From NCBI GenBank assembly GCA_028867285.1, contig JAGWGP010000001.1:1-52556 (forward strand): a DNA stretch of 52,556 nt, given 5' to 3'. A model generated the notes under the pieces. It searched no databases. It was not told the DNA's origin and was given only the letters and a program-made list of their open reading frames with translations. Shown in pieces: positions 1 through 52,556 of the stretch. The stretch's first letter is position 1; each line of letters begins with the position of its first letter. Both the position numbers and the translations under genes were made by a program. The DNA comes from Candidatus Micrarchaeota archaeon. GTDB lineage: Archaea; Micrarchaeota; Micrarchaeia; Micrarchaeales; Micrarchaeaceae.

Positions 1-332
1 TGCATTATTGATCCGCCAATCCTTCCCCCGACAAACCCGAACAGGACTATTGCGGCGGCGGTGGCGTACACCCCCACAGATCCGAGTGCGCCGATTATCT
101 GGGCTGCGGGATTGGAAAAAGGCACGGAGATGCCCAGATACGCCCATACGCTGATGCCCATGCCGGCCACTATGCCGATTATCAGCCCGGAGAGCGTGCC
201 GTCGCGCTCGCCCCTGGTTATCATGCCTGCCACGAACGCGGTGAAAACTACGGTGAGGGGGTGCGCCCAGCCCACAATCGCCTGCAGGGCGAGCCCTACG
301 ACTGCTCCGGAGAGTATGTTCCTGAGGGACAT
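1..332 (-). CDS. small integral membrane protein (C-terminal part lies beyond the window start)
   Basis: Reverse-strand ATG at 332..330 opens MSLRNILSGAVVGLALQAIVGWAHPLTVVFTAFVAGMITRGERDGTLSGLIIGIVAGMGISVWAYLG... It is Gly/Ala/Ile/Val-rich with several hydrophobic spans and host-like codons. It runs off the window, so it is absent from the ORF track; listed + ORF 61..369 is its antisense shadow. Confidence 0.5.
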   Translation of the reverse strand, partial: MSLRNILSGAVVGLALQAIVGWAHPLTVVFTAFVAGMITRGERDGTLSGLIIGIVAGMGISVWAYLGISVPFSNPAAQIIGALGSVGVYATAAAIVLFGFVGGRIGGSIM

Positions 333-490
333 CAGGAGAGATAGATACTGCAAAATTTATAAGCCTTAAACCGCAACACGTTGCTGGCCCGTAACATAGC
401 AGGGTATTAATACCATGATTCAGATTTTCCCAAGATTCGAGCCTAAACGCCAACGTTTTAAAGCTGTGATGAGATTATTGCTTGAGTGAG

Positions 491-1411
491 ATGGAGTACA
501 AGAGGCTTGGCAGGACAGGGGAGAGAATACCGGCCATGGGGCTCGGGACCTGGCAGCTCAACGTCAACCCAGAGGAGGAGGTCCGGGCCCTGAGGTATGG
601 GATAGACAACGGCGCGTTCGTGGACACCGCGGAGATGTACGGGAGCGAGGAGCTGGTTGGAGAGGCCATAAGGGGAAGGAAGGTTTTCGTGGCTACCAAG
701 GTCTCGCCGCATCACTTCAGGCATGATGACGTGATAAGGTCGTGTGAGGCCAGCCTGAAGAGGCTCGGAGTCAAGCAGATAGGCTTATACCAGCTGCACT
801 GGCCCAATAAGAGGGTGCCGATATCGGAGACGATGTCCGCCATGGAGAAGCTAGTGGACGATGGGAAGATAAGGCACATTGGGGTGAGCAACTTCTCGGT
901 GGACGAGTTCAGGGAGGCGCAGGGATCGATGAAGAGATACGACATAGTGTCCAACCAGGTCGAGTACAGCCCCATGGTCAGGGAGGTTGAGGACGACGGC
1001 GTGCTGGAGTTTTGCAGGAAGAACAAGGTCACTTTGATAGCCTACAGCCCTTTCGGGCATGGAGAGATGTTCAGGGAGAGGTACGGAGGTCTGGTAGAGC
1101 TGCTTGATGGTGTGGGAAAGGGCCACGGCAAGAGCGCGGTCCAGGTGGCGCTCAATTGGCTCATATCGAAGGAGCCTGTGGTTACGATACCTAAGGCGAG
1201 CACTGTCGGGCACGTCAAGGAGCTGCTTGATTCGATGGGATGGTCGCTTGATAAGAAGGAGACAGGCGTGATAGACGGAACGAGGGACTTCAGCAAGAAG
1301 TCAATACAGAAGAGGCTTGGGTTCCTGCTCAAGAACACCGGCGCGTGGGCCAGGCTTGCCACTAAGCACTATTCAAAAAAGAACGCCAACGGTGGCCGGG
1401 TCAGATCCTGA
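491..1411 (+). CDS. aldo/keto reductase family oxidoreductase
   Basis: MEYKRLGRTGERIPAMGLGTWQL... DTAEMYGSEELVGEAI ... LYQLHWP ... typical AKR motifs over the full length. ATG at 491 is preferred over the TTG at 482. Confidence 0.85.
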   Translation: MEYKRLGRTGERIPAMGLGTWQLNVNPEEEVRALRYGIDNGAFVDTAEMYGSEELVGEAIRGRKVFVATKVSPHHFRHDDVIRSCEASLKRLGVKQIGLYQLHWPNKRVPISETMSAMEKLVDDGKIRHIGVSNFSVDEFREAQGSMKRYDIVSNQVEYSPMVREVEDDGVLEFCRKNKVTLIAYSPFGHGEMFRERYGGLVELLDGVGKGHGKSAVQVALNWLISKEPVVTIPKASTVGHVKELLDSMGWSLDKKETGVIDGTRDFSKKSIQKRLGFLLKNTGAWARLATKHYSKKNANGGRVRS

Positions 1412-2357
1412 GATTGTAAAGGTTCTTCTCGTAGTCGAGCAGCATGTCATAAAGTGCCTCGTCTATCTCCTCTCCACGCTCTACAGCGTCGCGCATGGCC
1501 TTTGCGACCTGCGTCCTTGTGGTGTTTATCCCGGTGTATGTGCCAGCCTTCACTATGGCTTGCGTGGATGTAGGCACGAACGGCCCGAGCGTCGCGTCCA
1601 GATCCGGATAATCGGTGTCTATTGAGATTGACCTCTCCATCTCCCTTATGGATCCGTACTTGGCTCCGCAGTTCATAAGGAAGAGCGTGGCGCACATTAT
1701 TTGGGTTCTCCTTTCGGCGCTGCCCTCCGACTCGAACATGTACATGGCCCTCGGTATCGTATGGGTTGGCATCCTCTTGAACTTGCTCACGAGCTCGGAC
1801 TTTATGTGCGAATCGGTGAGACCGGATATTATCTCCATCGTTGCCGCGAACCCGTAGCCAGCCCTCTTTATCGATTCCAGTATGAGCCCGGCGAACTTGG
1901 CGTCCCTTGCCTCGGAGGCCATGGTGGCCTGGGCTTCCTTGCTCGCGTTGACCAGCCTGGAGAGCGTGGCCTTGTACGCCTCCTCGTACTTGCCCTTCAT
2001 TGTGGGTACAGAGCTTGTGGCCCTCTCCTGTATTATGAACAGTATGGAGATCAGCCTCTCCATCGAGGCCTCCTTGAAGCTCACCCTGTCCAGCCCGGTA
2101 AGCTCGTTCCTGAGGGCATCCTTCACGTCGTTGGTTATTATGGCGGTCGATGTCCTGTAGGCCTCGGCGGACTGGGTAGCCAGGCGTATTAGCGGTATGG
2201 TGCCGAGCCTGGCGAGCGACTTGTACATCTCCGTAGTGCCTGAAGGCCCCCTACCTATGGATTTTGATATGAGACCGTCAAAGTGCTTCTTTATCGCATC
2301 GTTCTCGTCGAATGCAACCATCGTGGTGTTGCCCTTGTTGGTCTTGTTCGTGTTCAT
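1401..2357 (-). CDS. hypothetical protein (318 aa, mostly helical, no recognisable motif)
   Basis: Long ORF with host-like codon usage. A TATA-like TTTTTATATAAGG lies about 65 nt upstream on the coding strand (around 2415-2430). No family recognised by eye. Confidence 0.6.
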   Translation of the reverse strand: MNTNKTNKGNTTMVAFDENDAIKKHFDGLISKSIGRGPSGTTEMYKSLARLGTIPLIRLATQSAEAYRTSTAIITNDVKDALRNELTGLDRVSFKEASMERLISILFIIQERATSSVPTMKGKYEEAYKATLSRLVNASKEAQATMASEARDAKFAGLILESIKRAGYGFAATMEIISGLTDSHIKSELVSKFKRMPTHTIPRAMYMFESEGSAERRTQIMCATLFLMNCGAKYGSIREMERSISIDTDYPDLDATLGPFVPTSTQAIVKAGTYTGINTTRTQVAKAMRDAVERGEEIDEALYDMLLDYEKNLYNLRI

Positions 2358-2503
2358 GCAGAGCTCACTGCGGACCAGGCGGGATGCCCGGCCTATTAGC
2401 TAAAGTGGTGCCGCTCCTTATATAAAAAGGTTCTGACGGAGGCTTGACCCGGTATTTAAGCCTATACCCTCACTTCCGCTATTATCCGCTTACGGCGACA
2501 GGC

Positions 2504-3055
2504 TCACCTGAAGGCCAGGACCACTATGTCCTCGAAGAAGTAGTGCTGCTTCGCGGCTACCTCCGCGTTGAGCCTCTTTACGTCGTTCGCGTATCTGTTG
2601 AAGCTGCTCTCCAACAGTAGGAAGATGTGGTCATCCATTGCGTAGTTCCTGCACTCGCTTATGAACCTGTCCATGAACAGCCGGCCGTGCCTCCCTCCGT
2701 CAAGGGCCACGTGCTTGAGCTGGTACCAGTGGCTGGGCAGGTAGGGCGGGTTGAATATTATGGTGTTGTACTTGCCCCTTATGTTGGAGAATATGTCGGA
2801 CTGGACGAACTCTATGTCCACCCTGTTGAGCCTCGCGTTCTCCCTTGCGCAGTCCAGCGCCTTTGGGTCGATATCGGAAGCCGTGACCTCGAGCCCCTTC
2901 TTCGCGGCGACTATCGCCTGTATGCCTGTCCCCGTGCCTATGTCCAGCACCCTCCCGTAGGCATACCTCTCCACCACGTCTGCGAGCATGTATGAGTCCT
3001 CCCGGGGCCCGTACCCGCCCTTCGCGTCGAGCCTTATGCCATCAGCTATCATCAA
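2504..3055 (-). CDS. HemK/PrmC-family N5-glutamine methyltransferase (archaeal Mtq2-like)
   Basis: SAM-binding VLDIGTGTGIQAI followed by the catalytic NPPY motif (IIFNPPYLP); about 180 aa as in archaeal Mtq2 homologues. Confidence 0.8.
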   Translation of the reverse strand: MMIADGIRLDAKGGYGPREDSYMLADVVERYAYGRVLDIGTGTGIQAIVAAKKGLEVTASDIDPKALDCARENARLNRVDIEFVQSDIFSNIRGKYNTIIFNPPYLPSHWYQLKHVALDGGRHGRLFMDRFISECRNYAMDDHIFLLLESSFNRYANDVKRLNAEVAAKQHYFFEDIVVLAFR

Positions 3056-3095
3056 ATCGCAATATAATAAGAAAAAGAAAAAATAAAAAACAACT

Positions 3096-3500
3096 CTAGG
3101 TCCGGTCCTCGAGCCTCGCAGTGGACGCGAAGGATATCTTCTCCGGCGAGATGTCGATGACGACCCTGTAGGCGACCCTCAGCGCCTCCTCGTCATGGAA
3201 CCTCTCCGCCAGCTTCCTGAGCTTGACGATCTGGTCGTCAAGTGCGATGATGTCATCGCGCAGCCCTATGTTGCCCAGCTTGCGCTCTATCGCCGCCTCC
3301 TCGGTCATCCTCTGACCTGGGGCCCTCTCCTTCTGGCAGATCTCGCACCTGTTGTGCCTCGCCTCGGAATCCATCCACGGATTCGCGCCGTACGCCTCTT
3401 GGGCCTCGCCTATCATGGAATCCATTCCCCTGGAGAGCTCGCGCTCCCATGCACTCTTTTTCATTCCATACCCCGGGAGTCCACATGCCATCGCTGGCAC
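3096..3500 (-). CDS. hypothetical protein (coiled-coil-like C-terminal half)
   Basis: ORF with host-like codons. Start is ambiguous (GTG 3500, ATG 3491 or ATG 3464). No recognisable family. Confidence 0.5.
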   Translation of the reverse strand: MPAMACGLPGYGMKKSAWERELSRGMDSMIGEAQEAYGANPWMDSEARHNRCEICQKERAPGQRMTEEAAIERKLGNIGLRDDIIALDDQIVKLRKLAERFHDEEALRVAYRVVIDISPEKISFASTARLEDRT

Positions 3501-3677
3501 TAACCCTAGAAGACGCGCTTGTGCAATAGCACAGGCCTTACCTACTTGTATGGCGCAGGCATGCGCAACTTTCCCACAGGTTTTATTGGCGAGAAGAAAT
3601 AAATACCTTTGGGGAGCGACTTACATTCTGGTGGAGTTGAGGTAAAGGTTTAAATATTTTTTCGACAGTAAATAATG

Positions 3678-3730
3678 TGCCGTGTCACTCCACGGCAACC
3701 CGGAAGACACGCCTGCGCTTCGGCGCAGGC
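3678..3730 (-). terminator. two stem-loops plus T-rich tract downstream of CDS 3743..4285
   Basis: TGCCGTG-tcactc-CACGGCA (3678..3697) and a perfect 8-bp stem GCCTGCGC-TTCG-GCGCAGGC (3711..3730) start 13 nt after the stop. They are followed on the coding strand by ATTATTTACTG. Function as a terminator is inferred. Confidence 0.35.
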
Positions 3731-3742
3731 CCTTATGCTCAT

Positions 3743-4285
3743 TCAGATTGCGGCCTGGAGGAACTTCCGTTCCTCTTCGGTGAATATCTCCTCCTTCACG
3801 AACGTCTTGCTGCCGAGCATGAACCTGAGTATCTCCGACCTCTCCTTGTTGTGGGAGACGGTCTTCCTGAATATCTCTTCCGGTTCCTTTATGTTGGCCA
3901 GGAGGCTGGCGTCGTGCATCCACTCGTCGAAGTAGGTGCTGTATCTCATCAGCGTCTCTATCTGCTCCAGCGCAAGCAGGAACTTCCTAGCCCTCTCCAC
4001 CTGCAGCACGACGTTGGGATCGTCGCTGCCCTCACCTGATTCGATGAAGCTGCCGTACCTCTCCCTTATCTGCGGCGCCCTCTCGAGCATTGTCGTGATT
4101 ATGAACATGTCCCTGTCGGCGTCGTTGGGCCTGTCCGGCAGGGTTATGAGGCTGCCGTTGACCTCTATCCTCTTCTCCGATATCTCGTTGTTGAGGGTGT
4201 CCATTGCCTCGGTTATGAGCTCCACCTTTGCCTTGTTGAGCATGTCCACGCAGACCATCCAGGCCGGAGTGTCGTCTCTTGCCAT
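3743..4285 (-). CDS. hypothetical protein (180 aa)
   Basis: ORF track gives 3743..4423, but residues 1-46 overlap a 5S rRNA gene. The internal ATG at 4285 (MARDDTPAWMV...) is the plausible start. No family recognised. Confidence 0.55.
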   Translation of the reverse strand: MARDDTPAWMVCVDMLNKAKVELITEAMDTLNNEISEKRIEVNGSLITLPDRPNDADRDMFIITTMLERAPQIRERYGSFIESGEGSDDPNVVLQVERARKFLLALEQIETLMRYSTYFDEWMHDASLLANIKEPEEIFRKTVSHNKERSEILRFMLGSKTFVKEEIFTEEERKFLQAAI

Positions 4286-4308
4286 GGGATCATCAGGATA
4301 AGTATAAG

Positions 4309-4422
4309 TGTCAACAGCAACATGATTTCCCGGCCGAAGCCAGTACACACATATCGTAAGCAGGCTTAGCTTCCAAGTTCGGAATGGGTTTGGGCGTTTC
4401 CCTGCTCCTATTACCGTTGACA
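4309..4422 (-). rRNA. rrf: 5S ribosomal RNA (orphan, not linked to 16S/23S in this window)
   Basis: Reverse strand reads TGTCAACGG...GCAGGGAAACGCCCAAACCCATTCCGAACTTGGAAGCTAAGCCTGCTTACGATATGTGTGTACTGGCTTCGGCCGGGAAATCATGTTGCTGTTGACA. It has the universal CCGAAC...GGAAG(C/T)TAAGC loop C/helix III signature. Helix I closes with TGTCAACGG/CTGTTGACA, helix II with GCAGG/CCTGC, and there is a GGC-TTCG-GCC hairpin. Ends are +/- a few nt. Confidence 0.85.
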
Positions 4423-4440
4423 ATAAGTATCTGTTATGAA

Positions 4441-4452
4441 GGTTTTTATTCC
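4441..4452 (-). promoter_or_regulatory. TATA-like box for the 5S rRNA gene
   Basis: Coding-strand GGAATAAAAACC is centred about 24 nt upstream of the predicted 5S 5' end, which is typical archaeal TATA-to-TSS spacing. Confidence 0.4.
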
Positions 4453-4497
4453 TTTGTCTGGATGCCGATTAGGGGAACCTACAGGATTGGAATGTGG

Positions 4498-4641
4498 CTA
4501 CAGCGTCCTTCCCCGCCTGCAGGAATCGCACAGCATGCTCTTCTGGTCTATGTGGTCCTTGCAGTAGGGCCTGCCGCACATCCTGCACGTGTATTCCGCT
4601 ACCCTGTTGCATACGGTGCACATCCGCTTTATCTCAGCCAT
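4498..4641 (-). CDS. 47-aa Cys/His-rich zinc-finger miniprotein (HIT/MYND-like cross-brace spacing)
   Basis: Hand translation gives MAEIKRMCTVCNRVAEYTCRMCGRPYCKDHIDQKSMLCDSCRRGRTL*. Ligand pattern is C-x2-C-x7-C-x2-C-x4-C-x2-H-x7-C-x2-C. Its ATG overlaps the priL stop (ATGGCTGA, 8-nt overlap), suggesting translational coupling. It is below the ORF-track size cutoff. Confidence 0.6.
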   Translation of the reverse strand: MAEIKRMCTVCNRVAEYTCRMCGRPYCKDHIDQKSMLCDSCRRGRTL

Positions 4642-5593
4642 TCTTGACCCCCTCCAGTATCTCGGTATTGAGCGCTGCGCCCAGCAGCTCCTTGGCCCTT
4701 GTCAGCGACAGGGGCTTGGATCCCTTCCTCTTGGCGTATGCGCACTGGTACCTTACGTACGCCTCGTTGACCCTCGTGTTGGGGTCCACCTGCTTGCAAA
4801 GTTCTATGTAGTCCATTATCCTCTTGGTCGCCTCCTCGACCTCCATGCCCTTCACGTTGACGAGGTATGGGGCGAGGATGAGGTTGACCGACCTGTGCCT
4901 CACGTCTGCTATCGGCGTCTCCAGCAGCCTGTCTATCCAGCCATGGGACGCTGCCGAGACCGGCTTTTTCTTTGCCTGTTCCCTTACGTTCAGCCTGAGG
5001 TTCTTGGAGTACTCGACCACCTCGTGCGGAAGCTCCGCCTTGGGGATTGGAAGCCCAGACATTATCTGCTGCTTGATCGCCTCGCACAGCAGCTTTGCCA
5101 TGTTGAAGTCGTTGAGGAGGACTATCCCGTGGTTTAGCCTCTGGTTTGCCAGGGCCAGATTCTTTGCCTGCGTAGAGTGGGCAAGGAACTCGCTGAAGCT
5201 TATGGTGAACTGCCTGGCGGTTCCCCCCATCCCGGTGGTTATGTGGAGGCCCAGCTCCTCGCCGATGTGGATGACCTCCGCCTCATCGGATGTTGCAAGG
5301 AAGAGCGACGACCGCGTGGCCTCGGCCCTGGCGTAGTTCGCTATGAGGTCCCTCCTGCCCAGCGCGCTCAGCAGCATCCTGGAATAGAGGTATGACATTA
5401 TGTAGTCCCTCTTCAGCGAGCTTATCGCCATCTCGGAGGATGCGATGCCCTTGTTGACCGCGGCCTCTATGTGGTCCTTGGCCATCTGCAGGTACCTGCG
5501 CTCGAAGGATCCGCCCTCGCTCTCCACTATCTGCCTCGCCTCCGATGAGAACGGGTACTTGTAAGCAAAGCCAAGGGAGCCAGCTCCTGCCAT
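4634..5593 (-). CDS. priL: DNA primase large (regulatory) subunit PriL-like
   Basis: N-terminal YKYPFSSEA motif is present. The C-terminal WIDRLLETPIADVRHRSVNLILAPYLVNVKGMEVEEA...YVRYQ segment resembles the euryarchaeal PriL C-terminal domain. Only three Cys occur in the whole protein. Confidence 0.7.
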   Translation of the reverse strand: MAGAGSLGFAYKYPFSSEARQIVESEGGSFERRYLQMAKDHIEAAVNKGIASSEMAISSLKRDYIMSYLYSRMLLSALGRRDLIANYARAEATRSSLFLATSDEAEVIHIGEELGLHITTGMGGTARQFTISFSEFLAHSTQAKNLALANQRLNHGIVLLNDFNMAKLLCEAIKQQIMSGLPIPKAELPHEVVEYSKNLRLNVREQAKKKPVSAASHGWIDRLLETPIADVRHRSVNLILAPYLVNVKGMEVEEATKRIMDYIELCKQVDPNTRVNEAYVRYQCAYAKRKGSKPLSLTRAKELLGAALNTEILEGVKNG

Positions 5594-5613
5594 GATATCA
5601 ATCTCTCTTCAAG

Positions 5614-5949
5614 CTATTTATTCAGGCGCCTGAGCCTCCCTCCGAGCGACCTGAGCAGCGAGTTTGTCAGCCTCGCCATGCGGATGTCGAGCCTAGTCAC
5701 GCCTCCGGCGTCGTGCGTGGTGAGCTGCAGGGTGACCCTCTTCCAGCTTATCATTATCTCGGGATGATGGTTCTCCTTCTCTGCAACCGTAGCGAGCCTG
5801 ACTACGAACCTTATCGCGGCGGGGAATGTGGGGAAATCCAGCGGGCCAGTCTCGATGAGCCCCCTCTTGGCCCTCCATCCCGCCGGAAGGGATTCCTTTA
5901 CCTGGGCCTGCGAAAGCCTTTTCTCGTCAAAGCATCTCTTGTCTTTCAC
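5614..5949 (-). CDS. pterin-4-alpha-carbinolamine dehydratase (PCD/DCoH family)
   Basis: Size of about 110 aa and the ENHHPEI...L.THD.GGVT core are typical of the PCD family. Confidence 0.8.
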   Translation of the reverse strand: MKDKRCFDEKRLSQAQVKESLPAGWRAKRGLIETGPLDFPTFPAAIRFVVRLATVAEKENHHPEIMISWKRVTLQLTTHDAGGVTRLDIRMARLTNSLLRSLGGRLRRLNK

Positions 5950-5953
5950 AATC

Positions 5954-6958
5954 TCACTCCCAATTTATCGTTATGTAGTTCTCCGCCATGTTGAGGTTCC
6001 TGAAGGGGAGTATGCCCTTTATGGCCTCGGTTATCCTGGCCCTCGATATCTCCACGTTCTCCTTCCTGAATATCTCTATGTGGGGCCTTATCGCCTTCTC
6101 CAGCGCCTCCCTCTCGCTGCTGTACAGCGCCATGACGAAGAACCTGTAGCTCCCGGTTATTGGCGCCAGCATCTGGTACTGAGACATTATGTAGGTTACG
6201 CCGTCTGGCTTGAGGTACTGGGCCCTGGCCATGGAGGACCTCTCCTTCGTGGTCTTGTTGAACTTGTAGTTCACGAAGAACGAGAGCACGTAGTCGTTGA
6301 TCGGGTGCTGGACCGCTATGGTGAACCTCTTTATTATGCCGCTCCTCTTAAGCCTGAATATCCTGTACCTCACGGTCTCGTCGTTGAGCCCGGTCCTCTG
6401 AGACAGCTCCTCATAGCTCATCCTGGAGTTCCTGTTGAGCAGCCTGAGCAGCTCCCTGTCCTTCTCGGTGAGCTTTATCCTGGGGTTTATGCTGTCTACA
6501 AAGCTCTCGGTTAGCGGCATGTAGCCGAACTGGGCGAGCACGAACTCCGATGGCCTTATGACTGGGCCGTAGTCGGACAGCTCTGATGCCAGGCGGGTCT
6601 CCCATTTTATGTATGATATGGGGTCGCTGGTCCTGGCGTAGATGATAAGGTCGTAGTCCCCCTGCGCCAGGTATGCGGCGTGCACGGTCGCGTCCTTCGA
6701 GAAGAATTTCTTGAGAAGGGCCGAATCCGGCCTCCTGGTGAACTTTATGGTGAGTATGTGCCTCTCGGTGGCCCCCATGCTCTCCTCGTTGACCTCGAGC
6801 GTGTACCTTATGTCCAGCCTCTTCTCGAGCGCGTCGAGGGCCCTCTTTGCGGTTATCCTTGAGCACTTGGCGACCCTGGCCAGGTCGGTTATTGTGGCCC
6901 TGGAGTTCTTGCTTAGCTCCCGGACTATCTCCTTCTCCTTGAAAGAGTAGTACTCCAT
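5954..6958 (-). CDS. tandem (duplicated) Lrp/AsnC-family transcriptional regulator
   Basis: There are two HTH_AsnC units (EKEIVRELSKNSRATITDLARVAKCSRITAKRAL and EKDRELLRLLNRNSRMSYEELSQRTGLNDETVRYRIFRL). Each is followed by an RAM-like ligand domain, all in one 334-aa chain. Confidence 0.85.
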   Translation of the reverse strand: MEYYSFKEKEIVRELSKNSRATITDLARVAKCSRITAKRALDALEKRLDIRYTLEVNEESMGATERHILTIKFTRRPDSALLKKFFSKDATVHAAYLAQGDYDLIIYARTSDPISYIKWETRLASELSDYGPVIRPSEFVLAQFGYMPLTESFVDSINPRIKLTEKDRELLRLLNRNSRMSYEELSQRTGLNDETVRYRIFRLKRSGIIKRFTIAVQHPINDYVLSFFVNYKFNKTTKERSSMARAQYLKPDGVTYIMSQYQMLAPITGSYRFFVMALYSSEREALEKAIRPHIEIFRKENVEISRARITEAIKGILPFRNLNMAENYITINWE

Positions 6959-7068
6959 GATTGGTATTGGGCCGCAGGATATAATAGCTTATCATTTTAC
7001 CTAACTTCTTCTAATAAAATGGGATAAATCTAAACACTATTTAAGGGCGGCGTGGCAAGCATTAGCAT

Positions 7069-8349
7069 ATGAGGATCTTTTACAAGGGCGCCATCGCGCT
7101 TGCCTTCGTCGCCGTGGAGCTCGCCTTCATGACCGTGCTGATGTCGGTGGGAGGCGGCAGCATAGGAGTGCTGCAGTTCCTGTTCTTCACGCTCCTTGTT
7201 GCGACTGTTGCCTCCCTTGCGGTGAGCTTCGCGCACGACAGGTTCGGCGGGCTTGCGAGGCTGCTCAGGTCAAGGAAGGCGCTTGCGATAATGATAATCG
7301 TGGGGGTGCTTGACGTAGGGCTGGCCCAGCTGCTCCTAACCACGGGCAGCCTGGGCACCAACCCCAGCGTTGCCGGGATAGTATACAGGAGCTGGGTGAT
7401 AATGATGGCCCTACTCTCACCCCTCGTGCTGAGGAGCAGGATAGGGGTGAGGCAGGTGGGTGCCATGCTGCTGGGCATGTGCGGAATCTACCTGATGGCC
7501 ACCAATGGCAGCCTGATAGGCGTGGGTGTCGGTGAACTCCCGTATGTGGCTGTGGTCCTTGGAGCGGCCCTCAGCGTCGCTGTGGCCAATGTGGCAATAA
7601 AGAGGTACAACGCCGACACGGTGGGTTCGGTGGTCGTGTTCAACGCCGCGTCGCTGGCGTTCTCGGCAATACTGCTTGCCGCATCTGGCCAGTCGCCGAC
7701 GTTCAGCATGCCGATTCCAACGCTTGCGGCTGCGCTATTCCTCGGGGGGATAACCTATGGGGTTGGCAACGTGCTGTACATGTACTCGCTGAAGAGGCTG
7801 AACCAGATGCTCGTGGGCAGCGCCACACTTGCGGTGCCGTTCCTTACGGTGGTGTTCTCGTTCATCCTGTTAGGGACCCAGATAAGGCCTTATTACATAG
7901 CCGCGGCCGCGATGATAGGCGCTGGCATATTCCTGCAGTACAGGGTCTCATCAAGGGCCCCGGAGAGGATGAGGCATCCGGGAATCGCGGGGAGGATGCA
8001 GATATTCGACATAACCGGCGCTTTCGTGAACACCAAATCAGGCGTTATAGACGGGATGATAAGCGGGGGCAACAGGGCCCTGGCCGTGAAGCTGAACCCT
8101 GAGGCCTACATAAAGGAACGCCACGGCACGATATTTGAGAGCAGGGGCTGCAGGGCGTTCACTGACCTCGATCCCCATGGGGATGTCAGCTCCGCAGAGG
8201 TCGAGTTCATAAGGGACATGCTCGGGATAGGCAAGGGCGAGGCGGCGCTCATAGGGATGGGTAGGCCAGAGAGCCTGGAGAGCGCGTTCGACGAGTTCCA
8301 CTCCGTAGCTGGCATGGGGGACATCGAGCAGCCTACGGTCTCGTCCTAG
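7069..8349 (+). CDS. DMT/EamA-family transporter with a roughly 130-aa soluble C-terminal domain
   Basis: About 10 hydrophobic helices with duplicated EamA-like halves. The C-terminal tail (from about RMRHPGIAGRMQIF) is hydrophilic and unassigned. Confidence 0.7.
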   Translation: MRIFYKGAIALAFVAVELAFMTVLMSVGGGSIGVLQFLFFTLLVATVASLAVSFAHDRFGGLARLLRSRKALAIMIIVGVLDVGLAQLLLTTGSLGTNPSVAGIVYRSWVIMMALLSPLVLRSRIGVRQVGAMLLGMCGIYLMATNGSLIGVGVGELPYVAVVLGAALSVAVANVAIKRYNADTVGSVVVFNAASLAFSAILLAASGQSPTFSMPIPTLAAALFLGGITYGVGNVLYMYSLKRLNQMLVGSATLAVPFLTVVFSFILLGTQIRPYYIAAAAMIGAGIFLQYRVSSRAPERMRHPGIAGRMQIFDITGAFVNTKSGVIDGMISGGNRALAVKLNPEAYIKERHGTIFESRGCRAFTDLDPHGDVSSAEVEFIRDMLGIGKGEAALIGMGRPESLESAFDEFHSVAGMGDIEQPTVSS

Positions 8350-8376
8350 ATAAAAAAGGAGAACAGGGAGAAGGGC

Positions 8377-10173
8377 TCAGCGCCTCTTCTTCCTTGTCAA
8401 TGCGTACGCCGCTATGATTATGACTATTATCACAACCACTATGGCAGCGGCTGCGATGCCCGATCCAGTAGTCGGCTGCTGCGCTGCCTGCTGGACTGTT
8501 GTGGCTGCCACTGAGGTGGTGGCCGCGACCGTCGTAGGCGCAATGGTGGTGGTTGGCGCAGCCGTCTCATTTGTGTGCATTATGCCGACCACGGGGTCCT
8601 TCGGTATTGTGAACGTGAGGACGCACGACGTGGAGTTGGCGGTGTAGTTCGCTACTGCCATCCATGTGCCGTTCTTTAGCACGTACGGCGTCGGAACGTT
8701 ATGCACCCACGAGCACAGGAAAGGGAAGTTCACGGTTATGTTGCTGACCGTCGTGGCGTTTGCGCTGACATTGAATGCTACCAGCTTGATGAGTCCATTC
8801 GGCGCAGCCGGCGTAGATGCGGTCACGTTGCTAACAGTCACGTTGACGTTTGCTGTGCCCTGTCCTGCTGCGTTGACCACTAGGCTAGCGCCCATTGAGC
8901 TCACGTTTACCATGCCTGGCGAGGACCTTGATATCTTGACTGTTACAACGCCGCTCTTGTTGAGTATGGATGGTGCTACGGTGGTGGTGACGGTTGTCGG
9001 AACCGTAGTGGCGGCGGTGGTCGTTATAGAAGGCGCACCTCCGGCGGCCGTGCCGCCAGTTCCTAGAGAACCAACCTTGAGCGTGGTCGAGGTGGTGAAG
9101 TTTGTGTAGTTGGAGTTGCCCGCGTTCTTGAACAGTATGGTGTGCAGGCCGGACTGGGTCTCCTGGGTCCAGTTCGCGACAGAGGCGGTCTGGTTCATCA
9201 GGACGCCGTCAACATACAGGCTCCATGAGCTCTGGTTGTTGAGAGTGGCGGTTCCTGTGCAGGTGACCGTTGACCATGTATAATAGCCAACGAAGCCCGG
9301 GCTGGTGCACGAAGCGGTGAGCACCGAGTTCTTGGTTATCACAAGTGTGTTTGTTACGGCAGCAAGCGTGTATGGGGTTGAAGTGCCGGAGTCGAAGGCG
9401 TTGATGGTGTATATGAAGTTGCCGCTGGAGATGCCCCCATTGTTCTGCGCCTGCGCAATCATGTTGACCGTGTTGAATGTCTCTGCAGTGCCTATGAGCG
9501 TGTTCGGCACAGGACCGACGCTTACCCCATTGTTCACGAACCAGTTGAACGTGAATGTTCCGCTTCCGCCAGATACTACTGCGTTGATGGATATCAACCC
9601 GGAGCCGAACGGTATGCTGTTAGTCGCAACGCCGTTGGGTGCGTATATTATGACGTTCATGGTGGGCTGCTTGTTTATGGTCACCGCAGGTATCGATGTG
9701 GTCTTGAACGTGTTTGTGCCCATGACCTCGGATATGAACGCGTTGAACGCCCATGCCCCAGTTATGGTTGTCGCCGTGACCGTATTGCTGATCTGCGTGC
9801 CCGCAGTGTTGGAGGTAAGCGTGAGCTGGGTGTTGGAGAATGCGTTTACCCCGAGCACTATGTTGTTCGTGGCGTTGAGCAGGAAGTTTATGGTGTTTGC
9901 CTTCGGCACATTTGGCGCGTTGAACACCCAGTTCGCCAGATAAGGAGAGTTGCCGCCAGATATGCCGTTGATCGTTATGAATGTGTACTGCCCAACGTCT
10001 ATTATTGAATTGGATATCGTGTTTCCGGGAAGGGTGCCGCACGTGAGGGTTCCGGGCCCGGAGAGCTCAGTACCGGTGCAGACGATGTTTGTCGGGGTTG
10101 CGGCGAATGCCTGGGTGCCTATGAACACCGACAGTGTAAGCGCAATCAGCAGTATGGATAGTTTTGTTTTCAA
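8377..10173 (-). CDS. Thr/Asn-rich cell-surface (S-layer-like) glycoprotein with signal peptide and C-terminal TM anchor
   Basis: N-terminal MKTKLSILLIALTLSVFIGTQAFA signal and many N-x-S/T sequons. A Thr-rich stalk (TTAATTVPTTVTTTV..., APTTTIAPTTVAATTSVAATT) precedes the C-terminal IAAAAIVVVIIVIIIAAYALTRKKRR anchor. Confidence 0.7.
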   Translation of the reverse strand: MKTKLSILLIALTLSVFIGTQAFAATPTNIVCTGTELSGPGTLTCGTLPGNTISNSIIDVGQYTFITINGISGGNSPYLANWVFNAPNVPKANTINFLLNATNNIVLGVNAFSNTQLTLTSNTAGTQISNTVTATTITGAWAFNAFISEVMGTNTFKTTSIPAVTINKQPTMNVIIYAPNGVATNSIPFGSGLISINAVVSGGSGTFTFNWFVNNGVSVGPVPNTLIGTAETFNTVNMIAQAQNNGGISSGNFIYTINAFDSGTSTPYTLAAVTNTLVITKNSVLTASCTSPGFVGYYTWSTVTCTGTATLNNQSSWSLYVDGVLMNQTASVANWTQETQSGLHTILFKNAGNSNYTNFTTSTTLKVGSLGTGGTAAGGAPSITTTAATTVPTTVTTTVAPSILNKSGVVTVKISRSSPGMVNVSSMGASLVVNAAGQGTANVNVTVSNVTASTPAAPNGLIKLVAFNVSANATTVSNITVNFPFLCSWVHNVPTPYVLKNGTWMAVANYTANSTSCVLTFTIPKDPVVGIMHTNETAAPTTTIAPTTVAATTSVAATTVQQAAQQPTTGSGIAAAAIVVVIIVIIIAAYALTRKKRR

Positions 10174-10330
10174 TCAATCACGGCAATCAGAATGAATGTG
10201 ATACGAAAAGAAGGTATAAAAAGGCTCCCTTATTTGATGAATACGTAATCAAATTTGGGCCCCTTTTTTAGAGATTTTGTATATGGACTTTTTAAGGCTT
10301 AAGTATCAGGCCGTAGGCTGGTGCATGGAT

Positions 10331-10370
10331 AAAAAGATGGGGCAGGGCGAACGCCCTGCTTTTAAAAAAG
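10331..10370 (-). terminator. hairpin flanked by T-tracts downstream of CDS 10374..11243
   Basis: Coding strand directly after the stop reads CTTTTTTAAAA-GCAGGGCG-TT-CGCCCTGC-CCCATCTTTTT. Oligo-T tracts are the usual archaeal termination signal. Confidence 0.4.
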
Positions 10371-10373
10371 AGT

Positions 10374-11243
10374 TCAGCAGTTGGTGAAGTACTGAGGGTA
10401 CTGCACGCACAGATATGGGTTGCTGCCCAGCCATGCTATCGGGTTGCCGAAGGCGGCCTGCTGCTCCGAGTAGTTCAGGATCTGGGAGTATCCGCTGGAC
10501 CTGAAGGCGCTTATCACGCACTGCGGCGAGCTCGCCGGGTCTACCGGGTAGGTGCAGCCTATGGAGGGCGTGCCCGAGGGGGCCCAACCCATGCTGCTCC
10601 AGTTGCCCATAGGGAACCCGTGGTGAACCAGGGCGCCCACGAACGCTGCGGCTATCCCGCCTATGACCACGAATATTATCGCGCCAAGGGTGAATATAGA
10701 CAGCAGGTAGGTCCCTACGGCCTGCTTGTAGTTTATGCCCTGCTGCTTCGACAGGCTTATTATGAGCACTATTATGCTCCATATCCCGGCGAGTATCTGC
10801 ACAGCCACGCCCACGAAGGGTATGCCGAGCAGCCAGAACAGCAGAAGCGACGGCATTATGCCGTGCACGAATGCGTTGAACGTCCTGGAGTAGTCCTTCT
10901 TGACCAGGTCGAACAGTATCTTTGAGAACAGCTGGTATATGCCCGCGGATATCAGGAGCGATATAGGGGATATGACGAACAGCATCAGGGCAGGCAGGCC
11001 TATTGCGCCGGCCGCGCCGAGGGCAAGGTTGCCCCCAACAAGGCCCGATGCCTGGCCGCCAACGGTCCTGAACGTCCCTATCGAGAAGTACAGTATGAGG
11101 TTGACTACCAGGGCCACCACGAAAATCGGTATCGCTGTGCCGTAATAGAACCTGAGTGTCTGCTCCACAGACATTGGTTTTGTGTTCCTGCTCGGGTGTC
11201 TTACCGACTCCAGAGCCATCCATAAGGATTTCTTTATGTCCAT
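10374..11243 (-). CDS. Yip1-like multi-pass membrane protein with Cys-containing extracytoplasmic tail
   Basis: Hydrophilic N-terminus followed by about 5 TM helices in a Yip1/DUF1282-like arrangement. The C-terminal 80 aa carry 4 Cys. Family assignment is tentative. Confidence 0.55.
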   Translation of the reverse strand: MDIKKSLWMALESVRHPSRNTKPMSVEQTLRFYYGTAIPIFVVALVVNLILYFSIGTFRTVGGQASGLVGGNLALGAAGAIGLPALMLFVISPISLLISAGIYQLFSKILFDLVKKDYSRTFNAFVHGIMPSLLLFWLLGIPFVGVAVQILAGIWSIIVLIISLSKQQGINYKQAVGTYLLSIFTLGAIIFVVIGGIAAAFVGALVHHGFPMGNWSSMGWAPSGTPSIGCTYPVDPASSPQCVISAFRSSGYSQILNYSEQQAAFGNPIAWLGSNPYLCVQYPQYFTNC

Positions 11244-11370
11244 CGTCTCATCCTTTCTCGGCCTAAGCCAGTTATCAATGGTTTGATAGGCTTTAAATCC
11301 TTTTGCATAGGCGACGCCATGGCGCCGAAGGGGCAGTAATTTTAATGTTAGCCCATAAATGTATTGGCAG

Positions 11371-11443
11371 GGGGACGTACGCTAACCTGGCAGACTTCCG
11401 CGTTCGGGTCGCGGCTATCCGAGTTCAAATCTCGGCGTCCCCA
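11371..11443 (+). tRNA. tRNA-Pro (anticodon CGG), with an aberrant D-stem
   Basis: Perfect 7-bp acceptor stem (GGGGACG/CGTCCCC, discriminator A). Anticodon arm is CCGCG-TTCGGGT-CGCGG (CGG, G37). T-arm is CCGAG-TTCAAAT-CTCGG. The D-arm (CGCT-AACCTGGC-AGAC) gives only 2 Watson-Crick pairs in any register. Confidence 0.6.
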
Positions 11444-11489
11444 TCTTATATGTTTAATAGTCTTGGCTGAGCAGTGGGTGTGTGGTGGG

Positions 11490-12266
11490 ATGGGCGTACT
11501 CGAGCTGTTCAAGCTGAATGGGAGGTCGGGTATAGTAACCGGTGTCTCGAGCGGGCTAGGGGTGGCGTTCGCCACCGCGCTGGCCGAGGCCGGAGCGGAC
11601 CTTGTGGTATGCGCCAGGAGAGAGGACAGGCTGCGCGCCAATGCCGAGATGATATCAAAGGCTACAGGCAGGCGGATAGTGCCGGTGGCTTGCGACATGG
11701 GCAACGAGGGAGACGTGATCAACCTCGTTGAGCGTGCGGAGAAGGAGTTCGGCAAGATAGACATACTCGTCAACAACGCCGGCACGGCCGTGGCGAAGCC
11801 CGAGACAGAGATAACGGACGAGGAGTGGAAGGCGGTGATGGAGGTGAACCTCAACGGCGTGTTCAGGTGCTGCAGGGAGGTCTCCAAGCGCATGATTACT
11901 GACAAGACCAAGGGCAGCATAATAAACATAGATTCGATTTACGGCGTGCACGGGGACATGATACCCGCCCTGCCCTATTACTCTTCTAAGGGCGGCGTGG
12001 CCAACATGACTAGGGCGCTTGCGGTTGAGCTCGCGCCTCATGGGATCAGGGTAAACGCGATAGCGCCGGGCTTCTTCCCGAGCGAGATGACCACGCCAGT
12101 GTTCCAGAACCAGGCGATGCTGGACCACATAAAGACCAGGACGCCGATGGGCAGGCTCGGAGAGCCTTGGGAGCTCGCGGGTGCGACGGTGTTGCTGGCA
12201 TCCGACGCGGGCAGCTATATAACAGGGCACATACTTCTTGTCGACGGCGGATGGGACGCCAACTAG
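11490..12266 (+). CDS. short-chain dehydrogenase/reductase (SDR, FabG/gluconate-5-dehydrogenase-like)
   Basis: TGxxxGxG (VTGVSSGLG), NNAG and the YxxxK catalytic motif (YYSSKGG) are present. ATG 11490 was chosen because the TTG-start extension overlaps the tRNA-Pro gene. Confidence 0.9.
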   Translation: MGVLELFKLNGRSGIVTGVSSGLGVAFATALAEAGADLVVCARREDRLRANAEMISKATGRRIVPVACDMGNEGDVINLVERAEKEFGKIDILVNNAGTAVAKPETEITDEEWKAVMEVNLNGVFRCCREVSKRMITDKTKGSIINIDSIYGVHGDMIPALPYYSSKGGVANMTRALAVELAPHGIRVNAIAPGFFPSEMTTPVFQNQAMLDHIKTRTPMGRLGEPWELAGATVLLASDAGSYITGHILLVDGGWDAN

Positions 12267-12749
12267 TCAGATCAGCTTGAGGTCAAGGAGATATCTCCTG
12301 TTCTTCGTGCCGCTGATGTACATCTCCGTTACCTTTATTTTGTAGAACCTCAGGGATGCGGTGCCTGCGAGTTCCGATGGCGGATACCTCTTGAGGGGAT
12401 CCATCTTCGAATCAGGGAACTGCTTCTTTGCGTATAACTTTATCGCCTCCTTCAGCGCCTCGTTGAACGGCATCAGAGTGGCCGTTCCCTCCGCCTGTAT
12501 GCTCTCCGCCCTTCCCATAGGCTGGTTGGAGTCGAATATTACAAAGGACACCTTAGGGTTGGCGGACACGTTCTCCGAGTGCCTCGAGTCCATGGCGGAC
12601 AGGAAGTAGAATTCATACTTGCTGCTGTATGCGTAATAGACGACAGCTGCCCAGGGGCTCCTGTCCAGGTCGCTGGTCGAGAGCACCATGTACCTGTTGC
12701 CCTCAAGTATCTCCCTAGCAGAGTCCTCGTGGCTCTTGGCGGCTGCCAT
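12267..12749 (-). CDS. pyridoxamine 5'-phosphate oxidase-like FMN-binding split-barrel protein
   Basis: 160 aa with the pattern NRYMVLSTSD...PWAAVVYY...FYFLS...HSENV..NPKVSFVIF, typical of the PNPOx-like/general stress protein 26 fold. Confidence 0.7.
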   Translation of the reverse strand: MAAAKSHEDSAREILEGNRYMVLSTSDLDRSPWAAVVYYAYSSKYEFYFLSAMDSRHSENVSANPKVSFVIFDSNQPMGRAESIQAEGTATLMPFNEALKEAIKLYAKKQFPDSKMDPLKRYPPSELAGTASLRFYKIKVTEMYISGTKNRRYLLDLKLI

Positions 12750-12825
12750 GGTAGTGCATCTCTGCGCATCTTTATATTGCTTAGCGATTTGCGCCTCCTG
12801 AATTTAAATAACTTCTTTCGGATAT

Positions 12826-13875
12826 ATGAGGGACCAGTCTGATGATATGAGAGCTAGCGCAGTCTTGCTTTGCATGATGATCTTTGTCGGTACGCCGGCA
12901 TTAGCCTCGGCGCTAAGCCAGAACGGATACCTTCCTGGCAACGCCGCCAACTACACGTCCAACGTGGTTACGATAAGCTTCACCGGCTCCGGGGTGTGCG
13001 AGTTCAACGGGACCGCGGTGGATACGCAGGAGCCCGATAACGAATCGGAGAGCAGCTACTGCGAGATAGGGGTGGGCGAGGACACGAGCCAGGGATACCC
13101 GCTCTGGATACTCATACCCGCGTTCAGCGGCACGTCGATATTCGGCATAAACACGCTGGGGGCTTCTGCGCAGGGGCTTCCTGTTTACAACGGCAACGTG
13201 ATGGGAGTAGAGTGCGGGCCAGGCGGCACTGTGGCCTCATGCCCGGACCATCCGGAGTACTCCTATTCGCCGATGTGGGTGGGGATTGAGCAATCCTCAG
13301 GCATTTACAACGGGATATTCGGGCTGCCCGAGGGCGTGCTCCCGGTTCCCGGACACACCCACGCCAACGAGGATAGCTACCTAGGAAACACAGGCAAGTG
13401 GTATATAATACCGGTCTTCGTGCTCGATCCCAACGTCATGCCCAACGCCACCACAGGTTCGTGCTCCAGGCTGGCCCCGTCTAACCTCACCAACTCCACG
13501 AGCAACTGCCTCGACTCGTTCGGCGACATATTCAGGGCGATGACGACCTCGAGCTCGGCTGTCGCGAACGCGAACAGCGGAAACCCGATATGGGGAATGT
13601 TCGGAAACACAACGCTGCAGGCGGTGGTGCCGGGCCTTACCCCAGGATTGTCGGTGGTTAACCCTGCCACGGGCACGCAGATAGCGTTCGCAACCAACCA
13701 GCTCAACTACTATGTGGGCGAGCCGCTTAACACTAGCGCGATAAACCAGCCTGCGCAGAGCAACAGGCAGCCCGGTAGCTCTGCACTGACGACACAGATG
13801 GCCATCGTACTGATAGCCGCCATACTGGTAGCTGGCGGGATTGTGGCGCTTGAGAGGAGGCTCAGGGGCGGTTAG
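12826..13875 (+). CDS. secreted, C-terminally membrane-anchored surface protein (unknown family)
   Basis: Signal-like ASAVLLCMMIFVGTPALASA, multiple N-x-S/T sequons and a C-terminal MAIVLIAAILVAGGIVALERRLRGG anchor. The start may be the ATG at 12847. Confidence 0.6.
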   Translation: MRDQSDDMRASAVLLCMMIFVGTPALASALSQNGYLPGNAANYTSNVVTISFTGSGVCEFNGTAVDTQEPDNESESSYCEIGVGEDTSQGYPLWILIPAFSGTSIFGINTLGASAQGLPVYNGNVMGVECGPGGTVASCPDHPEYSYSPMWVGIEQSSGIYNGIFGLPEGVLPVPGHTHANEDSYLGNTGKWYIIPVFVLDPNVMPNATTGSCSRLAPSNLTNSTSNCLDSFGDIFRAMTTSSSAVANANSGNPIWGMFGNTTLQAVVPGLTPGLSVVNPATGTQIAFATNQLNYYVGEPLNTSAINQPAQSNRQPGSSALTTQMAIVLIAAILVAGGIVALERRLRGG

Positions 13876-14182
13876 CCCTGCTTACTAGCTGGTAGAGCAG
13901 CTCCTCATTGTCGCCCTCCGCCGCCTTGAAGCTCCTTCTGGCCCAGCACCTCATGCACACGTAATGTATGGTGAACCCCTTCCTGTCTGAGGATGCCCCG
14001 ACGGGCTTCATCATGCCGTGGCACGCCTCCTTCCTGTCCCCCGGGTTGATGTCCACGTGCATCGAGTAGAGGCATTTGGGGCAGTGGTCTGTGTAGCCTG
14101 TGCCCATCACCTTTGCGCCGCAGTTGGCGCACTCGAAGTCCTCCTTCCTCCTTGAGAAGCGTTTTTGATCCATATGGGCCAC
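13862..14182 (-). CDS. RNHCP domain-containing zinc-binding protein
   Basis: FECANCGAKV...GTGYTDHCPKCLYSMHVD...C..C matches the RNHCP-domain Cys pattern; about 100 aa. Confidence 0.7.
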   Translation of the reverse strand: MAHMDQKRFSRRKEDFECANCGAKVMGTGYTDHCPKCLYSMHVDINPGDRKEACHGMMKPVGASSDRKGFTIHYVCMRCWARRSFKAAEGDNEELLYQLVSRANRP

Positions 14183-14265
14183 GTTGCTGACGTTATTTTT
14201 TACCGAGAGCAGGTTTTATATTCCTTTGTAGCCCAATATATTATGCTTATACTCAGGGTGTGGAA

Positions 14266-15009
14266 ATGTTCGAGCTGAAGATAGATGATGCAAGGTACTG
14301 GAAGACGTGCGTTGACTCGATTGTCAGCCTTATAGACGAGGGCTCATTCAACATAACCAAGGAGGGCATATCCCTCAAGGCGATGGACCCGTCCGGGATA
14401 AGCATGGTCTCATTCTCGATGCCGAACAAGGCATTCTCGAAGTACGAGCTCGACAAGACGGCGACCGTAGGCCTGAACCTGGAGAACCTTAGCAAGATAC
14501 TGGCCAGCTCCAGGAACAACGAGCAGCTGGTGATGAAGGAGAGCGGAAACAAGTTCTCCATAGAGTTCATAGGCGCCAACAGCAGGAGGCGCTACAAGCT
14601 CCCGATGATAGACGTCAAGAAGGACGCCGACAAGGAGCCGAAGGTGGAGTTCGACGCGCATGTGGAGCTCAAGTCCGACTCGCTCAAGGAGATCCTGAAG
14701 GACGCCACCCTGCTTTCCACTTACATAGGCTTCAAGACCGAGAAGGACTCGTTCCTGGTCCTGGCAAAGGGGGACGCCGGGGAGCTGGAGGAGGAGCACA
14801 TGAACAACGCCGAGGTGGTCAAGAAGATAACGGTGAGCAAGAGCTCCTCTGCCACGTTCAACCTCGATTACCTGGACAGGATGATAAGCGCGTCGCCGCC
14901 CAATTCCTCCATCAACCTCTCTATAAAGACGGAGGAGCCGATAAAGATAGAGTACAAGATTGGCGATGCGAGCGTCACCTACTACCTGGCCCCGTACATG
15001 GAGAGCTGA
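14266..15009 (+). CDS. pcn: DNA polymerase sliding clamp PCNA
   Basis: MFELKIDDARYWKTCVDSIVSLIDEGSFNITKEGISLKAMDPS... has full-length similarity to archaeal PCNA (about 247 aa). A TATA-like GGTTTTATATTCC lies about 45 nt upstream. Confidence 0.92.
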   Translation: MFELKIDDARYWKTCVDSIVSLIDEGSFNITKEGISLKAMDPSGISMVSFSMPNKAFSKYELDKTATVGLNLENLSKILASSRNNEQLVMKESGNKFSIEFIGANSRRRYKLPMIDVKKDADKEPKVEFDAHVELKSDSLKEILKDATLLSTYIGFKTEKDSFLVLAKGDAGELEEEHMNNAEVVKKITVSKSSSATFNLDYLDRMISASPPNSSINLSIKTEEPIKIEYKIGDASVTYYLAPYMES

Positions 15010-15055
15010 GCAAAAGAAGGGATAAATAACCATACTCCCATCTAATCCTGATTAA

Positions 15056-15577
15056 ATGACGGTTCTTGTGTTCGTCACCCCAAAGGGGTTCAGGGACGAG
15101 TCGCTCAACGCTGTCAAGCTGTTCCTGAGCAAATGGGGGGTTGGCTACAAGATAGCGAGCTACACGGGCCACGAGTGCACGGGAAGCCACGGGGCGGTGG
15201 TGAAGCCAGACGTCCACGGCACGAAGATCTCGGCGCAGGACTACACCGGCTTGGTGATAGTGGACGGCGAGGGGATAGAGGGCTACAAGATATACGAGTA
15301 CAGGCCCATGCTCGACCTGGTGCTGAACTTCAACAACTCGAGGAAGCCCATAATAGCCATAGGAAACGCGATAAAGGTGCCTTCAAGGGCCAACGTAATA
15401 ATGGGCAAGAAGGTTTCAATCACGCATGATGCGGAGGCGAACCGCCTGCTGATGCTGTTTCACGGGATACCGTCGAAGGAGCCCTTCGAGGTGGCCGACA
15501 ACCTGGTGACCATAGGGAGGCCGGAGGACATAGCCGCGTCCATGCCTAAGGTCCTGGAGCTGATAAGCATCGGCTGA
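15056..15577 (+). CDS. DJ-1/PfpI-superfamily protein lacking the nucleophile cysteine
   Basis: Flavodoxin-like layout (VLVFV...GLVIVDG...KPIIAIGNAIKV). The position of the conserved nucleophile elbow (A-I-C-H-G) reads A-I-G-N-A. Confidence 0.55.
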   Translation: MTVLVFVTPKGFRDESLNAVKLFLSKWGVGYKIASYTGHECTGSHGAVVKPDVHGTKISAQDYTGLVIVDGEGIEGYKIYEYRPMLDLVLNFNNSRKPIIAIGNAIKVPSRANVIMGKKVSITHDAEANRLLMLFHGIPSKEPFEVADNLVTIGRPEDIAASMPKVLELISIG

Positions 15578-15581
15578 CCTG

Positions 15582-15896
15582 GTGCTGTTCATGGAGGAAG
15601 AGAGGGCCGCGCTCACAAGGAGGATAGCAGGCGAGAGGATATCGATACTTTTCGGGCTGGCCGAGGATAACCAGCTGGGGAGGCCAGAACTGGCGGACAG
15701 GTACTCGCACCTCATAAGGGAGATAGCGATGCACTACAGGATAAAGCTCCAGCAGAGGGTCTCGGCACAAATCTGCAGGGGGTGCGGGGCGTTCCTCGTC
15801 CCTGGAAGAACTGCGTGGGTGAGGATAGTGGCCAAGCAGAGGCTGAGGATACTAAGATGCACGCGCTGCGGCAGGGAAAAGAAACTGTACTACTAG
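15582..15896 (+). CDS. rnp4: RNase P protein component 4 (Rpp21/Rnp4)
   Basis: Helical N-terminal half plus a C-terminal zinc ribbon (CRGCGAFLVPG...LRCTRCG), characteristic of Rpr2/Rpp21. The start may be the ATG at 15591. Confidence 0.8.
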   Translation: MLFMEEERAALTRRIAGERISILFGLAEDNQLGRPELADRYSHLIREIAMHYRIKLQQRVSAQICRGCGAFLVPGRTAWVRIVAKQRLRILRCTRCGREKKLYY

Positions 15897-16288
15897 AATT
15901 TCAGCAGCTCCACAAGCCTCTTGGCTTCTGAGGCCGTTATCTCCTTGTGCCTGGAGAACCCGTCGGGCTCCTTGGAGTAGATGGGCAGCACGTGTATGTG
16001 GAAGTGGAATATTATCTGCCCTGCCCCCTTCCCTATGTTGGTGGATATCCTCATGCTGTCCGCACCGAGCTTCTCCCTTTGCATTATGGCCACCTTCTTA
16101 GCTATGGAGAATGCACTGCCGATTGTGGCGTCGTCGGATTCCAGCATGTCCTTTACGTGCTTCTTGGTTATGACAAGGACATGCCCCTTCGCGGATGGAA
16201 ACCTGTCAGGGACCACGAATACCTCGTCGTCCTGATAGATGAACGACTCCTTGGCCGTGTCCCTCACGTTGCAGAATATGCAGTCCAT
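15893..16288 (-). CDS. HIT (histidine triad) family nucleotide hydrolase
   Basis: CIFC N-terminus and the HFHIHVLP histidine triad motif. Confidence 0.9.
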   Translation of the reverse strand: MDCIFCNVRDTAKESFIYQDDEVFVVPDRFPSAKGHVLVITKKHVKDMLESDDATIGSAFSIAKKVAIMQREKLGADSMRISTNIGKGAGQIIFHFHIHVLPIYSKEPDGFSRHKEITASEAKRLVELLKF

Positions 16289-16340
16289 GATGTAATATGC
16301 ACTCCAAGGTTTATAAGTTTGCGCAGGAGTAGAAAATGAA

Positions 16341-16415
16341 TGGGCCTGGTGAGATTTGAACTCACGACATCTGGCTTATAAGACCAGCGCTCTAACCATG
16401 CTGAGCTACAAGCCC
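16341..16415 (-). tRNA. tRNA-Ile (anticodon UAU)
   Basis: Reverse strand reads GGGCTTG-TA-GCTC-AGCATGGTTA-GAGC-G-CTGGT-CTTATAA-GCCAG-ATGTC-GTGAG-TTCAAAT-CTCAC-CAGGCCC-A, a full cloverleaf. Anticodon-loop positions 34-36 are TAT. Confidence 0.85.
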
Positions 16416-16447
16416 CTGATTAATTTTCGTCGGAAAGGTATTAAGCA

Positions 16448-19400
16448 CTACGGCATCGTGTAGTTATTCGTGACCCAAGAGGGCTTCGCCTGCTTGACCG
16501 GCAGGGTGCCGGTGTAGTTGTTGAGCTGGTATATCATTATCGGGTTGGTGTAGTTGACCATGTTAACCCCCTGGGGCGTGCTCGGGTACACCAGGGTGAA
16601 GCCCGGCAGGTCGTGCAGGAAGAATCCCCTGTAGAAGTTTGACGTGTAGAAGCCCGACGGCGGGTTGGTTATGGTACCGTTGGGGCCGTTGGGCAGGTAT
16701 ATCATGAGGAACTGGACCACCTGCACACCTGAGACGCTGAAGCTGCCGAACGCCAGGCTGCTCTGTATGACCATGTTGGTCGGCCTGCCGGCGGTGTCGT
16801 AGACCTTGAGCACCCCGTTCTTGTCGGGATTAGTGCTGACGCACACGGTCTGGTTCTCGAGCGAGTTGCCGTTCACCAGGAACGCCCTCGCGTAGACGTT
16901 TGTGGCGTTGGATATCGAGCAGTATGTGTTTATGTTCTGCTGTATTCCCGACTGCGGGACCAACGCCGCATAGGGCACCAGTGCGAATTGCGGATCGTGG
17001 TTTATCTCGCAGTTTGAGTTGCCCAGCATGTAAGGCACGGGCGGGTTCTGTAGGGCACCCTGACCTATGGCGAATGCCCTTGAAGTGGCATTGACGTTGA
17101 CGCACGCGAGGAAGTCCAGGGCCTGCCACTTGGATATCAGGTCCTGGTCGAACAGTACGTACTTGGTCTGGTTTGTGTTCATGTAGTTTGCCAGCGTCTG
17201 CGGCGAGTAGTTGTAGCTCGGGCCGAGCACGAAGTTTGCGGCGGTGCCGTAGTCCTCCTGGGCGTAGGCGTTGTCGCCCCTGAGCACGGCGTTGCTGTTG
17301 CCGAACCAGTTTATCCAGTCCCCGTAGTCCCACCATGCGAGTATCCTGGGGGCATAGGGGCCCACGTTCTGCCTCATCCATGCGGTGGCCTGCACCCAGT
17401 AGCCCTGCACCTGGTTGCAGAACAGGTTGGCGCCCATCGCGTTGCCGCTTGCCTGGAATGCGGAGCACGCCTGCGACGGGTTGCTGGCGAACGTGGCAGC
17501 CCCAGCAAAGAGCTGCACGAACGATGCGCTCTCAGAGAGGAAGAACGTTCCGGATATGAACGGGAATATGAACAGTATCACAGTCAGTATTATCAGGTTC
17601 CTGTCTGCCTTGCTCAGCGCGGCCTTCTTTATCAGCTTGGCGTCTGCAATGAGATATATCAGGGAGAGAACCAGCGCCGGGACCCCGAACAGGAGGAACA
17701 GGCTTATGATTAACGCCCCGCCCATGAGCTGCCTGTGGGTCGTGTATACATCGGAGGGGAAGTGCTCGGTGGTGGCCCCGCCGGAATTGACCGCAAGCCT
17801 CCTTCCGCTGTGGTAGAAGTATGCAAGCTCGCCTATGGTAATGCAGAACAGCATGATGTATGCCACGCCGAGGTGGGGCAGGTACTTCACCTCAGAGAAT
17901 CCCGCGAACATTAGCGGGAGGGCGATGCCCAGGTAAAGCACAGCCGTCCTGCTGTTCCTGACTATTATGCTCACCGCCAGCATGATTATGCTCATTATCG
18001 ATACTGCCCAGACGAATATTGGCAGGCCAAACAGGTTTGCGCCTATTGCGCCGAAGCCCGCCGCGCCGAAGTTGTAGAGGAGACCTGTCGGGATGTACTC
18101 CTGGACCGTCATGAACAGCGCCTTCGACGGCGTTGTGAACTTAGCGCTCAGCTGCAGGTATCCCTGCACGGGCTTCCCGAGAGGAGTGAGCAGCACAAGC
18201 AGCCCGACTATTATGAATATGCCAATTACCACCGCAAGCCTCGACACCGCGGTCGGATTCCTGGATACCATCGGGGAGAGCCTCTTGGACAGGACCTCGA
18301 TCACTGCCACCATGACCAACGAGGCTATGGGGAATGCGATGGTGGTGGGTATGCCGACTATCGTCGGTATGCCTCCGCCGTATACCGCCTTGTACGGCTC
18401 GTATATCGCCAGGAATATGGCTATAACGGCAAGAACTATGCCGTTCATCTTGTAGAAGTCGAGGCTGACCTTGCCCTCCCTTATGATGTCTATGACCCCC
18501 TGGAAGATTATGTAGACCGCGAGTATCCCGGCGTCAACCGTGTAGTAGTGCGCGCCCAGGAACGTGGAAACGAATGCGAGCCCGGCGAGTATGGCGAGGC
18601 TCTTGCTCTTCGGGTTCCTTATCGCAATCATGTATGCGGCGAAGAAGAAGAACAGCGAGAATATCCCCCACGGCTCTAGCAGCTGCTCGCCAGCTATGAA
18701 GGTTGTTAGCAGCACCGGCATCATGGATGTGAATGCGGCACCTATGAGCGCGATCCTGGCGTCGTACTCATGATACAGCAGCATGAATATCACGAACACC
18801 AGTAGCGCCGCCGTTATCGGAGGGTAGACGCTGGACACCAGGCTCATGAGCGTGGTGCTGAAGTTGGCGAGGTGATATGTGCTGGAGTTGACCAGGCTGT
18901 ACCAGTATGCCTCTATGTAGGGGACGAGGGGCTGTATCCTCATCACCGTGCCGTTGGCTACGGCGGGCCATGCGGATGTGGAGAGGTAGAACTGGCTTCC
19001 GAAAGTGAGTATGGACTGGGTAGCCAGCATGTCGAAGTATGGATCGAACTCGAAGAACGTCGGGGAGACGCTTATGTTTATTATCCTGGTGTAGAAGGTT
19101 ATCAGCATCAGCGCGAGCAGTATGGCCCAGACCCACCAGGGCGTCTGCTTCCTTGCGTGGGTGTGCTCGTGATGGACCTGGGGGGCTGGCTGCTCGTGCC
19201 TCTTCTCGGTTATGAACGAGCTGAACGAGGTGGCGAACGGGCCGAAGCCTCCTGTGAGCGCCACGAGTATGAGCCCTATTACGGTGAGCACAAGCGCGTT
19301 GGCCTCGAAAAGCCCTAGCGAGAACGAGAATGCGCTCGAGTAGTTGATGAGGTAGGATTCAGCCCACGTCATCGCTGCCGGGAATATCAGGCCGAATATG

Positions 19401-19525
19401 AACCCGATGGTGAGCACTTCGAACATGTGCAGCTCGGTCTTCCTTAGCAGGGCGTATGCGAGCAGCGCGCCTGGCACGAACATTGACACGAACGCGATGA
19501 CTATGCTCGCTATGATGCCGAACAT
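16448..19525 (-). CDS. aglB: archaeal oligosaccharyltransferase AglB (STT3 family), 1025 aa
   Basis: Multi-pass N-terminal membrane domain and the catalytic WWDYG motif (RILAWWDYGDWINWFG), followed by a large C-terminal globular domain. Confidence 0.92.
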   Translation of the reverse strand: MFGIIASIVIAFVSMFVPGALLAYALLRKTELHMFEVLTIGFIFGLIFPAAMTWAESYLINYSSAFSFSLGLFEANALVLTVIGLILVALTGGFGPFATSFSSFITEKRHEQPAPQVHHEHTHARKQTPWWVWAILLALMLITFYTRIINISVSPTFFEFDPYFDMLATQSILTFGSQFYLSTSAWPAVANGTVMRIQPLVPYIEAYWYSLVNSSTYHLANFSTTLMSLVSSVYPPITAALLVFVIFMLLYHEYDARIALIGAAFTSMMPVLLTTFIAGEQLLEPWGIFSLFFFFAAYMIAIRNPKSKSLAILAGLAFVSTFLGAHYYTVDAGILAVYIIFQGVIDIIREGKVSLDFYKMNGIVLAVIAIFLAIYEPYKAVYGGGIPTIVGIPTTIAFPIASLVMVAVIEVLSKRLSPMVSRNPTAVSRLAVVIGIFIIVGLLVLLTPLGKPVQGYLQLSAKFTTPSKALFMTVQEYIPTGLLYNFGAAGFGAIGANLFGLPIFVWAVSIMSIIMLAVSIIVRNSRTAVLYLGIALPLMFAGFSEVKYLPHLGVAYIMLFCITIGELAYFYHSGRRLAVNSGGATTEHFPSDVYTTHRQLMGGALIISLFLLFGVPALVLSLIYLIADAKLIKKAALSKADRNLIILTVILFIFPFISGTFFLSESASFVQLFAGAATFASNPSQACSAFQASGNAMGANLFCNQVQGYWVQATAWMRQNVGPYAPRILAWWDYGDWINWFGNSNAVLRGDNAYAQEDYGTAANFVLGPSYNYSPQTLANYMNTNQTKYVLFDQDLISKWQALDFLACVNVNATSRAFAIGQGALQNPPVPYMLGNSNCEINHDPQFALVPYAALVPQSGIQQNINTYCSISNATNVYARAFLVNGNSLENQTVCVSTNPDKNGVLKVYDTAGRPTNMVIQSSLAFGSFSVSGVQVVQFLMIYLPNGPNGTITNPPSGFYTSNFYRGFFLHDLPGFTLVYPSTPQGVNMVNYTNPIMIYQLNNYTGTLPVKQAKPSWVTNNYTMP

Positions 19526-19562
19526 GCTAACCAGTTTTAATATGATGCGGGGTTGCTTTGCT

Positions 19563-20186
19563 TCAGCCGCTCATTATCGACTTCGGGAGCTCCACCTTCT
19601 TCATCTCCCTGTCGGGGAAAACCGTGCCCGGGGGCACTATCCTCACCTTGACGCCGATAGCCCCGTACTTCGGGTAGGCGGTGGCCTCGGCCTCAGACAC
19701 CAGGTTGGTGACGTCGCCGGCCTTCGGTATGTAGCCGATGCTCTTCCTGATGGTCTTGGCACGGGCGCCCTTGGCCGCGAGCTTGCCGCTCGCCACTATC
19801 TCTGCGCCGAGCGCACCGTTCTCCATGACCTCCCTCAGGCTGCCCTGTATGATCTTCCTGGCGTTGATGCCCCTCTCTAGCTTCTCCGCTATGCTCTTAG
19901 CGACAAGAAGCGGCTCGAGCATGCGGTTCTCGACCTCCATGACGTTTATCTGGGGGTTCTCGACGCTGAATCTCTTCCTTATCGTATCAGTGATCGTGTC
20001 TATGGTCTTGCCCGCCCTTCCTATTACCCTTCCCGGGTTCAGCACGTAGACGGTTATCCTTGTGAGCACAGGGGTCTTCTGTATCTCCACCCTAGAGAAT
20101 CCGGCCCTGGTCAGTTCCTTTGCCAGGTACTTGGACATGTTCAGCTTTATTATCGCGTCATCTATGAACTTTCTCTCTATTGTCAT
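19563..20186 (-). CDS. rps3: 30S ribosomal protein uS3 (S3)
   Basis: KH-domain motif VIGRAGKTI and full-length similarity to archaeal S3. Last gene of the conserved block. Confidence 0.95.
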   Translation of the reverse strand: MTIERKFIDDAIIKLNMSKYLAKELTRAGFSRVEIQKTPVLTRITVYVLNPGRVIGRAGKTIDTITDTIRKRFSVENPQINVMEVENRMLEPLLVAKSIAEKLERGINARKIIQGSLREVMENGALGAEIVASGKLAAKGARAKTIRKSIGYIPKAGDVTNLVSEAEATAYPKYGAIGVKVRIVPPGTVFPDREMKKVELPKSIMSG

Positions 20187-20188
20187 CG

Positions 20189-20932
20189 TTACACCTTGTT
20201 CTCGGCCGTTGCCACGGGCTTGGGCGCCTCCGGCTTGGCCATCGGCTGCGGTGCCTTAGGCTCCGCCTTTGCCGGCACCTTTGCCTCGTGGTCGTGCTCA
20301 TGGTCGTGCTTGTGCCCCTCGGCCTTCCTCTCCTCCTTCCTCTGCTTCTTCACCGCCTTGAGCCTCCTGTCCTCCTCCCTCTCTACGCGCTTGTTCTCGT
20401 CGAACTTGGAGAAGGTCTTGATAAGCTTCTGCGTCTTCTTGCTGAGCGTCTTCTTGGCATCGGTGCTGAGCCCGATCTCCACCCTTGCGAACTCCAGGTC
20501 GCTCCTCCTCATGGAAGAGTATCCGTAGCCTCCGACAGTGACCGATCTCACCCCCTTCGGGGGCGACCTTCCGGCTATAAGCGTCTTGTTGGCCGCTATG
20601 TGGACAACATACATCAGATCCGGGGCGAAGCCCTTGCTCTCTGCGTTGGCCTTTGCGTTGACCAGCACCTTCTTGACTATGGCGGCGCACTTCTTCGGGA
20701 ACCTTCCCTTCTTGCCCTGCAGCTCGCCCCTGGAGGCCATGTACTTGTTGTGCCTCCTGTAGAGGACAGCCTTGCCGTCGTAGATGACGCCGTCCAGTAT
20801 GTTGAGCGCCGCGTTGACGCTCCTGAACCTCACCGCATCGCAGACCGCGCACAGGTCCTTGTAGCTGGCGTTGATGTCCTTCGCCGCGGCGAAGACCATG
20901 TCGCTCCTGTCAAGATTGTATGAATACTTCAA
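20189..20932 (-). CDS. rpl22: 50S ribosomal protein uL22 (L22) with a roughly 92-aa charged C-terminal extension
   Basis: Residues 1-155 are a complete archaeal uL22 (ending ...RRSDLEFARVEIGL). Residues 156-247 are a K/E/R-rich, HKHDHEHDHE-containing, then AKP-rich tail. Confidence 0.9.
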   Translation of the reverse strand: MKYSYNLDRSDMVFAAAKDINASYKDLCAVCDAVRFRSVNAALNILDGVIYDGKAVLYRRHNKYMASRGELQGKKGRFPKKCAAIVKKVLVNAKANAESKGFAPDLMYVVHIAANKTLIAGRSPPKGVRSVTVGGYGYSSMRRSDLEFARVEIGLSTDAKKTLSKKTQKLIKTFSKFDENKRVEREEDRRLKAVKKQRKEERKAEGHKHDHEHDHEAKVPAKAEPKAPQPMAKPEAPKPVATAENKV

Positions 20933-21325
20933 TTACTTCACCGCAAGGAACTTGCTTCCACGTGTCGCCCTTATTCCTGGGGCGGAGTGGAGCACCCTCT
21001 TCGTCGTGTATGCGAACTCGCCCAGCCTGTGGCCGAGCATATTGGCGCTTATCTGCAGCGCCTGGAACTCCTTTCCGTTGTGGACCTCGAACTTGACGCC
21101 GATCCACGAGGGGATTATGACGGCCTCCCTTATGTGGGTCCTTATAGGCTTGGTCTTGCCCGCCCTCTTGTACTCCTCGACCTTTGCGAGCAGCTTCTTG
21201 TAATCGAGCCCGTTCCTCTTCATGCTCCTCCTCTCCCTGGACTTCACCAGGCCGAGGTACTGCTTCTGGTCCAGCTTCTCGGCGTCTGCCGGGTACATTC
21301 CTCTAAATGCGATCTTCTCTGGCAT
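20933..21325 (-). CDS. rps19: 30S ribosomal protein uS19 (S19)
   Basis: IRTHIREAVIIPSWIGVKFEVHNGKEF...GHRLGEFAYT is the canonical S19 core. Confidence 0.95.
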   Translation of the reverse strand: MPEKIAFRGMYPADAEKLDQKQYLGLVKSRERRSMKRNGLDYKKLLAKVEEYKRAGKTKPIRTHIREAVIIPSWIGVKFEVHNGKEFQALQISANMLGHRLGEFAYTTKRVLHSAPGIRATRGSKFLAVK

Positions 21326-21329
21326 CGAT

Positions 21330-22043
21330 TCATCTCTTCTTCCTTCCTACCCTGCTGGCGGCTATGTGGCCGACCTTCCTTCCCGGCGGCGCGTTCCTGG
21401 AGGTCATGCTGCTCTTTCCCTTGTGGTGCTGCTTGCCTCCGAACGGGTGGTCCACGGGGTTCATCTTTACTCCCCTCTGGACCGGCCAGGTCCTGTTTAG
21501 CGTCCTCATTATGTAGTGTGCCTTTCCTGCCTTTACAAGCGGCTGGTCCGTCATTCCGCCTCCGGCGACGACTCCGAGCTGTGCCCTGCACTCGTTGCTC
21601 AGGTTTATCGTGGACTTGGATGGCATCGATATCGTGGTGCTGTCGCCTATGTGCGCGGATATGTATGCCGCGCCGCCTGCGGATCTCACGTACCTTCCTC
21701 CATCGCCGGGCCTGGACTCCACGTTGTAGACCGGGGCTCCCTCGGGCACGTCGCCGAGCTTCATCACGTTGCCCAGCGAGTAGACCGGCTTGGGCCCTAT
21801 GTGGACCTTGTCCCCTACCTTTATCCCCTCGGGGGCGATCAGGTGGGTCGTGGTGAAGTCCTCAAATAGTATCTCCATCAGCGGAGCGGTGTGTCCCGTG
21901 TGGTTTATGAAGCCGACTACCTCGCCGGATATCTCCTTGTCCCTGTCGTTGGTGTAGGTGACCTTCAGGTCGAAGGTATTGGGCAGCTTCCTGTACACGT
22001 TTGTGCCCTTTCCTCTCCTCTGTTGCCTGAGTCTCTTTCCCAT
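21330..22043 (-). CDS. rpl2: 50S ribosomal protein uL2 (L2)
   Basis: MGKRLRQQRRGKG... and the C-terminal GGKQHHKGKSSMTSRNAPPGRKVG motif. Confidence 0.95.
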   Translation of the reverse strand: MGKRLRQQRRGKGTNVYRKLPNTFDLKVTYTNDRDKEISGEVVGFINHTGHTAPLMEILFEDFTTTHLIAPEGIKVGDKVHIGPKPVYSLGNVMKLGDVPEGAPVYNVESRPGDGGRYVRSAGGAAYISAHIGDSTTISMPSKSTINLSNECRAQLGVVAGGGMTDQPLVKAGKAHYIMRTLNRTWPVQRGVKMNPVDHPFGGKQHHKGKSSMTSRNAPPGRKVGHIAASRVGRKKR

Positions 22044-22045
22044 TG

Positions 22046-22303
22046 TTACACCAGCTTTAGCTTTACCGCGACATCGCTCGCGTTGAATCCCTTGGCGAGC
22101 TTGATGAGCGCCTTCTTCTTGTTGTTCGGCAGGTTTATCGTCCTTATGCTCGCCACCTTGACGCTGAACCTGGACTCGAACTCCTTCGATATGTCGGTCT
22201 TTGATGCCCTGAAGTCCACCATATAGGTTATCGTGTTGTTCCTGTCGACGAAACCCACGGACTTTTCGGTTGACACAGGGTGCATTAGTACGGTCATGAT
22301 CAT
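22046..22303 (-). CDS. rpl23: 50S ribosomal protein uL23 (L23)
   Basis: Start moved to the ATG at 22303, which shares one base with the uL4 TGA (TGATG). The product MIMTVLMHPVSTEKSV... is a typical 85-aa L23. Confidence 0.9.
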   Translation of the reverse strand: MIMTVLMHPVSTEKSVGFVDRNNTITYMVDFRASKTDISKEFESRFSVKVASIRTINLPNNKKKALIKLAKGFNASDVAVKLKLV

Positions 22304-23070
22304 CAGCTCAGCGAGTACTTCTCTATTGCGGAGTCCATGTGCTTTATCGCGCTCTCGCTCCATACTGCCATCCTTCCGGAGTTTCCTCCTGGCGCGAGGA
22401 GGTTGGCCCTCATCGTGGCCACGGTGCAGACGTCAACGCCCGCTATGTTCCTGGCTGCCTTGAGCGCCGGGCTCTCCTTGCTCACCACAAGCAGGACTGA
22501 CCTCTTGTAGTGCCTGATCCTCGATGAGCGCCTGAGCCCCTTCCTTATGCTGGGCTTCCTGCTCTGCTCGAGGTAGTCCGAGAGCTTGAGCTTGTTGAAT
22601 ACGCCGACCATCTCCCTCGCCCTCTTTATCTCCTCTATCTTGTCCTCAACGACAAGAGGCGACTCCCTTGCGGTAGCGGATATGGCGCTAGCGAGGGCCT
22701 TTTGGTACTCCCTCTTGTTTATCCTCTCAATAAGTATCTTCTCGACAACGTGAGGGTGGGCCCTCTTTCCCTTCACTGCGGAGGGTATCCTCTTGACCTT
22801 GCCCTGCACCCCGCCTCCGAGCTTCTCCCTCGGCCTTATCGCCTTACCCATGTGCCTTCCGGTTCTGTACGAGTGCATCGCACCGAAGTACGTGGCTGTG
22901 GTCTGCATGCCGGCAAGCGGGTAGTGGCCCTGCGGCTGGAGCTCGTAGCTCCTCTCCGCTAGCACCGCCCTGCGTATCAGGTCTTCCCTGACCTGCTCGG
23001 AGAACGCCTTCGGCAGTTCCACCGTGCCCTTGTTCGTTCCCTCGATTGAAAGTACGTTAGCTGTTGCCAT
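22303..23070 (-). CDS. rpl4: 50S ribosomal protein uL4 (L4)
   Basis: MATANVLSIEGTNKGTVELPKAF... typical L4/L1e. The ATG at 23070 lies 5 nt after the uL3 stop. Confidence 0.92.
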   Translation of the reverse strand: MATANVLSIEGTNKGTVELPKAFSEQVREDLIRRAVLAERSYELQPQGHYPLAGMQTTATYFGAMHSYRTGRHMGKAIRPREKLGGGVQGKVKRIPSAVKGKRAHPHVVEKILIERINKREYQKALASAISATARESPLVVEDKIEEIKRAREMVGVFNKLKLSDYLEQSRKPSIRKGLRRSSRIRHYKRSVLLVVSKESPALKAARNIAGVDVCTVATMRANLLAPGGNSGRMAVWSESAIKHMDSAIEKYSLS

Positions 23071-23075
23071 TAATA

Positions 23076-24047
23076 TCACTGGTTGAGGTTGAACTGGTTG
23101 ACCTTGGGCTCCTTTATCCCCTTGGAGTTCCTGTTCGTTATCGACTTCTTCACCCTGACGAGCCTCTTGGCCGGGCCCGGAACCGAACCCATGACCACTA
23201 TGTAGTCGTTCCTGACCACCCCGTAGTGCCTGTATCCCTCCTTAGGGTTTATCTTCTGGGCGTCGGCCTTTGTGCCTATCTTAAGTATCCTCTTGTTGTG
23301 CTCGGTCCTGTAGTGGAATCCCATCTGTCCCGCCTGCGGCACTGTGTAAAGCACCTTGCCTGGGCTGAACGGACCCAGGGTACCGACGTGCCTGGTCTTC
23401 TGCGTCGCCTTGTGGAACAGCCTTGCAGTGCCGAACCTCTTTATCGTGCCCTGCCATCCCTTCCCTATGGTTATCGAACTGACGTCGACGTACTCGCCGT
23501 TCTTGAACATCTCGGAGGGAAGCAGCTCCTTCCCGAGCTTCGAGGCTATGAAGTCGAGCTTCTCCTCGATGCTCTTGCCGCCGATGTACGCCTCGAACCT
23601 GACCGGGTGGTGCTGGCCTGTGGCCGTGCCCTTCGGGTACGCCACCGCCAATGCGGTCACATCGGTTATGTCGCCGAGCTTCTGCTTCAGCTGCTCGACC
23701 TTGCTCTCGTCATTCTTCAGGTTCTTTATCTTTAGCTTTGATGCTGATGCCTTGTTGTAGATCTCTGTGTGGGCGACAGGGTAGCCCGACAGGGGATCCC
23801 TTGTGTAAGCCCTTAGCCCGTAGATCTCAGTAGGAGGGACCTCGAGGATCGTGCACGCCTCCGCGACCTCGGTGTTCTTTGACGGAGACTCGCTGTCGTC
23901 TGTCATCGATACCTGGGTCATCCCCACCTTGTAAGCGACTATGTTTGAGAGCACCTGCTCGGTGATGTGCCTGGGCTTGGACCTGCTCCTCGGGAGCCTG
24001 GTCGTGGCCCTCCTCCTGTGCCAATATTGCATTGAGCCTCTGTGCAT
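23076..24047 (-). CDS. rpl3: 50S ribosomal protein uL3 (L3)
   Basis: MHRGSMQYWHRRRA... and FKNGEYVDVSSITIGKGWQGTIKRFG are the canonical L3 core. A GTG at 24056 is an alternative start. Confidence 0.92.
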   Translation of the reverse strand: MHRGSMQYWHRRRATTRLPRSRSKPRHITEQVLSNIVAYKVGMTQVSMTDDSESPSKNTEVAEACTILEVPPTEIYGLRAYTRDPLSGYPVAHTEIYNKASASKLKIKNLKNDESKVEQLKQKLGDITDVTALAVAYPKGTATGQHHPVRFEAYIGGKSIEEKLDFIASKLGKELLPSEMFKNGEYVDVSSITIGKGWQGTIKRFGTARLFHKATQKTRHVGTLGPFSPGKVLYTVPQAGQMGFHYRTEHNKRILKIGTKADAQKINPKEGYRHYGVVRNDYIVVMGSVPGPAKRLVRVKKSITNRNSKGIKEPKVNQFNLNQ

Positions 24048-24162
24048 AGTCAACACTGTAGCATTGTTTTGGCCGAAAAAAGCAGCTTGTCAGTCTGCAC
24101 TGGAGCCAAAATATACGGATAAAAACCGCATATCATATTGTGTTGAATGTTTTTATATACCT

Positions 24163-24426
24163 TTACTTTTTGCCGAGATGCGGAACTTCCGGCGCAGGGA
24201 CCGATTCCAGAACGTGCAGGTCCTTGAGCGCAGAGTTTATCGTCGCCCTCAGCGCGGCGGGATCCCTTGCGGAAATCTCGATCTGAAACACGCCCGGGGT
24301 TTCCTTTATCCTTATGCTGCTCCTTTCGTGAGGGCCCATGTCGCCGAGAGCCCTCCCGTAGCTGATGCCCCTTGACTTGATTATCCTTATAGTGGCCGTG
24401 AACCTGTCGCCGCTCTTTACTGGCAA
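24163..24426 (-). CDS. pcc1: KEOPS complex subunit Pcc1
   Basis: 87 aa. IEISARDPAALRATINSALKDLHVLESV matches the hallmark Pcc1/CTAG motif (A.D..ALRa..NS.Lr). Confidence 0.75.
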   Translation of the reverse strand: MPVKSGDRFTATIRIIKSRGISYGRALGDMGPHERSSIRIKETPGVFQIEISARDPAALRATINSALKDLHVLESVPAPEVPHLGKK

Positions 24427-24430
24427 GCGA

Positions 24431-24997
24431 TCAGTTCCTCATGTTCTGTCTCTTGCTCGGCCTGAGCTTGGCGGTCGTGGAGCTCTTATACCTAAGGCCC
24501 CTGTGCTTCCTGCCCGAGGATGTAAGCCCCCTGAACGCCCTGTTCCTCTGGCCTATTATGCCTGCGTACTTGGGGTCGTTGATTATGGAAGGGCTGCCCC
24601 TGTCCAGGAGTATGACCTCGAAAAACTTGCTAGAGCCTGCAGAGCCGACGAAATAAGAGTTGAGCACCTCGCAGTTGGCGAACTTCCTTGCCGCCCTCTC
24701 CTCGGCTATGGACTGTGAGGACTTCCTCCTGGAGAAGTACATACCGCTCGAGTGGGGCTTCCTTCCGCCCGCGGGGTCCTTCCTCTTCTTCTTGCCTCCC
24801 TTGACCACGACCCTGGCGAGTATGACACCCTGCTTTGCCCTGTAGCCGAGCTTCCTTGCCCTGGCTATGTTGGTGGGCCTCTCTATCCTTATTATTGGAG
24901 CCTCAGTATTCCACTGGATTATCCTGGCCTTGTAGGCGTCGCTTCGCTCCTTGTACTCATTGATGAACGTCTCTCGCATCTGCTTGTACATGCTCAT
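24431..24997 (-). CDS. rpl15e: 50S ribosomal protein eL15 (L15e)
   Basis: MSMYKQMRETF...RIERPTNIARARKLGYRAKQGVILARV...; full-length L15e. Confidence 0.95.
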   Translation of the reverse strand: MSMYKQMRETFINEYKERSDAYKARIIQWNTEAPIIRIERPTNIARARKLGYRAKQGVILARVVVKGGKKKRKDPAGGRKPHSSGMYFSRRKSSQSIAEERAARKFANCEVLNSYFVGSAGSSKFFEVILLDRGSPSIINDPKYAGIIGQRNRAFRGLTSSGRKHRGLRYKSSTTAKLRPSKRQNMRN

Positions 24998-25141
24998 TAA
25001 ATCAGCCGGCCGTATAAATAGAATTTATAGACAGCAATAGTATTGATAGCGCAAAATATATATAACTGCTTTCGTTATATCTACTCCATAGGGGATCTCT
25101 TTTTGCCTTATGGTCCACGGAATATCCGAAGAGTGCGTTTG

Positions 25142-25912
25142 ATGGCGATTGATGTAAGGAAGGAGGCTGAGGCCACCCAGGTCAACATAATGGTCGGCGG
25201 GCAGGCCAAGAGGATGAACAACGAGATCAAGGCGCTGCTGATGATAAACGGCGCCCCGCTCATCGAGAGGACGCTCAAGCAGTATGTGGAATGCGGTTTC
25301 AAGAGGTTCAACATACTCGCCGGGTACGGGCATGAGAAGATCGAGGACTACCTGAAGAACGACTCGGTTTATGCGAAGAGGGCGGACCTGCGGTTCTCCA
25401 TAGACGATCCTTCGTGGAAGGCTGCGGGAAAGGGCAAGGCCCTGAAGAAGGCGCTGGACGACAAGGTCATAGACCGTTCGATGAGGAGTGTGATAGTGCA
25501 CCCTGACGACATATTTTTCGACGACAGCGTGCCGTCAAAGATATTGGTGGGCCACATCGAGAACGACAAGCACTACTGGGCCACGGTCATCACCACATCT
25601 GGCACGGTTTACCCTTATGGTGAGGTCTTGGTCGACCCAAGCGGCAGGGTTGACAGGTTCGTGGCGAAGTCTTTCGTGGGAAAGTTCACCCACACGGGAT
25701 TGTCTGTCGTCGAGCCCCAGGTTTACGATGAGATAGAGAGGCTCGTCGACCTCGACAGCGGCGCTGCCCAGGAGTTCGAGAACGTGGTGCTGGAGAAGCT
25801 GGCCGCAGAGGGGAAGGTCGCAAACTTCACGATAAACCCGTATGGCATATGGATGTCGGTGAACACGCTCAAGGACTACGAGACCGCAAAGTCCATGCTT
25901 GAGGGCAAATAG
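25142..25912 (+). CDS. sugar-phosphate nucleotidyltransferase (NTP_transferase family)
   Basis: N-terminal VGGQAKRM(x)nKALLMINGAPLIE is a variant of the GxGxR...PK signature. Size and layout are those of glucose/mannose-1-P nucleotidyltransferases. ATG 25142 was chosen because the earlier part of the ORF is AT-rich promoter-like sequence. Confidence 0.7.
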   Translation: MAIDVRKEAEATQVNIMVGGQAKRMNNEIKALLMINGAPLIERTLKQYVECGFKRFNILAGYGHEKIEDYLKNDSVYAKRADLRFSIDDPSWKAAGKGKALKKALDDKVIDRSMRSVIVHPDDIFFDDSVPSKILVGHIENDKHYWATVITTSGTVYPYGEVLVDPSGRVDRFVAKSFVGKFTHTGLSVVEPQVYDEIERLVDLDSGAAQEFENVVLEKLAAEGKVANFTINPYGIWMSVNTLKDYETAKSMLEGK

Positions 25913-25920
25913 GCGATGCG

Positions 25921-26589
25921 ATGGAGTACAGGGCTTACGACCTGATAATATTCGACCTTGACGGGACGCTGATAGACAACAGGGACGCCATTGTGCACGC
26001 CTATAAGGAGATGCTGGCCGAGTTCGGCTACAAGTCGCCCCCCGTGGAATGGATATATACTAGGATAGGGCTCCCGCTGGACGGCACGTTCAGGATAATC
26101 AGCAACAATGCAGGGGAGGAGGTGGTGGGCAGGATGGTGGACAGCTTCCGGGACCATTACCTGAGGGAGTGCGACAACGGGGTGAGGATGCTCGATGGCG
26201 CAAAGGAGCTGCTGACCTACCTGAAGGACAACAGGTTCAAGGTTGGGCTAGCGACGACAAAGGGCGACGCTGGGGTCAAGGAGCTGCTTAGGCGCATGAA
26301 GATAGACCACCTCTTCGACCTTGCGGTCGGGCTCACCAGCGAGTTCAGGCCGAAGCCCGACCCCTCGATGCTGCTGTACATAATGGACAAGCTCTCTGTG
26401 GACAGGTCCAGGACGATGTTCGTGGGCGATACGCCGGTGGACGTGGCTGCCGCAAGGAATGCGAGGGTCAAGTCCGTGGCCGTGGCTACGGGGATAGACA
26501 TAGGCGCAACGACGCTTCGGGAGCTGAAGGCCTCGGATCCTGACATAATGGTGCAGAACATAATGGACGTGACCTCCTACCTGTACTGA
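25921..26589 (+). CDS. HAD-superfamily hydrolase (phosphoglycolate phosphatase-like)
   Basis: Motif I IIFDLDGTLIDN, motif II ATTK and motif III/IV FVGDTPVDVAAARNA. Confidence 0.85.
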   Translation: MEYRAYDLIIFDLDGTLIDNRDAIVHAYKEMLAEFGYKSPPVEWIYTRIGLPLDGTFRIISNNAGEEVVGRMVDSFRDHYLRECDNGVRMLDGAKELLTYLKDNRFKVGLATTKGDAGVKELLRRMKIDHLFDLAVGLTSEFRPKPDPSMLLYIMDKLSVDRSRTMFVGDTPVDVAAARNARVKSVAVATGIDIGATTLRELKASDPDIMVQNIMDVTSYLY

Positions 26590-26697
26590 GGACAAGGTGG
26601 CATTTTCCCGAAAATTTCCCAATAAAATGTAAGTTTACACAACATATAAATATGAGGGGATGCGTAATTACTGTATCTGATTAAAGTGGTGCTTCCG

Positions 26698-27501
26698 ATG
26701 GCAAAACCCAACAAGAACAAGCTCAAGAAGGCTGTTAAGAGGCCTGCTCCCAAGCAGAAGGCAAGGGCAGGCAAGATCGCAAAGTTGATAAAGAGGCCGA
26801 GGCCCGCGCAGAGGAGTTCCGCGGCAAAGAGGCAGGCGAAGCCGGTGCAGAGGGCAAGGGAGACGAAGGAAAGGGGAGGCACCGCCAACCAGGATGCCAT
26901 AACCCAGAAGCTCAAGAGGTTCGAGGCCGGGGAGGACATGGCGATGAGCAGGAGGGCCAGGTCCAATGTGAGCATACCGGAGCCCGAGCTGGTCAAGCAG
27001 ACCGTAGAGAACCTGGTGGCCAACGAGAACGCCATAGAGTACCTCAAGAAGAACGTGAGCAAGAGGAGTGTGGAGGTGCTCGACATGCTGATAACCCCAA
27101 AGACCGACGAGTACATGGCGGAGAAGCTCGAGATGAAGATCAACGCGATAAGGAGGATACTCAACATAATGCAGGGCTACGGCATAACCAATTATTACAT
27201 AAGCAAGAACACCAACGGGTGGCTCTCCTTCTCGTGGTACATCAACACGAGCAAGCTCCAGCCGTTCCTCGACTACATAAATAACATGGAGAGGGACAGC
27301 GCAGTGGTCAACGAGAACTGCAACGATTACTTCATATGCAACGACTGCTACAAGACCGACAAGCTGATATTCACCTTCGATGCGGCGTACGAGAACAGCT
27401 TCAAGTGCAACTGCGGTAACAGCCTCGAGAGGATGGACAGCAATGAGGTTGCGGGAATGCTGAACAAGAGAGCCGCATCAGCGGAGGAGAAGGTCCAGTA
27501 A
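26698..27501 (+). CDS. tfe: transcription factor E (TFE alpha, TFIIE-alpha homologue) with a roughly 100-aa basic N-terminal extension
   Basis: Winged helix (VEVLDMLITPKTDEYMAEKLEMKINAIRRILNIMQGYGI) plus zinc ribbon (FICNDC...FKCNCGNSL). It is preceded by a K/R/A/P-rich tail (KPNKNKLKKAVKRPAPKQKARAGKIAKLIKRPRPAQR...). Confidence 0.8.
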   Translation: MAKPNKNKLKKAVKRPAPKQKARAGKIAKLIKRPRPAQRSSAAKRQAKPVQRARETKERGGTANQDAITQKLKRFEAGEDMAMSRRARSNVSIPEPELVKQTVENLVANENAIEYLKKNVSKRSVEVLDMLITPKTDEYMAEKLEMKINAIRRILNIMQGYGITNYYISKNTNGWLSFSWYINTSKLQPFLDYINNMERDSAVVNENCNDYFICNDCYKTDKLIFTFDAAYENSFKCNCGNSLERMDSNEVAGMLNKRAASAEEKVQ

Positions 27502-27542
27502 ATACTGCGCATACAGGCATTTAACCGTGCGGCGGTATCTCT

Positions 27543-28358
27543 ATGAGCCATAGGATAAACAGGCAGATGCTTGCGGAGGCTACGGAGGAACTCTACAACA
27601 GGCCTGATTCCGGGAACGCCAAGAACCTCCTCAGGGACACGGTCAACAGCCTCGACAAGCTGTGGACCGGATTCCTTGCGCCCGTCTTCCAGGTGGACGC
27701 GCCGCCGCCCTTCATGTGGAATCGAAGCCCCAGGAGCATAGTGGAGAACATAACTGATACGCTGGGCATAAGGCGGAACATCGTGCTCAGCCTCGACCAG
27801 TACGAGAGGGAGAGGCGCTTCTTCGAGCACATAATAGTGAGCCTGAGGCAGAAGACAATCGCGGGCAGCACCGGTAAGATAGTCATGGCCGGCTTTGCCC
27901 TGCCTGATGCGAGGAGCCTGTCCGACCATAGGGTCATAGACAGGTGCATAGCGTCGATGGCAAGCCAGGCGATGAAGGACAGCAGCATGGTGTGGCTGAC
28001 AGAATATGAGAGTTATGGGGTTCAACCCATAGACAGCGTGCTGAACCTTCACCTGCCGAAGCTCGAGGGGATGGTGGCGAGGGCGTTCCTGGTCAACAAT
28101 TTCGAGGACGCGAGGCGCAATGCGGATGACAGGACCCTCGATCAGGCGAAGCTCATAAATTCGCTGCTGAGGAATAGCGGCGGCCAGAATCCCTTGGAGA
28201 TGGTGAGGGGCTACCTCAGGATGATGGAATGGGATTCCGATTATGCCGATTTCGGCATCGCACACCTCCACAACAAGATGCAGTACATGAAGAAGACAGG
28301 AGAGGTGTACAGGCAAAACGGGGGCAGCCTGGCCTCTGTCTCAGAAACATATAAATAA
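27543..28358 (+). CDS. hypothetical protein (271 aa)
   Basis: Host-like codon usage and balanced composition. Preferred over the longer antisense ORF 27348..28316, which is His/Pro/Arg/Val-rich. No family recognised. Confidence 0.5.
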   Translation: MSHRINRQMLAEATEELYNRPDSGNAKNLLRDTVNSLDKLWTGFLAPVFQVDAPPPFMWNRSPRSIVENITDTLGIRRNIVLSLDQYERERRFFEHIIVSLRQKTIAGSTGKIVMAGFALPDARSLSDHRVIDRCIASMASQAMKDSSMVWLTEYESYGVQPIDSVLNLHLPKLEGMVARAFLVNNFEDARRNADDRTLDQAKLINSLLRNSGGQNPLEMVRGYLRMMEWDSDYADFGIAHLHNKMQYMKKTGEVYRQNGGSLASVSETYK

Positions 28359-28381
28359 CGCCGCCGACTAAATCATATCAT

Positions 28382-28456
28382 AGCGAGGTAGGGTAGCCTG
28401 GAGTGCCCGCCGGGCTCATAACCCGGAGATCGATGGTTCAAATCCATTCCTCGCTA
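28382..28456 (+). tRNA. tRNA-Met (anticodon CAU), initiator-like
   Basis: AGCGAGG-TA-GGGT-AGCCTGGAGT-GCCC-G-CCGGG-CTCATAA-CCCGG-AGATC-GATGG-TTCAAAT-CCATT-CCTCGCT-A. The A1:U72 pair and three consecutive G:C pairs closing the anticodon stem are archaeal initiator hallmarks. Confidence 0.85.
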
Positions 28457-28620
28457 TTTCAGGCTTATTTTAGCTCAAATTTCACAAAAACAAAGCTCGG
28501 TAGGGTTCACTTCCGCTAATATTTTGTTTTGTCTGACCTTTTATAATTAGATTAACTACTTTCCTACAACATACTATATAAGAGAAAGTTGCGCGATTAC
28601 CGGAACTGTGGGGTGCTGCT

Positions 28621-29109
28621 GTGAGTGAAAACGTAAGTTACGACTATCTGTGGCAGACTCTGGAAAACGAGAAGAGGACCAACCAGCTCACCCAGATACC
28701 CAAGACGTTCTACACCGACACTATAACCTTTATAAACAGCATTGACCAAAATACTAGGGAGGCAAACCTCAGGAACAATGCCGTTCGCCTGCTGACAGAG
28801 CTCTTCGAGATAAGGAAGCAGAAGATACTCGTCTACGTCGCGTACAACAAGCACGTGCCGCAGCAGATAGCCGCAAACGAGCAGGAGTTCTACAGCCGGA
28901 TAAGCGAGATATCAAGGAACAACAGGATCGAGCTCAACCAGTCAAGCGGCGGCTCCGCAAGGAAGGCCAAGTCGATCATGGACATACCGGAGATACTCCT
29001 CCCTTCTGGCAACAAGGCGGGCCCATTCAAGAAGGAGCAGATAATAACAATGGACAACGAGACGGACCTTAAGTTCCTCGTCGACAGTTCGATATGCGCA
29101 TATTTATGA
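28621..29109 (+). CDS. GINS complex subunit (Gins51/Gins15-like)
   Basis: The N-terminal helical A-domain pattern is YDYLWQTLENEKRTNQLTQIPKTFYTD...LLTELFEIRKQKIL. A small C-terminal B-domain follows (IMDIPEILLPSGNKAGPFKKEQIITM). GTG start. Confidence 0.65.
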   Translation: MSENVSYDYLWQTLENEKRTNQLTQIPKTFYTDTITFINSIDQNTREANLRNNAVRLLTELFEIRKQKILVYVAYNKHVPQQIAANEQEFYSRISEISRNNRIELNQSSGGSARKAKSIMDIPEILLPSGNKAGPFKKEQIITMDNETDLKFLVDSSICAYL

Positions 29110-29124
29110 AGAAAGTTGGTTAAG

Positions 29125-29409
29125 ATGAAGATAAAGAAGGAGATAAACGTATACTGCCCGAAGTGCAACAAGCACACGCTTCACACGCTGAAGATGCCGT
29201 CGAAGGGCGCACAGAGGGGGCTCAGCAAGGCCACAAGGAGGCACAACAGGGCCATAAGGGGATATGTGGGAAGCGTAGAGCCCAAGATACACCCCAAGAA
29301 GCTCGGCAAGAGGCAGAAGGTCCTGCTCGTCTGCAAGGAGTGCAAGTTCACTGTCGAGAGGGTCTTCGGCGGAAGGACCAAGAAGAAGATAGAGATCAAG
29401 GCGCAATAG
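29125..29409 (+). CDS. rpl44e: 50S ribosomal protein eL42 (L44e)
   Basis: MKIKKEINVYCPKCNKHTLHT...VLLVCKECKF zinc-ribbon r-protein, 94 aa. Confidence 0.92.
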   Translation: MKIKKEINVYCPKCNKHTLHTLKMPSKGAQRGLSKATRRHNRAIRGYVGSVEPKIHPKKLGKRQKVLLVCKECKFTVERVFGGRTKKKIEIKAQ

Positions 29410-29414
29410 CAAGG

Positions 29415-30212
29415 ATGCTCATGGAACAAAAGGCGTTGCCTAACGTTGGAGAGCTGGTAATAGCCAACATAAGCAAGATAGGCAAGTTCGGCGCCTACTG
29501 CAGGCTACCTGAGTACAACGACCTCGAGGTCTTCCTCCCGATAAGGGAGGTATCCTCCGGATGGATAAAGAACATAAGGGAGTTCATACACGAGGGCCAG
29601 AGGATAGTCTGCGAGGTGGTCTTCTACGACAGGGAGAAGAACACGATCGACGTCTCGCTGAAGAGGGTCCCCGCGGCCAAGGCAAAGGCGAGGATAAGGT
29701 CATACAACCTCGAGAAGAGGCTGGCCGGGCTGTTCGCCCAGGCTGCCAAGACCTCAAAGGAGGAGAACAAGGAGGCGCTGGCGTCCATCGCGCTGTCGGA
29801 GTTCAAGACTTACACGGAGCTGGTGTCCAACGCAGCCGAGAACACGCCGCAGTTCGCCGCGTCCAAGCTGCCCAAGAGGTTCAAGGAGGCGCTGCTGAAG
29901 GCGCTTGAGACCAACAGGAAGAAGAGGAGGTTCGTGGTCTCCTACATAATGAAGCTCTACACGTACAATACGATGAGCGGCGCCACCGAGCTCAGGAAGC
30001 TGCTGGGTGAGGTAAGGGACACGGGCATAGAGGTCAGTTACATAGGCGCGCCAAGGTACAGGCTCGTGTCGGAGGATGTTGATTACACCAAGGCCGAGGA
30101 CAAGATAAGGAGGGCCGAGGCAATAATAAAGGAGAGGCTGACCAAGGGGGTCTTTGAGATAGAGAAGGAGAAGCTCAAGAAGGCGAAGGAGGACATACTG
30201 GAGGAGATATGA
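29415..30212 (+). CDS. eif2a: translation initiation factor aIF2 alpha subunit
   Basis: S1 domain LPNVGELVIANISKIGKFGAYCRLPEYNDLEVFLPIREVSSGWIKNIREF... and the helical and alpha-beta domains. The part of track ORF 29163.. upstream of 29415 is out-of-frame overlap with L44e. Confidence 0.9.
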   Translation: MLMEQKALPNVGELVIANISKIGKFGAYCRLPEYNDLEVFLPIREVSSGWIKNIREFIHEGQRIVCEVVFYDREKNTIDVSLKRVPAAKAKARIRSYNLEKRLAGLFAQAAKTSKEENKEALASIALSEFKTYTELVSNAAENTPQFAASKLPKRFKEALLKALETNRKKRRFVVSYIMKLYTYNTMSGATELRKLLGEVRDTGIEVSYIGAPRYRLVSEDVDYTKAEDKIRRAEAIIKERLTKGVFEIEKEKLKKAKEDILEEI

Positions 30213-31009
30213 CCATGGCGATCGAGAGGACCACTATCAAGGTCAAGAAGGGAGCCAGGCCAAACAGCCCGATACTCATAGTCGGCCTCCCGGGCATAGG
30301 CAACGTGGGCAAGCTCGTGGCCGAGCACCTCAGGAAGGAGCTCAAGGCCGAGAGGATAGCCACGCTCTACTCGCCGCACTTCCCGCACCAGGCGCTGATG
30401 CTGAAGAACGGCTCCGTCAGGCTGGTCTCCAACAGGTTCTACCTCGCCAAGTCGCCGAAGAAGGGGGGCAGCGACATAATAATCCTGACCGGGGACACGC
30501 AGGCAGTGTCGCCGGAGGGGCAGTACGAGGTCAACTCGAGGATAGTCGAGTTCTTCGCCAAGAGGCTCAAGGGGAGCTTCATCTACACGGTGGGCGGCTA
30601 CAACCTCGGCGAGCCTATAGTCAAGGAGCCCAGGGTGTTCGGCAACGCCACGTCAGGCAAGGTGATCAAGGGCTTCAAGAGCACCAACGTCATATTCGGC
30701 AAGTCAAGGGGGGTCATCTGGGGATCCGCCGGCCTCATCATAGCGTTCGCGAAGATGAAGGGCCTGGACGGGCTGTGCATCATGGGAGAGGTGGGGCCGT
30801 TCGACATAGACGCGAGCGCCGCAAAGGCGGTCATAACCACGCTGTCCAAGAAGTTGGGGCTGGAGATACACACCCAGAACCTCGACAAGATGATAGAGCA
30901 GACCGCCAAGCTGGTCAGGGAGCTGGAGAAGCAGGCCGGCATGCCTGCGCCGCTGGAGTCCGGCACAGAGGCGGGCTCCAAGGAACACAGGCCCTCTTAC
31001 ATACGCTGA
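30209..31009 (+). CDS. PAC2-family proteasome assembly chaperone (COG1938)
   Basis: PILIVGLPGIGNVGKLVAEHL...LYSPHFPHQ... typical of the family. The start overlaps the aIF2alpha stop (ATGA). Confidence 0.8.
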   Translation: MTMAIERTTIKVKKGARPNSPILIVGLPGIGNVGKLVAEHLRKELKAERIATLYSPHFPHQALMLKNGSVRLVSNRFYLAKSPKKGGSDIIILTGDTQAVSPEGQYEVNSRIVEFFAKRLKGSFIYTVGGYNLGEPIVKEPRVFGNATSGKVIKGFKSTNVIFGKSRGVIWGSAGLIIAFAKMKGLDGLCIMGEVGPFDIDASAAKAVITTLSKKLGLEIHTQNLDKMIEQTAKLVRELEKQAGMPAPLESGTEAGSKEHRPSYIR

Positions 31010-31016
31010 TGCTTAC

Positions 31017-31089
31017 GCGGGTTTAGTCTAGCCTGGTAGGACTCGAGCTTCCCAAGCTCGTAGCCCGGGTTCAAATCCCGGAGCCCGCA
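31017..31089 (+). tRNA. tRNA-Gly (anticodon CCC)
   Basis: GCGGGTT-TA-GTCT-AGCCTGGTA-GGAC-T-CGAGC-TTCCCAA-GCTCG-TAGC-CCGGG-TTCAAAT-CCCGG-AGCCCGC-A; complete cloverleaf. Confidence 0.9.
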
Positions 31090-31106
31090 CATAACATGGT
31101 GAACAG

Positions 31107-31430
31107 GTGGATCCGCTTTACTTCAACGTACTGGACTACGTGACGATACAGCTCTACGCCTACATAGTCACCAGGAAGATCTTCGAGCGGATGAACAGGA
31201 GGAGGCTGATGCGGCGCGAGAGGCGCAACAGGGAGTTCACCGACCTCGAGAACTTCACCTCCCTGATAGTGAGCTTCATAATAGCGGGCAGCATATTCAG
31301 CGGCATAAGCGGGCTGTTCCCGGACATCGCCGCGCTCAACGCCCCTATCTGGCTAGCAGACCTTGTCCTCATCGGAATCGGCTTCTTCATAGCCAGGGCG
31401 CTCGGACTGCTGGAGAACCCATACGCATAG
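31107..31430 (+). CDS. small membrane protein (2 predicted TM helices, Arg-rich loop)
   Basis: GTG-start ORF with host-like ATA/AGG codons. Hydrophobic segments are LIVSFIIAGSIFSGISGLF and LADLVLIGIGFFIARALGLL. No family recognised. Confidence 0.45.
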   Translation: MDPLYFNVLDYVTIQLYAYIVTRKIFERMNRRRLMRRERRNREFTDLENFTSLIVSFIIAGSIFSGISGLFPDIAALNAPIWLADLVLIGIGFFIARALGLLENPYA

Positions 31431-31495
31431 GCGCCAGCCCCAACAGCAGGCTTAAATATTGGGAGAATCTTATCCAAACTGAGATAGGGGGTGCG

Positions 31496-32698
31496 ATGAA
31501 GTTCCTGGTAGATGCGAACCTTCCTCCCGAGCTTTGCAACCTGTTCGACAGCTACGGCCACATAGCAAAGCACGTCAACGACACCACGTTCAGCAAGGAC
31601 CCGCACATACTCAGGCACGCCATAAGGGAGGGCTACATAATAGTGACCCAGGACATCGGCTTCCAGGAGCGTATTATAGGCCAGTCCATAGGGCCCAAGG
31701 GGCTGTTCATCCCGCCAAAGACCAGCGGGATCCAGATCGCAATCATACCCTCATACTGCAGGGAGGACAGGGGCAGGGTCATGGCCGAGGCATCCAAGCT
31801 AAGGGCCGCGTATCGCCATATGCACAAGGTACATCTTGACGATGACGAGACGCACTCCCCGGGGTGGAAGCACAGGTACTGGGAGCTCAGGGGCGTGCCG
31901 CTCAGGATAGGGGTCTCGGACAGGGAGATAACCGCAAACAGCACCGTAATCATAAGGAAGAACGCCGTCGAGAAGCCGAAACTCGGCATCTGGGGCGTGG
32001 ACGAGAGGCTGGAGGAGCTGGTACGCAAGATGAGCAGGGGGTTCTACCATCTGCCACAGGGCGCAAAGGGGCTGGTGATGATACGCGGCTTCTCCAGGTC
32101 CAACGGCGAGAGGCTGGCCGAGGACCAGAGGAAGAGGATATACGAGGCCCTTGACGGGATGCTCAAGTCCATGGTGACGATATCCTTTGCAAGGGCACAG
32201 CTGGTGGACATAAGGGTCGACAGGGACGCCACCTGCTACAGGATCCACGACAGGGCCACGGGAGGCGGGATATACCTTAACGAGATACGCGAGATACACA
32301 ACTTCGAGGAGAAGCTCGCCTACCTGAGGCAGGCGACCGGCATGAGCTGCTCCAGCATCATAGAGGACCAGGAGAGGGTCGTGAACGGGAGGAAGGTGGT
32401 TAACAGCCACAGGAACTTCCTCAGGGGGCCGCTCAGCTACATAGCCAAGAGGGTGGACACCGCAGCGGCAGCAGGCATAGACGTGACCCTGGAGCACAAC
32501 GTCACCAAGGCCATAAACAAGAAGGACAAGCAGTTCAACAGGTGGGTCAGGGCGGCCGCGCATCCGGAGAGGGCGCTAGAGCTGGAGAGGCTCCTGCAAT
32601 CGGAGCACAAGACCAGGCAGCAGCAGGGCACCAACTTCAAGCAGCCCTACATAATGTCAAACTCCAGCAAAAGCAATAATAAAGTCAAAACCAGATAG
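31496..32698 (+). CDS. fusion protein: DUF5615/Mut7-C-type PIN-like domain + ProRS-type HGTP anticodon-binding domain + unknown 200-aa C-terminal region
   Basis: Residues 1-75 (MKFLVDANLPPELCNLFDSYGHIAKHV...DPHILRHAIREGYIIVTQDIGF) fit the DUF5615 PIN-like pattern. Residues about 85-190 (IQIAIIP...DDDETHSPGWKHRYWELRGVPLRIGVSDREI..TVIIRKN) carry the ProRS hallmark SPGWK..WEL.GVP.RI..G and the anticodon-binding-domain layout. No class II catalytic motifs are present. Confidence 0.6.
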   Translation: MKFLVDANLPPELCNLFDSYGHIAKHVNDTTFSKDPHILRHAIREGYIIVTQDIGFQERIIGQSIGPKGLFIPPKTSGIQIAIIPSYCREDRGRVMAEASKLRAAYRHMHKVHLDDDETHSPGWKHRYWELRGVPLRIGVSDREITANSTVIIRKNAVEKPKLGIWGVDERLEELVRKMSRGFYHLPQGAKGLVMIRGFSRSNGERLAEDQRKRIYEALDGMLKSMVTISFARAQLVDIRVDRDATCYRIHDRATGGGIYLNEIREIHNFEEKLAYLRQATGMSCSSIIEDQERVVNGRKVVNSHRNFLRGPLSYIAKRVDTAAAAGIDVTLEHNVTKAINKKDKQFNRWVRAAAHPERALELERLLQSEHKTRQQQGTNFKQPYIMSNSSKSNNKVKTR

Positions 32699-32704
32699 AT
32701 AGCC

Positions 32705-33001
32705 ATGTCAACCAGGGAGGCGGACCGCAGAAGCGTAAGGGACGAGTTGCTCACCAACCCTACCGAGGCGTCGGTCACCCGCCTGGTCAAGCAGCATCCG
32801 GACATCGCCACTCCCAACGACATAGTCGCGCTTCTGGGAACGGACAACAGGAGGATAGCCAACATAATCATCGAGAACATGGGCAGCATGCCGCTGGTGT
32901 CGCAGAGCGACGCCGTGAAGAGGGCCCTCGAGGCCTACGCGCTCCGCTCAAGCAGGGATCCCGCGTTCCTGGAGAAATACCTGTCATACAGGAGGAGATA
33001 A
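32705..33001 (+). CDS. hypothetical small helical protein (98 aa), second gene of the PIN-fusion operon
   Basis: Starts 6 nt after the preceding stop; host-like codons; no family recognised. Confidence 0.5.
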   Translation: MSTREADRRSVRDELLTNPTEASVTRLVKQHPDIATPNDIVALLGTDNRRIANIIIENMGSMPLVSQSDAVKRALEAYALRSSRDPAFLEKYLSYRRR

Positions 33002-33002
33002 G

Positions 33003-33422
33003 ATGGAGGTCGCAATAAAGGACGGCACAAGGATAAACAGCTCCACCTACTACGCCGCATCGAAGATGGCATACGAGGTGCACCGCCTCCTAGCAACAGC
33101 CCGCGTACTTGACGCCGGGGCAAAGGAGCCGGATACGCTATCCATGGCACTCAGCTATGCTCGCGAGCTGAAGGGCTCTGACAAGCCCCTGCTCAGGCAG
33201 GCGCTCGAGTTCATCGGGCCAAAGCTGATATCCTCATCCGCAGCAGCAGGCAACAAGATGGGGGTAGACCGGATACTCGACCTGGCGATCGGGGAGCTGG
33301 AGCATGTAATGGCCGCAAAGAGGACAGACCCAAAGGCCAACATCTACTCTGCCATACTGTTCAAGGAGCTGTTCGAGTACTACGTAAAGATGAAGCTCGA
33401 GGCGGAGGCCAGGGGGCTATAG
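33003..33422 (+). CDS. hypothetical helical protein (139 aa), third gene of the PIN-fusion operon
   Basis: Starts 1 nt after the preceding stop; no family recognised. Confidence 0.5.
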   Translation: MEVAIKDGTRINSSTYYAASKMAYEVHRLLATARVLDAGAKEPDTLSMALSYARELKGSDKPLLRQALEFIGPKLISSSAAAGNKMGVDRILDLAIGELEHVMAAKRTDPKANIYSAILFKELFEYYVKMKLEAEARGL

Positions 33423-34169
33423 CGCAGCCATCAGCCAGAAGAGCCCGACCGCAACGATCCCGCCTATCACGCTGGAGAAGAAGTTGGAGGTGTACTTGTT
33501 GCCGGTTCCTTTCTCCTCAAAGTAACCCAGGGCGGAGTCCATCACGTTGCCTATGAACCCTCCCGCAATCACCGACGCGTAGAGCGCGAGCATCGGCATC
33601 GAGAGCCAGAGCGCGGGGCCGTGCACCAGCGTCCCGTAGCCAACCGGCAGGGACGATGCAACCACAAATTTTGCGACAGTTATTGCCGGAGCCGCCATTA
33701 TCGCCGATGCGACAAGCCCGGCCCCCAGCCCAAGCAGGGTTACTCCCCCTGAGGTGCCTATCCTGACCCTCCTCCAGCCGAATATCATCACCGGCCTGCC
33801 GCCGAACACCCCTATCTCGCTCCCGAACTTGTCTGCCGTGACAGCCGCAACGCTGCCCACGAATCCCACAAGGAAGAGCAGATTGGCGTGGCTCATGGGC
33901 AGGTAATTGGTGGACAGGAAGAACCCGACCGCCATGAACAGGGGGGCCAGTCCGTTGGCCAGGACGTTCCTCACTCCCCTGTCCCTCTGGTAGGTCCCGA
34001 CCCGTTTTTTGTACGCGGTCCCGAAATCTGTGGCAAGAGCAGCCACCACAATGAACACTATGGACTCCAGTACCATGAAGTAGCCTATCCCCAGGCCCAG
34101 GAACCAGAGCAGCGCTCCGAATACAAAAGCGAGTACGACTCCCATTCTGTCGAGGGTAAAAATCGCCAT
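33417..34169 (-). CDS. DUF92/TMEM19-family integral membrane protein (VTE6-like, putative polyprenyl-phosphate kinase family)
   Basis: Multi-pass protein with the family motifs RNVLANG, AAVTADKFGSEIG and SGGVTLLG. Confidence 0.75.
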   Translation of the reverse strand: MAIFTLDRMGVVLAFVFGALLWFLGLGIGYFMVLESIVFIVVAALATDFGTAYKKRVGTYQRDRGVRNVLANGLAPLFMAVGFFLSTNYLPMSHANLLFLVGFVGSVAAVTADKFGSEIGVFGGRPVMIFGWRRVRIGTSGGVTLLGLGAGLVASAIMAAPAITVAKFVVASSLPVGYGTLVHGPALWLSMPMLALYASVIAGGFIGNVMDSALGYFEEKGTGNKYTSNFFSSVIGGIVAVGLFWLMAAL

Positions 34170-34286
34170 GTCAACATTCCATTTTAATGAAAATATTCCG
34201 CTATTTGGAAAGGTTTTTAAGCCTATTTTTCTTTACCATATTACGGGTTCTCTACTGTAGGAAGGTCGTGAAGAACTGGTCGCCTT

Positions 34287-34312
34287 GCCAGCATGGTTAA
34301 CCCCATGCTGGC
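34287..34312. repeat. perfect 10-bp inverted repeat (GCCAGCATGG-ttaacc-CCATGCTGGC) in the radA/DUF92 divergent intergenic region
   Basis: Read directly from the sequence. It lies about 160 nt upstream of the radA ATG in a 302-nt AT-rich spacer. Function is unknown (operator or small structured RNA). Confidence 0.6.
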
Positions 34313-34471
34313 ACTAATTCTATGTCAATCTTTCATAGCTGTTTAGCAGCGACAGGTATTTATATCTTATAACAGCGCGAGCTCTCTAAAATATTATATA
34401 TGCGGGGCGCCGCCTCATCTTTTTATACTTATACCTCCATAATCTATCGCTACTAATTATAGGGTGTCTCT

Positions 34472-35422
34472 ATGGCAAAGGAGAAGGCGATAAAGGAGCT
34501 TGAGGATCTTCCGGGGATAGGCGAGACCACGGCCGAGAAGCTGAGGGCAGCTGGCGTCACTGGCCTCGAGAAGGTCGCCACCATGTCCGAGCACGACCTC
34601 AGCGAGCTCAGCGGCATAAGCGTGGAGGCAGCCAAGAAGGCCATAGCCGCCGCCATAGATGCCACCACGCTCGAGTACCAGACCGGGGCTCAGGTCTACG
34701 AGAGGAGGCAGGAGCTCGGCAAGATATCCACCGGGTCAAAGGACCTCGACGAGATGATCGGGGGCGGTGTCGAGACCAACGCCATAACCGAGGCATACGG
34801 CAGGTTCGCCAGCGGCAAGTCCCAGCTCGGGTTCCAGCTCACGGTCAACGCGCAGCTGCCCAAGGACAAGGGAGGGCTGGACGGAGCGGTGATGTTCATA
34901 GACACCGAGGGCACGTTCAGGCCCGAGAGGATAGAGGCCATAGCCGAGGCCCAGGGCATGGACCCGAAGAAGACGCTGGAGAACGTCATAGTCATAAGGG
35001 CCACCACCACCGACCAGCAGATACTGGCGGCGGAGAAGGCGGACAAGCTGATAGCAGAGAAGAACGTCAAGCTGATAGTCGTGGACTCGCTCACCTCGCT
35101 CTTCAGGGCGGAGTTCGTTGGCAGGGGGGCGCTGGGAGAGAGGCAGGGCAAGCTGAACCAGCACATACACAGGCTGCAGATGCTCGCCGACAAGCACAAC
35201 CTTGCGGTCTACATAACCAACCAGGTGATGGACAACCCCGGCATAATGTTCGGCGACCCCACGACGCCCATAGGCGGCCACATACTCGCGCACGCGGCAA
35301 CCACCAGGCTGTACATGAGGAAGAGCAAGGAGGACAAGAGGATAGTCAGGCTGGTTGACTCGCCGAGCATGCCTGAGGGCGAGAGCATAATCAAGATAAC
35401 GCCCACTGGCATAAAGGACTGA
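34472..35422 (+). CDS. radA: DNA repair and recombination protein RadA
   Basis: N-terminal HhH domain (LEDLPGIGETTAEKL), Walker A (GRFASGKSQ) and Walker B (LIVVDS); full-length RadA. Confidence 0.95.
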   Translation: MAKEKAIKELEDLPGIGETTAEKLRAAGVTGLEKVATMSEHDLSELSGISVEAAKKAIAAAIDATTLEYQTGAQVYERRQELGKISTGSKDLDEMIGGGVETNAITEAYGRFASGKSQLGFQLTVNAQLPKDKGGLDGAVMFIDTEGTFRPERIEAIAEAQGMDPKKTLENVIVIRATTTDQQILAAEKADKLIAEKNVKLIVVDSLTSLFRAEFVGRGALGERQGKLNQHIHRLQMLADKHNLAVYITNQVMDNPGIMFGDPTTPIGGHILAHAATTRLYMRKSKEDKRIVRLVDSPSMPEGESIIKITPTGIKD

Positions 35423-35433
35423 AGACTGATAAG

Positions 35434-36192
35434 ATGCTGTTCCTAGTGGGCACCGGTCTCGCCAAGAAGGACATCTCCTACAACGCTATAGAGATTTGCA
35501 AGAACTGCGAGCTCTTCGCAGACAGGTACACCGCCAACATGGACCAGGAGAAGCTTGACTTCCTGGCCGAGACGATCGGCAGGAGGATAAGCGAGCTGAC
35601 GAGGTCCGACCTGGAGGAGGAGTCGAGGGAGCTCGTGGAGAGGGCCAGGAGGTCTGACGTAGCCATACTCGTTGGAGGGGATCCCCTGATAGCAACGACG
35701 CACAAGATCCTGTTCATACAGGCGAGGAGGCTGGGCGTCCCGGTGCACGTCATCCACGCATCGTCCATAACCAGCGCCATAATAGGCGAGAGCGGACTGG
35801 ATTTCTACAGGTTCGGACCGATATGCACCATATCCAGATGGACCGAGAGGTACAAGCCCACCTCGTTCTACGAGACCATACAGAGGAACATGCAGTCCAA
35901 CTCGCACTCGCTGGTACTGCTGGACTACGACTCTGAGAGCGCGACGTCGCTCGGAGTCAAGGAGGCGATGGCGATACTCGAGGCGGCCGAGGCCAAGCAC
36001 AGGCAAGGTATTATAACGCCCAAGACGCAGATATTCGTGATGCACAACATCTCTGTGGAGGGCCAGTCAAGGGAGCTCACCACGGTCTCCGAGGCAGAGA
36101 AGATCTCATTCAAGGACGGGATGACCGCGATAATACTCCCGGCAAGGCTCTCGGAGGTCGAGCGGGAGATAATAGACAGCATATACGGGTGA
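35434..36192 (+). CDS. dph5: diphthine synthase (Dph5)
   Basis: MLFLVGTGLAKKDISYNAIE...GDPLIATTH... tetrapyrrole-methylase fold with Dph5-type N-terminus, about 250 aa. Confidence 0.9.
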   Translation: MLFLVGTGLAKKDISYNAIEICKNCELFADRYTANMDQEKLDFLAETIGRRISELTRSDLEEESRELVERARRSDVAILVGGDPLIATTHKILFIQARRLGVPVHVIHASSITSAIIGESGLDFYRFGPICTISRWTERYKPTSFYETIQRNMQSNSHSLVLLDYDSESATSLGVKEAMAILEAAEAKHRQGIITPKTQIFVMHNISVEGQSRELTTVSEAEKISFKDGMTAIILPARLSEVEREIIDSIYG

Positions 36193-36196
36193 ACTT

Positions 36197-37363
36197 TTGG
36201 CGCTGCTCCTCAACTTCGACCAGAAAACGAGGAAGATATGGGCCACTGACCAGTCCACTAAGGACACGCTGGCAAGCGGATTCTTCGGAAGGAAGGAGGA
36301 CGGCAGGCTCGTACTGGCAATCGAGGAGGCGCTATACCTGATCGACATAAGGAACGCGAGGTGCGCATCGCAGGACGGCAGCGAGCTCACCTTCAACCAG
36401 GTCGCCTCGCACTTCGGCAACACCAGCAAGTTCATGGCCAGGTACTTCACCTACAAGGACTGGAGGGACAGGGGGATCATAATCAAGGGCACCGAGGGGC
36501 TGAGGGAGTCGCCAGGCGAGGTGCAGATGAAGAGATACCCGTCGTCCAAGCTCAAGCTCAGGAACTACAGGCTGGAGGGGGTTTTCTATCCCGCAGACCT
36601 GACCACCGTGATAGACGACAACGACAGGGGCAAGCAGATCTACGAGGAGAACTGGTTCGGCCAGTACGCAACCTACAAGATAAGCGAGAGGGGGATACTC
36701 AACAAGCTCGACATATACGAGACCGTGTTCCTGATGGACCAGGGCATCCTGGAGGTTAGGAACTTCACAAGGAAGCAGATAGTCGACACCGCGACAGAGA
36801 GGAGGCCCGACTTCGAGAAGCTCTACGAGGTCTTCTCGGACTGGAGGGGCAAGGGCTACGTGATAAAGACGGGCTTCAAGTTCGGCACGCACTTCAGGGT
36901 GTACTTCCCTGGCGCAAAGCCGATCAAGACCGACGACAGCGAATGGGCCCACTCCAAGCACGTGATACACGTCTTCCCCAGGGACGCCAAGCTGCTCATC
37001 TCCGAATGGGCCAGGGTGATAAGGGTGGCGCACTCGGTGAGGAAGACATTCATACTGGCCATACCCGGCAAGAGCAGGAAGAAGAACGTCGACATCGACT
37101 TCGTGCTGTACCACAGGAAGGGCACCAACGTAGAGACGCCGGAGAACTCGAAGCCGAGGTTCGGCATGCTCTCCCTGAGCGAGGAGGAGTACATAGGCGG
37201 GGCTGAGCTATCGGCAATAATAAACAAGGCCAAGGCCTACAGGATGGAGCTGATAATAGCTATAGCGGACAGGGAGACGGCGGTCACCTACTACAGGGTG
37301 AGGAGGCTCGAGCTTCCAAAGAGCCCATACGAGTACTACGAGATAGACTGGATGCAGCCCTGA
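36197..37363 (+). CDS. endA: tRNA-splicing endonuclease EndA, enlarged multi-unit form (388 aa)
   Basis: The catalytic unit is WRGKGYVIKTGFKFGTHFRVY...AHSKHVIHV...RKTF (Tyr/His/Lys triad spacing). It is preceded by a degenerate unit (FMARYFTYKDWRDRGIIIKG) and followed by an extra C-terminal unit (AELSAIINKAKAYRMELIIAIADRETAVTYYRV). TTG start 4 nt after the dph5 stop. Confidence 0.85.
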   Translation: MALLLNFDQKTRKIWATDQSTKDTLASGFFGRKEDGRLVLAIEEALYLIDIRNARCASQDGSELTFNQVASHFGNTSKFMARYFTYKDWRDRGIIIKGTEGLRESPGEVQMKRYPSSKLKLRNYRLEGVFYPADLTTVIDDNDRGKQIYEENWFGQYATYKISERGILNKLDIYETVFLMDQGILEVRNFTRKQIVDTATERRPDFEKLYEVFSDWRGKGYVIKTGFKFGTHFRVYFPGAKPIKTDDSEWAHSKHVIHVFPRDAKLLISEWARVIRVAHSVRKTFILAIPGKSRKKNVDIDFVLYHRKGTNVETPENSKPRFGMLSLSEEEYIGGAELSAIINKAKAYRMELIIAIADRETAVTYYRVRRLELPKSPYEYYEIDWMQP

Positions 37364-37364
37364 T

Positions 37365-37949
37365 TCAGGCGTGCTGGGGCACTATGTACAGCAGCTGCCT
37401 GTCCTTGGTGAACGACGGCAGGTACTTCTTCAGCCCGTCATAGTACAGGCAATTTGCAAACTGCATGGAGCTTATGGCGCCATCCACTCCGCCGTCATAT
37501 ATCCTCTTCGTCGGATACACGTCTATGCCTACGGTAAGCATGACATCCACCGCGCCGAGGACCTTTTTGCCGCCTATCTTCAGGAGCTCTAGGGTTCTCT
37601 CATCCCTCAGGCTGATCTCGGTCTTCTTCTTGCCCAGCGCATCGCTGAAAAAGAACGTGCCAAAATCGAGGCTGGCGTTGGATCTGTACTGTGCATAGTT
37701 CTCAGTGACGCGCAACCCCATCCTGCGCAGGCTCTTGACGAGTTCCCTCTCAAAGCCGTTGAGCTCGTCTATGCTGCTGGGCTTATCCGTGGGGACCACC
37801 CCTATGCGGGTCTCCAACTCGGTGTCGCTGTTCCATCTGGTGCCTAATCTCTCATCAACTATTGCCATACTCTTGTCCGATCGGAGATACGAAATCGCCA
37901 TATCCAGTTTGCTCGTCTTTTTCGCCTTCATGCAATCTCCATAAAACAT
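37365..37949 (-). CDS. hypothetical protein (194 aa), downstream gene of a codon-atypical pair
   Basis: ORF separated by 6 nt from the stop of 37956..38585. No family recognised. Confidence 0.45.
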   Translation of the reverse strand: MFYGDCMKAKKTSKLDMAISYLRSDKSMAIVDERLGTRWNSDTELETRIGVVPTDKPSSIDELNGFERELVKSLRRMGLRVTENYAQYRSNASLDFGTFFFSDALGKKKTEISLRDERTLELLKIGGKKVLGAVDVMLTVGIDVYPTKRIYDGGVDGAISSMQFANCLYYDGLKKYLPSFTKDRQLLYIVPQHA

Positions 37950-37955
37950 TAGCCG

Positions 37956-38585
37956 CTAATTCAAGTAAGCGAAAAACTGCACCTCTCTCCTCGGCGTGCC
38001 TGCGCAACAACCGCAGCCCCGCTCATGCACCTTGCCAAATATCATGGTAGATGCGTAGGGCAGATTGGCTGTCAAGACCTCCAGCACGTTTTTCATCTTC
38101 GGCTTGTCATAATTCAGGCTCAATTTAAAACTCCAGTCTGGATTAGCCGCATAAATGCGCGCAATCTCCCCCTTTACCTCGAAATGCTGTCTCTCCGCGT
38201 TCACGACGTTTGGCATCGCCCCCAATTCCTTTATCACCCTGCCGAAATTCTCACGGAGCTGGTTCCTGTGCAACTTCGTCTGCCCGCACAGCAGGTTTGT
38301 CAGCTGGTTTCCCCTTCCAACAAGCGAAAAATAGTCCTCTACATGGTCCGTGTTGGTGTTCATGGTGCCCACACCAGACCATTCCCTGGACCAGAGCACG
38401 TCAATTCCCGGCCTGATGTTCTTGATCAGCGAAGCCAACTTTTCCTGTGCCGCCTCAGCCCCACACGCCCTAAGCCTTACGCCTTTTTGCGACCTCAAGA
38501 GCTCGCTTACGCTTCCGGTCTCTCCCGTTTCCAATTCGCAAGGGGCTACCTTCAATCGCTGCACGCATCCACCACAATAGCTCAC
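37956..38585 (-). CDS. hypothetical protein (209 aa) with Cys clusters at both termini
   Basis: N-terminal MSYCGGCVQ...C and C-terminal ERGCGCCAG. It uses TTG-Leu, AAA-Lys and CAA-Gln codons that are uncommon in the neighbouring housekeeping genes. No family recognised. Confidence 0.45.
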   Translation of the reverse strand: MSYCGGCVQRLKVAPCELETGETGSVSELLRSQKGVRLRACGAEAAQEKLASLIKNIRPGIDVLWSREWSGVGTMNTNTDHVEDYFSLVGRGNQLTNLLCGQTKLHRNQLRENFGRVIKELGAMPNVVNAERQHFEVKGEIARIYAANPDWSFKLSLNYDKPKMKNVLEVLTANLPYASTMIFGKVHERGCGCCAGTPRREVQFFAYLN

Positions 38586-38638
38586 ATTTGGCTAATATAT
38601 AAAGATTCCGCAGGATAAGCGAAGATATTAAGCAAGAG

Positions 38639-38713
38639 CGGGTCCAGGGGGATTCGGACCCCCGACCTACTGGTTAAGAGCCAGCCGCTCTGACCAGGCT
38701 GAGCTATGGACCC
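38639..38713 (-). tRNA. tRNA-Lys (anticodon CUU)
   Basis: Reverse strand reads GGGTCCA-TA-GCTC-AGCCTGGTCA-GAGC-G-GCTGG-CTCTTAA-CCAGT-AGGTC-GGGGG-TCCGAAT-CCCCC-TGGACCC-G. Confidence 0.9.
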
Positions 38714-38752
38714 AATTTAGCAACTAACTATCTCTCGTAAAGGTATTTAGCC

Positions 38753-39883
38753 TTACCCGGAATTCTCGCCAGCAAGCCTTCCCATCGCGGCGCCCACCCT
38801 CTCGACGTTCGCCTCGTCGCACGCCACCAGCAGCTTTCTCTCGCTCAACAGCGTTGTGTTCAGCGTCTTTATCAGCGGCGAGATCTCGGAGAGATTGCCC
38901 ACAAAATCGCCATCCTTGTCCACTACCCCTATATCCATCTTGCTCCCCCTGAGCTGGCTTAGGCTCACAACGTAGTCGGCAGGTTCAAGTCCAAGCCTTC
39001 CCAATTCCGAGGTGACCTCTTCTTCCTTGAGGTCGGCCCCCGCGTTCTTGTAGAACGCCCTCTTGAACAGGTCTCTCCCCATTATCCGATGTATCGGCCC
39101 GCCGCTGCCCTCAATGTCAAGCAGCCTCCCGAAAAGCTGCGCGTCGTTGAGCCCGTGGACCACCTTAGGGTCCAGCCTTTCATTCTCTATCGCCTCGTTG
39201 AGCGCCGTCTGGAACATCCCCTCGGCTATGATCTCCACATGGTGCATGTAGACGTTCTTTATCATGAAGTACCTCGCTATCAGCAGCGACTCCGCCCCTG
39301 ACACCCCCTGCTCGTAAATCGCAGGCCTGCCCTTGTGCTCTGTCATCTTGCTCTTTATCCTGGTGTAGTCTATTATCCCGTATGCGACCCCGGTGTAGAG
39401 CGAATCCCTCATTAGGTAATCGACCCTGTCTGCACCCAGCGCCCCGCCGACTATCTCGCAGTTCATCTCATCCCTGAAATAACCCAGTATAAAAGGCACA
39501 TCGAGCCCTGCATCGCTCAATATGTCCCTTATCTCAGATCCATTCACTATCTCCTCGCCCATCTGCTCATGGCTCTTGTGCAGGTATCTCTTCAATATGG
39601 GCTCGGATTGATGCGAGAACGGCCCGTGGCCTATGTCGTGAAGCAGTCCTATGTACGCAACCTCCGGCCTAGAGTCCTCGTACACCCGAGCCTCCAGCTC
39701 CCTGGCGACGTGCATCACGCCTGCGCAGTGCTCGAACCGTGTGTTGTTTGCGCCCGGATACACGAGATTGCAGAACCCCATCTGCTTTATGTACCTCAGG
39801 CGCTGCATCTCCCCGGTGTTCAGTATCCTCTCCTGGAAATCGTCGAAGTCTATGTTCTTGTGCACCGGGTCCCTTATGTACAA
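38753..39883 (-). CDS. HD-domain phosphohydrolase (dNTP triphosphohydrolase-like, COG1078)
   Basis: YIRDPVHKNIDF...MQRLRYIKQ...TRFEHCAGV...LLHDIGHGPFSH...DRVDYLMRD is the canonical HD/SAMHD1-like motif set. Confidence 0.85.
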   Translation of the reverse strand: MYIRDPVHKNIDFDDFQERILNTGEMQRLRYIKQMGFCNLVYPGANNTRFEHCAGVMHVARELEARVYEDSRPEVAYIGLLHDIGHGPFSHQSEPILKRYLHKSHEQMGEEIVNGSEIRDILSDAGLDVPFILGYFRDEMNCEIVGGALGADRVDYLMRDSLYTGVAYGIIDYTRIKSKMTEHKGRPAIYEQGVSGAESLLIARYFMIKNVYMHHVEIIAEGMFQTALNEAIENERLDPKVVHGLNDAQLFGRLLDIEGSGGPIHRIMGRDLFKRAFYKNAGADLKEEEVTSELGRLGLEPADYVVSLSQLRGSKMDIGVVDKDGDFVGNLSEISPLIKTLNTTLLSERKLLVACDEANVERVGAAMGRLAGENSG

Positions 39884-40225
39884 TCAATCACGTCTGAGCA
39901 CGAACAGAGCTATAGTGGCCACTATGAATACGTCGAGCGTGGAGCAGTAGATGCAGATCTTGCCTATCTCGTGCATTGCTGTAACGGAATAGATGAACCC
40001 CCCTGCCCCGAACAGCATCCATATGTTCCTGAAGATGCCCGGTTTCCTGCCTACCATCAGGGCGTTGGCAAGGAACCATATTATGCCCCCAACCGCAATC
40101 GGCACGCCCAGAACCGTCGAGTATATGCTCCCCAGTACCGTCTCGCAGCTTATTATCCCGGTATTCGGGCACACGAGCGCGCCAGGGCTGTAATGCACTA
40201 TCGTAAGGTACACCGATATCGCCAC
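39884..40225 (-). CDS. vitamin K epoxide reductase (VKOR)-family membrane protein; N-terminus uncertain
   Basis: Loop Cys pair (C..TGIISC), VLGVPIAVGG and the CIYC redox motif in the last TM. The first canonical start (GTG 40225) falls inside what looks like TM1. Confidence 0.65.
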   Translation of the reverse strand: MAISVYLTIVHYSPGALVCPNTGIISCETVLGSIYSTVLGVPIAVGGIIWFLANALMVGRKPGIFRNIWMLFGAGGFIYSVTAMHEIGKICIYCSTLDVFIVATIALFVLRRD

Positions 40226-40257
40226 TCCTGCGACAGATATTGCAAGCAGCGCCGTGT

Positions 40258-41592
40258 CTATTTTCTTCGTTTCCTCACCTTTTTTATGAATGCCCTGAGC
40301 ACCGCGTCGAAGGCCGGCCCCCTCGGCACCAGCTCGTATCCGACCTGCACTATGGGCTTGTCAACGTTTATTATGTGCCTAAGGTTTGTAGGCGTTGCGG
40401 ATACCACTGTGTCGCAGTCCGCCGCATTTATCGTTGCCTCAAGGTCCTTTATCTGCCTTGCGCTGTATCCCATCGCAGGCAACTCCACCTTAAGGTGGGG
40501 GTATTTCCTGAATGTGTCCCTGAGCCCCCCTACAATGTACTTTTTGGCCTCTACAATCTCGCCCGCGCCGTACTCCTTTGCCGCTATGCTTCCAGCGCCG
40601 AACATCATCCCGCCGTGCGTTATGGTTGGCCCGTCCTCTATTATCAGGACGCGCCTTCCCTTGATCATTCTCGGGTTGTCTGGCTTAACCACCGAATCTG
40701 CATAAATTATTTTAGCCCCGGGATTTATCCCCTCAAGGTCCGACACTACCCTGTCCAGCTCTTCCTTTGTCGCGGAGTTCACCTTGTTTATCAGAAGGAC
40801 GTCCGCCATCCTGGCCACGGTCTCGCCCGGATAATAGGTGAGTTCGTTTCCGGCCCTAAGCGGATCGGCAACGGTTACCAGCAGGTCGGGCCTGAAGAAG
40901 GACGCGTCGTTGTTGCCGCCATCCCAGATTATGACATCGGATTCCTTCTCCGCAGCCCTCAGTATCCGTTCATAATCCACCCCCGCGAACACCACGAACC
41001 CGTTCCTTATGTGGGGTTCGTAATCCTCCCTCTCCTCTATTGTCGTCTTGTACCTGTCCAGGTCCTTGAGGGTCTCGAACCTCTCCAGTATCTGCTCCTT
41101 CAGGTTCCCGTAAGGCATGGGGTGCCTGACCACCGCGACCCTTAGCCCGGCCTCCCTGAGCGCGATCGCCACGTATCTTGATGTCTGGCTCTTTCCGCTT
41201 CCGGTCCTCACTGCGCAAACCGCTATCACAGGTTTCGAGGACTTCAGCATGGCCCTTCCGGGAGCCACCAGCCAGAAGTCTGCTCCGGCGGCGTTTGCAA
41301 CGCTCGCCTTGTCCATCACCGCATTATTTGGAAGGTCGCTATACGCCTGCACGCAGACGTCAACCTTGTATTTCTTTATCAATCGCGGCAACTCTGCCTC
41401 GTCATATATCGGTATCCCCTTGGGATACAGGCTACCGGCAAGCTCCTTGGGATATCTCCTGTCGGCTATGTAGGGTATCTGCGCAGCCGTAAATGCGACG
41501 ACCTCATACTCCTTCCTGTCCCTGAAAAGGGTGTTGAAATCGTGGAAGTCCCTTCCCGCGGCACCGATAATTATAATCCTTTTCCCGGGCAT
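40258..41592 (-). CDS. COG2403-family P-loop protein (predicted GTPase / cyclic 2,3-diphosphoglycerate synthetase-like annotation family)
   Basis: IIIIGAAGRDFHDFN..., VCAVRTGSGKSQTS (P-loop), VRHPMPYG, TIEEREDYEPH and IIWDGGNND are signature blocks of this conserved archaeal/bacterial family. Confidence 0.65.
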   Translation of the reverse strand: MPGKRIIIIGAAGRDFHDFNTLFRDRKEYEVVAFTAAQIPYIADRRYPKELAGSLYPKGIPIYDEAELPRLIKKYKVDVCVQAYSDLPNNAVMDKASVANAAGADFWLVAPGRAMLKSSKPVIAVCAVRTGSGKSQTSRYVAIALREAGLRVAVVRHPMPYGNLKEQILERFETLKDLDRYKTTIEEREDYEPHIRNGFVVFAGVDYERILRAAEKESDVIIWDGGNNDASFFRPDLLVTVADPLRAGNELTYYPGETVARMADVLLINKVNSATKEELDRVVSDLEGINPGAKIIYADSVVKPDNPRMIKGRRVLIIEDGPTITHGGMMFGAGSIAAKEYGAGEIVEAKKYIVGGLRDTFRKYPHLKVELPAMGYSARQIKDLEATINAADCDTVVSATPTNLRHIINVDKPIVQVGYELVPRGPAFDAVLRAFIKKVRKRRK

Positions 41593-41647
41593 GGCGTTCT
41601 TCTATCCCAGTTTAGCTATATAAGCCTAATTATCGTCCAACGCACTG

Positions 41648-41657
41648 TATAAATTTA
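41648..41657 (+). promoter_or_regulatory. TATA-like box positioned for a leaderless transcript of CDS 41678..42415
   Basis: TATAAATTTA is centred about 26 nt upstream of the ATG, so the TSS would fall at or next to the start codon. Confidence 0.35.
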
Positions 41658-41677
41658 TTTGGGCCAGAATCATACAG

Positions 41678-42415
41678 ATGGCAGTATCTGGCGTTGAACG
41701 TAACAACAAGGGCCATGTCGGCCAGCAAGGCGAACTCGCACACATCTACGTCGGAGCCGTGCAGCTTATCAAGCCCGGAGGCGAGGGAACGAGGCCGCAC
41801 ATGCCCGTTCCCAAATCCGCCATGGGGCTTTTGAGGCTGGGGATAGGGAGCCAGCTCATGATGCGCATAGACGAGCAAGAGCGGATAGTCCTCGCTCCCT
41901 CTTACGGGGAGGCGAAAATAGTTCCGTTTTCATGGCCCGGCAGGTATGAAGGGAATATGTGCCATGCCATATTGCCGAAATACATATGGCAGCACGTTAT
42001 CATATCGCAGACTACCTCGTTCAACGTGATTGTAGGCGAGGACAAGCTAATCTTCAAGCCGGTTGAGGGGGCCAACACCGTCAATTCAGGAGCTGCAAGG
42101 TGCTACGCCCATAACGGGTTGGTCAATCTGCACGTACTGAAGGAATTTGTGGTTGCGGCAGGACTGGCAGGCGTCAGCAAGGTCCAGTTCGCACCAACAA
42201 CCAACGGATTTGTAATGAGTAATGCAAAGGGCTTCGCAGTCACGGTATCCATATCTAACGCGTCTAACCCCAATGTCCCTATACCAAAGTCAATTGGGCT
42301 AAGGTGCAACAGGGAGGGGACGAAATTCCACGCGTATTTCATAGAAGGAAACCTGATCTACTCGAAAAAAGGCCCCCGAAACCAGTCCCGATTTCCAACT
42401 TCTCAAAACCATTAA
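41678..42415 (+). CDS. hypothetical protein with apparently four tandem AbrB/SpoVT-like (swapped-hairpin) repeats
   Basis: Four roughly 35-45-aa segments have the x-(I/V)P(K)-x(n)-G-x(n)-hydrophobic-strand pattern. They are HMPVPKSAMGLLRLGIGSQLMMRIDEQERIVLAP, CHAILPKYIWQHVIISQTTSFNVIVGEDKLIFKPV, LVNLHVLKEFVVAAGLAGVSKVQFAPTTNGFVMS and NVPIPKSIGLRCNREGTKFHAYFIEGNLIYSK. Confidence 0.45.
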   Translation: MAVSGVERNNKGHVGQQGELAHIYVGAVQLIKPGGEGTRPHMPVPKSAMGLLRLGIGSQLMMRIDEQERIVLAPSYGEAKIVPFSWPGRYEGNMCHAILPKYIWQHVIISQTTSFNVIVGEDKLIFKPVEGANTVNSGAARCYAHNGLVNLHVLKEFVVAAGLAGVSKVQFAPTTNGFVMSNAKGFAVTVSISNASNPNVPIPKSIGLRCNREGTKFHAYFIEGNLIYSKKGPRNQSRFPTSQNH

Positions 42416-42522
42416 AAAGCTTGACACGATCCTCCGTTTTCAAGCCCAGATCGCCAGCACACCACAAGGGTTTTAAAGCTAAAATCACAATGTTTTACTG
42501 ACGATTTATTCTGCTGATTGGG

Positions 42523-44439
42523 ATGAGCGAAAACGAGTACTCCGCAAAGGACATTATGGTCCTTTCCGGACCGCAGGGAGTGAGGAAGAGACCCGCAATG
42601 TACATAGGCTCCACCGGCAGCAAGGGCTTCCTCCACCTGCTCTACGAGGTGCTAGACAACGCCATCGATGAGACCCAGGCGGGCTACGCCACCAACGTCC
42701 TGATAAGGCTCACCAGGGAGGAGGAGGTGGACGTCGCGGAGATAAGCGACGACGGAAGGGGCATCCCGGTAGACATGATAGAGAAGGAGGGCAAGCCCGC
42801 GCTGGAGGTCATAATGACATCCCTGCACTCAGGCGCAAAGTTCGACAACAAGGCCTACAAGGTCGCCGGCGGGCTCCACGGGGTGGGGCTAACCGTAGTG
42901 AACTCGCTCTCCGAGTATACCGTGGTCACCGTAAAGAGGAACGGCAAGACATACAGGCAGACGTTCAGCAGGGGAGCGATCCTCACCCCTCTGGAGATAG
43001 TGGAGGAACAGAACGACGGGAAGACCGGCACGACGGTAAGGTTCAAGCCCGACACTACCATATTCTCCGCCAAGAACTTCAACTCGCTCGAGCTCACGGA
43101 GAGGCTGAAGGAGCTCGCATACCTCAACCCAGGAGCCCACATAACGCTTATCGATGCCAGGGACCCCACTGCCGAGATGTCAACCGAATACTTCTCCCAG
43201 AACGGGCTGAAGGACTTCATCGAGTTCGTGAGGGGAGGAAAGGAGGCGCTCACCAAGCCGATATTCATAAGGAAGGAGGCGGAGAGCATAAGGGTGGAGA
43301 TAGCGCTGCAGTACATAAACACCTACAGCGAGGATCTCCTCTCGTTCGTCAACAAGATAAAGACCCCGGAGGGAGGCACCCACGTCGTGGGCTTCCACAC
43401 CGCGGTGACCAGGGCGATAACCAACTACATGCAGAAGAGCGTCAAGAGGGGAAAGCAGTCGGCGGAGATCGAGGGGGACGACACGAGGGAGGGGATACTC
43501 GCCATAGTGTCGATAATGATGCAGAACCCCGAGTTCGAGGGGCAGACCAAGGAGAAGCTCGGCAACACCTACATCAAGAGCGTGGTCGACACCGCGGTGT
43601 ACAACGAGTTCTCCAGATACCTGGAGGAGAACCCCTCCGACGCCCAGGCGATCGCGAGGAAGGTGATGACCTCCGCAGAGGCCAGGGAGTCGGCGAGGAG
43701 GGCAAGGGACCTCGCCAGGAAGAAGAGCATGTTCGAGGGTGCCGTCCTCCCTGGCAAGCTCGCTGACTGCACGGAATCTGATCCAGAGAAGGCGGAGATA
43801 TTCATAGTAGAGGGAGAGAGCGCCGCCGGCTCGAGCAAGCAGGGGAGGGACAGGATGTACCAGGCCATACTCCCGCTCAAGGGCAAGATACTCAACGTGG
43901 AGAAGGCATCCGACGAGAAGATATTCAACAACGCCGAGCTGCACGCGATGGTCACCGCTTTCGGTGTCGGGATCAAGGAGTCGTTCAACCCGGAGAACCT
44001 CAGGTACAAGAAGGTTATACTGCTGACCGATGCAGATGTCGACGGCAGCCATATACGCACCCTCCTGATGACGTTCATCTACAGGTACATGAAGGCCCTC
44101 ATAGAGAAGGGAAACGTCTACATAGCACAGCCCCCGCTATACAGGGTGAGCAAGGGCAGGGAGCACAAGTACGTCTATTCCGACAGCGAGCTCAACACCG
44201 TGATGAAGGCCCATGACGGCAAGGCCGCGGTGCAGAGGTACAAGGGTCTCGGAGAGATGAACCCCGATCAGCTTTGGGAGACTACCATGAACCCGCAGAA
44301 CCGCGTGCTCAAGAGGATAACGATCAAGGACGCCCAGCTTGCCGATGCGCTGTTCTCGGTGCTGATGGGGCTGGACGTGGAGCAGAGGAGAAAGTTCCTG
44401 GAGGAGCACTCGCACGAGGTCTCGTTCCTGGACATATGA
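42523..44439 (+). CDS. gyrB: DNA gyrase subunit B
   Basis: GHKL ATPase (LHLLYEVLDNAIDE), TOPRIM (IFIVEGESAGGS-like EGESAAGS, LTDADVDGSHI) and the C-terminal QRYKGLGEMNP motif. Confidence 0.97.
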   Translation: MSENEYSAKDIMVLSGPQGVRKRPAMYIGSTGSKGFLHLLYEVLDNAIDETQAGYATNVLIRLTREEEVDVAEISDDGRGIPVDMIEKEGKPALEVIMTSLHSGAKFDNKAYKVAGGLHGVGLTVVNSLSEYTVVTVKRNGKTYRQTFSRGAILTPLEIVEEQNDGKTGTTVRFKPDTTIFSAKNFNSLELTERLKELAYLNPGAHITLIDARDPTAEMSTEYFSQNGLKDFIEFVRGGKEALTKPIFIRKEAESIRVEIALQYINTYSEDLLSFVNKIKTPEGGTHVVGFHTAVTRAITNYMQKSVKRGKQSAEIEGDDTREGILAIVSIMMQNPEFEGQTKEKLGNTYIKSVVDTAVYNEFSRYLEENPSDAQAIARKVMTSAEARESARRARDLARKKSMFEGAVLPGKLADCTESDPEKAEIFIVEGESAAGSSKQGRDRMYQAILPLKGKILNVEKASDEKIFNNAELHAMVTAFGVGIKESFNPENLRYKKVILLTDADVDGSHIRTLLMTFIYRYMKALIEKGNVYIAQPPLYRVSKGREHKYVYSDSELNTVMKAHDGKAAVQRYKGLGEMNPDQLWETTMNPQNRVLKRITIKDAQLADALFSVLMGLDVEQRRKFLEEHSHEVSFLDI

Positions 44440-44449
44440 GGTGGCGACC

Positions 44450-46870
44450 ATGGGAGAGATAATAGATACCTCTATAGAGAACGAGATGCAGTCCAGCTAC
44501 GTCGACTATGCGATGAGCGTCATAGTCGGAAGGGCCCTACCCGACGCAAGGGACGGCTTCAAGCCGGCGCAGAGGAGGATACTCTACGCCATGTACAAGC
44601 TCAACAACGTCCATGACCAGCCCACAAAGAAGAGCGCGAGGATTGTCGGAGAGGTGATAGGAAAGTATCACCCGCACGGCGATGTCGCGGTGTACGAGAC
44701 CCTGGTCAGGATGGCCCAGGACTTCACCATGAACCACAGGCTGGTGGAGGGACAGGGCAACATGGGCTCCATAGACGGCGATCCTCCGGCAGCCCAGAGG
44801 TACACGGAGGTGAGGTTGGAGAGGATAGCCGAGGAGATGCTGGAGGACATAGAGAAGAGGGCCGTCCAGTTCGCGCCGAACTTCGACAACACCGAGGAGG
44901 AGCCGCTCCTTCTGCCCTCAAAGGTCCCCAATCTCCTGCTCAACGGCGCCTCCGGAATAGCGGTGGGCGTGGCGACCAACATAATGCCGCACAACCTCTC
45001 CGAGATGTGCGACGCAATATGCGCCTACATAGACAACAGGGAGATATCGCCGGACGAGCTGCTCAACTACGTCAAGGGGCCCGACTTCCCCACCGGCGGC
45101 ACCATCTTCTACGGCCAGGGCCTCAAGTCCTCGTACATAAACGGGAGGGGAAACATAACGATACGGGGCAAGGCCTCCTTCGAGAAGATGAAGAACAGGA
45201 CCGCCATAATAATCACGGAAATCCCCTACATGGTCAACAAGTCGACCCTTGTGGAGGAGATAGCGAACAACGTCAAGAGCAAGCGCATACAGGGGATATC
45301 CGACCTCAGGGACGAGAGCGGGAAGGAGGGCATAAGGGTGGTCATAGAGCTGAAGCAGGACGCGGACCAGGATGTGGTGCTCAACTCGCTGTACCAGCAC
45401 ACGCGCCTCCAGACCTCGCTGCCGATAATAAACATCGCGGTCATAGGCAACAGCCTGGTCACGCTCAACCTGAGGCAGTTCATCAAGGTCTTCGTGGACC
45501 ACAGGATATCCGTCATAAGGAGCAGGACCAAGTACGACCTGGACATAGCGACCGACAGGCTCCACATAGTTGACGGGCTGATAACCGCAGTCAACGACAT
45601 AGACAAGGTCATCGCGATAATAAGGAAGAGCGCAGAGACGAAGGAGGCGAAGGCCTCGCTCATGGCAGGCTATTCCCTGAGCGAGAAGCAGGCCACTGCG
45701 ATACTGGACATGAAGCTCAGCAAGCTCACCAATCTTGAGACCTCGTCGCTGAGGGCCGAGAGGGAGGATCTTGGCAAGAGCATAGAGAGCCTGAGCTCCA
45801 TACTTGCGGACGAGGCTAAGATATACGCGATAATAAGGGAGGAGACGGCCTCGATAAAGCAGAAGTACGGGAGGGAGAGGCGCACGCAGATAGAGCACAA
45901 CGCCGATATCGAGTCGCTCACCAACGAGGACCTGATAGTGGACGAGGAGAGCACGATAATACTAACCAGCAACAACTACATGAAGAGGATACCCTCAAAG
46001 GTTTACAGGTCGCAGGACAGGGGCGGCAAGGGCGTCATAGCCATAGAGCTCAGGGAGGGTGACTTCGTAAGGCAGATGGTCTCCTGCATGTCAAAGGATT
46101 ACCTGCTAATGCTGACCAGCAAGGGCAGGGCATACTGGCTCAAGGCCTACCTGGTGCCAGAGGGCAGCAGGTACGGAATAGGCAAGGCGGCGGTCAACCT
46201 CGTGAAGCTGATGGAGGGCGAGAAGATAGAGCAGATAATAAACACGAGGACCTTCGCCGGGAGCTTCCTTACTTTCATCACAAGGAAGGGCAAGATAAAG
46301 AGGGTCACGGCCGAGAGCTTCTCGCACCCCAGGTCAAACGGCATACTCGCGATGCCCATACTTGAGGGCGACGAGCTGGCTGACGTCTGCGTATCAGACG
46401 GCAAGTCGGAGCTTTTCATAGCCACCAAGGCCGGGAAGGCGCTGAGGTTCAAGGAGACCGACATAAGGCCGATGGGAAGGGCGGCCCACGGGATAAGGGG
46501 CATAAGGCTCTCGGCCACGGACTCGGTCATCAACATAATCCCGGCCCTGGAGACCGAGCTTGTCGCCTCGATAACCGAGAAGGGGCTGGGCAAGGTCACC
46601 GAGCTCAACAAGTACAGGCTGCAGAGAAGGGGAGGCAAGGGCGTCATAAACGTCAGGACAAAGGACAAGACCGGGACGGTGGTCAAGGCCATCAAGGTCG
46701 GCAACGACGAGAACATACTGATGATAAACTCAAAGGGTCTCTCGATAACCTTCCCGGTGAGCAGCGTGAGGGTGACTGGTAGGGGTGCCACTGGCGTCAG
46801 GCTCATGAGGATGGACCAGGGCACTAGGATAGTGGACGCAAAGACGATAAAGGCCCAGCCTGTCAATTGA
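44450..46870 (+). CDS. gyrA: DNA gyrase subunit A
   Basis: [29 protein letters not shown] and the active-site region [15 protein letters not shown], followed by a beta-pinwheel CTD. ATG 44450 is preceded by GAGGTG; GTG 44441 is an alternative start. Confidence 0.97.
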
Positions 46871-46926
46871 GTCCCGAAATACGCGCTTAATCTTATTAAC
46901 TTTCCCGTTGTTGATAATTGGGTTTG

Positions 46927-47436
46927 ATGATAACTGTGCTCTCCATCGGGGAGGGAGACTATAGGGTAAGGCTGAACATGTGCCTTACCGCCAGGGCCTT
47001 CGGGGCGGCGAAGATCGTGTTCATAGGCAGGAGGGACGGCAGGATCTCCAAGTACATCGCCAGGCTGAATTCCAAGTGGGGCGGGATGTTCAAGGTCGAC
47101 TTCTCCAGCAACGCTGGCAACACTATAAGGTCCTTCAGCAAGTACAAGAAGATATACCTCACCATGTTTGGGACGCCCCTGAAGCAGGTGGAGTACATGC
47201 TGAAGACGTACAAGAACATACTCTTGATAGTCACGGCCAGGGACTGGGAAGGGCAGCTGGCCAAGCTCACCGACTTCAACGTCAGCATAACCAACCAGCC
47301 CCACGCGCAGGTGGCATCGATTGCCATATTCCTTCACGAGTTCTTCAATGGCAGGGAGCTCGCCATACAGTTCCAGAACGCCAAATACAAGGCAATACCA
47401 AAGCCCAAGGGCGCGCAGATAAGGAAGCTCGGCTGA
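46927..47436 (+). CDS. trm56: tRNA (cytidine56-2'-O)-methyltransferase aTrm56 (SPOUT)
   Basis: CLTARAFGA...WGG.F.V...LTMFG...LLIVTA...DFNVSITNQPHAQVASIAIFLHEF matches the aTrm56 family signature. Confidence 0.85.
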   Translation: MITVLSIGEGDYRVRLNMCLTARAFGAAKIVFIGRRDGRISKYIARLNSKWGGMFKVDFSSNAGNTIRSFSKYKKIYLTMFGTPLKQVEYMLKTYKNILLIVTARDWEGQLAKLTDFNVSITNQPHAQVASIAIFLHEFFNGRELAIQFQNAKYKAIPKPKGAQIRKLG

Positions 47437-47438
47437 TG

Positions 47439-50195
47439 CTATACCGCCCAGTACTTCTTCGTCCTTATGAACGTCTTCTGCGCCTCCAGCAGGTCTATGA
47501 AAAACTCCCTCTCGTCGTGCCTGAACATCATCAGGGTCCTCGCCGCCGTCCTCGCACCCACTCCGTACACCGACAGCGCGATCGCCGCCCTGCCGCCGTA
47601 GGAATCCATCAGGCTGGCATACCTCATCATCTCCTCCATCACCCCGCGCTCCTTCGGCGACAGCCGCTTCCCTGACCTCCTCTTCTCCACCACCTCCTTG
47701 TATCCATCCCCGTCCACCGATATCAGTGGGCTGCCGCAGTTGGGGCACAGCAGCTTGTTCTCCCCCTTTATCTCAGTGAGCCTCCTTGAGAAGCTGAGCC
47801 CGCAGTATGTGCATATCAGCTTTATCTCCTTCTTCAATATGTGGCTCGCAAATGACTCCACCAGCTCTGCGTTGGGCGTGAGGGGGGTTATGAGCTCCCT
47901 CGTGTAATGCGCAGCGTTCAGTATCGCCCTAGATATGGGCGAGAGCTTGGACACCTCAATCTCCCTAATCATTATCTCTCCCGACTTTAGCATTTCCAGG
48001 TATGACACTGCAGAATTGGTGTCGAACATGTTCTCCATTATCTCGCGCGCCGCCTCGTCATGGACCGGGCTCCCCTCCAGCACCTTCATCAGCCTCCTGG
48101 CCATCGACTTAGATACGGCAGCCTCCCTGTCTATTATCCCGAACAGCTTGGCCACCACTATGAACTTGTACCTGAAGAGCTCGGACTCGGCTACCGCCTC
48201 CTTCACCAACCTGCCGAGCTGGCCCCCATCTATCCTTGCCAGTATGCTACCCACCTTGATGCCCTTCGGGAGCTCTATCATTATCATGTACGGCGAGGTC
48301 CTGACGTTCACCCCGGTCCCGGTCTTAACGCTGGCCAGATGCGCGATTACCCTCGCGAGCGCGTCATTCCCCTTGGTGCCGAGCCCGGTGTAAAGCAGCC
48401 TGTAGCCCTCAAACCCCTCGATTATCAGCTCGTCCGGGGCGAGCCCGAACGATTCCTTCTGCTCCGATGAGAAGCTCGCCATTATCCTCGACAGCTGCGC
48501 ATCGACCGACCCCTCGCCGCCCAAGCCCTTCGGGTCCTGGATTATCGAGAACACCCGCCTCGCCACCCCCTCGCTTACCGGTATGTCCTCGCCGGTCCAG
48601 TCCGGCACCGCCGCCTCTATCTCCATGCTCGGCTCGACGCTTATGACGTCCTTGTCTATGCTTATCACCTTCCACGGCAGCCCCTTCGTTATGAACACCG
48701 ATCCCTCCTCGACGTTGTTCGCCACGAACCTCTCATCGAGCGTAGATATCGTCCTGTTCTCGACTATGTTCTTCACCACGAAGCGCCTCACGTCCGGTAT
48801 CACGCTCAGGTGGCTGTAGTAGTACATCCTGGTCCTCGGGCCGCTCGTCACCGTCCTCCCGTCGTAGCCCACCAATCTCTGGCCCGTCATGAACGTGAGC
48901 AGCCTTGACACCGCATCAATACCCATCTCCCTGTAGACGTAGGACCCATTGATTACCTGCATAAGCTCCTCGACTGCTATGCTGCCCCTGTCAAGCGCGA
49001 TGCCGCATATCTGGTTGCAGAGCACGTCGAGCGCGTTGATGTGCATGGGGAAGCTCTCAAGTTTCTGGTCGCTAAGGTTGGCGACAACGGCCGCCGATTC
49101 TATCGCCTCGAGCACGCTGGGAGCGACTATGACCCCCTTGGCAGTCCCCCTGTGTGTATGCCCGCTCCTTCCAACCCTCTGCGATATCCTCAGGGCCTGC
49201 CTCGGGGATCCGTACTGTATCACGAGGTCTATGTTGCCTATGTCTATGCCGAGCTCAAGGGAGCTGGTGGCTATTATGCCCCTGAGCTCCCCATCCTTGA
49301 AACGCCTCTCTATCTCTATCCTCTCCTCCCTGTCGAGTGAGCTGTGGTGCACGCCTATGCCGCCGAAGGGCATCGCCTTGTTGAGGTAGACGAGCCTGCT
49401 CCCCAGGGCCTCGACCACCTGCCTGGTGTTCGCGAATATGAGCGTGGACCTCGAGTCTTTCACGTGGCCTGCCATTGCCTCCAGCCTGGCTATCGCCTGG
49501 TCGTCCAGCCCGAACTTCTCCTCAAGCTCCCTTATCCTTATGCCGGGCTTTGTGGGGAACTCTATCTTTATCTCGATGTCCTTCTTCCCTCCGAGGCTCG
49601 CCACATCCAGCTTCCTGTCGTTGCAGAGGAAGGCTCCGGCGCTCCTCACGTCTCCCACAGTCGCGCTTATCCCCACCCTCTGGAAGCCCGGCGCCATCGC
49701 CTCAAGCCTCTCCAGCGCAAGCGAGAGCTGAGCCCCCCTCTTGCTGTGGTACAGCTCGTGTATCTCGTCAACTATGACCGCCCTCACGTTCCTGAGCGCG
49801 AGCCCTATGGTCTTCGTGGGGAGTATGCTCTGCAGGGTCTCAGGGGTGGTTATCAGCAGGAACGGCGCAACCCTCGCCTGCCTCGCCCTCTCGCTCGGCT
49901 TTGTGTCCCCGTGCCTAACTGAGACGCTTATGCCCTCCTCCTTTCCCAGGAACTCCAGCCTCTTTACCATGTCCCTGTTCAGCGCCCTCAGCGGGGTTAT
50001 GTATATTATGCCGACGCCGTCCCTGCCCGCCTTGAGCGCCCTCTCCAGCACCGGCAGCACGGCGGCTTCAGTCTTGCCTGCGCCTGTGGGCGCTATTATC
50101 AGGCAGTTCCTTCCAGCCTCTATTATCGGTATCGCTATCCTCTGTATCTCGGTGTACGCCCCGTATCTCTTGAGGAAAGAGTCATAGATTCCCAT
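47439..50195 (-). CDS. lhr: Lhr-type ATP-dependent DEAD/DEAH-box helicase (918 aa)
   Basis: Q-motif/Walker A (TEIQRIAIPIIEAGRNCLIIAPTGAGKTEAA), DEIH box (VIVDEIHEL), motif VI (QRVGRSGH) and a Lhr-like C-terminal region with a zinc ribbon (CTYCG...CPNCG). Confidence 0.9.
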   Translation of the reverse strand: MGIYDSFLKRYGAYTEIQRIAIPIIEAGRNCLIIAPTGAGKTEAAVLPVLERALKAGRDGVGIIYITPLRALNRDMVKRLEFLGKEEGISVSVRHGDTKPSERARQARVAPFLLITTPETLQSILPTKTIGLALRNVRAVIVDEIHELYHSKRGAQLSLALERLEAMAPGFQRVGISATVGDVRSAGAFLCNDRKLDVASLGGKKDIEIKIEFPTKPGIRIRELEEKFGLDDQAIARLEAMAGHVKDSRSTLIFANTRQVVEALGSRLVYLNKAMPFGGIGVHHSSLDREERIEIERRFKDGELRGIIATSSLELGIDIGNIDLVIQYGSPRQALRISQRVGRSGHTHRGTAKGVIVAPSVLEAIESAAVVANLSDQKLESFPMHINALDVLCNQICGIALDRGSIAVEELMQVINGSYVYREMGIDAVSRLLTFMTGQRLVGYDGRTVTSGPRTRMYYYSHLSVIPDVRRFVVKNIVENRTISTLDERFVANNVEEGSVFITKGLPWKVISIDKDVISVEPSMEIEAAVPDWTGEDIPVSEGVARRVFSIIQDPKGLGGEGSVDAQLSRIMASFSSEQKESFGLAPDELIIEGFEGYRLLYTGLGTKGNDALARVIAHLASVKTGTGVNVRTSPYMIMIELPKGIKVGSILARIDGGQLGRLVKEAVAESELFRYKFIVVAKLFGIIDREAAVSKSMARRLMKVLEGSPVHDEAAREIMENMFDTNSAVSYLEMLKSGEIMIREIEVSKLSPISRAILNAAHYTRELITPLTPNAELVESFASHILKKEIKLICTYCGLSFSRRLTEIKGENKLLCPNCGSPLISVDGDGYKEVVEKRRSGKRLSPKERGVMEEMMRYASLMDSYGGRAAIALSVYGVGARTAARTLMMFRHDEREFFIDLLEAQKTFIRTKKYWAV

Positions 50196-50204
50196 GCGCC
50201 TACC

Positions 50205-52199
50205 TTATGCCAGCCCCTTTCTCCTGTGGATCTCCAGGGATATCCTCCAGGAGGCTATTATGGCGAGTATTCCGGCCACTATTATACCTATGACCAGCGG
50301 AGTCAGGAAGCTGAGGTAGGCGTATCCGCCCTCGGAGACGGACACGCGCTCCGCCATGCCGAAGTACCTTGCCGTGCCGTTCACCTGCCCGTACGGCACC
50401 TGGGCGAAGTTTAGCATGCCATCAGCCCCGGTGTAGCCGTTGTACGTCGAGCCGTTCTTGAATAGCAGGCTCACGCTGGCGTTCAGGGCGGTGCCAACAA
50501 GCGACTTTGTGACTATGGTCACGTTGTACACCCTTGTGCTGAAGGCCATCGCCCCAGATCCGCCCGGAATGAAAACGTGATTGGCCAGCACCCTCGCACC
50601 CTTGTAATAGACATATTGCAGGTTGTAGCTCCTGTTGGCGAACAGGTAAGCCCCACCGCTGCCAACTGTCTGGCCGCTTATGTTGTACGACGCAGGGCCC
50701 TGCAGCAGATTTCCGTATGCGTCATACGCCACAGGCACGACCAGGTACTGCTGCCCGAATATCGCGTTCAGGAATACCGGCTGCCTCACCCGTATCGACA
50801 GATTGGGAGTGGTGTTCCCGTTGCTCCATTGGCTGAAGCCAAGCGCGGTCCCGTTGCTGGTCGGCACGAAAGCGGTACTCAGCCTTATCTGGGCCGTGGA
50901 GTTGGCGTCGTACCATCCGGAGCCGCTTGCGTTGCCGTAGGCCGTTGTCGCGTTCACCATGTATTGTGTATTCCAGAAGAGGGTGACGTTCTGCGGCGCG
51001 GACGCTGTGAACTGCAGCGTGGGCGACGTGCTTCCGCCGCTCCAGTGGCTGAACACGACCCTCTTCCCGTAGCCGGTCCCTATCACAGTAGCATTGAGGC
51101 TCAGGCTAACCGTGGAGTTGGCGTCGTACCAGCCCCCGCCCCTGACCGAGTCGTAGGAGGAGAGTGTCCCTATGTAATACTGCCTCTGCCACAGCGCTGT
51201 CTCCCTGACGTTTCCGTTCATGACCACCGTGGCGTTCCTCTGCGTTCCCGTGTAGGAACCCGCGCCGCTCCCAGCCCATCCAGCGAAGACCTCCCTGACG
51301 CCGCTGCTGGAGTTGACCAGCTGAGGTGCGCTTATCTGGATTGCCGAGTACGCCGAATAATTGTTCATGGACGTGATATTGCCCCACTGGCTCTGCAGCT
51401 GGAGGTTGTAACCCAGGCTCCAGAGCTTGACGTCCGCCTGTGTGGGCAGGCCAGACCCGACCACGAAGTAGTTTATGAGGCTGCCCACCTCCTTCACTCC
51501 GTAAGTGTTGGGCAGCGCCTCAAGGCTTCCCTTCCCATAACCAGAATAGGACATCGCATCGGGCACGTACTTGTACGTTGCGCCGTCGTAGAACTTGAGG
51601 TCCCTGAAACCTACGAGTGAAAGGCCCTGCGTATTTGTGTTCGTGTCCGCAATCTCGCCGAGAGCAGATGGGGGATTTGCCCCGGAGCTGCCGGTTCCAA
51701 GGTCCACGCTGCCTACCGTCTGGTTGTTGAGGTAGACCGTCCAGACGTTGCCGCTTGAGCTGAAGGAGTAGGTGTTGTAGGTCCCATTATCGCCCACCGA
51801 CCCGCTTGCCCCTATTCCTCCGAGGAAGCTGTTGCCATTATAGCCTGCGGGGAAGTACTCCCAGAACCACGTGGGGGTGCCTGCAGAGAGGAAGGTGCTG
51901 CCAACGCATCCCGATATCGTGCACGTCGTCGGGTAGTAGCCGCTGCTGTTCGTTATCTCGTAGCCCGCCTGTATGAAAGCCCCGTTGCTGAGGTCCTCCC
52001 CTATCCAGAAGCCGAGCGAGCCCGTCGATATGTTCTGGTACACTGTCTGTATGCCGGCGCTGACGCCGTGGTTCTGCGATGACGTATAGGTCCCGGTGGC
52101 GCCGCTCTGGAACCAGTACTGCGCATCCACCAGCGACGGCATGCAACTGACCAGAACCATAACCGCAAGGAGCCTCCACGCCCCCCTATACCCTATCAT
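50205..52199 (-). CDS. secreted, C-terminally anchored surface protein: concanavalin-like (possibly glutamic-peptidase G1-like) N-domain + tandem about 72-aa B-repeat-like modules
   Basis: Signal peptide (WRLLAVMVLVSCMPSLVDA). The N-domain has FWIGEDLSNGAFIQAGY / WFWEYFP / ALGEIAD blocks. Repeats have the pattern GxGWYDANST...F(S)xWS(G/N)G. C-terminal TM is LVIGIIVAGILAIIASW. Confidence 0.65.
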   Translation of the reverse strand: MIGYRGAWRLLAVMVLVSCMPSLVDAQYWFQSGATGTYTSSQNHGVSAGIQTVYQNISTGSLGFWIGEDLSNGAFIQAGYEITNSSGYYPTTCTISGCVGSTFLSAGTPTWFWEYFPAGYNGNSFLGGIGASGSVGDNGTYNTYSFSSSGNVWTVYLNNQTVGSVDLGTGSSGANPPSALGEIADTNTNTQGLSLVGFRDLKFYDGATYKYVPDAMSYSGYGKGSLEALPNTYGVKEVGSLINYFVVGSGLPTQADVKLWSLGYNLQLQSQWGNITSMNNYSAYSAIQISAPQLVNSSSGVREVFAGWAGSGAGSYTGTQRNATVVMNGNVRETALWQRQYYIGTLSSYDSVRGGGWYDANSTVSLSLNATVIGTGYGKRVVFSHWSGGSTSPTLQFTASAPQNVTLFWNTQYMVNATTAYGNASGSGWYDANSTAQIRLSTAFVPTSNGTALGFSQWSNGNTTPNLSIRVRQPVFLNAIFGQQYLVVPVAYDAYGNLLQGPASYNISGQTVGSGGAYLFANRSYNLQYVYYKGARVLANHVFIPGGSGAMAFSTRVYNVTIVTKSLVGTALNASVSLLFKNGSTYNGYTGADGMLNFAQVPYGQVNGTARYFGMAERVSVSEGGYAYLSFLTPLVIGIIVAGILAIIASWRISLEIHRRKGLA
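50894..51131. repeat. 22-nt exact direct repeat (CCGTGGAGTTGGCGTCGTACCA) at 50894..50915 and 51110..51131, marking tandem 216-nt (72-aa) domain repeats inside the surface-protein gene
   Basis: Both copies were read directly. They encode the WYDANST core of successive repeat modules on the minus strand. Confidence 0.8.
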
Positions 52200-52556
52200 A
52201 ATCGATCCCGAGCTCCTCCAGGCGCCTGATTACCATTTCCCTATCAGGACCTTTTATACTTTTCCATTCAACCACGGCCCTCTCCACGGCGACATCCGAA
52301 CACTCCACCGCACTGGCAATCATGTCGGTATTGATCGCGTAGTTTGGCATCATGTGGCCGAAGGCGTACCTGCCCTCTACCGCCAGGCGCGTGAACTTGC
52401 GCGGGTAGTGTGTGCCCCCTATACCTATCGCGACCTTATCGTACTCTGCCTCAAATCCGTTTTCCAACGCCCCGGCTATGGCCGAGGCGAGCATCTTGCG
52501 GTTCTGCAAGCTGCCTGCGAAACCGGGGTTGCCGCCAAGCTCCACGAACAGCGAGG
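52186..52556 (-). CDS. dtdA: D-aminoacyl-tRNA deacylase, archaeal type (DtdA); N-terminus lies beyond the window end
   Basis: The C-terminal part ...ELGGNPGF...IGIGGTHYPRKFT...GHMMPNY... matches the DtdA (PF04414) family. The frame is open to the window edge, and the stop overlaps the start of the downstream surface-protein gene by 14 nt. Confidence 0.8.
   Translation of the reverse strand, partial: SLFVELGGNPGFAGSLQNRKMLASAIAGALENGFEAEYDKVAIGIGGTHYPRKFTRLAVEGRYAFGHMMPNYAINTDMIASAVECSDVAVERAVVEWKSIKGPDREMVIRRLEELGIDYDRV

What the first reader, a model, noticed from the sequence alone, without database searches (positions are those of the whole stretch)
31496..33422. Three-gene operon headed by a PIN-like nuclease fused to a ProRS-type tRNA anticodon-binding domain
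The 400-aa first product combines three parts. (i) An N-terminal about 75-aa module matches the DUF5615/Mut7-C PIN-like pattern (MKFLVDANLP...GH.A.HV...D..IL..A..EG.IIVTQD.GF). (ii) A complete class-II aaRS HGTP anticodon-binding domain of unmistakably ProRS type is present. It shows IQIAIIP, then DDDETHSPGWKHRYWELRGVPLRIGVSDREI, then TVIIRKN, without any aminoacylation core. (iii) About 200 aa remain that I cannot assign. Two small helical unknowns follow with 6-nt and 1-nt spacers, indicating co-translation. DUF5615 proteins normally pair with DUF433 antitoxins, and none is present here. Fusing a nuclease fold to a tRNA(Pro)-anticodon reader suggests a tRNA-directed RNase. It could be a toxin/immunity-like module, a tRNA quality-control factor or a translation-control factor, with the downstream proteins as partners or inhibitors. 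I know of no described system with this architecture. The operon sits just after tRNA-Gly and a small membrane ORF.
Basis: partly seen in the sequence, partly recalled or inferred. Interest (0 to 1): 0.82.

Follow-up and report, generated by a model that had tools for sequence, protein, structure and literature searches.

The report
ProRS anticodon domain inserted in nuclease
A small group of Micrarchaeota (tiny symbiotic archaea) carries a conserved gene in which the tRNA-anticodon-reading domain of prolyl-tRNA synthetase sits inside a PIN-like nuclease domain, a layout I found no description of; it may be a tRNA-guided RNase, but its function is untested.

Summary
ORFs 31496-32698 (400 aa), 32705-33001 (98 aa) and 33003-33422 (139 aa) exist with 6-nt and 1-nt spacers. 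Gene 1 matches DUF5615/PIN_10 (E 1e-13) and the ProRS-type anticodon-binding domain (ABD; Pfam E 3e-8, NCBIfam proS_fam_I E 2.5e-19, PDB ProRS E 2e-16).

The architecture was misread. The ABD (res 68-190) is not fused after a 75-aa module. It is inserted inside the PIN-like domain, which resumes at KGLVMIRG. A roughly 140-aa conserved C-terminal domain of unassigned fold and a basic tail follow.

ABD-less relatives (244-299 aa) prove this. An exhaustive search of 1.84 billion representatives found only 7 clusters; every member with a source name is labelled Micrarchaeota. Only three sequences carry the ABD.

Genes 2 and 3 are co-conserved, also next to ABD-less orthologues at the same locus.

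It is not a proS pseudogene. It is not on a mobile element, has no DUF433 partner and matches no defence or phage family. The operon is vertically inherited but has 3-5 times the dN/dS of its flanks.

Best reading (about 0.4): a lineage-specific PIN-like RNase that gained a tRNA anticodon-stem-loop docking module. Function is inferred, not shown.

The parts
31447..31464 (+). Conserved TATA/BRE-like promoter element GCAGGCTTAAATATTGGG, about 40 nt upstream of the gene 1 ATG
   Evidence: GCTTA[A/T]ATATT is invariant in the window, L001, L002 and L004 upstream regions (sequence). Its role as a promoter is inferred from resemblance to the archaeal TATA consensus.
31496..32698 (+). Gene 1: 400-aa PIN-like / ProRS-ABD / C-terminal-domain protein
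   Evidence: ORF. Full-length homologues at 63% and 47% identity. dN/dS 0.43-0.45.
31496..31696 (+). PIN-like (DUF5615 / PIN_10, Mut7-C group) domain, first part, res 1-67. D6, D35 and D53 are conserved.
   Evidence: Pfam. Alignments A1 and A5. tblastn of ABD-less P0034 res 1-60 onto 31496-31675.
31697..32065 (+). Inserted ProRS-type (E-type) class IIa anticodon-binding domain plus its trailing helix, res 68-190. Bounded by the direct repeat KGLFI / KGLVM.
   Evidence: Absent from P0030-P0035. Boundary repeat D10, 31697-31710 / 32066-32079.
32066..32194 (+). PIN-like domain, second part: last strand KGLVMIRG and following helix, res 191 to about 233
   Evidence: After in-silico excision of res 68-187, the DUF5615 match extends to profile position 84 and rises from 51.6 to 54.3 bits. 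ABD-less relatives match through this strand.
32195..32605 (+). Conserved C-terminal domain (res about 234-370) of unassigned fold: beta-meander plus helical bundle, with motifs CYRIHDR, LNEIREIH.FE.KL, IEDQ..VNG, SHRNFLR and NVTKAINK..KQFN.W
   Evidence: Best-conserved part of the protein. Shared with all relatives. AF2 model pLDDT 63, helices 85-92. No Pfam, PDB or Foldseek match.
32606..32695 (+). Basic Lys/Ser/Asn-rich tail (res 371-400, pI 11.3) with conserved Y-[IM]-[MV]-SN..KSN
   Evidence: Predicted disordered.
32705..33001 (+). Gene 2: 98-aa basic protein of unknown family. Two copies in L002, L004 and L011.
   Evidence: No family or PDB hit.
33003..33422 (+). Gene 3: 139-aa basic protein of unknown family, with motifs INSSTYYAASK and TDP..NIYS.ILFKELFEYY..M...AEARGL
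   Evidence: Only 5 clusters in 5.8 billion proteins. No PDB hit.
31017..31090 (+). tRNA-Gly(CCC). This is context only: it lies directly upstream of gene 1 in every locus whose upstream flank is held and conserved.

Best explanation
Gene 1 encodes a lineage-specific PIN-like (Mut7-C/DUF5615-type) metal-dependent ribonuclease, known so far only from Micrarchaeota-labelled or unlabelled metagenomic sequences.

Shown: its ancestral form is a PIN-like domain plus a roughly 140-aa C-terminal domain. In one sub-lineage it acquired the anticodon-binding domain (ABD) of an archaeal/eukaryote-type prolyl-tRNA synthetase. The ABD sits in the loop before the last beta-strand of the PIN-like domain.

Seen, with the mechanism inferred: both parents share the pentapeptide KGLVM (ProRS linker HGDDKGLVMPP; PIN strand PKGLVMIKG). 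The insertion probably arose by recombination at that point.

Inferred mechanism: the ABD docks an anticodon stem-loop. The most likely ligand is tRNA(Pro), whose archaeal identity elements are G35 and G36, or a related stem-loop after specificity drift. Docking presents that RNA to the acidic D6/D35/D53 site for cleavage or processing. The basic C-terminal domain and tail, and the co-transcribed basic proteins from genes 2 and 3, act as further RNA-binding or regulatory subunits. Those partners were already associated with the enzyme before, or independently of, the ABD.

The operon is a resident, vertically inherited chromosomal locus with its own conserved promoter. It evolves 3-5 times faster at non-synonymous sites than its housekeeping neighbours.
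For: Architecture (shown):
- Domain matches.
- ABD-less relatives align on both sides of the insert.
- Excising the insert restores and extends the DUF5615 match.
- A boundary repeat flanks the insert (D10), and KGLVM occurs in both parent families.

Gene 1 is a real, constrained gene:
- Three independent assemblies carry it at 47-64% identity with dN/dS 0.25-0.45.
- The ABD alone has dN/dS 0.28-0.61.
- Within the ABD, 19 of 25 residues in block W124-N148 (WK.RYWELRGVPLR.GVS...IT.N) are invariant, against 32% for the whole insert.
- 18-20 of 34 ProRS-conserved positions are kept.
- The low-confidence model keeps the beta-alpha-beta-alpha-beta-beta-beta-alpha order of a class IIa ABD.

Nuclease plausibility:
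- D6, D35 and D53 are kept in every relative that has the N-terminus.
- The Mut7-C group is classed as reduced PIN nucleases with 3-5 active-site residues (PMC5499597).

RNA-binding plausibility:
- All three proteins are basic: the ABD has pI 9.8 and the tail 11.3.
- Archaeal ProRS relies mainly on anticodon G35/G36 (PMC11229370).
- A tRNA-Pro(CGG) gene is present in the window.

Operon:
- Conserved in 5 related loci.
- Conserved TATA-like element upstream.

Precedent: Mut7-C proteins in some oomycetes carry an aminoacyl-tRNA editing domain (PMC5499597).
Against: - No activity or RNA-binding data exist.
- The second Asp of the T-x-D-x-D-F motif, present in the clade 2 relatives, is lost here (TQDIGF). 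Catalysis is therefore not assured.
- Several ProRS-invariant positions are changed in all three inserts (E139G, G141S, F126H/N, D156N/G/R). tRNA(Pro) specificity may be altered or lost.
- By general Rossmann-like topology, the insertion point (helix to next strand) lies on the face opposite the catalytic loops. This is my inference; no confident model exists.
- The ABD is dispensable for the family and for the gene 2/3 partnership.
- The C-terminal domain, which is the most conserved part, has no assignable fold.
- Only three ABD-bearing sequences are known.
Confidence: 0.4

Rival explanations
1. Exapted scaffold. The ABD no longer reads tRNA. It serves as a structural or protein-binding insert, or as a generic nucleic-acid-binding insert, much as the class IIa ABD-like domain does in the mitochondrial DNA polymerase gamma accessory subunit (my own knowledge). 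The protein's real function lies in the PIN-like and C-terminal domains and has nothing to do with tRNA(Pro).
For: - ABD-less orthologues sit at the same locus with the same partner genes.
- All three inserts share substitutions at ProRS-invariant positions.
- The ABD is the least conserved folded part, at 37-55% identity, with dN/dS up to 0.61 in the window lineage.
- The C-terminal domain is the most constrained part.
Against: - The W124-N148 block stays almost invariant.
- The insert as a whole is under purifying selection.
- The insert is basic, pI 9.8.
- A purely structural insert would not need to preserve the ProRS-specific core motif so well.
Confidence: 0.3
2. Toxin-immunity or defence module. 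Gene 1 is a tRNA(Pro)-cleaving toxin, and genes 2 and 3 are its antitoxin or immunity proteins. The module acts in addiction, abortive infection or host-symbiont conflict.
For: - DUF5615/COG4634/PIN_10 proteins are predicted toxin-antitoxin (TA) toxins (PMC5499597).
- The operon is tightly coupled.
- dN/dS is 3-5 times that of the flanks at equal dS, and gene 2 is duplicated in some lineages. Both are typical of conflict genes.
Against: - No DUF433 or other DNA-binding antitoxin lies upstream, and there are no PADLOC or PHROG hits.
- Genes 2 and 3 are basic (pI 8.8-9.7), not acidic.
- The locus is syntenic and vertically inherited in reduced genomes. It has native GC, no att-like repeats, no integrase and no viral relatives.
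- Clade 2 relatives are solitary genes with no gene 2 or gene 3.
Confidence: 0.2
3. Catalytically dead tRNA-binding factor. The PIN-like domain is a pseudo-nuclease, and the protein sequesters, senses or chaperones tRNA or another RNA rather than cutting it.
For: - D55 of the T-x-D-x-D-F motif is lost in all locus-1 proteins.
- The Mut7-C group is described as a deteriorated PIN fold in which activity depends on the species.
Against: D6, D35 and D53 remain invariant across both clades despite 26-34% overall identity. This is hard to explain without a metal-binding or catalytic role.
Confidence: 0.1

Closest known systems
DUF5615 (PF18480) / COG4634 / PIN_10, the Mut7-C-like group of the PIN-domain superfamily (Matelska et al. 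2017, PMC5499597)
   Same: The profile match is above the curated cut-off. The reduced PIN-like core is present, as are the conserved first Asp after strand 1 and the T-x-D motif.
   Different: Typical members are described as small proteins encoded next to a DUF433 antitoxin gene. Here the domain is split by a 123-aa insert, is followed by a 140-aa extra domain and a tail, has no DUF433 neighbour, and sits in a conserved chromosomal context.
Archaeal/eukaryote-type prolyl-tRNA synthetase (TIGR00408; PDB 1h4q, 1nj8, 5xif)
   Same: Residues about 64-188 are homologous to ProRS residues about 272-398. That segment covers the linker after motif 3, the class IIa anticodon-binding domain and its trailing helix.
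   Different: There is no catalytic core (motifs 1-3) and no C-terminal zinc-binding domain. The score is far below the equivalog cut-off (69.5 against 437 bits). Several ProRS-invariant residues are replaced.
VapC-type PIN toxins that cleave specific tRNAs at the anticodon stem-loop
   Same: A PIN-superfamily nuclease that may act on tRNA. It works alike only if the inference is right.
   Different: VapCs are single-domain proteins that recognise tRNA with the PIN domain itself, and a VapB antitoxin encoded upstream neutralises them. Here a dedicated aaRS-derived reader is built in, and no such antitoxin is present.
PRORP and HARP protein-only RNase P enzymes (my own knowledge, plus for PRORP)
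   Same: A PIN-like/NYN metallonuclease directed to tRNA by additional elements. This is a housekeeping precedent rather than a toxin one.
   Different: PRORP uses PPR repeats to bind the tRNA elbow and cuts the 5' leader. There is no sequence relationship to it beyond the superfamily.
Mut7 proteins of some oomycetes that carry an aminoacyl-tRNA editing domain (PMC5499597)
   Same: A Mut7-C-group PIN-like domain combined with a domain borrowed from aminoacyl-tRNA synthetase biology.
   Different: The borrowed domain is different (editing, not anticodon-binding). The combination is a linear fusion in eukaryotes, not an insertion in an archaeal protein.
DNA polymerase gamma accessory subunit (class IIa aaRS-like protein; my own knowledge)
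   Same: A class IIa synthetase-type anticodon-binding-like domain reused outside aminoacylation.
   Different: That protein keeps a whole synthetase-like fold and binds polymerase and DNA. No nuclease is involved.

Membership tests
DUF5615 / Mut7-C-like PIN domain | Profile HMM match above Pfam's gathering score | tested here: met
   51.6 bits against 23.8. This rises to 54.3 bits, with the profile covered to position 84, after excising the insert.
DUF5615 / Mut7-C-like PIN domain | Conserved acidic active-site residues (3-5 in COG4634 according to PMC5499597) | tested here: inconclusive
   D6, D35 and D53 are kept in all relatives. D55 of T-x-D-x-D-F is replaced (TQDIGF). Catalysis was not assayed.
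DUF5615 / Mut7-C-like PIN domain | Small stand-alone protein paired with a DUF433 antitoxin gene | tested here: not met
   The protein is 400 aa and multi-domain. Upstream are tRNA-Gly and a membrane ORF. No DUF433 occurs in any related locus.
Class IIa aaRS anticodon-binding domain (HGTP_anticodon), ProRS type | Profile match above cut-off, with best matches to ProRS | tested here: met
   PF03129 scores 34.1 bits against 21. TIGR00408 positions 251-389 match at E 2.5e-19. 27 PDB ProRS sequences match, down to E 2e-16.
Class IIa aaRS anticodon-binding domain (HGTP_anticodon), ProRS type | Residues that read G35 and G36 are retained | not testable with these tools
   The structural paper (PMC302085) is not held. 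As a proxy, 18-20 of 34 ProRS-conserved positions are kept, with consistent changes at E139, G141, F126 and D156.
Prolyl-tRNA synthetase (functional or decayed) | Class II catalytic core with motifs 1-3, or remnants of it in any frame | tested here: not met
   tblastn of three ProRS sequences finds only the in-frame ABD at 31658-32044. The NCBIfam score of 69.5 is far below the 437 cut-off.
Type II toxin-antitoxin module (VapBC-like) | Adjacent small antitoxin with a DNA-binding domain, usually upstream | tested here: not met
   No such gene is present. Genes 2 and 3 lie downstream, are basic, and match no family.
Type II toxin-antitoxin module (VapBC-like) | Patchy, mobile distribution | tested here: not met
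   The synteny is identical in 5 loci, dS is similar to the flanks, GC is native, and there are no flanking repeats or viral copies.
Type II toxin-antitoxin module (VapBC-like) | Toxicity neutralised by the partner protein | not testable with these tools
   This needs expression experiments.
Known anti-phage defence systems (PADLOC) | Match to any PADLOC model | tested here: not met
   No hits for any of the three proteins at E up to 1.

The most novel reading that the evidence does not exclude
This is a natural 'anticodon-guided' ribonuclease. An aminoacyl-tRNA synthetase anticodon reader was grafted into a PIN-like nuclease, so the enzyme selects tRNAs by their anticodon (NGG, tRNA-Pro) for cleavage or processing. 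It would be the first case of nuclease retargeting by capture of a synthetase's tRNA-identity module. Genes 2 and 3 and the unassigned C-terminal domain would form a previously unknown tRNA-control complex in DPANN archaea.
Probability: 0.25. Interest if true: 0.85.

Novelty: new variant of a known kind. Interest (0 to 1): 0.6.

Why it matters
Synthetase anticodon-binding domains are rarely seen outside aminoacylation. PIN-superfamily tRNases studied so far (VapC, PRORP, HARP) recognise tRNA by other means.

A nuclease that carries a ProRS anticodon reader would show that tRNA-identity modules can be captured to retarget RNA-cutting enzymes. It would also give a directly testable, compact model for anticodon-specific tRNA cleavage.

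The ABD-plus and ABD-minus orthologues sit at one locus, which makes a natural before-and-after pair for studying domain insertion. A plausible recombination scar (KGLFI / KGLVM) marks the event.

The work also defines a small family with two unassigned components. These are the C-terminal domain and the gene 2/gene 3 proteins, found only in genome-reduced symbiotic archaea.

Tried and rejected
- **Decayed proS pseudogene:** rejected. No catalytic-core remnants occur in any frame, and the ORF is intact and constrained in three assemblies.
- **Assembly chimera:** rejected. Three independent assemblies show the same architecture.
- **Mobile or viral island next to a tRNA gene:** rejected. GC is native, there are no att-like repeats of the tRNA-Gly end, no relatives in viral contigs, and dS equals that of the flanks.
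- **Fold of the C-terminal domain:** not obtained. Pfam on all 9 family members, PDB sequence searches and Foldseek against PDB and BFVD with the pLDDT-63 model gave nothing. Best E was 0.3-0.8 with TM below 0.25.
- **Full-length AF2 model with 3 sequences:** unusable, pLDDT 44.
- **Enriched alignment with ProRS fragments (A10):** MAFFT misaligned the ABD-less relatives onto the last ABD strand and helix, so it was not used.
- **Word-index search with the 9-sequence C-terminal profile:** added no new members.
- **Genes 2 and 3:** no family, PDB, PHROG or PADLOC match.
- **Conserved divergent ORF of the clade 2 loci (A7):** not related to gene 2 or gene 3 by hhalign, and genes 2 and 3 are not related to each other.
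- **Donor of the ABD:** not identified. Best ProRS hits are at most 37% identical and mostly unnamed, and the one named cluster is bacterial.
- **Residue-level anticodon contacts:** the T. thermophilus ProRS-tRNA paper is not held, and the other papers give only nucleotide-level identity.
- **Gain or loss of the ABD in the P0030 lineage:** not resolved. The similarity of its 28-aa Pro-rich loop to the ABD start is too weak.
Full report
**1. The observation**

All start with ATG, and the spacers are 6 nt and 1 nt.
- tRNA-Gly(CCC) lies at 31017-31090, and a small ORF with two hydrophobic segments at 31107-31430, both directly upstream.
- Gene 1 matches Pfam DUF5615 (res 1-72, profile 1-74 of 110, E 9.5e-14), PIN_10 (E 2.6e-6) and HGTP_anticodon (res 82-155, E 3.1e-8).
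- NCBIfam's archaeal/eukaryote-type ProRS model matches res 51-184 on profile positions 251-389 of 475, at E 2.5e-19. That is far below the full-length cut-off.
- A profile of gene 1 and its two full-length homologues hits 27 solved ProRS sequences, down to E 2e-16. Residues 64-188 align with ProRS 272-398.

**2. Not a pseudogene or an artefact**

- tblastn of three ProRS proteins against the whole window finds only the in-frame ABD (31658-32044). It finds no trace of the catalytic domain in any frame, and there is no bona fide proS in these 52 kb.
- Two independent assemblies carry full-length homologues. One is an ENA contig (63% identity). The other is the Candidatus Micrarchaeota MAG REEA17, GCA_028867845.1 (47% identity).
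- Nei-Gojobori dN/dS is 0.25-0.45 for the whole gene. By part it is 0.21-0.41 for the first part of the PIN-like domain, 0.28-0.61 for the ABD and 0.20-0.30 for the C-terminal domain.

**3. The real architecture: an insertion, not a linear fusion**

- I searched the part downstream of the ABD core (res 164-400) exhaustively against 1.84 billion representative proteins. It found only seven clusters.
- Six of them (P0030-P0035, 113-299 aa) have the same N-terminal DUF5615 domain and the same C-terminal region, but no ABD.
- In these relatives the DUF5615 profile runs on through the strand (P)KGLVMI(K/R)G to profile positions 82-90.
- In the window protein, deleting res 68-187 in silico extends the DUF5615 match from profile position 74 to 84 and raises its score from 51.6 to 54.3 bits.
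- tblastn of the ABD-less proteins against the window gives two segments that flank the insert. For example, P0034 res 1-60 map to 31496-31675 and res 53-253 to 32000-32623.
- The resulting layout is:
  - PIN-like part 1: res 1-67.
  - ProRS-derived insert: res 68-190, DNA 31697-32065.
  - PIN-like part 2: res 191 to about 233.
  - Conserved C-terminal domain: res about 234-370.
  - Basic tail: res 371-400.
- The insert is bounded by a direct repeat, K68-G-L-F-I (AAGGGGCTGTTCAT) and K191-G-L-V-M (AAGGGGCTGGTGAT) (family D10).
- KGLVM is part of the ProRS linker motif HGDDKGLVMPP. It is also the last PIN-like strand of the ABD-less relatives. Recombination at this shared pentapeptide is a plausible origin for the insertion. 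This is an inference, because short two-copy repeats can arise by chance.

**4. State of the two known domains**

*PIN-like domain.*
- D6, D35 and D53 are kept in every relative that has the N-terminus.
- The second Asp of T-x-D-x-D-F, present in the clade 2 relatives, is replaced in all proteins at this locus (TQDIGF, SHDARF, TRDIGL).
- Matelska et al. describe the Mut7-C group (COG4634, PIN_10) as a reduced PIN fold with 3-5 active-site residues. They predict its members to be TA toxins partnered with DUF433 antitoxins (PMC5499597).

*ABD.*
- 18-20 of the 34 positions that are at least 85% conserved in 22 ProRS sequences are kept. All three inserts share changes at E139G, G141S, F126H/N and D156N/G/R, and the HGDD loop is shortened.
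- The block W124-N148 has 19 of 25 residues invariant among the three inserts, against 32% for the whole insert. A binding surface therefore seems to be under constraint, though possibly with altered specificity.
- Archaeal ProRS recognises tRNA(Pro) mainly through G35 and G36 (PMC11229370). I could not obtain the residue-level contacts.

**5. The unknown parts**

- The C-terminal domain is the best-conserved part. Its motifs are CYRIHDR, LNEIREIH.FE.KL, IEDQ..VNG, SHRNFLR and NVTKAINK..KQFN.W.
- A 9-sequence AF2 model has pLDDT 63, with 85-92 in the helical part. It shows a three-stranded meander followed by a helical bundle.
- Nothing matches this domain: Pfam, PDB sequences, and Foldseek against PDB or BFVD.
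- Genes 2 and 3 have no family or structure match. Gene 3 has only five clusters among 5.8 billion proteins.
- All three proteins are basic, with pI 8.8-9.8.

**6. Context and evolution**

- Five related loci share the order aIF2-alpha, PAC2, tRNA-Gly(CCC), gene 1, gene 2 (one or two copies), gene 3, DUF92 (opposite strand), RadA, diphthine synthase, tRNA-splicing endonuclease, as far as each contig reaches.
- Two of these loci (P0030, and L011 on a 587-kb contig) carry an ABD-less gene 1 with a conserved 28-aa Pro-rich loop in place of the ABD. They still have genes 2 and 3, so the partnership does not depend on the ABD.
- A second clade (P0031, P0033, P0034) sits in a different conserved context and has no gene 2 or gene 3. 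The order there is a TRAM-domain gene, a divergent 134-172-aa ORF, the gene itself, a convergent HAD hydrolase gene and LeuRS.
- With clade 2 as outgroup, a single gain of the ABD in the ancestor of the window, L001 and L002 proteins is the most parsimonious history. Loss in the P0030 lineage is not excluded.
- A TATA-like element (GCAGGCTTAAATATTGGG, 31447-31464) is conserved upstream of gene 1 in four loci.
- GC content equals that of the flanks. There are no att-like repeats and no viral relatives.
- Flanking genes are 62-99% identical between genomes with dN/dS 0.01-0.25. Genes 1-3 are 32-78% identical with dN/dS 0.19-0.62 at similar dS.
- The operon is therefore vertically inherited but fast-evolving.

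**7. Interpretation**

- The architecture is shown. The function is inferred.
- The best-supported reading (about 0.4) is a lineage-specific PIN-like ribonuclease that gained a tRNA anticodon-stem-loop docking module. The likely ligand is tRNA(Pro), or a related stem-loop after drift. The C-terminal domain, the tail and the gene 2/3 proteins would act as RNA-binding or regulatory partners.
- The rivals are:
  - an exapted, non-tRNA scaffold role for the ABD (about 0.3);
  - a toxin-immunity or defence module (about 0.2), which fits the family's reputation and the fast evolution but not the context, the missing antitoxin or the basic partners;
  - a catalytically dead RNA-binding factor (about 0.1).
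- I found no description of a PIN-like plus HGTP_anticodon architecture in the held literature or domain libraries.
- The nearest precedent is Mut7-C proteins of oomycetes that carry an aminoacyl-tRNA editing domain.

**8. Verdict**

- This is a real, very rare variant of a PIN-like nuclease family: three known sequences within a family of seven clusters. It carries an inserted synthetase anticodon reader.
- I rate it a new variant of a known kind, with interest 0.6.
- It would rise to about 0.85 if anticodon-directed cleavage were shown.

Noticed in passing
window 31107-31430 (+): The small ORF between tRNA-Gly and gene 1 has an Arg-rich N-terminus and two hydrophobic segments. It is 87-88% identical in L001 with dN/dS 0.09, so it is a real gene. 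L002 and L004 lack it: there gene 1 follows the tRNA after only about 70-80 nt. An internal ATG at 31192 may be the true start.
   Followed up: partly
window 16341-16415 (-): This tRNA-Ile has anticodon TAT (UAU). To my knowledge most archaea read AUA with a modified CAU tRNA, so a UAU tRNA-Ile is unusual and may be informative about AUA decoding in this lineage.
   Followed up: no
window 11371-11443 (+): ARAGORN calls a tRNA-Pro(CGG) here. The whole-window Rfam scan at gathering threshold missed it, but a targeted scan scores it 42 bits against a 29-bit cut-off. It has two non-standard pairs in the D-stem and is a candidate substrate for gene 1.
   Followed up: partly
L002 8516-9170; L004 2942-3592; L011 5901-6566: Gene 2 is present as two diverged tandem copies (about 100 and about 115 aa) in three related loci, but as one copy in the window and in L001.
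   Followed up: partly
P0033 (L007 2818-3678): This ABD-less relative has an internal tandem duplication of about 18 aa (HLDEIRQIYDLEEKPEAE / HLHEIRQIYDLEEK) in the first helix of the C-terminal domain.
   Followed up: no
L005 7384-7869 (-), L007 2195-2599 (-), L008 206-724 (-): A conserved 134-172-aa ORF of unknown family is transcribed divergently from the clade 2 homologues. Its motifs include ENTPLI.FHYTQLREAG and SGSRF. It is not related to gene 2 or gene 3 by hhalign and may be their functional counterpart.
   Followed up: partly
P0038 / L011 (contig Ga0307374_10000001, 586,870 bp): A gene 3 homologue is named in NCBI as coming from 'Candidatus Acidoferrales bacterium'. Yet the same cluster lies on a 587-kb contig with the archaeal Micrarchaeota-type locus. 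This is probably a binning or labelling error. The contig may be a near-complete Micrarchaeota genome.
   Followed up: no
window 36197-37363 (+): A 388-aa tRNA-splicing endonuclease with both tRNA_int_endo_N and tRNA_int_endo domains lies three genes downstream and is conserved in all related loci. Its length suggests the fused multi-unit form reported for ARMAN-type archaea (my own knowledge).
   Followed up: no
window 4309-4421 (-): A 5S rRNA gene (72 bits) stands alone. No 16S or 23S rRNA was detected in the window.
   Followed up: no
window 31160-31618 (-) and 31799-32563 (-): Long antisense ORFs (152 and 254 aa) overlap gene 1. They were not examined separately. With gene 1 conserved in the plus-strand frame, they may simply be by-products of the 56-60% GC content.
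   Followed up: no
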